The notes below the pieces were generated by a model, which was not told the DNA's origin, ran no database searches, and was given only the letters and a program-made list of their open reading frames with translations. A DNA stretch of 28,753 bases. Origin: Arcobacter sp. (GTDB lineage: Bacteria; Campylobacterota; Campylobacteria; Campylobacterales; Arcobacteraceae). Each line of letters opens with the position of its first letter. Within the stretch, counting starts at the first letter, position 1. The stretch lies in assembly GCA_965662175.1 (NCBI GenBank), contig CBFIGT010000017.1, forward strand, positions 1-28,753, given 5' to 3'. This document shows positions 1 to 28,753 of the stretch, one piece after another. The translations under genes and the position numbers were made by a program.

Positions 1-391
1 TTATTACATTTCCAACTTCCTCTTTTGCTATTGTGATAATTGGGATTTCATAGATTTTCCATCTTTTTTTATCTTCATCGCTTGGTTTTACTAAATTTGG
101 CTCAATAACAATAACTCCACCATCTTTTACACCATTTTTAAACTGATCATATGAAACTTGTGCAACTGAAAGCATAAAATCTATTTCACCATCATTTGCA
201 TAAGGGTATAAAATCTCTTTATCATCAAGGGTAATATCAACAACAGTTGCACCTCCTCTTACTTGTGAGGTATAAGTTGCTGTTTTAAGACCATAGCCAC
301 CAGCTTTGATTTTAGCAGCTGCAAATATAGAGCCTGCAAGAAGTACACCTTGTCCACCAACTCCTGTAAATCTCATAAGTGTTTTTGCCAT
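1..391 (-). CDS. oorC: 2-oxoglutarate:acceptor oxidoreductase gamma subunit (partial, runs off the window start)
   Basis: Not in the ORF track. Manual translation from ATG 391-389 gives MAKTLMRFTGVGGQGVLLAG...YTSQVRGGATVVDI, the gamma-subunit GxGGQG and xVRGG motifs. Starts 3 nt after the oorB stop. Confidence 0.93.
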   Translation of the reverse strand, partial: MAKTLMRFTGVGGQGVLLAGSIFAAAKIKAGGYGLKTATYTSQVRGGATVVDITLDDKEILYPYANDGEIDFMLSVAQVSYDQFKNGVKDGGVIVIEPNLVKPSDEDKKRWKIYEIPIITIAKEEVGNVI

Positions 392-394
392 AAT

Positions 395-1234
395 TTATCC
401 TTCTAAATCTACAGTTGTATTATTTTGATGTGCTTCTTGAACTTTTTTATACATAGCTGTATACTCTTTTGCATTTTCATCTTCTTTTAAAATACCTGTT
501 GGAAATTTTCCAACTTTTTCTTCATCGCTTAATTTATCAAATTTTGGTTTTGCAAGAGTAATACTATCTATCCAATCAAGATTTTCCATTGCACTATTCA
601 TTTTGTTTTTTCTTCCAAGATTTACATGGCAATTTGAAAAAATATCAAAAAATGAGTATCCCTTATGCTCTAATCCTTTTATAAAAACTTTCTCCAGTTT
701 TTTAGGATTTAGCATACTCTCCCTAGCTACAAAAGAAGCCCCAGCTCCTATTGCTAAATTACAAGCATCAAAAGTAGGATCGATATTTCCTCTTTTTGCT
801 GTTACTGTCCACATTCCTTGTGGTGTTGTTGGGCTTGTTTGAGAGTTTGTAAGTCCATATATAAAGTTATTTACAACTATATGATTTATATCCATATTTC
901 TTCTACAACCATGAATTGTATGATTTCCACCAATTGCTAAACCATCTCCATCACCTGTTACGCAAATCACGTGTTTATCTGGATTTGCTAGTTTTATTCC
1001 TGTTGCATAAGCTATTGTTCTTCCATGGGTTGTATGAACTGTATTACAGTTTATATATGAAGAAAATCTACCTGAACATCCTATTCCTGATACTACACAA
1101 ACATCTTTCATATCCCAACCAAGAGAATCAATTGCTCTAATTAGTGCTTTTAAAATAACACCATCTCCACATCCCCAACACCATAAAGTTGGCATTTTGT
1201 TTATTCTTAAATATTTATCGTAATCAAAAGCCAT
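395..1234 (-). CDS. oorB: 2-oxoglutarate:acceptor oxidoreductase beta subunit (TPP-binding)
   Basis: WCWGCGDG, SGIGCSGR, HTTHGR and TPP-binding GDGD...NN motifs; operon position. Confidence 0.95.
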   Translation of the reverse strand: MAFDYDKYLRINKMPTLWCWGCGDGVILKALIRAIDSLGWDMKDVCVVSGIGCSGRFSSYINCNTVHTTHGRTIAYATGIKLANPDKHVICVTGDGDGLAIGGNHTIHGCRRNMDINHIVVNNFIYGLTNSQTSPTTPQGMWTVTAKRGNIDPTFDACNLAIGAGASFVARESMLNPKKLEKVFIKGLEHKGYSFFDIFSNCHVNLGRKNKMNSAMENLDWIDSITLAKPKFDKLSDEEKVGKFPTGILKEDENAKEYTAMYKKVQEAHQNNTTVDLEG

Positions 1235-1235
1235 C

Positions 1236-2363
1236 TTACATTCCTTTTATTTTTTTAATTATTTCAAGTGGAGCTATTGGTCTTCCATTTGCTTTAAAAA
1301 TAGTTTCAAAATCTAATCTTTGGCTTGCCCTTTGGATTTCTTGAATATATTGCCCCATATTAAGCTCAACTACTAATACTTTTTCAAACTTATCACATAA
1401 CTCTTTTATTTTCTTTGCAGGGCTTGGCCAAAGAGTTATTGGTCTAAAAAGTCCAACTTTTATTCCCTCATCCCTTAATCTATTTATTGCCTCTTTAGCT
1501 GAAAGAGAAACAGAACCATAAGCTATTATCATAATATCAGCATCATCTAACTCATACTCTTCATAAGACTCTATTTCATCAAGATGGGCATCAACTTTTC
1601 TAAAAAGTCTCTCTATTAAGTTTTCACACATAGTTTCATCTTCAGTTGGATGTCCATTAAAATCGTGATGAAGTCCTGTAAAGTGGTATTTGTATCCTTT
1701 AAACATAGGATTTAAAACAGCAGGTCTATCTTGTGGCACATTATATGGTTCATAATCTTCAGCTTTCCCCTCAAATAACTCTCTTGTTTTTATTTTAGTT
1801 TTAATCTCTTCTATTGTTGGAATTACAGCTTTTCCACTCATATGTCCTATTGTTTCATCAAGTAGTACAAACACAGGTTGCATAAATCTATCAGCTAGAT
1901 TAAAAGCACGTACAGTTTGGGTATAACACTCAGCTAAACTTCCAGCACATAAAGTTATAGAATTATAATCTCCATGTGTTGGAGATTTTGCTTGTAAAAC
2001 ATCACCTTGAGCTACCCGTGTTGGAAGTCCTGTTGAGGGTCCACCCCTCATAACATTTACGATTACAAGTGGGACTTCTGAAATATATGCAAGTCCTATG
2101 TTTTCAGATTTTAGTGAAATTCCAGGTCCACTTGTTGCTGTCATTGATCTTTTTCCACTCATAGAAGCTCCAATAGCAGCACAAATTCCAGCTATCTCAT
2201 CTTCCATTTGAATAGCAGCTCCGCCATTTGCTGGAAGTAAATCTGTTAATGCATGCATTATTTCACTAGATGGTGTAATAGGATAACCTGAAAAAAACTC
2301 ACACCCAGCATCAACAGCAGCAAGTGCTGATAATTCATTTCCTGTAGATATTAATTCTCTCAT
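1236..2363 (-). CDS. oorA: 2-oxoglutarate:acceptor oxidoreductase alpha subunit
   Basis: GYPITPSSEI, QMEDEI, TATSGPG and RGGPSTGLPT motifs; 375-aa short form typical of four-subunit enzymes. Confidence 0.95.
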   Translation of the reverse strand: MRELISTGNELSALAAVDAGCEFFSGYPITPSSEIMHALTDLLPANGGAAIQMEDEIAGICAAIGASMSGKRSMTATSGPGISLKSENIGLAYISEVPLVIVNVMRGGPSTGLPTRVAQGDVLQAKSPTHGDYNSITLCAGSLAECYTQTVRAFNLADRFMQPVFVLLDETIGHMSGKAVIPTIEEIKTKIKTRELFEGKAEDYEPYNVPQDRPAVLNPMFKGYKYHFTGLHHDFNGHPTEDETMCENLIERLFRKVDAHLDEIESYEEYELDDADIMIIAYGSVSLSAKEAINRLRDEGIKVGLFRPITLWPSPAKKIKELCDKFEKVLVVELNMGQYIQEIQRASQRLDFETIFKANGRPIAPLEIIKKIKGM

Positions 2364-2366
2364 ATT

Positions 2367-2681
2367 TTATCCTTGAACTCTATAGTTGTTGTTTTTTAGT
2401 TTTTCTGAACGCTGTTTTGCTTCATCTGTAAGTTTTGCAAATTTATATTCACTTTTATCAGCCACATGAATTGCAAAATCAGGACAAGATAGTTCACATT
2501 CATAACAGCCTATACAATCATCTGTTGCTATTAAATCAACCATAGAACCTAATGTTGAGCTTGGATCAGCTTTCATGGCTATTACACCAGCTGGGCAAAC
2601 AGATGCACATATATCACAAGCTTTGCATCTTGAGGTATCAATCCAAACAGCTACATTTTTTGGAGCTTCCATTATAGTCAT
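2367..2681 (-). CDS. oorD: 2-oxoglutarate:acceptor oxidoreductase delta subunit (2x[4Fe-4S] ferredoxin)
   Basis: CKACDICASVCP and CIGCYECELSCP cluster motifs; first gene of oorDABC. Confidence 0.93.
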   Translation of the reverse strand: MTIMEAPKNVAVWIDTSRCKACDICASVCPAGVIAMKADPSSTLGSMVDLIATDDCIGCYECELSCPDFAIHVADKSEYKFAKLTDEAKQRSEKLKNNNYRVQG

Positions 2682-2805
2682 TACACTCTCCTTATTTTTA
2701 TATTAAATAAAAATATTAAATTATATTTTCAATCATAACTTATAAAAGCTAAAAATTCTATATAAGATTTTATTATTTAGTTTCAAAACAAAATTAGTGA
2801 GTATT

Positions 2806-2814
2806 TGTTACAAT
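2806..2814 (+). promoter_or_regulatory. Putative extended -10 promoter (TGnTACAAT) for the methyltransferase-trpC cluster
   Basis: TGTTACAAT 25 nt upstream of the TTG start at 2840, with AAGG as a candidate RBS. Confidence 0.5.
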
Positions 2815-2839
2815 ATCAAAAAAATAAAAAAGGTCTCTT

Positions 2840-3550
2840 TTGCTTCTATACCAACCAATTGATGGCTATTGCTATAATAGTGATACTCATTTTCTTCATC
2901 ACTTTATAAATCAAAACTTAAAGGCCTTTAAAAATATAAAGGGTGAGCTTTTAGATATAGGAAGTGGAAGTGGAATTTTGGGATTATTAGTTGCTAGAGA
3001 TAATCCTAAACTAGCTTTAAATCAGTGCGAACTTCAAGATAAATTTCAAAAATTAAGTTCAATAAATAGCAATACAAATAAAATAAAATCATCACTTTTT
3101 AAGGGAAAATATCAAGATATAGAGTTTGATAAAGAGTTTGATATTTGTGTCTCAAATCCACCTTTTTATCATACAAATGTAATCAAAAGTGAAAATGAAA
3201 ATATCAAAATAGCTAGATATAATGACTCCATGCCCCTAAGAGATTTTATTGGCAAAACATCAAAAATATTAAAACAAAATGGAAAGTTCTTCTTTTGCTA
3301 TGATGTTAAGCAGATAAATGATATTATATTAACTTTAAATGAGTTTAAATTTAATATAGAATCGATGCAATTTGTACATCCAAAATCTTCCAAAGATGCT
3401 ACTTTGATTTTAGTATATGCTAGAAAAAATTCAAAATCATTGACAAAAATATTAAAACCACTTATTGTATTTGATGATAATGAATTTACAAAAGAAGTAC
3501 AAGATATTTATAAACAATCATCAACACATAGTATAAAAGTAGAAATATGA
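2840..3550 (+). CDS. SAM-dependent N6-adenine methyltransferase, tRNA1(Val) m6A37 (TrmN6/YfiC)-like
   Basis: Motif I LLDIGSGSGILG, catalytic NPPF motif, N-terminal YQP..GY.YNSD. Confidence 0.85.
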   Translation: MLLYQPIDGYCYNSDTHFLHHFINQNLKAFKNIKGELLDIGSGSGILGLLVARDNPKLALNQCELQDKFQKLSSINSNTNKIKSSLFKGKYQDIEFDKEFDICVSNPPFYHTNVIKSENENIKIARYNDSMPLRDFIGKTSKILKQNGKFFFCYDVKQINDIILTLNEFKFNIESMQFVHPKSSKDATLILVYARKNSKSLTKILKPLIVFDDNEFTKEVQDIYKQSSTHSIKVEI

Positions 3551-3930
3551 GTGAAATAATAAAAAAAGATGGCTTCCCATACTCTTTTGAGCCAAGTGCT
3601 TGTGACACTTGCCAAGGTAATTGTTGTATAGGTGAGAGCGGTTATATTTGGATAAATAAACAAGAGTGTGAAATATTAGCTAAACATTTAAAAATTAGTT
3701 TAAATGAATTAGGTCAAAAATATCTTATGAAAGTTGGATATAAATACTCTATAAGAGAAAATAGAATCAATGAAAACAATTATGCTTGTGTTTTCTTTGA
3801 TTTAGAAAAAAAACAGTGCTCAATATATGAAGCTAGACCGACTCAATGTCGAACTTTCCCTTTTTGGGACTATTTTAAAACAAACGTTAATGAGGTAAAA
3901 GAAGAGTGTCCAGCTATAAAAGATATTTAG
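3547..3930 (+). CDS. YkgJ-family cysteine-cluster protein
   Basis: CxxCxGxCC...CVFFD...CSIYEARPTQCRTFPFW...CP pattern; ATGA overlap with the upstream gene. Confidence 0.9.
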   Translation: MSEIIKKDGFPYSFEPSACDTCQGNCCIGESGYIWINKQECEILAKHLKISLNELGQKYLMKVGYKYSIRENRINENNYACVFFDLEKKQCSIYEARPTQCRTFPFWDYFKTNVNEVKEECPAIKDI

Positions 3931-5171
3931 TTTTATTAGTTTTTATATTTATAACTTCATTAAATGCAAAAAACTTAGATAATGGTTTCAATGAAGATTT
4001 ATATATCTTATATGCTTTAGAGTATGAAAAAAATGGAAATATGAATGAAGCTAGAGTTTTATATGATAAGCTTTTTTTAAATACATCAAAATATGAATAT
4101 CTTGTAAAATATCTAAGAATTTCCTTAGCCACAGGTAATTTTAAAGAGATAGTAAAGGTTAGTGAAAGATATCTAAAACAAGATATTTTAGAGCGTGAGT
4201 TGATACTAAGAATTTATTGTGTCTCTTTATTAAATTTAAGTGAAACAGACAAAGCTTTAGAAATCGCAAAAACGCTTCTAAAAGAGTATAAAAGTGCTTT
4301 AAATTATGAGGTATTAGCAAATGTATATTTTGTAAAAAAAGATTATGAAAAAGCAATATCATATTTTGAAACCTCTTATTCTATGAATAAAGACTCAAAC
4401 ACTCTTTTTAATCTTGTAAATATTTTATATGCTTATTTAAACAGAAAAGCTGAAGCTTTAGCTTATTTGGAAACCCATGTTAGGCTTTATGGTTGCGACT
4501 CTCTTGTTTGCTCTAAATTGGTATCTATTTATCAAGAACAAAATAATATAGATGGTGTAATATCTGTTTTAAAGCGTTCATTTTTAACTTTTAAAAACCA
4601 AAATGACGATAATATGGCAAATAAAACATATGAACTTTTAATAGCATATTTAGAAAAAAAAGATTTAAATGAAGCTATTAAATTTTTGGAAGAGAATAGT
4701 GTTGATGAGTTGAAACTTATTAATCTATACAAAAGAGTAAACCAAAATAACAAGGCTTTATCTTTGGCTAAAAAGCTTTATAAAGAGGATAGCAATATTG
4801 ATTTATTAGCTCAAATAGCTATTTTGGAGTTTGAGAGTGCTGATGATAAAAAGGCAGTTTTAGATTCAGTTATAAAAAAGTTTAATGATGTTTTAACAGT
4901 ATTAGATAGCCATGTTTACCAAAACTATTTGGGATATATCTTAATTGATTTTGATATTGATGTAAAAAAAGGTTTGGCCTTTGTAGAGCAAGCTTTGGAA
5001 AAAGCTCCAAATAATATAGCTTATTTAGACTCGAAAGCTTGGGCTTTATATAAACTAAAACGTTGTGATGAAGCTTATACTTTTATGAAAAAAGTTGTAG
5101 AAGAGGTTGGGGCAAATGATAGTGAGATTAAAATTCATTGGCAAAAAATTAAGGAGTGTAATAAAAAATGA
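3906..5171 (+). CDS. Exported tetratricopeptide-repeat protein
   Basis: N-terminal hydrophobic signal; helical TPR-like repeats; C-terminal NYLGY..ID / [15 protein letters not shown] signature; position before trpC as in related genomes. Confidence 0.8.
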
Positions 5172-5959
5172 TTTTAGATGAGATAAATAGAAGAACTTTA
5201 GAAGATGTTGAAAAGAGAAAAAAAGATGTTCCTTTGGAGCTTTTAGGAAGAAGTTTAAGTTCAAATCCCTATGCACCAAGAGATGTAAAACCATATTTAA
5301 CAGCTACTAAAGAAGAACCAATTAGAATCATTGCTGAGGTAAAAAAAGCAAGTCCTAGCAAAGGCGTTATAAAAGAGGATTTTGACCCAATTGCAATTGC
5401 TCAAGAGTATAGTGAAAATGGTGCAAATGCAATATCTGTATTAACAGAACCTCATTGGTTTAAAGGTAATTTAGAGTATTTGACACAAATTAGAAGATAT
5501 GTTCCAACACCACTTCTAAGAAAAGATTTTATACTTGATAAATACCAAATTGTTGAGGCTTTAGTTTATGGGGCTGATTTTATTTTACTTATTGCAAAAT
5601 CTTTATCAACAAAAGATTTAAAAGAGTTATATGATTATGCTTTACATCTTGGTCTTGAAGTTTTAGTAGAGGTTCATGATAAAGAGGATTTGATGAAAGC
5701 TATGAAGTGTGGAGCTCATATAGTTGGAATAAATCATAGAAATTTAGAGACTATGCAAATGGATATGAGTTTATGTGAAAAATTAATTCCAATGATTCCA
5801 AACGGTAAAATTATAGTTGCTGAAAGTGGAGTAAGCAATACAGAAATTATCAAAAACTTAAGTGAAATTGGTGCTGATGCTTTTTTAATTGGTGAGCATT
5901 TTATGAGAGTTCCTAGTATAAAAGATGAGTTGAAAAAATTTAAAAATTCAATGAATTAA
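5168..5959 (+). CDS. trpC: Indole-3-glycerol phosphate synthase
   Basis: [31 protein letters not shown] and VAESG motifs. Confidence 0.97.
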
Positions 5960-5960
5960 G

Positions 5961-6668
5961 ATGTTTTATCAAGTAGTTCTATTTTCACTTATAGCTGGTT
6001 CTACTGTTTTTATTGGTGGATTACTATCATATTATTTTGAAAATAGGGTACATAATAGAGTTCTAAAAGAGCTTACCTTACACTATCTTATTGCATTTGC
6101 AACAGGAATAATGATTTCAGCCATATCTTTTGTACTTGTACCAAAAGGTATGGAAAGCTTATCAATATTTTTAGCACTATTTTTATTTTTATTTGGTGGA
6201 ATAGCTTTTTATTTTATTGATTTATATATTCAAAAAAATAGGCAAAGCATGCCGCAAGTTTTAGCTATGTTGCTTGATTTTGTGCCTGAATCTATCGCAT
6301 TAGGAGCTGTTTTTGTATATGACCACAAAACAGGTATTTTACTCTCTGTTTTTATTGCACTTCAAAATTTACCCGAGTCTTTTAATTCATATTTAGAATT
6401 AAAAAGATTAAAACACTCTTCAAAAAAAGCATTATGGTTACTATTTTATTTGAGTTTTGTTGGATTGTTTTTTTCTTTGATAGGCTACTTTTTTTTAGAA
6501 GATAGTATAAATATAACTTCATCCCTAATGCTTTTTTCAGCGGGTGGAATTATGTATATAATCTTTCAAGATATAGCTCCCCTTTTACAATATAAAAAGA
6601 AAAAGACTATTGCCTTTGGTGTTAATTTAGGTTTTGTAATTGGTATGTTAGGTGAAGCTTTAGTATAA
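5961..6668 (+). CDS. ZIP-family (ZupT-like) divalent metal transporter
   Basis: Multiple transmembrane segments; LDFVPESIALG and IALQNLPES motifs resemble ZIP TM4/TM5. Confidence 0.8.
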   Translation: MFYQVVLFSLIAGSTVFIGGLLSYYFENRVHNRVLKELTLHYLIAFATGIMISAISFVLVPKGMESLSIFLALFLFLFGGIAFYFIDLYIQKNRQSMPQVLAMLLDFVPESIALGAVFVYDHKTGILLSVFIALQNLPESFNSYLELKRLKHSSKKALWLLFYLSFVGLFFSLIGYFFLEDSINITSSLMLFSAGGIMYIIFQDIAPLLQYKKKKTIAFGVNLGFVIGMLGEALV

Positions 6669-6760
6669 GCAAAACTAATAATATTTTTAACATCAAATTA
6701 ATATTATATAGCTTATAATTCAAAACAATTTATAATTTCATATTATAATAAGGAGTTGTT

Positions 6761-7303
6761 TTGAATAAAGTTTTTATTGGGATAGTTACTTTTATAATCC
6801 TATTTTTCGCTTATGGTTTCTATGAAAATAGTACAAAAAAAAGTATGAAATCAAAAAGAGTAGAGTGCCAAAATAAAACAACTACTTTTGAACAAATAAA
6901 TAAATCAAAAAATATTACATTAGCTCAGGATTTATTACAAGCTGGTAGTTATACTATTAAATCAAATATTGAGTATTCACAAATTATGCCAACAGTTTTA
7001 ATAAACTATTTTGATGTGAAAAAAGTAGATGAGTTATTGCTAAAAAATATACCTTCAAAGAAAAGTATAAATAGTGATAAAAAGCTTTTAGTAGATTATT
7101 ATATTTATGAAAATGATAAAGAAGATACAAATAAAAAGAATGATAAAGCAAAATTATATGCTGGATATTTAGTATTTGAGTTTAAGTTTGAAAATAAAAC
7201 GCTATACAAAATACAAACTGATTATATGAAACAAGATGGAAGTGATATTGAAGAGAGAATGCAGTGTGTAATCAAATCATTTCTAACAATAAAAGGAGAA
7301 TAA
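6761..7303 (+). CDS. Hypothetical protein with N-terminal membrane anchor
   Basis: 180-aa ORF, AAGGAG RBS before the TTG start, one N-terminal hydrophobic segment; no recognised motif. Confidence 0.75.
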   Translation: MNKVFIGIVTFIILFFAYGFYENSTKKSMKSKRVECQNKTTTFEQINKSKNITLAQDLLQAGSYTIKSNIEYSQIMPTVLINYFDVKKVDELLLKNIPSKKSINSDKKLLVDYYIYENDKEDTNKKNDKAKLYAGYLVFEFKFENKTLYKIQTDYMKQDGSDIEERMQCVIKSFLTIKGE

Positions 7304-7693
7304 ATGACAGAAAAAGTTTTTAAAGAGAAGTATCATATTTTTGAAATTGAGTATAAAAAAGATGAAATAAAATATAAAAGTGTAGATGAGATTATCTCAT
7401 TTTTAGAAGAAAAAATAAAAAATCATCCAGTTATTAGTTTTATATCTATTTTTGACCATTTTGCCCATACAAAGTCACTAGCTAATAGTGTGATAAATGA
7501 GAATATAATTGATGGTAAAAACATTGTATTTTGTTTTGGTGTTGAAATTCCTACACCTGAAGTTTTTGCTGTAAGACCTAGAAGTATTGGGGTTTGTGAA
7601 ACAAAAACAAGCTTTGTAATTAATTTTTTAGTAGCGCCAAATGAAACAGCAAATGATGTGATGAAAAGCTTTGTTAAGGCTATAAAAGAGTAA
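7304..7693 (+). CDS. Conserved hypothetical protein (DUF6858/DUF302-like)
   Basis: FDHFAHT, N.VFCFG and AVRPRSIGVCE motifs recalled from this family; AAGGAG RBS. Confidence 0.65.
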   Translation: MTEKVFKEKYHIFEIEYKKDEIKYKSVDEIISFLEEKIKNHPVISFISIFDHFAHTKSLANSVINENIIDGKNIVFCFGVEIPTPEVFAVRPRSIGVCETKTSFVINFLVAPNETANDVMKSFVKAIKE

Positions 7694-7709
7694 GTAGATT
7701 GGTTTAAGC

Positions 7710-8390
7710 TTATTTAAATAAGCTTGAACCAACTCTAATCATATTTGAACCACATGCAATTGCTAGTTCAAAATCTCCACTCATACCCATTGAGCAATAA
7801 ACAGCCCCAAAAGGTTTAAGTTCATCAAAGATTTTTTTACTTGTTTCAAAAGATTTTTTGATTATATCTTCATCTTCCACATGGGCGCCAATACTCATAA
7901 CACCTTTTAAGTTTATATTAGGACAAGTATCAATAATAGTTTTGTAAGTCTCAACAGCAAATTCAGGCATAAGACCTGCTTTACTCTCTTCATAAGCTGA
8001 GTTTATTTGAACTAAAGCATTTATTTTTTTACCCTTTGCTTCAAGTTTTTTATTTAACTCTTGTGCTAATTCAAGTGAATCTATTGATTGAATTAAAGTA
8101 GGATTTAAATCAATTAGATTATTGATTTTATTCTTTTGTAATCTACCAACAAAATGCCACTCTAATGGTAAATCATCAAGTTTTTCTGATTTTTCTTTTA
8201 AATCTTGAACTCTATTTTCACCATAAGCCCTTTGACCTGCATGATATAGTGTTTCAACATCACTTGCTTCACTATATTTACTAATAGCAACAATTTTTAC
8301 AATATGATGATGTGAAACTTGTAGTCTTGCAGCTTCAACTCTCTCAATCAAACTATCTAAATTTTTTACTGCTAACTCTTTTGTTAACAT
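7710..8390 (-). CDS. yggS: PLP homeostasis protein, YggS family
   Basis: VAISKY, YGENRVQ, WHFVGRLQKNK, SMGMSGDF and IRVGS motifs. Confidence 0.95.
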   Translation of the reverse strand: MLTKELAVKNLDSLIERVEAARLQVSHHHIVKIVAISKYSEASDVETLYHAGQRAYGENRVQDLKEKSEKLDDLPLEWHFVGRLQKNKINNLIDLNPTLIQSIDSLELAQELNKKLEAKGKKINALVQINSAYEESKAGLMPEFAVETYKTIIDTCPNINLKGVMSIGAHVEDEDIIKKSFETSKKIFDELKPFGAVYCSMGMSGDFELAIACGSNMIRVGSSLFK

Positions 8391-8407
8391 ATACTCTCCT
8401 AAATTCT

Positions 8408-9460
8408 CTATTTTAATAATCTATTTATATCATTATATATACCTAAAAGCATAAGGGAGGCTAGTATTACCCACCCAGCAACTGTTAGATACATAAATAC
8501 TCTATCACTTGGTTTTCTTCTTGCAATTATTTCATATAAGTTAAACATGATATGTCCACCATCAAGTGCTGGAATTGGAAGAAGATTTAAAACTCCTAAG
8601 TTAACTGAAATAAGTGCTGTAATAGAAAGTAGGGCAATAATACTAGATTGACTAGCATCTGATATTACTTTTCCAATAGTTATAACACCACCTATTTCAC
8701 TACTTGGAATAACACCCTCAATTAGTTTTTGAACACCTTTAAAAATCATTTTTGAAGATTCAATAGTTGTATCATAAGCATAAACAATAGCTTCAATAGG
8801 AGTAAAGTGTAGAGTTACAACTTTAGCAGCAGGTGCAATTCCTATCATTCTTTTTTTGATTTTTTCTTTAAAAATATTTTCACTATCATTAATTTCAGGA
8901 CGAATAATTTTACTTATTAATACCCCATCTCTTTTAATATAAAATTTTAAAGTACCTTGGGATTCTCTAATATTTTTACCTATCTCTCCCCAATGTTTTA
9001 TATCAGTATTATTTATTCTTACTATTTCATCATTTATTTGAAGTCCCGCTTTATATGCAGGTGAGTCTTTAACAACTTCTCCAATTGTAGGACTTAAGGC
9101 ATTTGCTCCAATTATTGCAATTGCAAAATATAAAATAGCTGCTAAAATAAAATTAGCAAAAGGACCTGCAAAAAGTATTACTATTCTTTGCCAAGGTTTT
9201 TTGTTATTATATGAATCATCCCCCGCTTCTACAAGTCCAGGTTTTGTATCATCTTGACCTTTCATTTTTACATATCCACCAAGTGGTACTATGGCAAATT
9301 GCCAAGTTGTACCCATCCAATCTTTAGCAAAAAGTTTTTTCCCAAATCCAATAGAAAAAACCTCTACTTTTATTCCAAAATAACGTGCCGCTAAAAAGTG
9401 CCCTAATTCATGGAAAAATACCAAAAATGAAAGTACAAGTAAAAATGTTATAGTCCCCAT
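8408..9460 (-). CDS. rseP: Site-2 intramembrane zinc metalloprotease RseP
   Basis: HELGH, PLGGYVKM, AGPFAN, PDZ-like segment, NLLPIPALDGG. Confidence 0.96.
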   Translation of the reverse strand: MGTITFLLVLSFLVFFHELGHFLAARYFGIKVEVFSIGFGKKLFAKDWMGTTWQFAIVPLGGYVKMKGQDDTKPGLVEAGDDSYNNKKPWQRIVILFAGPFANFILAAILYFAIAIIGANALSPTIGEVVKDSPAYKAGLQINDEIVRINNTDIKHWGEIGKNIRESQGTLKFYIKRDGVLISKIIRPEINDSENIFKEKIKKRMIGIAPAAKVVTLHFTPIEAIVYAYDTTIESSKMIFKGVQKLIEGVIPSSEIGGVITIGKVISDASQSSIIALLSITALISVNLGVLNLLPIPALDGGHIMFNLYEIIARRKPSDRVFMYLTVAGWVILASLMLLGIYNDINRLLK

Positions 9461-9469
9461 AACTAGTCC

Positions 9470-10012
9470 TTAATTTTTAAAATAATCTCTTGTATACTCA
9501 TATCCTGAATAAAGAGTTAATATTACCGCTAACCATAATAGTTCAGTTGCAAATGGCCAATTCATAATTAAAAAACCAATTGCAATCATTTGTACAACAG
9601 TTTTAACTTTTCCTGCCATTGTTGAGGCTACATTTTTTCCCTCAGCAACTGCAACAACTCGAAGTCCTGTAATAAAAAACTCCCTTGAAAGTATTAAAAA
9701 TACAGCCCAAGCACTAGCACGATCTATAACCATAAGACCTAAAAAACCAGCAAGTATAAGCATTTTATCAGCAAGTGGGTCTAATATTCCACCAAGTTTT
9801 GTCATTTGATTCCAGTTTCTTGCAATAAAACCATCAAAAAAATCTGTAACAGAAGCAATTACAAAGATAAGTCCAGCAAAATAATCAAACCAGCTAGGGT
9901 GCCAAGAAGAAAAAATAGAGTTATCTCTATCTATTAAAAACCATAGCATTAGCGGAGCTAATGCTATTCTAAAAAGGGCTAGGGTATTTGGTACATTTAG
10001 TGTTTTAGACAT
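9470..10012 (-). CDS. pgsA: CDP-diacylglycerol--glycerol-3-phosphate 3-phosphatidyltransferase
   Basis: CDP-alcohol phosphotransferase signature DFFDGFIAR...G.ILDPLADK. Confidence 0.95.
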   Translation of the reverse strand: MSKTLNVPNTLALFRIALAPLMLWFLIDRDNSIFSSWHPSWFDYFAGLIFVIASVTDFFDGFIARNWNQMTKLGGILDPLADKMLILAGFLGLMVIDRASAWAVFLILSREFFITGLRVVAVAEGKNVASTMAGKVKTVVQMIAIGFLIMNWPFATELLWLAVILTLYSGYEYTRDYFKN

Positions 10013-10791
10013 TATCTAAAAGTCGTCCCACCATCTACGATTAGAGTATGACCCGTAATCCAAGATGCATCACTTGTACATAAAAAGTAACAAGATTGAG
10101 CTAAGTCTTGAGGTTGACCAATTCTATTTAAAGCTGATAATTCAGCAGTTTTTTGTTTAACCTCTTCATAGTTTGTAAACGCTTTTAAAGCATCTGTATC
10201 AATTGGACCACCTGAAACAGCATTTACTCTAATATTCATAGCACCTAATTCAGTTGAAGCATATCTAACCATTGCTTCAACAGCTGCTTTATTTGTACCA
10301 TGACCTGCATAGTTTTCAATATATACTAAGTTTCCAGTTGATGATAAAGAAACAATAGCTCCACCACCAACTTTTTCCATTCTTTTTGCAGCTTGTTGTG
10401 CTCCACAAACAAAAGCATTTACAGTTGCTGTATAGATATTATTTAATCCTCTTGGTTTTAGTTTCATAAATTTACCATATCCACCAACAACAGCACGTCC
10501 ATAAATCATTGCATTTGAAATGAAGAAGTCAACCCTATCAAAATCTTTGTCTATTTCTAAAAATAGTTCTTTATACTTTTCAGGCTCTAAAATATTAAAA
10601 GGGTAACATCTACATTTTACACCAAACTTCTCTTCAACATCATTACAAATATCTTCTGCAAACTGTTTATTTGAGTTGTATGTAAAAGCTACATTTACAC
10701 CATTACTAGCAAATTTGTAAACACACTCTTTTCCTATACCTTTTGTACCACCAGAGATAACTAGTGTTTTTCCCTTCATTTCATTACTCAT
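10012..10791 (-). CDS. SDR-family oxidoreductase, enoyl-ACP reductase (FabL-like) / 7-alpha-HSDH-like
   Basis: SGGTKGIG nucleotide-binding motif, Y-x6-K (YAGHGTNK) catalytic spacing, ITGHTLIVDGG. Confidence 0.85.
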   Translation of the reverse strand: MSNEMKGKTLVISGGTKGIGKECVYKFASNGVNVAFTYNSNKQFAEDICNDVEEKFGVKCRCYPFNILEPEKYKELFLEIDKDFDRVDFFISNAMIYGRAVVGGYGKFMKLKPRGLNNIYTATVNAFVCGAQQAAKRMEKVGGGAIVSLSSTGNLVYIENYAGHGTNKAAVEAMVRYASTELGAMNIRVNAVSGGPIDTDALKAFTNYEEVKQKTAELSALNRIGQPQDLAQSCYFLCTSDASWITGHTLIVDGGTTFR

Positions 10792-11678
10792 TATTTTATC
10801 ACCTCATAATTTTTAATTGCATCTTCTAAAAGTTTCATATTCTCAGCACTTGGTGCTGTAAGTGGAAGTCTGTACTCTAAAGTATCAATAAGCCCAGCTA
10901 AATACATCGCTGCTTTGATAGGAATTGGATTGCTTTCACAAAATAAAACTTTATTTAAAGGATATAATTCATTATTTATATCTCTTGCAGTGTTATAATC
11001 ACCATCAAAAACTGCTTGTACTAATTTACTTTTGTAGTTTGGTAATAAATTTGCTGTTACAGAGATAATTCCTTTTGCTCCATTTGCAAGCATAGGAAAA
11101 TCAATAGCATCATCACCTGAAACAACACAAAAATCAGCTCTTTTTGCATTTAATTCAATAGCTCTTTCTAAACTTCCCGTTGCCTCTTTTATTGCATAGA
11201 TATTTTTTATATCATCAAAAAGTCTAATTGCTGTATCAGCTTCAATATCAACACCTGTTCGCCCAGGAACATTATATAACATAACAGGAATTTCAACAGA
11301 TTGTGCGATTGCTTTATAGTGTTCATAAAGTCCATCTTGCATAGGTTTATTATAGTATGGTGCAACAGATAATATTCCATCTGCCCCAACACTTTGTGCA
11401 TGTTGTGCTATATCACAAGCTTCGTGAGTTGCATTTGAACCAGCACCTGCTATAACTTTTACTCCAGTTCCTTTACAAACAGCAACAGCTATTTCAATAC
11501 ACTCTTTGTGTTCACTATGAGAAAGAGTTGCACTTTCACCTGTAGTACCAACAGGAACAACAGCATTTATTCCTTGTTCAATTTGTCTTTTGATTAACTT
11601 TTCATAACAGTTTGTATCAAGTTTTCCATTTTTAAATGGAGTAATAAGTGCTGTCATCGATCCGGTGATTATATTCAT
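10791..11678 (-). CDS. dapA: 4-hydroxy-tetrahydrodipicolinate synthase
   Basis: GTTGES, APYYNKP, YNVPGRTG, IKEATG and NPIPIK motifs. Confidence 0.97.
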   Translation of the reverse strand: MNIITGSMTALITPFKNGKLDTNCYEKLIKRQIEQGINAVVPVGTTGESATLSHSEHKECIEIAVAVCKGTGVKVIAGAGSNATHEACDIAQHAQSVGADGILSVAPYYNKPMQDGLYEHYKAIAQSVEIPVMLYNVPGRTGVDIEADTAIRLFDDIKNIYAIKEATGSLERAIELNAKRADFCVVSGDDAIDFPMLANGAKGIISVTANLLPNYKSKLVQAVFDGDYNTARDINNELYPLNKVLFCESNPIPIKAAMYLAGLIDTLEYRLPLTAPSAENMKLLEDAIKNYEVIK

Positions 11679-11691
11679 TATTTTCCTTTTC

Positions 11692-13008
11692 CTAATTATC
11701 TTTTTTTAAAATCAATGTTGTTGAATTATCTTTTTGTAAATATTTATTTGCAACTTCCACAATATCTTCTACTTTAAGGTTTTTTATGTTTTCTTCATAT
11801 GAAAAAAGAGGTTCAATATTATCTCTTACAAAATAACTTCCATATAAAGAAGCTACTGAGCTTGAGCTTTCAAGTGAGAAAATAAAATCAGCTTTTGTAT
11901 TGATTTTAACTTTTTCTAACTCTTCTTTTAAAATATTTCCTTTTTTTATGTCGCTTATTATACTTAAAATCTCTTTTTCAACATCTTTAGCTTTAACACC
12001 CTCATTACAAACAGCTACAAATAAAAATAGACCCGGGTCAAGAAGTTCCATATTATAGCCATATACAGAGTTTACTAATCTTTTTTCATCTACAAGTTTT
12101 TTTTGTAAAATTGAACTTTTTCCAGAACTTAAAAGCTCACTTAGTGCTGAAAGTGCAATTTGATCTTTGTGTTCAAAGTTTGGAATATGATAAGAGATTG
12201 CTAACATTTCAACTTGAGAATCTTTTTTTACTATTGCTCTTTTAGCTCCATCTTGTTTTGGTTCTACCATATGAACAGATGCTGGAATCTCTTTTTTATT
12301 TTTTATTTTATTAAAATGCTTTTTAACAGCTTTAAAAACTTCCTCTTTTTTTATATCTCCAGCTACAACAACAATTGCATTTTTTGCTTGATAATATGTG
12401 CTATGAAAATCTTTAATATCCTCAATTGTCCAATTTTTTATATCACTCATAAAACCAATTGGAGTCCAGTGATATGGATGATAAATATAAGCATTGTTAA
12501 ATAGTCTAAACTGTAAATATCCCATAGGATTATTATCAGTTCTCCAACGTCTCTCTTCAGCTACAACGTCACGCTCAGGTTGAAACTCTTTATCTTTTAG
12601 AGTTAGGTTTTCCATTAAATCAGCAAACAACTCTAGTGATTTATTCATATTTTTTGAGCTTGATTTGATATAGTAATGTGTATAATCAAAAGATGTTGAA
12701 GCATTATTAACTCCACCAAAACCTTTTACTATCTCATCAAATTCACCAGCTTTTAGATTTTTTGTAGATTTAAAGTTTAAGTGTTCAAGCATATGTGCAA
12801 TTCCACTTTTCCCCATAATCTCATTTCTACTTCCAACTTTGTAAAAAATATCTGTTGATACTACATTTGAACCATTATCCATAGGAATAGCTACAATTTG
12901 TAAACCATTTTCTAAAGTTTCTGTATAATATTTTGGTAAGCTATTACTCATCAATTCTCCAATAAATATAAATAAAAGTGAGAATTGAACTAAAAACAAT
13001 TTAATCAC
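11692..13008 (-). CDS. M16-family zinc peptidase
   Basis: Inverted zinc motif HMLEH, GGVNNASTSFD, ERDVVAEERR. Start is either GTG 13008 (signal-like N-terminus) or ATG 12951. Confidence 0.92.
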   Translation of the reverse strand: MIKLFLVQFSLLFIFIGELMSNSLPKYYTETLENGLQIVAIPMDNGSNVVSTDIFYKVGSRNEIMGKSGIAHMLEHLNFKSTKNLKAGEFDEIVKGFGGVNNASTSFDYTHYYIKSSSKNMNKSLELFADLMENLTLKDKEFQPERDVVAEERRWRTDNNPMGYLQFRLFNNAYIYHPYHWTPIGFMSDIKNWTIEDIKDFHSTYYQAKNAIVVVAGDIKKEEVFKAVKKHFNKIKNKKEIPASVHMVEPKQDGAKRAIVKKDSQVEMLAISYHIPNFEHKDQIALSALSELLSSGKSSILQKKLVDEKRLVNSVYGYNMELLDPGLFLFVAVCNEGVKAKDVEKEILSIISDIKKGNILKEELEKVKINTKADFIFSLESSSSVASLYGSYFVRDNIEPLFSYEENIKNLKVEDIVEVANKYLQKDNSTTLILKKDN

Positions 13009-13023
13009 TTTTTTTCCTTTTTT

Positions 13024-14088
13024 TTATTTTAAATCTGAACCAATTGCTTCAGATATGTTTTTAAAACCATCTTTTTCAAGAAGTTCTAAAATTCCTTTGT
13101 TTATTTTTCTAACCATTGCAGGACCCTCAAAAATAAGTCCTGAGTAAACTTGAACTAAAGAAGCCCCAGCTTTTATTCTTCTATAAGCATCAGCTGCATC
13201 TAAAATTCCACCCACAGATATAAGAACTGTTTTTCCATATAACTCTTTTGCTATTTCTTTAAAAAGCTCATATGATTTTTCAGATAAAATTGCTCCACTT
13301 AGTCCACCAAAATCTTGGCAACCAGGAAGTAAATCATAATCAATAGTTGTATTAGTTGCAATAATACCAGCAGCACCTGCTTTTACAGCTGTTTTACATA
13401 AATCAATAGCAACTTGAGCTTCCATATCAGGGGCAATTTTTAGAAAAATTGGTTTAGCTGTTAACTCTTTTGCCATAGTAAAAAGCTCTGTAATAAACTT
13501 TTCATTTTGTAAATCTCTTAGATTTGGCGTGTTTGGACTTGAAATATTTATAACAATATAGTCACTAATATCTTTGAATTTATTGATTAAAACTCTATAA
13601 TCACTAAGTGCCATATCTTCAGGTGTAGTCTTGTTTTTTCCTATATTTGCACCAATAGGAATAGCATAAGGAAAAACTTTTCTTAAGTTTTTAGCAACAT
13701 CATATGCACCTTTGTTGTTAAATCCCATAGCATTTTGTACTGTTTTTTGTTCAGGATATCTAAACATTCTAGGTTTTGGATTTCCATCTTGAGCTCTTGG
13801 AGTCATAGTTCCAATCTCTGTAAAACCAAAACCTAAGGCCATCATAGATTCAATCATAGTAGCATTTTTATCAAAACCAGCTGCTAGTCCTACTGGATTT
13901 TTAAAACTTATTCCTAAAATATCTTGTGATAATCTATAATCTAAAATAAAGTTTTTATTAACCATATAGTTGTTTAATGTTCTGCAATAAGGTAGTTTTG
14001 TTAATCCAAACTCAGCAATATTATGTGCTGTTTCAGGTTCAAATCTAAATAGTATTTTTTTAAGTGTGTTATAGCTAAACAAGTTCAT
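13024..14088 (-). CDS. pyrD: Quinone-dependent dihydroorotate dehydrogenase
   Basis: NPVGLAAGFDK, NISSPNTPNLR, KIAPD, TNTT and GGLSG motifs. Confidence 0.96.
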   Translation of the reverse strand: MNLFSYNTLKKILFRFEPETAHNIAEFGLTKLPYCRTLNNYMVNKNFILDYRLSQDILGISFKNPVGLAAGFDKNATMIESMMALGFGFTEIGTMTPRAQDGNPKPRMFRYPEQKTVQNAMGFNNKGAYDVAKNLRKVFPYAIPIGANIGKNKTTPEDMALSDYRVLINKFKDISDYIVINISSPNTPNLRDLQNEKFITELFTMAKELTAKPIFLKIAPDMEAQVAIDLCKTAVKAGAAGIIATNTTIDYDLLPGCQDFGGLSGAILSEKSYELFKEIAKELYGKTVLISVGGILDAADAYRRIKAGASLVQVYSGLIFEGPAMVRKINKGILELLEKDGFKNISEAIGSDLK

Positions 14089-14108
14089 TTTCCTTTTTTT
14101 AATCTATT

Positions 14109-14120
14109 ATTTTATCTAAA
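14109..14120 (-). promoter_or_regulatory. Putative sigma70 -10 region (TTTAGA-TAAAAT) for pyrD and downstream genes
   Basis: Minus strand reads TTTAGATAAAAT 20 nt upstream of the pyrD ATG, with an AAGG RBS between. Confidence 0.55.
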
Positions 14121-14140
14121 TTTATGTAAATATTTCTTAA

Positions 14141-15850
14141 TTAAATATTTGCAAGATTATGAAGTCTTTTATATTCATTACAATTTTCAATAAGCTCTTT
14201 TTCGCTTCCTTGACAAACTATCTCTCCATCTCTAAATACGGCAATTCTATTTGCACTTTTTATTGTACTTAATCTATGTGCTATTATAAATGTAATTTTG
14301 TCAGCACTAACTTCATCAATAACTTCTGAAATAATTGATTCACTCTCATTATCAAGTGCTGATGTTGCTTCATCCAAAATAAGTATTTGAGGTTTTTTAT
14401 ATAAAGCTCTTGCAATTGCAATTCTTTGTCTTTGACCTCCACTTAAGTTTGTACCAAACTCATCAAGTTTTGTATTTATTCCATTTTCTAAAGAGTTTAC
14501 AAAGTTTAAAGCATGGGCTTGTTTAAGTGCATCTATAACTCTTTGTTCATCTATTTCTTGTCCATAAGCTACATTTGCAGCTATTGTGTCATTGAAGATA
14601 TATACTCTTTGGGTTACTATAGAAATTTGTTCTCTTAGAGATTTTATATCTATGTTTTTTATTGATTTATCATTAAAAAGTATTTCACCATTACTTATTT
14701 CATAAAATCTAATTATAAGATTTACAAGTGAAGATTTTCCACCACCACTATCACCAACAAGGGCTATTTTTTCACCCCTTGAGGCTTTTAGGTTAATATT
14801 TTTTAAAGCTGTAAAATCATCATATTTTAGTTGGGCATTTTTAAACTCAATTGTTTCAATATTATCAGGAAACTTATCATTTCCAGTGATTATTGTAGAT
14901 TTTGTATTAAAAACCTCATTTACTCTCTCATTTGCTGCTAAGGCATCTTGCATTTGATTATATAATGAAGATAATCTTTTAATAGGAGTGTAAAGCATAA
15001 AAAGTGCTGTCATAAATGAGAAAAAAGAACCAACACTTAACTCTCCACTAATAACTTTTGAACCACCCACAATAATAACAGCAGCCACAGCCACAGCACC
15101 TAGTGTCTCCATAATAGGTGAAACCAGTTCATTTGTTTTTACAGATTTAATATTTATTTGAAAAAAGTTTTTATTATGTTTTTCAAACTTTTCAGACTCA
15201 ATTTTTTCAGTAGAGTTTGCTTTTATTATCTCAATATTATTAAAAGTTTCACTTAAATGTGTTGTAATATCAGCATTTGATTGTTGTGATCTAAAAGATA
15301 GTTTTTTCATCTTTTTAGCTAATACTGTAAGTGGATAAATAGCTAGGGGAAGTACTACTAAACCATAAAATGCTAACTCAGCACTTTGATAAATAGTAAC
15401 AGCAATTAAAGCTATGATTGTCAAAGTCTCTCTAATAAACTCAGCAATTTGGCTTGAAACAGCTGATTGAATTCTATTAATATCATTTGTAATACGAGAG
15501 ATTAACTCTCCACCATGTTTTTTTTGAAAAAAATCAATATCTAAGGTTAAAACATGGCTTAAAAGTTTGTCTCTAACTTTTCTAATAATATCTTGACCAA
15601 TATAAGAGATATAATAAGCTTGAATATATCGTCCAAAACCCTTTGCAAAATATAAAGCAACTACCATAAATGGAAGTATTTGAAGCATTTGTTCATCTTT
15701 TGCAATAAAAATTTCATCTAATAAGGGTTTTATAACATATGCACTACCACTAGTACCACCTGCCACTAAAGCCATACCAATAAAGGCATAAAAAAATTTT
15801 AATTTATAATCTTTGTAGTAGGGTATATATTGTTTGAAAAAGGCTTTCAT
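14141..15850 (-). CDS. msbA: Lipid A/LOS flippase-type ABC transporter (permease plus ATPase)
   Basis: Transmembrane domain, Walker A GDSGGGKS, LSGGQRQR signature, Walker B ILDEATSALD; position between murJ and pyrD. Confidence 0.88.
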   Translation of the reverse strand: MKAFFKQYIPYYKDYKLKFFYAFIGMALVAGGTSGSAYVIKPLLDEIFIAKDEQMLQILPFMVVALYFAKGFGRYIQAYYISYIGQDIIRKVRDKLLSHVLTLDIDFFQKKHGGELISRITNDINRIQSAVSSQIAEFIRETLTIIALIAVTIYQSAELAFYGLVVLPLAIYPLTVLAKKMKKLSFRSQQSNADITTHLSETFNNIEIIKANSTEKIESEKFEKHNKNFFQINIKSVKTNELVSPIMETLGAVAVAAVIIVGGSKVISGELSVGSFFSFMTALFMLYTPIKRLSSLYNQMQDALAANERVNEVFNTKSTIITGNDKFPDNIETIEFKNAQLKYDDFTALKNINLKASRGEKIALVGDSGGGKSSLVNLIIRFYEISNGEILFNDKSIKNIDIKSLREQISIVTQRVYIFNDTIAANVAYGQEIDEQRVIDALKQAHALNFVNSLENGINTKLDEFGTNLSGGQRQRIAIARALYKKPQILILDEATSALDNESESIISEVIDEVSADKITFIIAHRLSTIKSANRIAVFRDGEIVCQGSEKELIENCNEYKRLHNLANI

Positions 15851-15882
15851 TAAAATCCTGAAGTTTTATCTAATAAGCAATG

Positions 15883-15894
15883 ATTATATCTAAA
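15883..15894 (-). promoter_or_regulatory. Putative sigma70 -10 region (TTTAGA-TATAAT) for msbA
   Basis: Minus strand TTTAGATATAAT in the 68-bp murJ-msbA gap. Confidence 0.6.
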
Positions 15895-15918
15895 ATTTTT
15901 AATAAGAAGATAAAATCA

Positions 15919-17220
15919 CTATTTACTTAAAAGTAGAGTTTTAAATTTTTGAAAACCAAAGGCTTTTATTGTTAGGAAAAATAGAATAAATCCACTTAAT
16001 GTAGAAGCAAAAGCTAATCCAGCTGCACCAAAATTTGTTATAAAAGCAAGTGAAAAAACTATATTCCAAGCTAAAGCTTTCATAGATATTTTAGCAGCTA
16101 AAAATTGCTGTTCATGTGAATATAACCAAAGAGAGAATATTTTAGCAATACCAAAAGGAATAAGTCCAATTAAATACATAGATAAAATAAGTGCTGTATT
16201 TTTTGTATCCTCACTTGTAAAAGCTCCCCGTTCAAATAAAAGTTCTACAATCTCTTTATCAAAAATTATACCAACAAGCGCAGAAACAAAGAGCAAAGCA
16301 GAGAGTATAAATGTTGATTTTTTCATAAGTCTTAGTGCTTTATTTTCCTCTTTGTTTTTAATTGCACGTGCAATCATTGGAAAAAGTGCAATTGATGTAG
16401 CTATGGCAAAAAGTGCCAAAGGTAGTTGAAAAACTCTATTTGCATAATATAAATATGAGATAGAACCACTAACTAAAAATGAAGCTAACCAAGTATCTAA
16501 AAATGCAGATAAATGGGCAGTTGAACTTCCCATTGTGGCACTTGCAAAGTTTTTGTAAAATTTATTCTCTTTTATTTTCATTTGTTTAAAAGTAAATATT
16601 TTTAATAAATTTTTACTTTTAATAGCCATTAGATGAACTATAACTTGTAAAATACCACCTGCTATTACACCATAAGACATATAATATGTTATCTCATATT
16701 TTTCCATATCTTTTGAGATAATAAGAGCTGCTATTATTGCTAAGTTTAGTAGGGCTGTTGAAAAAGCTGTTGTTGCAAAGTGTCTTTTATATTGTAAAAG
16801 TGCAGCCATAAAAGTTACTACAAATATCAAAGGTAAATAGTAAAAATTAATAGCAACTAAAGGTGCAGCTAAATCAATAGTAGCCTCATCAAAACCTATG
16901 GCAATAATTTGAGTAACTAGTTTTGAAAAAAGAGTAACTAAAAGAGAAATAAATAAAATCAAAGCCAAAAACTGTAAAAATATTGCACTTGAAAATCTTA
17001 TTTTTTGTCTAGTTTTAGCATAAGCTGGAATAAAAGCTTGAGTAAAAGCACCCTCAGCAAATATCCTTCTAAATAAATTTGGTAGTTTAAAAGCTACAAA
17101 AAATATATCTGAATAGATATTTGCCCCTAAAATAGAGGCTGTCAAAAGGTCTCTAACAAATCCTAAAACTCTTGAAACTAAAATCCCACTACTATTTGTA
17201 AAAATAGATTTAATCAACAT
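15919..17220 (-). CDS. murJ: Lipid II flippase MurJ (MviN)
   Basis: SRVLGFVRD, F.LPNLFRRIFAEGAF, YYANRVFQLPL and LFERGAF motifs. Confidence 0.95.
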   Translation of the reverse strand: MLIKSIFTNSSGILVSRVLGFVRDLLTASILGANIYSDIFFVAFKLPNLFRRIFAEGAFTQAFIPAYAKTRQKIRFSSAIFLQFLALILFISLLVTLFSKLVTQIIAIGFDEATIDLAAPLVAINFYYLPLIFVVTFMAALLQYKRHFATTAFSTALLNLAIIAALIISKDMEKYEITYYMSYGVIAGGILQVIVHLMAIKSKNLLKIFTFKQMKIKENKFYKNFASATMGSSTAHLSAFLDTWLASFLVSGSISYLYYANRVFQLPLALFAIATSIALFPMIARAIKNKEENKALRLMKKSTFILSALLFVSALVGIIFDKEIVELLFERGAFTSEDTKNTALILSMYLIGLIPFGIAKIFSLWLYSHEQQFLAAKISMKALAWNIVFSLAFITNFGAAGLAFASTLSGFILFFLTIKAFGFQKFKTLLLSK

Positions 17221-18763
17221 ATTTAAAATCGCTTTGTTTATAAATTATTATTTGTGGTTTTGATTTATAAAAACCTAAATGAGCATTTATTATATTTATT
17301 TTTTGCCCATTTCTTGGTAAAAGTTCTCTGTTTTTAGAATAAACTTTTATTTTCTTTTTTTGATTTTTAAATATATAGTGAAAATAGTTATCAATCATCT
17401 CACCATTTAAATTTGTTATTATCTCATTTTGATAGTTTATATCTTGAATATCAAATTTTCTTCCATCTAAATAGAGTTCTTCAATATTTATACTATTTTT
17501 ATTTTCATTTAAAATATTAAAATCTACTATTTCTAAAAGACCGTTGAAATTTTTTACTCTATTTACTTCTAGCTTATACTCTTTGTTTAGCTCTAATTCA
17601 TCTACATTTTTATAGATTAAAATTGCTCTATTATCTTTTTGTTTTGCTATTGCTATCTCTTTTGTTTTATAGATAATTACTACATTTGAGATATTAATTG
17701 GTAGTTTTATATCATTATACTTATATATTTCACTTATATTACTAGCTATTTGTTTGATTGGCTCTATATTTTTACTTGTAGAAAAAGTGGCATATATTGG
17801 TAAATGGTCAGAAAAACCTGAGTTTTTATGTTTAGCATTTGAGATTTGCCATCTATTTATTTTGCCATTTTTTATTAAATATTCTGTTTTAAAAACATTA
17901 AAACTATTATTTACATAGTTGATTTTTTCATTATCAAACATTGCTTTTGGAACTATTATATTATCAGGAGTCTCTTTTTCATTTTTATATTTGTATGAAA
18001 ATCTATCATGATAGTTTAAGTCCAACCAAAGATTATAGTGAGAGTTTTCACTAGCTTTTAAAATCTCACTTTTTTTGATAAACTCTTCATTTATTGAGGT
18101 TTTTAAAATATGATTAACACCGGTTATTCCATAAGTGTTGTTAAATTTAGAGTATTTAAATGTTTCAAGTTCGTTGTAGTTTGAGTTTAAGTCACCCAAA
18201 ATAATATAATCATCTTCACTATTTAATTTTTTTATATCATTTTCTAAAGCTTGAGCGTAAAGTACTCTTTGGTTTTCATTATTTCTTTTTGAAGGCCAGT
18301 GATTATTATAAATTATTAGCTCTTGATTATCAACAACTATTGTAACTTTTAAAATAGGACGATTTACTTTTGAGTGTTTTACATGAAGTAGTTCAACTTT
18401 TTTTATTTCATAAATAGATAAAAGAGATAATCCAATACTAGATGAGTCATATTTTTTAAAAGTATGATATTTGTATTTTTTTAAGTTTTTTACTAAATAT
18501 GAAAATGCCTCTTGTGATTCTATCTCTTGAAGAGCAACAATATCTTTATCCATGTCATTAATAACTCTTAAGATATTGTTTAATTTTGTATTAAAAGTAG
18601 TTTCATTCCAGTTTGATTTTGAATTTGGAATATACTCTTTATACTCTGTTTTATCATGCTTTAAATCAAAAAAGTTCTCAACATTATAACTTGCAACACT
18701 AAACTCTTTTGCAAAAATTGATGTAAAAAGAATTGGTAAAAATAATAGGATTTTTCTGTTCAT
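17210..18763 (-). CDS. Secreted endonuclease/exonuclease/phosphatase (DNase I-like fold) with C-terminal extension
   Basis: Signal peptide; SYNVENFFD, DIVALQEIE, NHWPSK, ILGDLN and SDHLPI catalytic motifs; about 185 extra C-terminal residues. Confidence 0.88.
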   Translation of the reverse strand: MNRKILLFLPILFTSIFAKEFSVASYNVENFFDLKHDKTEYKEYIPNSKSNWNETTFNTKLNNILRVINDMDKDIVALQEIESQEAFSYLVKNLKKYKYHTFKKYDSSSIGLSLLSIYEIKKVELLHVKHSKVNRPILKVTIVVDNQELIIYNNHWPSKRNNENQRVLYAQALENDIKKLNSEDDYIILGDLNSNYNELETFKYSKFNNTYGITGVNHILKTSINEEFIKKSEILKASENSHYNLWLDLNYHDRFSYKYKNEKETPDNIIVPKAMFDNEKINYVNNSFNVFKTEYLIKNGKINRWQISNAKHKNSGFSDHLPIYATFSTSKNIEPIKQIASNISEIYKYNDIKLPINISNVVIIYKTKEIAIAKQKDNRAILIYKNVDELELNKEYKLEVNRVKNFNGLLEIVDFNILNENKNSINIEELYLDGRKFDIQDINYQNEIITNLNGEMIDNYFHYIFKNQKKKIKVYSKNRELLPRNGQKINIINAHLGFYKSKPQIIIYKQSDFKYVD

Positions 18764-18777
18764 TCGGAATTATATAG

Positions 18778-18810
18778 TTTTGTAGGTTAATAAGATTTTA
18801 ACCTACAAAA
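18778..18810. terminator. Perfect 13-bp stem-loop just downstream of the rubrerythrin gene (atypical terminator or RNA-stabilising hairpin)
   Basis: TTTTGTAGGTTAA (18778-18790), 7-nt loop, TTAACCTACAAAA (18798-18810). No U-tract follows on either strand. Confidence 0.55.
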
Positions 18811-18815
18811 ACTAA

Positions 18816-19469
18816 TTATTTTTTAGAGTTAAGTCTCATTTGGTATTCTTGAGGATGTTTACAAACTGGGCAAACTTTTAGGGCTTTTTTACCTCTATGC
18901 ACATGTCCACAAACTTCACAAATCCACTCTTCTTCTTCATCTTCACTTATATGTTCAGCACCTGAATCAAGTCTTTGTTTTAAGTTTTTATACATATTTT
19001 CATGTTCGATTTCGATTTTTCCAATCATTTCAAGCATTTTAGAAATAGATTTATGACCCTCATCCTTTGCAACTTTTGCAAAATCAGGATACATAGTTAC
19101 ATTTTCATAGTTTTCACCATCAATTGCGTATTGTAAGTTTTCACTTGTATTTCCAAACTCTTTATCATAATTTAAAACATTATATGCTTTTAACTCTAGT
19201 TTAGCGTGCATTTTTTCATTATTTGCTGCTCTTTGAAAATGCTCAGCTATATCTCTATAACCCTCTTTTTGAGCTATTTTTGCAAAATATTCATATTTAT
19301 TTCTAGCCATAGATTCACCTGCGAATGCTTTCATAAGAACAACTGATGTTAAATCAGTAGTTATACACTCCATCTCTTGACCACAGCAGTGTAATTTCCC
19401 ACCACCTACATTAGTAACTTCAACTTCATTTCCACATACATTACACTTATAACTTTCGTGTTGTCTCAT
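18816..19469 (-). CDS. Desulforubrerythrin (desulforedoxin + di-iron rubrerythrin + rubredoxin domains)
   Basis: N-terminal CNVCGN...CCG, AFAGESMARNKY, two ExxH motifs (EKMH, EIEH), C-terminal CEVCG...CPVC. Confidence 0.9.
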   Translation of the reverse strand: MRQHESYKCNVCGNEVEVTNVGGGKLHCCGQEMECITTDLTSVVLMKAFAGESMARNKYEYFAKIAQKEGYRDIAEHFQRAANNEKMHAKLELKAYNVLNYDKEFGNTSENLQYAIDGENYENVTMYPDFAKVAKDEGHKSISKMLEMIGKIEIEHENMYKNLKQRLDSGAEHISEDEEEEWICEVCGHVHRGKKALKVCPVCKHPQEYQMRLNSKK

Positions 19470-19547
19470 CTCTTTTTCCTTTTCTATATTGGATAATTTT
19501 TTTCCTTTGATAATTATAATCGCTAGAAACTTAATTTAAGATAATGA

Positions 19548-19569
19548 AAAGATAATAATTATTATCTTT
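19548..19569. promoter_or_regulatory. Fur/PerR-box-like operator
   Basis: Perfect 22-bp palindrome AAAGATAATAATTATTATCTTT between the divergent rubrerythrin and perR genes; further GATAAT hexamers at 19492, 19509 and 19540. Confidence 0.75.
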
Positions 19570-19654
19570 AACTAATACTTATCCTTATTATACTATGATT
19601 CCCTTAATAAGTTAAATAGGCAAAGCCTATTTTTTAAAAAAAGAGGAGGCAAAC

Positions 19655-20059
19655 ATGGAAAACTCAACACTATTATTAAAAGAGTTTAATTTAAAAGTGA
19701 CACCTCAAAGAGTAGCTATAGTTGATGAGCTTTATTATAGAGGACATATTAATATAGATGATTTATATTCTAGTATGTTAAAAAAGTTCCCATCTATTTC
19801 TTTAGCAACAATTTACAAAAATGTAAATTCGATGGTAGAGAAGTTTTTTATATCTGAAGTTAAGATACCAAATGAAAAATCTGTTTATGAACTTGTAAAA
19901 GAAGAACATTCTCATTTAGTTTGTGAGTCTTGTAAAAATATAGAGGATGTAATTATAGATACTTCAAGTGTCTTAAAAGAGTTAAGTTCAATAAGTAATT
20001 TTTCTGTAAATAACACAAATGTAGTTTTTACAGGATTATGTAAAGAGTGTTCAAAATAG
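19655..20059 (+). CDS. perR: Fur-family regulator, PerR-like
   Basis: LKVTPQR, PSISLATIYKN, HSHLVCESC and C-terminal CKEC; divergent from rubrerythrin. Confidence 0.82.
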   Translation: MENSTLLLKEFNLKVTPQRVAIVDELYYRGHINIDDLYSSMLKKFPSISLATIYKNVNSMVEKFFISEVKIPNEKSVYELVKEEHSHLVCESCKNIEDVIIDTSSVLKELSSISNFSVNNTNVVFTGLCKECSK

Positions 20060-20980
20060 CTATAAAAAGCTATTTTGAATCACTAACCCTAAAACAACCA
20101 TCAAAACAATTCCCGCACTTTTATTATAGAGTCTATTTGCAGTTATAAATACTAACATCAATGTTAGTATTAAAGCAGCAATAATATCAAAATAGTATGC
20201 TTGTAAATCTACATTTAAATTGTTTACAATAGATGATAATCCCAAAACCATAGTAAAATTTGCAACATTTGAGCCTATAATATTACCAATTGCTAAATCA
20301 GCGTTGTTATTTAAGGCAGCTTTAATTGATATAGTAAGCTCAGGTAAACTTGTTCCAAATGCTACAAGAAATAATCCAATAATCCACTCACTAATTCCAA
20401 ACTCTCTTGCTATATTTGAAGCACTAACTATTGCAAAATCAGCACCAGCAATTGTCAAAATAAAACCAATAAAAAGTAAAGCTGATGTTTTTAACCAATT
20501 AAACTTTTCTTTCATCAACTCCTCATCAACTTCATCAATTTGATTTGAATTAATTAAAAAAAGTAAAAAAGCCACCATTAAAAAAAGAAATAAAACACCA
20601 TCAACTCTATTTAATTCACCATCAATACTCATAAGAATAAAGACCAAAATAGGAAAAAGTGCCCAAGCTGAATCTTTTGCAAAAAGGTCTCTTTTAGGAG
20701 ATATTTTTTTTGCTATTAAAAATACAGTACCAAGTACAAGTGCAATATTGAAAATAGTACTTCCAATTACATTTGCAACAGCAATATCAGCACTTCCTTG
20801 CAGTGATGCAGATATTGAAACAGCCATTTCAGGTAAACTAGTTCCAACAGCAACCAAGGTAGCACCAATTATAAATGGTGATATTTTATAATAAAGAGCA
20901 ATTCTTTCACTCTCTTTAATAATAAAATCAGCACCATAAATCAATGCACTCATAGAAACAATAAAAACTAAAATATCCAT
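20060..20980 (-). CDS. Calcium/sodium antiporter (YrbG family)
   Basis: Two alpha repeats, GTSLPEM...ANVIGS and GTSLPEL...GNIIGSN. Confidence 0.92.
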   Translation of the reverse strand: MDILVFIVSMSALIYGADFIIKESERIALYYKISPFIIGATLVAVGTSLPEMAVSISASLQGSADIAVANVIGSTIFNIALVLGTVFLIAKKISPKRDLFAKDSAWALFPILVFILMSIDGELNRVDGVLFLFLMVAFLLFLINSNQIDEVDEELMKEKFNWLKTSALLFIGFILTIAGADFAIVSASNIAREFGISEWIIGLFLVAFGTSLPELTISIKAALNNNADLAIGNIIGSNVANFTMVLGLSSIVNNLNVDLQAYYFDIIAALILTLMLVFITANRLYNKSAGIVLMVVLGLVIQNSFL

Positions 20981-21400
20981 TTATGAATTCCTTATTATCA
21001 AACTATCGGGAAGATTATATTTTTTAATCAACTCTTCCTCTTTTTGCCTATGTTCACCATTATCAATCTCATGGTCAAAACCTAAAAGATGAAGAATACC
21101 ATGTATAAAAAGTAGGGTAAACTCGTCATTTGTTGAGTGTCCATACTCTTTAGCTTTCTCTTCTACAAACTCTTTTGATATAACAATTGAGCCTAAAGGC
21201 ATATTTGGAAAATCAAACTCCATAGGAAAAGATAAAACATCAGTTGCTTTATCTTTATTTCTATGCTCACTATTTAAAAGTTGAATCTCATCATTTGATA
21301 CAATTAATAATTCAATATCTTTAGAAGTAAGCTCATTTGTGATTTTTTCAACTATTTCAATATTTAACTCTAAATTTGTTTGATTATCAAGCTCTATCAT
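20981..21400 (-). CDS. ybeY: rRNA maturation endoribonuclease YbeY
   Basis: TDVLSFP and HGILHLLGFDH motifs. Start revised to ATG 21400 (AAGGAA RBS upstream), giving 139 aa. Confidence 0.95.
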   Translation of the reverse strand: MIELDNQTNLELNIEIVEKITNELTSKDIELLIVSNDEIQLLNSEHRNKDKATDVLSFPMEFDFPNMPLGSIVISKEFVEEKAKEYGHSTNDEFTLLFIHGILHLLGFDHEIDNGEHRQKEEELIKKYNLPDSLIIRNS

Positions 21401-21505
21401 TGAGTTCCTTAAATATTTTCGCTCATTATATCCAATATTTATAAAAAGTATTCTTGACAAAATATGGAGAAAAAAATAGAATAAAGAAAAATTTTGGAGA
21501 AAATA

Positions 21506-21910
21506 ATGTCATTAGAAATAGGAACAAGTGCAACAATAGAGTATAAAGTTGAAGAGAAAGATTTAGCTAAGAATTTAGGAATTTCAAGTGATGATAATTT
21601 TCCTGCTGTTTTTGCAACAGCTAGATTAACAGCTCTTATGGAAGCAACTGCTGCAAAAGTTTTAATTCCACTAATTGAAGAGGGACAATTATCAGTTGGA
21701 GTTGAAGTAAGTATAAAACATACAGCACCTACACTAACAAATGATACAGTAAAAGCAACAGCTACATTTTTAGGAATGGAAGGAAAACTTTATAATTTCA
21801 GAGTAGAAGCTTTTGATAGTGCTGGAAAAGTAGGAGAGTGTACACATACAAGAGCAATTGTAACTGAAGATAGACTTATGGCTGGAGCTAATAAAAGAGT
21901 AGGGAAGTGA
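21506..21910 (+). CDS. Hotdog-fold thioesterase, FlK-like
   Basis: VFAT...LME and VG..V.IKH.APT pattern supplying the Thr/Glu/His triad. Start revised to ATG 21506 (GGAG at 21496-21499). Confidence 0.85.
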   Translation: MSLEIGTSATIEYKVEEKDLAKNLGISSDDNFPAVFATARLTALMEATAAKVLIPLIEEGQLSVGVEVSIKHTAPTLTNDTVKATATFLGMEGKLYNFRVEAFDSAGKVGECTHTRAIVTEDRLMAGANKRVGK

Positions 21911-21923
21911 TTATTTGATTGAG

Positions 21924-23273
21924 CTAAAAAAGCTCAATCATCTTAGGAACTTCATCAACAGCAAAGATTTTTAAGTTGGTTTTTATATTTGGTTTAAGAG
22001 CAACAATTGCTTTACTAATACCTTGAGCACTTGCCTCTTTTAGTCTCATATCTATTGAATAAACATCTTTTATCTCACCTGTAAGTGAAACCTCTCCAAT
22101 AAAAACAGACTCTTTTGAAATAGGTCTATCCCTAAATGAGCTAATAATAGCAGCAATAACAGCTAAATCAGCAGAACTCTCTTTGATTTTAATTCCACCA
22201 CTAATATTTATAAATACATCATAATGATTAAGTGGTAAATCAAGTTTTTTCTCTAATAGTGCTAAAAGCATATTTAATCTATTTACATCAAAACCGGTGG
22301 CACTTCTTTTTGGGTTTGGAAAAGTACTTTCACAAACTAAGGCTTGAACTTCAATAATAAGCGCCCTAGAACCCTCCATAACAACACTCAAAGAGGAACC
22401 AGCTTGGGCTTTACTTTTATCAAAAAACTTAGAAGCAATATCTTTAGCACTAATAAGTCCCTCAGCTGTCATCTCAAAAATACCTATTTCACTTGTACTT
22501 CCAAACCTATTTTTAAAACCTCGAAGCATACGAAGTTCTTTTGATGATTCACCCTCAAAATATAAAACAGTATCAACCATATGTTCTAAAACTCTAGGTC
22601 CTGCGATACTTCCATCTTTTGTAATATGCCCAATAATAAACATAGCAATATCACAATCTTTTGCTTTTCTCATAAGCTCAAAAGTTATCTCTCTAACTTG
22701 ACTAACACTTCCAGGTGCACTTGTTAGATTGCTTGAATAAATTGTCTGAATAGAGTCAATAACAACAGCTTCATAATCTTGTTTTAAAAGCTCTTCTTGT
22801 ATCTCTTCTAGTTTGATTTCAGATAATAAATAAAGATTATCACTATTTGCACCAAGTCTATTGGCTCGAAGTTTTATCTGACCAGCACTCTCTTCACCTG
22901 ATACATATAAAACCTTTTTACCACTATTTGAAATATCACCAGCAACTTTTAGTAAAAGAGTAGATTTCCCAACACCAGGACTTCCTCCAATCAAAGTCAA
23001 AGATCCAGGAACAATACCCCCACCTAAAACCAAATCAAACTCATGGTTGTTTGAGCTAAATCTAATAACATCATCTTGCTCTATTTGTGTGATAGGTTTT
23101 GCTTTTGAAGCTGTATTTATCACTTTTGAGGTCTGTTTTAAAACTTCTTGTTGTTCAGTATTTAGCTCAACAAAACTATCCCAACCACCACAGTTTGGAC
23201 ACTTTCCCAGCCATTTAGAAGCCTGCTCTCCACAATGTTGGCACTCAAAAAGAGTAGTTTTTTTCTTTGCCAT
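21924..23273 (-). CDS. radA: DNA repair protein RadA/Sms
   Basis: N-terminal CQHC...CPNC zinc finger, Walker A GSPGVGKST, KNRFG motif, Lon-like C-terminus. Confidence 0.97.
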   Translation of the reverse strand: MAKKKTTLFECQHCGEQASKWLGKCPNCGGWDSFVELNTEQQEVLKQTSKVINTASKAKPITQIEQDDVIRFSSNNHEFDLVLGGGIVPGSLTLIGGSPGVGKSTLLLKVAGDISNSGKKVLYVSGEESAGQIKLRANRLGANSDNLYLLSEIKLEEIQEELLKQDYEAVVIDSIQTIYSSNLTSAPGSVSQVREITFELMRKAKDCDIAMFIIGHITKDGSIAGPRVLEHMVDTVLYFEGESSKELRMLRGFKNRFGSTSEIGIFEMTAEGLISAKDIASKFFDKSKAQAGSSLSVVMEGSRALIIEVQALVCESTFPNPKRSATGFDVNRLNMLLALLEKKLDLPLNHYDVFINISGGIKIKESSADLAVIAAIISSFRDRPISKESVFIGEVSLTGEIKDVYSIDMRLKEASAQGISKAIVALKPNIKTNLKIFAVDEVPKMIELF

Positions 23274-23300
23274 AAAAAACCTTTTTTAATTTATGGTGTA

Positions 23301-23312
23301 ATTATAATCAAA
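23301..23312 (-). promoter_or_regulatory. Putative -10 region for radA
   Basis: Minus strand TTTGAT-TATAAT, 27 nt upstream of the radA ATG. Confidence 0.5.
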
Positions 23313-23401
23313 TTATTATTATGCCTTTAAAAATATTGCAAAATGAAATGTTTAAATTATATTAAATAATTTTATTTATAATAAGTTTCTTTTTAATTTC
23401 T

Positions 23402-23416
23402 TTTAAGTATCATAAT
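23402..23416 (+). promoter_or_regulatory. Putative sigma70 -10 region for the cas operon
   Basis: TTTAAG-TATCAT (alternatively CATAAT) preceded by periodic T-tracts; AAGG RBS at 23433-23436. Confidence 0.5.
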
Positions 23417-23442
23417 TATTAAATAAAAATTAAAGGCATAAA

Positions 23443-26400
23443 ATGTCAAAGTTAACTATTTCTATTGATATGGGTGCAAAAAATAATGGTGTATTTATTG
23501 TCAAAAGTCAAGAAAATAAAATTGTTGATAAAAAAGCTACAAATATCATAGTGGATAATATAAATTTTTCTAAAAAAAGTAGAAGAGAAAATAGACATAA
23601 AGATAGAAACTACAAAAGAAGAAAACTAGTAAAAAGACTTTTAAAAGAGTTAATTGATTTTTCAAAATATGATGATAAACAGCAAGAGCTTATCTTAGGA
23701 CTTTTAAATAATCGTGGTTATACTTTTATCTCTACATCAACTGAGTTTGAAAAATTAAATGATGAAACTATAGAGTTTATAGATGAACATTTTTTAGGCT
23801 TAAAAGCTTTAGTTACAAAAGAAGATTTTGAAAATAGAATTAGTTCATTTGAAGAGATAGAAGAGTTAAAAAAGTATATAGAATATATAAATCAAACAAT
23901 TACACTTGAAACAAAAAAGAAAAAAGCAGAGTTTTATAAAGAGTTTCAATCTACATTTACAATTATAAAAAAAGATTTAACTGAGATAAAAAAACTTTTA
24001 GTAGATATATTAAAAGAGCTTGATACAGGAAGTAAACCAAGAGTAAAATATTTTGAAGAAATAAAATCTGAAATAAACAAAGATTTTGACTTTTTGGAAG
24101 ATTTTACTAAAGCAGAGTTTTTCAATTTAATTGGAAATATTTCAAACTTTCAATTGAGGGTTTTAAGAAAATATTTTAATCAAAAATTTAATAATAAATT
24201 AGATATTGAAAAACTTGATTTAAAAGTTAGAAGGTATTTTAAGGCATTCCATTATAAAAGTGAAAAAGAAAAACTTCAAAGAAAAGAGTTATTTGATGTT
24301 TTAAATAATGAACAAGATATCTTAAACTTTTTAAAAAATACTAATCCTGAACTCACCATTCCACCTTATGAAGATATGAATAATAGAGATACTTACAAAT
24401 GTAACTCAATGCTTATAAAAGCAGCTGAGATAACAGATGAAATTAAAAGTGTGATTGATTTATTGCTTACAAAAGCAGAGTTTTCAAATCTTTTGATTAC
24501 AAATAATGAAGGTATTTTTGAAAAAGAAGAGTTAATAAAAGCAAAAGTAATTACAAACAATAAAAAGATACAAGAAGATTTTACATATTCAAAATATCTT
24601 CAACGAATACTTGATGCAACAGAAAATATTACAACTAAAGAGTTAAATCCTAGAAATGTATTTAAGCATAAAGCAAAATTTGAAAAGGGTAGCATAGATA
24701 GTATTGATAGTTTTAAAAGAGTATTTGGAGAAAAAACTTATGAAATATTAAAACCAATTGCTCAAAAGTATTATAAAGAAGAAGAGAAGATAATAAGTGG
24801 TATCTATGAAGAAAGTACATCTATTTTAGTAAAGTGTAATACAAACACACCATATAAGAATAATGCAAAACATCTACTTTTAAAACCTATTTATTCTTAC
24901 AATTTTACAAATGAGGAAGCTGATAAATTAATTGATTCTATAAAAAACTGTTATGGACTACAAAAAGCTTTTGAAAGAGTTTCAATAGAAGCAAAAAAAT
25001 ACCAAAATAGCTTTTATCACATAATTGAGGCTTGTTATAAAAATGAAAAATGCGTTGATGATAAAGATATTAAAACTATTATAAAAAATATTGAGAAAAA
25101 TTTTCAAGATTTGAAAAATATATTAAAAGATAAGAATACTTATCTAAATAATATTGAAAATGTAAATGAAGAAAATCTAAAAAGAGTTATAAATATTTTT
25201 AAACAGACTTATGAAATATTGTTTAAAGAGCTTGGAGGATTTAATAAAACTTGTAAACATTGTACTAAAGAAAATGCTATTAGAAGTGATGAAAGTCTTA
25301 CAATAGGAAAAAGAATTTTAAGTGATGTTGCAAAACCAATAGATGGTATGCTTGATATGATGTTAGATAGAGTTGCATTTGAAATAACAGAAAATATTGA
25401 AGAAAAAAATATCAAAGATATGAATGAACTTGAAATTTTACTTGAACAAAACAGATTTGAGTTTGAAGAGAATCTAAACACTATAAAAAGACAAAGTGAT
25501 CCATCTATTAAAAAATTTGATAAAGATAAATTCAAAGACAAACTAAATGTAAATATTTGTCCATATAGTGGTAAAAGTTTTGAAAAGGGTGACTTTGACC
25601 ATATATTACCACAAAGTAAAGGTGTATATAACTCTAAGGCAAATATGATTTATTGTAGTGTTGAGGGAAATCAAAAAATAAAAGGAAATAAGGACTTTAC
25701 TCTTGAAATGTTGGCAATTGAACATCTTGAAAAAGTATTTGGTAAAAAAAGTCTAGATGAAATAAAATCTATCATAAAAGAGGGAATAGAGAGTATAAAT
25801 ATTCAAGAGTTTACAAATTTTAACAATTTAAAACTTCAACAGCAAATAGCTCTAAGATATGCCTTGTTTATGAAAGATACAGCGCAGTTTAATAAAGCAT
25901 TTGAGATAGTAAGAAAAGATAAAATAAAAACTTTTTCTAATGGTACACAAAAAAGATTAGCACGATTTATTTATGAAAAACTTGCTAAAAAATTTCCAAA
26001 TTATTTAAAAGATATTGAAATAAATAGTAAAACAATTGATAATCAACTAGTAAGAACAATGAGAAACTTCTTAGCAAGTTCTAAAGAAGAGCTTCAAAAA
26101 CAAGAGATACAAAATAGTCATTCACACTGTATAGATGCAATGATTGTATTTTATTTGGCAAACTCTAAAATAAAAGGACGAGCAGATAAGCAAAAAGAGA
26201 ATATTGATTCTATAGAGTCAATATTTGATTTTGATGATATTTATTTGGAAAATAGTAAATCTAATGAGCAAATTATAAAAAAAGATACAATAAAAGATAG
26301 ATTATCAAAAAATAAAAAAATTAATTCAATTGCTTCAACAGAAGTTTTATTTAGAGAAAATGGTGTTGCTGTACATTATTTTAACATTTATGAAAAAGAT

Positions 26401-27216
26401 GGAAAGTTTTTTTATGGGGAAAGTAAAAAAAATATTTTACAATTTAAAGGTTTTAATGAAAAAATATTAGAATATTTTAAATCTTTAAATATTTTAAGTG
26501 AATTTGAAAAATACTGCTTCAATATAAATATTAATAATTTAAATAATGTCTTTTTTGAAAATAGAGATGAAGTTTTAACTAATATCTCTAAATTCAAAAA
26601 AATAGATGAATTACGATATACGACTCAAAAAAAGTCTATTATTAGTTTAGTGAATAGTTTTTTAAATCCAACATCTAATGATGAAAAAAAGTTCATCGAA
26701 ACTTTAATTGGTATAAAAAAGCTGGAAAAACTAGAACATTTTACTAAAGAAAATTTAATTTCATTTTTTCAAAAAGGTAGCAAAACTTCCCATAAACAAC
26801 TTACTTTAAGAATAGATAAAACTTGGAGTTTATTAGCTAAATATTTATCTGAAAAAAAAGAAGAGTTTTTAGTAGAAAGTATTAACAAAGATAAAAATAT
26901 TTTAACACTTGATAATTTAAAGCTAAAAGAGATACTTAGCAGGTCAGTTTTATTTAAAAGAACTCATAATACAAAAAGAAAAATAACAAATGAATATTCC
27001 TTACCTTTAAAAGATGTTACCGATAGAATGTTTATTTTAAGAAGAAAAAATAACAACAAAGATTTTATTTATCAGTATGTGTTAGCAAATAGAGAAAACT
27101 CCACAAGAAGTTTTTTTGAAGATGAATTTATACATAAACATAAAAATGATAAATTCCATAATAATATAATTCCATCTGATATTGGTTTTTATCAAAAAGC
27201 CTTTAAAAAGAACTAA
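23443..27216 (+). CDS. cas9: CRISPR-associated endonuclease Cas9, type II-B-like (Csx12), 1257 aa
   Basis: RuvC-I SIDMG (D9); Arg-rich bridge helix SRRENRHKDRNYKRRKLVKRL; II-B-type motifs NNRGYTF, LIGNISNFQLRVLRKYFN and TIPPYEDMNNR; RuvC-II E668; HNH CPYSG..DHILP (H720), N734, N743; RuvC-III H895/D898; cas1 downstream. Confidence 0.93.
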   Translation: MSKLTISIDMGAKNNGVFIVKSQENKIVDKKATNIIVDNINFSKKSRRENRHKDRNYKRRKLVKRLLKELIDFSKYDDKQQELILGLLNNRGYTFISTSTEFEKLNDETIEFIDEHFLGLKALVTKEDFENRISSFEEIEELKKYIEYINQTITLETKKKKAEFYKEFQSTFTIIKKDLTEIKKLLVDILKELDTGSKPRVKYFEEIKSEINKDFDFLEDFTKAEFFNLIGNISNFQLRVLRKYFNQKFNNKLDIEKLDLKVRRYFKAFHYKSEKEKLQRKELFDVLNNEQDILNFLKNTNPELTIPPYEDMNNRDTYKCNSMLIKAAEITDEIKSVIDLLLTKAEFSNLLITNNEGIFEKEELIKAKVITNNKKIQEDFTYSKYLQRILDATENITTKELNPRNVFKHKAKFEKGSIDSIDSFKRVFGEKTYEILKPIAQKYYKEEEKIISGIYEESTSILVKCNTNTPYKNNAKHLLLKPIYSYNFTNEEADKLIDSIKNCYGLQKAFERVSIEAKKYQNSFYHIIEACYKNEKCVDDKDIKTIIKNIEKNFQDLKNILKDKNTYLNNIENVNEENLKRVINIFKQTYEILFKELGGFNKTCKHCTKENAIRSDESLTIGKRILSDVAKPIDGMLDMMLDRVAFEITENIEEKNIKDMNELEILLEQNRFEFEENLNTIKRQSDPSIKKFDKDKFKDKLNVNICPYSGKSFEKGDFDHILPQSKGVYNSKANMIYCSVEGNQKIKGNKDFTLEMLAIEHLEKVFGKKSLDEIKSIIKEGIESINIQEFTNFNNLKLQQQIALRYALFMKDTAQFNKAFEIVRKDKIKTFSNGTQKRLARFIYEKLAKKFPNYLKDIEINSKTIDNQLVRTMRNFLASSKEELQKQEIQNSHSHCIDAMIVFYLANSKIKGRADKQKENIDSIESIFDFDDIYLENSKSNEQIIKKDTIKDRLSKNKKINSIASTEVLFRENGVAVHYFNIYEKDGKFFYGESKKNILQFKGFNEKILEYFKSLNILSEFEKYCFNININNLNNVFFENRDEVLTNISKFKKIDELRYTTQKKSIISLVNSFLNPTSNDEKKFIETLIGIKKLEKLEHFTKENLISFFQKGSKTSHKQLTLRIDKTWSLLAKYLSEKKEEFLVESINKDKNILTLDNLKLKEILSRSVLFKRTHNTKRKITNEYSLPLKDVTDRMFILRRKNNNKDFIYQYVLANRENSTRSFFEDEFIHKHKNDKFHNNIIPSDIGFYQKAFKKN

Positions 27217-27217
27217 T

Positions 27218-28072
27218 ATGTCAAATATAGTAATCTACAATGATGGAGAACTAGAACTAGATGTTTCACTCAATGCTGAGACTATTTGGCTTACCCAAAA
27301 GCAACTCTGTGAACTTTTTGGTAGAGATAAATCTGTTATTTCAAGACATATAAGAAATATATTTAAAGATAATGAACTTGATAAAAATTCAACTGTTGCA
27401 AAAAATGCAACAGTTCAAAAAGAGGGAGATAGAGAGATTGTTAGAGAAATAGAATTTTATAATCTTGATATGATTATTTCAGTAGGCTATAGAGTAAATT
27501 CATTAAAAGCCACAAAATTTAGACAATGGGCTACAAAGATTTTAAAAAATTATATAGTAAATGGCTACTCAATAAATAGTGAAAAAATCACAAATGAAAG
27601 ATTTGTATCTTTAGAAAATGATGTGAATTTTTTAAAAACTAAAATAAATAATATCTCAAATCATATTGAAGATAGAACAATGCAAATAAAGCAAGGTGTC
27701 TTTTATGATGGAGAAATATTTGATGCTTATGCATTTATATCTAGTTTGATTAAAAATGCAAAAAAAGAGATTATTTTAGTTGATAATTATATTGATGAGT
27801 CCACTCTAACACTTTTTTCAAAAAATAAAAATATTAAACTAACAATATATACTAAAAACTTGAGTAAAGAATTAAAATTAGATATCCAAAAATACAATAA
27901 ACAATATAATAATCTTGAAGTTAAAATTTGTAAAAATTTTCATGATAGATTTCTAATCATAGATGAAAATGATATATATCATATAGGGGCTAGTTTAAAA
28001 GACTTGGGTACTAAAGTTTTTGCATTTAGTAAAATGCAAATAGATACAAAAATATTTTTACAACAGTTATGA
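27218..28072 (+). CDS. RhuM-family DNA-binding domain fused to a C-terminal PLD-like (HxR) domain, 284 aa
   Basis: TIWLTQKQLCELF..VISRHIRNIF and YNLDMIISVGYRVNS..ATKFRQWAT (RhuM); AKKEIILVDNYID and FHDRFLIID..YHIGASLKDLG (PLD-like). Start revised from TTG 27182 to ATG 27218. Confidence 0.85.
   Translation: MSNIVIYNDGELELDVSLNAETIWLTQKQLCELFGRDKSVISRHIRNIFKDNELDKNSTVAKNATVQKEGDREIVREIEFYNLDMIISVGYRVNSLKATKFRQWATKILKNYIVNGYSINSEKITNERFVSLENDVNFLKTKINNISNHIEDRTMQIKQGVFYDGEIFDAYAFISSLIKNAKKEIILVDNYIDESTLTLFSKNKNIKLTIYTKNLSKELKLDIQKYNKQYNNLEVKICKNFHDRFLIIDENDIYHIGASLKDLGTKVFAFSKMQIDTKIFLQQL
27391..27415. repeat. Perfect 10-bp inverted repeat with 5-nt spacer inside the RhuM-domain coding sequence
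   Basis: AACTGTTGCA-AAAAA-TGCAACAGTT, spanning codons S58-V66 (STVAKNATV). Confidence 0.95.
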
Positions 28073-28753
28073 AACATATAATTGTAAACAACTATGGTAT
28101 GTTTTTAGGTTTAAAATCTCAAAGATTAACCATAAAGCAAGATGGCTCTATAATAAATGAAGTTGCACTAAATAGAATAAAAACCATTCAAGTATTATCT
28201 CGTGGTATATCTTTATCAAGTGATTTAATAAATTCTTGTTCTAAAAGAGGTATAAAAATATTTTTCAATAGTTTTAATTCTTTTTCAGCTTTACATACTC
28301 TTTATGAACATAAATCTGTACTAGTAAGAAAAAATCAATTTGAAGTTTGTGATGATATTCGTGGTTTGGAGTTAGCAAGAAAACTAATAATTGGAAAACT
28401 AAAAAATCAAAGAGCAACTATCCTTTATAGTAGTAGAAATATAAATGATGAGAAAAAAAACAAAGTGATAGAAAACTTTGATAAATCAATACTTCAACTA
28501 AAAAATAAAACAGATATCTCAAAAGAGTTTATTTTAGGAATAGAGGGTGTTAGTGCAAGTTTTTATTTTGAGTATTTTAGGCATTTTGAACTTTTTCCTA
28601 AAAGCTTTGAGTATCGAACAAAAAGATACTCAGAAGAGATTACAAATATAGCATTAAATTATGCTTATGCAATATTATTTAATTTTATATATAAGTCATG
28701 TATAAATGCTGGACTTGAACCTTATTATGGCGTTTTACACAGTGTAAGAAGTG
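28069..28753 (+). CDS. cas1: CRISPR-associated integrase Cas1 (partial, runs off the window end)
   Basis: Not in the ORF track. Frame is open for 228 codons: MKHIIVNNYGMFLGLKSQRL...GISLSSDLI...GKLKNQ...ILGIEG (E159)...NIALNYAYAIL...AGLEPYYGVLH (H224). ATGA overlap with the upstream stop. Confidence 0.95.
   Translation, partial: MKHIIVNNYGMFLGLKSQRLTIKQDGSIINEVALNRIKTIQVLSRGISLSSDLINSCSKRGIKIFFNSFNSFSALHTLYEHKSVLVRKNQFEVCDDIRGLELARKLIIGKLKNQRATILYSSRNINDEKKNKVIENFDKSILQLKNKTDISKEFILGIEGVSASFYFEYFRHFELFPKSFEYRTKRYSEEITNIALNYAYAILFNFIYKSCINAGLEPYYGVLHSVRS

Follow-up and report, generated by a model that had tools for sequence, protein, structure and literature searches.

The PADLOC phage-defence candidates (PDC) come from genes nested within BREX, DISARM and type I R-M systems (Payne et al., bioRxiv 10.1101/2024.01.29.577857). 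One PDC-S05 gene, of which only the RhuM domain is named, by itself lowered T7 and T5 plating about 1000-fold in E. coli B (PMC12881386). The function of the RhuM family has long been unexplained. RhuM genes between cas9 and cas1 have been reported in the type II-C system of Bacteroides fragilis (PMC5704556). PcrIIC1, the product of an accessory gene in a type II locus, has a nuclease-like fold and is described as having a PIN domain and binding its Cas9s at their conserved CTH domain (PMC13153721, PMC12669027). CRISIS genes of type I-C are defence genes nested in the cas operon that come with a promoter of their own, with a solitary repeat and with a target that matches (bioRxiv 10.1101/2024.12.27.630466). 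Finally, BstA acts by abortive infection and has a DNA element, aba, in its own locus that is cognate to it and specific to the allele; BstA is prophage-borne, and aba protects the replicating prophage (PMC8585504).

We analysed a window of 28,753 nucleotides from Arcobacter sp. (the entire contig C17, CBFIGT010000017.1 of assembly GCA_965662175.1), in which a RhuM-PLD gene, hereafter the slot gene, lies between cas9 and cas1 of a type II-B locus. Like the PDC-S05 genes, it matches the model PDLC04879 over its full length and is a single gene embedded in another defence operon; its host, however, is a type II-B cas operon, and the word CRISPR is absent from the main text of the PDC preprint. 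It shares both the slot and the RhuM head with the B. fragilis genes, which belong to type II-C and to another phylum, so an earlier note on this DNA went too far in suggesting an undescribed factor. Three other II-C slot genes encode 332-aa RhuM proteins with a strong profile match over the head only and no HDR motif. In contrast to PcrIIC1, the slot gene has a PLD fold, no Cas9 signature was found, and its presence does not follow the Cas9 tree. None of the three CRISIS elements was found in the assembled part of the present system, and BstA belongs to a different family and has no PLD tail. We found no account of RhuM-PLD in type II-B or of the palindrome described below; subscription journals and bioRxiv supplements (PDC tables), which lay outside the scope of the search, may hold one.

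The window locus and the slot protein

The window carries a type II-B Cas9 of the Csx12/Cas9b branch: it matches PADLOC Cas9b (E 4e-83), scores above the cut-off for Pfam Csx12 (PF21069), and has RuvC and HNH motifs. Its score against TIGR03031 (250 bits) is below the cut-off of 399, as is that of its relative G018. Over the core, this Cas9 is 70-78% identical to its nearest relatives. The extra 284-aa gene that the earlier note had seen tightly placed between cas9 and cas1 was found at the same coordinates (Table 1). Only a single base, T27217, separates the cas9 stop from the slot-gene ATG at 27218, and the slot-gene TGA overlaps the cas1 ATG as ATGA (28069-28072). Counted from an in-frame TTG at 27182 the protein would have 296 aa, but homologues begin at the ATG. 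From this tight packing, the co-transcription and coupling of cas9, the slot gene and cas1 proposed earlier seem likely. A consensus scan gave 53 promoter-like sites, versus 41.9 +/- 8.0 in shuffles, and no terminator on the + strand.

Table 1. Features of the cas9-cas1 region, in window coordinates
Feature	Position	Strand	Remarks
Divergent radA/cas9 intergenic region, presumed cas operon promoter	23274..23442	+	sole non-coding room upstream of cas9
cas9, type II-B (Csx12/Cas9b), 1257 aa	23443..27216	+	profile matches, RuvC and HNH motifs
Swapped short Cas9 C-terminal module	26290..27216	+	start approximate, about residue 950
Slot junction: cas9 stop, one base, slot-gene start	27207..27227	+	21-nt exact match to L060 junction
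Slot gene, RhuM head/coiled coil/PLD fold, 284 aa	27218..28072	+	PADLOC PDC-S05 model PDLC04879
Predicted helix-turn-helix, helices 27-34 and 38-50	27296..27367	+	second helix variable, presumed to read DNA
25-bp intragenic palindrome, codons 58-66	27391..27415	.	10-bp arms, 5-bp centre
PLD-fold tail, aa 165-284	27710..28072	+	non-canonical H-D-R...D...GxSLK motif at 27941-28006
cas1, 5' part, 228 codons, cut by contig end	28069..28753	+	PF01867, E 9.5e-43

The contig ends inside cas1, which is 82-87% identical to cas1 of related II-B loci. A search of the assembly with a relative's proteins recovered neither cas2 nor cas4 nor the remainder of cas1; contig C66 ends in an array of 10 repeats, and the relatives G030 and G018 have the complete cas1-cas2-cas4, tracrRNA and array order. 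In RhuM-bearing loci the end of cas9, or a remnant of it, reads AAG(G/A)ACTAA, and locus L060, whose Cas9 has the other, long C-terminal module, shares the 21-nt junction. An assembly artefact seems unlikely: in four public runs, small contigs matching without a differing letter span portions of cas9, of the slot gene and of cas1. One of them reaches past the cas9 junction by just 21 letters and so gives no formal bridge. An accident confined to the window genome was also rejected, since five other loci have the same layout.

The slot protein is a full-length member of the PADLOC PDC-S05/RhuM-PLD family, matching PDLC04879 over aa 2-283 of 284 (E 1.3e-106), with a RhuM domain (PF13310) at aa 58-129 (E 4.5e-25). 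In the structural model (pLDDT 75.9), the tail (aa 164-284) matches FAM83, NucT, SauUSI and Nuc with Z of 11.2-12.7 (NucT: Z 11.7, rmsd 2.9, 117 aligned; Nuc: Z 11.2), in agreement with the RhuM and PLD-like calls made earlier from the sequence. TrmBL2 (PDB 5BOX/5BPD) has a DNA-binding head, a long helix and a PLD-fold domain in the same order, and Nuc, NucT, SauUSI and Zucchini share the fold of the tail (Z 11-12); identity to these proteins is 12-17%. PDB sequence searches with both alignments returned nothing, and the ESM Atlas gave unnamed clusters only, with PLDc_2 and MIT_C under 0.9.

The canonical PLD consensus is HxK(x4)D(x6)GSxN. The slot protein instead reads H242-D-R244, D249 and G257-A-S259-L-K261: His and Asp are retained, Arg replaces Lys, and Lys stands in place of Asn. 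This is closer to the motif of MITD1, which is of the HDR type and whose fold the tail also matches. H242, R244, D249, S259, K261 and D262 are unchanged throughout 67 sequences. The tail may still be active as a nuclease, which is uncertain because the motif is non-canonical, and the protein is not classed with the canonical HKD enzymes. The sequences show the gene to be under purifying selection in the slot: dN/dS between the G030 and L062 copies is about 0.17, and 5 of 6 slot copies have open frames.

The RhuM head and its intragenic palindrome

The head, modelled at pLDDT 86.5, weakly matches the pSK1 Par DNA-binding domain (Z 7.2, rmsd 1.8 over 52 residues), and Foldseek with the head alone gave no hit at E 0.001 or better. 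Just downstream of the predicted helix-turn-helix, the gene contains a palindrome that is present in all 114 family members examined, whatever their context. Over 33 distinct family sequences its arms pair in 305 of 330 cells, compared with 14-27% in slid registers, and the only perfect copy in the genome is that of the slot gene. Arm identity is 90% within a helix class, across phyla, versus 45% between classes; the adjacent linker gives 54% and 50%. For fourfold third positions the counts are 689 of 691 in the arms versus 177 of 543 in the helix codons. A conserved palindrome that follows the DNA-reading helix is the pattern expected of an intragenic self-operator, and the palindrome is likely to serve the slot gene as such, with BstA/aba as a working analogy for helix-matched palindromes. 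It may alternatively act as an RNA hairpin, because G-T mismatches outnumber A-C mismatches (13 versus 6).

The cas9 promoter region of the window holds no copy of the palindrome (best site 11 of 20 arm bases, shuffle P 0.84). Regulation of the cas9 promoter was rejected, as no copy was found there in 5 loci; the best palindrome-like site among these, in L062, matches 13 of 20 arm bases (P 0.03, uncorrected).

Slot occupancy and the Cas9 C-terminal module

Among 25 related loci, RhuM-PLD fills the slot in 6, cas9 directly overlaps cas1 in 10, and a short spacer lies between them in 3; 3 more hold other cargo (HEPN-MNT, MNT with a HEPN remnant, and Fic, one locus each), and in 3 the adaptation genes are missing without cargo. 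Because the gene recurs at the junction, it is more than a single accident. RhuM-PLD was in the slot of none of 10 more distant II-B loci. In type II-C a RhuM-head gene with the window's helix class and palindrome arms occupies the same slot in 3 of 19 loci.

The slot is reshuffled along with the end of cas9, yet independently of it. After residue 1000, identity of the window Cas9 to those of G018, G030 and G155 drops from 75-85% to 15-26%, and its C-terminal part keeps 71-76% identity to L062. The short C-terminus, likely the PAM-interacting region, is not a truncation; it is a full alternative module common to L062, L066, L073, L078 and G032. L062 and L063 are 99.5% identical over 3032 nt and thereafter differ in C-terminal module and slot, with a breakpoint near cas9 nt 2820, just past the RuvC-III motif; L062 bears RhuM, and in L063 cas9 abuts cas1. 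The slot gene occurs with both C-terminal types.

The earlier note had proposed a Cas9 ancillary factor and a comparison of trees for co-evolution. On the Cas9 core tree, presence of the gene takes 5 changes for 5 rows, and a single clade of RhuM-bearing loci is rejected (p-AU 7e-74), so the gene does not follow Cas9; resolution of the cas1 tree is too poor for such a comparison. Comparing 5 Cas9s from RhuM loci with 14 others, we found 1 discriminating column (P 0.14) and none filled only in RhuM-locus Cas9s, and thus no dedicated element of the PcrIIC1 kind; a genome-contig scan with Cas9 as query gave nothing. Besides a deletion without effect, that note named two observations as able to overturn its proposal, close relatives with cas9 abutting cas1 and nearest homologues in unrelated contexts. 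The L063/L062 pair provides one, and the other holds for 28 of the 29 nearest copies, cas genes adjoining just 1. No Cas9 feature marks the presence of the gene, and other toxin-like cargo uses the same slot. The note is thus partly supported: its anatomy, its domain calls and the likely coupling hold.

Loss is also apparent. G018 lacks about 790 nt of the G030 slot gene and keeps a 5' end that matches 10 of 12 bases after the ATG, likely a deletion scar, and the G155 copy is truncated. Three loci whose cas1 is stopped, deleted or broken (L060, L062 and L067) still have the gene intact. Overall cas1 is broken in 4 of 6 RhuM loci versus 4 of 19 others (one-sided Fisher about 0.06, post hoc and among kin that are not independent). 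All six slot copies fall within one 13-row subclade of a 39-row tree (96/94); a single clade of slot copies is rejected over the body (p-AU 0.003) and not by the PLD tail alone (p-AU 0.24), and the seven residues common to them also occur in non-cas copies such as L031, L045 and L050. These comparisons show a slot that acquires and loses its gene, and takes up other toxin-like cargo, regardless of the Cas9 core, of the C-terminal module and of whether cas1 is whole.

The family itself is abundant, with matches in 128 of 184 family genomes and, by eye, at least about 115 near-full-length copies among the 150 matches listed for the 184. Copies adjoin housekeeping genes, for example radA, modABC and nif; the window genome has two further full-length copies, and none of 80 Bacteroidota-query loci has cas neighbours. 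The gene is thus neither confined to cas9 loci nor seen to co-evolve with Cas9, contrary to what would be expected of a Pro-CRISPR partner.

Explanations for the gene in the slot

We consider it fairly probable that this RhuM-PLD (PDC-S05) gene, in a swappable cas9-cas1 slot, is an independent, self-limiting anti-phage cassette that borrows the cas9 promoter; the best reading is a candidate defence cassette and not a Cas9 cofactor. Because the family is very common and the gene comes and goes among close relatives, it is most likely a self-regulating stowaway rather than a new partner of Cas9. The cassette would have moved by recombination between flanking cas sequences. Its protein would dimerise via the long helix and PLD tail, and the two heads would bind the palindrome within their own gene, either capping expression behind any promoter at which the cassette lands or parking the nuclease. 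Once a phage infects, the PLD dimer would be released to cleave nucleic acid, and the infection would be aborted with no need for Cas9 or a guide RNA. Among the roles floated in the earlier note, the best fit is an independent arm of the abortive type; an operon regulator is possible, and a Cas9 cofactor or adaptation helper is unlikely. Several observations sit uneasily with the cassette reading. The gene persists at the junction across Cas9s only 65-78% alike, and since all six copies also lie in one subclade, the slot may have been filled once and then long retained. The convergence of II-B and II-C on a RhuM head could reflect a CRISPR-specific role, cas1 breakage is commoner in RhuM loci, the PLD motif is non-canonical, and TrmBL2, with the same domain order, is a chromatin protein.

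The cassette could instead have been kept because its self-operator roadblocks transcription, lowering cas1-cas2-cas4 and not cas9, and so damping acquisition until infection titrates the protein. The palindrome does lie downstream of cas9 and upstream of cas1 on the same inferred transcript, its arms are coupled to the reading helix far more closely than the linker is, and slot RhuM heads carry different tails in II-B and II-C, which makes head plus palindrome the shared part. Yet loci with a dead cas1, in which nothing is left to regulate, keep the gene whole, Fic and HEPN-MNT use the same slot, 19 of 25 loci do without the gene, and CRISPR is not what the palindrome evolved for, given its presence in all family members examined. 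We therefore regard a roadblock as unlikely. Equally doubtful is its broader form, in which RhuM-head cassettes, recruited independently by II-B and II-C, would be plug-in dimmers of type II systems, leaving interference on and throttling acquisition until phage DNA titrates the protein and frees the PLD nuclease. It is rather improbable that the gene has no defence role here and is just carried along, neutrally or selfishly, as one of an abundant mobile kind that entered the operon a single time and hitch-hikes with recombining cas segments. Its abundance beside housekeeping genes and its repeated loss would suit a passenger; open frames, dN well below dS and invariant PLD-motif residues would not, and defence has been measured for one PDC-S05 gene (PMC12881386).

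Tight coupling at both junctions, recurrence at the slot and the clustering of slot copies in one subclade speak for the main idea of the earlier note, in which a partner of the Pro-CRISPR type would enhance interference or adaptation by binding to Cas9 or to Cas1-Cas2. We find this very improbable given the missing co-phylogeny with Cas9, the absence of a Cas9 element comparable to the CTH domain used by PcrIIC1 (PMC13153721), slot-copy residues shared with non-cas copies, and a body tree that rejects one slot clade, although the PLD tail alone is compatible with one. The chances are slimmer still for a CRISPR-supervised guard of the CRISIS/CreTA type, in which Cas9 and a short-match guide would repress the shared promoter and an anti-CRISPR would lift the repression and unleash the nuclease. 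Type I-C cas-operon defence genes are so controlled (bioRxiv 10.1101/2024.12.27.630466), and any autoregulation of cas9 would carry over to a gene fused into its transcript. However, in 15 loci, 14 with detectable repeats, repeat-adjacent guides matched the cas9 promoter over at most 9 nt, none better than shuffles; the lowest shuffle P, 0.06, came from a locus without the slot gene, and neither junction has room for a solitary repeat. In the window, no spacer had a 3'-anchored match of over 7 nt to the cas9 promoter region; this search covered exact 3'-anchored matches, in an assembly that lacks the window's tracrRNA region and part of the array.

With this finding, the concept of defence genes that sit inside defence operons reaches type II-B CRISPR-Cas. 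It presents the cas9-cas1 junction as a cargo slot reshuffled together with, yet independently of, the Cas9 C-terminal module. For the mining of accessory genes it is a caution that tight coupling to cas9 does not make a gene a Cas9 partner. A roadblock, if true, would separate adaptation from interference within one operon by a new route. The near-isogenic natural pairs L062/L063 and G030/G018, together with the helix-palindrome code, would make RhuM function directly testable.

The gene between cas9 and cas1 and its family

The earlier note had described an extra gene packed between the type II-B cas9 and cas1, and this layout was confirmed on the window sequence. The stop of this gene (the slot gene, after the cas9-cas1 junction or slot that it occupies) overlaps the cas1 start as ATGA, and cas1 continues for 228 codons to the contig end. 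This contig, C17, coincides with the window, and the names of homologues suggest that it comes from Campylobacterota. A search with a relative's proteins found no cas2 or cas4 in the assembly. A 10-repeat CRISPR array lies at the end of another contig, C66, and the remaining window content consists of housekeeping genes.

Coordinates of features in the window and in fetched loci of relatives
Feature	Locus	Position	Remark
radA	window	21924-23273	flanks window cas9
cas9	window	23443-27216	1257 aa, II-B branch
Cas9 C-terminal module	window	26290-27216	
Slot gene	window	27218-28072	284 aa; starts one base past cas9 stop
Inverted repeat	window	27391-27415	
RhuM-PLD gene behind radA	L030	1489-3728	
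DUF1016/YhcG gene	L002	1179-1829	
Tandem RhuM-PLD array	L056	504-3290	
Tandem RhuM-PLD array	L037	1501-3216	
Repeated elements	L073	4890-5030	
Region of similar 71-bp spacer	L068	5720-5830	
Genes between cas2 and cas4	L087	6718-8778	
Match to CRISPR repeat end	L062	about 6965-6990	

The head of the slot protein is RhuM (PF13310), and the whole protein matches the PADLOC PDC-S05 model PDLC04879 over its full length (E 1.3e-106), a family referred to here as RhuM-PLD. In an AlphaFold model made from 67 input sequences, the protein comprises a pair of short helices, a beta hairpin, a helix of 55 residues and an alpha/beta tail, a domain order similar to that of TrmBL2. Structure comparison of this model identifies the tail as a PLD fold (Z 12.7-11.2 to FAM83, NucT, SauUSI and Nuc), in which H242, R244, D249, S259, K261 and D262 are invariant. 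As this motif deviates from the canonical HKD consensus, we grade the putative nuclease activity as likely and no higher. Modelled by itself, the head is confident (pLDDT 86.5). Because its structural neighbours are weak at best (pSK1 Par DNA-binding domain, Z 7.2; no match at E 0.001 in a head-only structure search), its assignment as a winged helix-turn-helix is a prediction.

RhuM-PLD genes are common and lie mostly away from cas genes. Matches were found in 128 of the 184 genomes of the window's taxonomic family (E 1e-20, partial matches counted), for 7985 of 7999 scored candidates in the protein database, and in 121 plasmid records. The window's genome has two more such genes at full length (57% and 59%); it also encodes a copy of the tail under an ORF6N head, as well as a canonical RhuM. 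None of these genes adjoins cas genes. With the window set aside, cas genes lay within the 1.5-kb flanks of one of the 29 top family loci. A Bacteroides homologue used as query retrieved 80 loci, and their flanks of up to 6 kb contained no cas genes, judged with a cas1 profile that does pick up II-C cas1. The non-cas copies neighbour radA, modABC, arginase, CcdAB, SIR2, KAP NTPase and other genes. Tandem arrays occur in relatives, with three full copies and part of a fourth in genome G066 and two copies in G120.

Turnover of the slot independently of Cas9 and cas1

Among 183 other genomes of the family, 11 have a Cas9 relative, of which 8 could be scored and 3 were cut or remnants. A set of 20 metagenome Cas9 loci reduced to 15 distinct, scorable ones once three cut loci and one G201 duplicate had been dropped and L059 and L074 merged. 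With one additional locus from a phylum search and the window, the census comprises 25 loci. A RhuM-PLD gene occupies the slot in six (the window, G030, L060, L062, L067 and, as a truncated copy, G155), cas9 and cas1 overlap directly in ten, and a 35-71 bp spacer separates them in three; three carry other cargo (HEPN-MNT, MNT with a HEPN remnant, and Fic), and the last three lack both adaptation genes and cargo. All ten more distant II-B loci have the overlap. In L073, short repeated, partly palindromic elements come after the Fic gene of the slot. L068 has a 71-bp spacer that resembles them and may have been left behind by a Fic cassette since lost; in the tree, its cas1 is the sister of the L073 cas1. 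Elsewhere, three genes are embedded between cas2 and cas4 of the distant II-B locus L087: one for a DNA methyltransferase, an unknown one and one for a further methylase. A conserved anti-repeat with hairpins lies between cas4 and the array in L018 and L019. It is encoded on the other strand from the cas genes and runs in the array's direction; it is present in most loci of the clade and is likely the tracrRNA. In the cas9 upstream region of L062, and likewise of L063, 11 bases match the end of the CRISPR repeat; no such match was seen in the window.

The earlier note had proposed that the slot gene is an undescribed Cas9 ancillary factor, and this is probably not so: the gene comes and goes independently of Cas9. 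In a tree built from the core of 23 Cas9 proteins, with three partial sequences omitted (one of them from RhuM-bearing L067), RhuM presence requires five changes for five rows, and a single clade of RhuM-bearing Cas9s is rejected (p-AU 7e-74). Nor did alignment comparison reveal any Cas9 column or insertion marking presence of the gene. Judged from these sequences, slot gene and Cas9 do not co-evolve.

The junctions themselves show this turnover. Within the II-B clade, near-identical Cas9 cores carry one of two C-terminal modules, short (~265 aa) or long (~355 aa), and the slot gene is found with both. L062 and L063 share 99.5% identity for 3032 nt, after which module and slot both differ, with the breakpoint just after RuvC-III; the module swap is likely PAM switching. 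Taken with 33 nt from the end of a long-type cas9, the L062 slot gene matches that of G030 at 91.6% identity, and the window joins a short module to 21 nt identical to the long-module junction of L060. G018 and G030 align either side of a ~790-nt gap at the slot gene, and G018 retains a 5' end like that of slot genes (9-10 of 12 bases after the ATG), likely a deletion scar. The slot genes of G030 and L062 are under purifying selection (dN 0.045 versus dS 0.27).

A tree of 39 rows places all six slot copies in a single subclade of 13 rows (support 96/94). Five of them cluster there with one non-cas copy, and that of the window forms a pair with a G151 gene lying behind radA. Monophyly of the slot copies is rejected when the body is used (p-AU 0.003), but the PLD tail by itself does not reject it (0.24). 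The trees would be best explained by an ancient single insertion, after which alleles were exchanged and the gene was lost repeatedly. In L030, the window's nearest RhuM-PLD tree relative lies directly behind radA, a neighbourhood probably shared with the window by coincidence.

A palindrome within the gene tracks the predicted recognition helix

A terminator scan flagged an inverted repeat within the slot gene codons (25 bp; 10-bp arms, 5-bp centre). Across 33 distinct sequences, 305 of 330 cells were paired in the palindrome register, with two to four pair types at most positions, compared with 14-27% in slid registers and 63% at the best unrelated centre. At least 8 of 10 pairs were found in 114 of 114 genes examined (best 25-mer within a short search window), and a control segment gave 0 of 72. 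No other perfect copy of the window palindrome exists in the genome, and the cas9 promoter carries none.

In the window and 113 homologous genes, the arms track the predicted recognition helix of the head, in different phyla and with differing C-terminal domains. When genes were sorted into six helix classes, defined after seeing the genes and covering 25 of 39 and 52 of 75 of them with the others left out, arm bases in cross-phylum comparisons were 90% shared within a helix class versus 45% between classes; within one class across phyla, sharing was 54% in the adjacent linker and 48% at helix third positions. Of 691 comparisons at fourfold third positions in the arms, 689 agreed; in the helix, 177 of 543 did. 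The pairs compared are non-independent, though, and symmetry and conserved wing residues could yield part of the signal. The tandem arrays of L056 and L037 carry differing helix and palindrome alleles, and in L002 a DUF1016/YhcG gene near the paralogue on contig C80 has an in-frame palindrome of nine pairs at about codon 98.

The palindrome may instead act as an RNA hairpin, and the excess of G-T over A-C mismatches (13 versus 6) leaves room for this. However, the centre is variable and found in both orientations, and therefore suits double-stranded DNA.

An embedded candidate defence gene

Among the roles raised for an ancillary factor (regulator, second effector, abortive arm, adaptation helper), the last is countered by loci that keep the slot gene intact although their cas1 carries a stop, is deleted or is broken (L060, L062 and L067). 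A broken cas1 was counted at four of the six RhuM loci and at four of the 19 remaining ones; a hand-calculated, post hoc Fisher test gives about 0.06. The slot gene could also be a Cas9 partner of the PcrIIC1 type, but the PcrIIC1 features examined were not found for this gene and Cas9. Supervision of the gene by a guide, of the CRISIS kind, would call for such a guide, and none was found in 14 loci with repeats, searched for exact 3'-anchored matches.

Published work bears on the role of the family. PDC genes were delimited there as genes nested within BREX, DISARM and type I R-M (bioRxiv 10.1101/2024.01.29.577857), a PDC-S05 gene was enough by itself to protect E. coli B (PMC12881386), and RhuM-like genes are located in R-M loci and proposed as toxins (PMC3710099; PMC9881135). 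We favor a model in which the slot gene would be a promoterless cassette borrowing the cas9 transcript. Its protein would bind its own codons as a dimer, limiting itself, and would cut nucleic acid upon infection. Lower cas1-cas2-cas4 transcription might be a side effect; that this reduction is itself selected, with the bound site as a transcription roadblock, seems to us rather unlikely.

Our literature searches found no published description of a RhuM-PLD gene in a II-B cas9-cas1 slot. For type II-C, PMC5704556 places a RhuM gene in this slot in most of 40 B. fragilis strains. We sampled the genus of a Bacteroides sp. genome, in which 32 of 101 genomes had cas9; of 20 junctions taken, 19 had cas1, and three near-identical ones contain a 332-aa canonical RhuM. 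The arrangement is real and recurrent: a candidate defence gene embedded in the type II cas9-cas1 slot, here in II-B and with a PLD tail.
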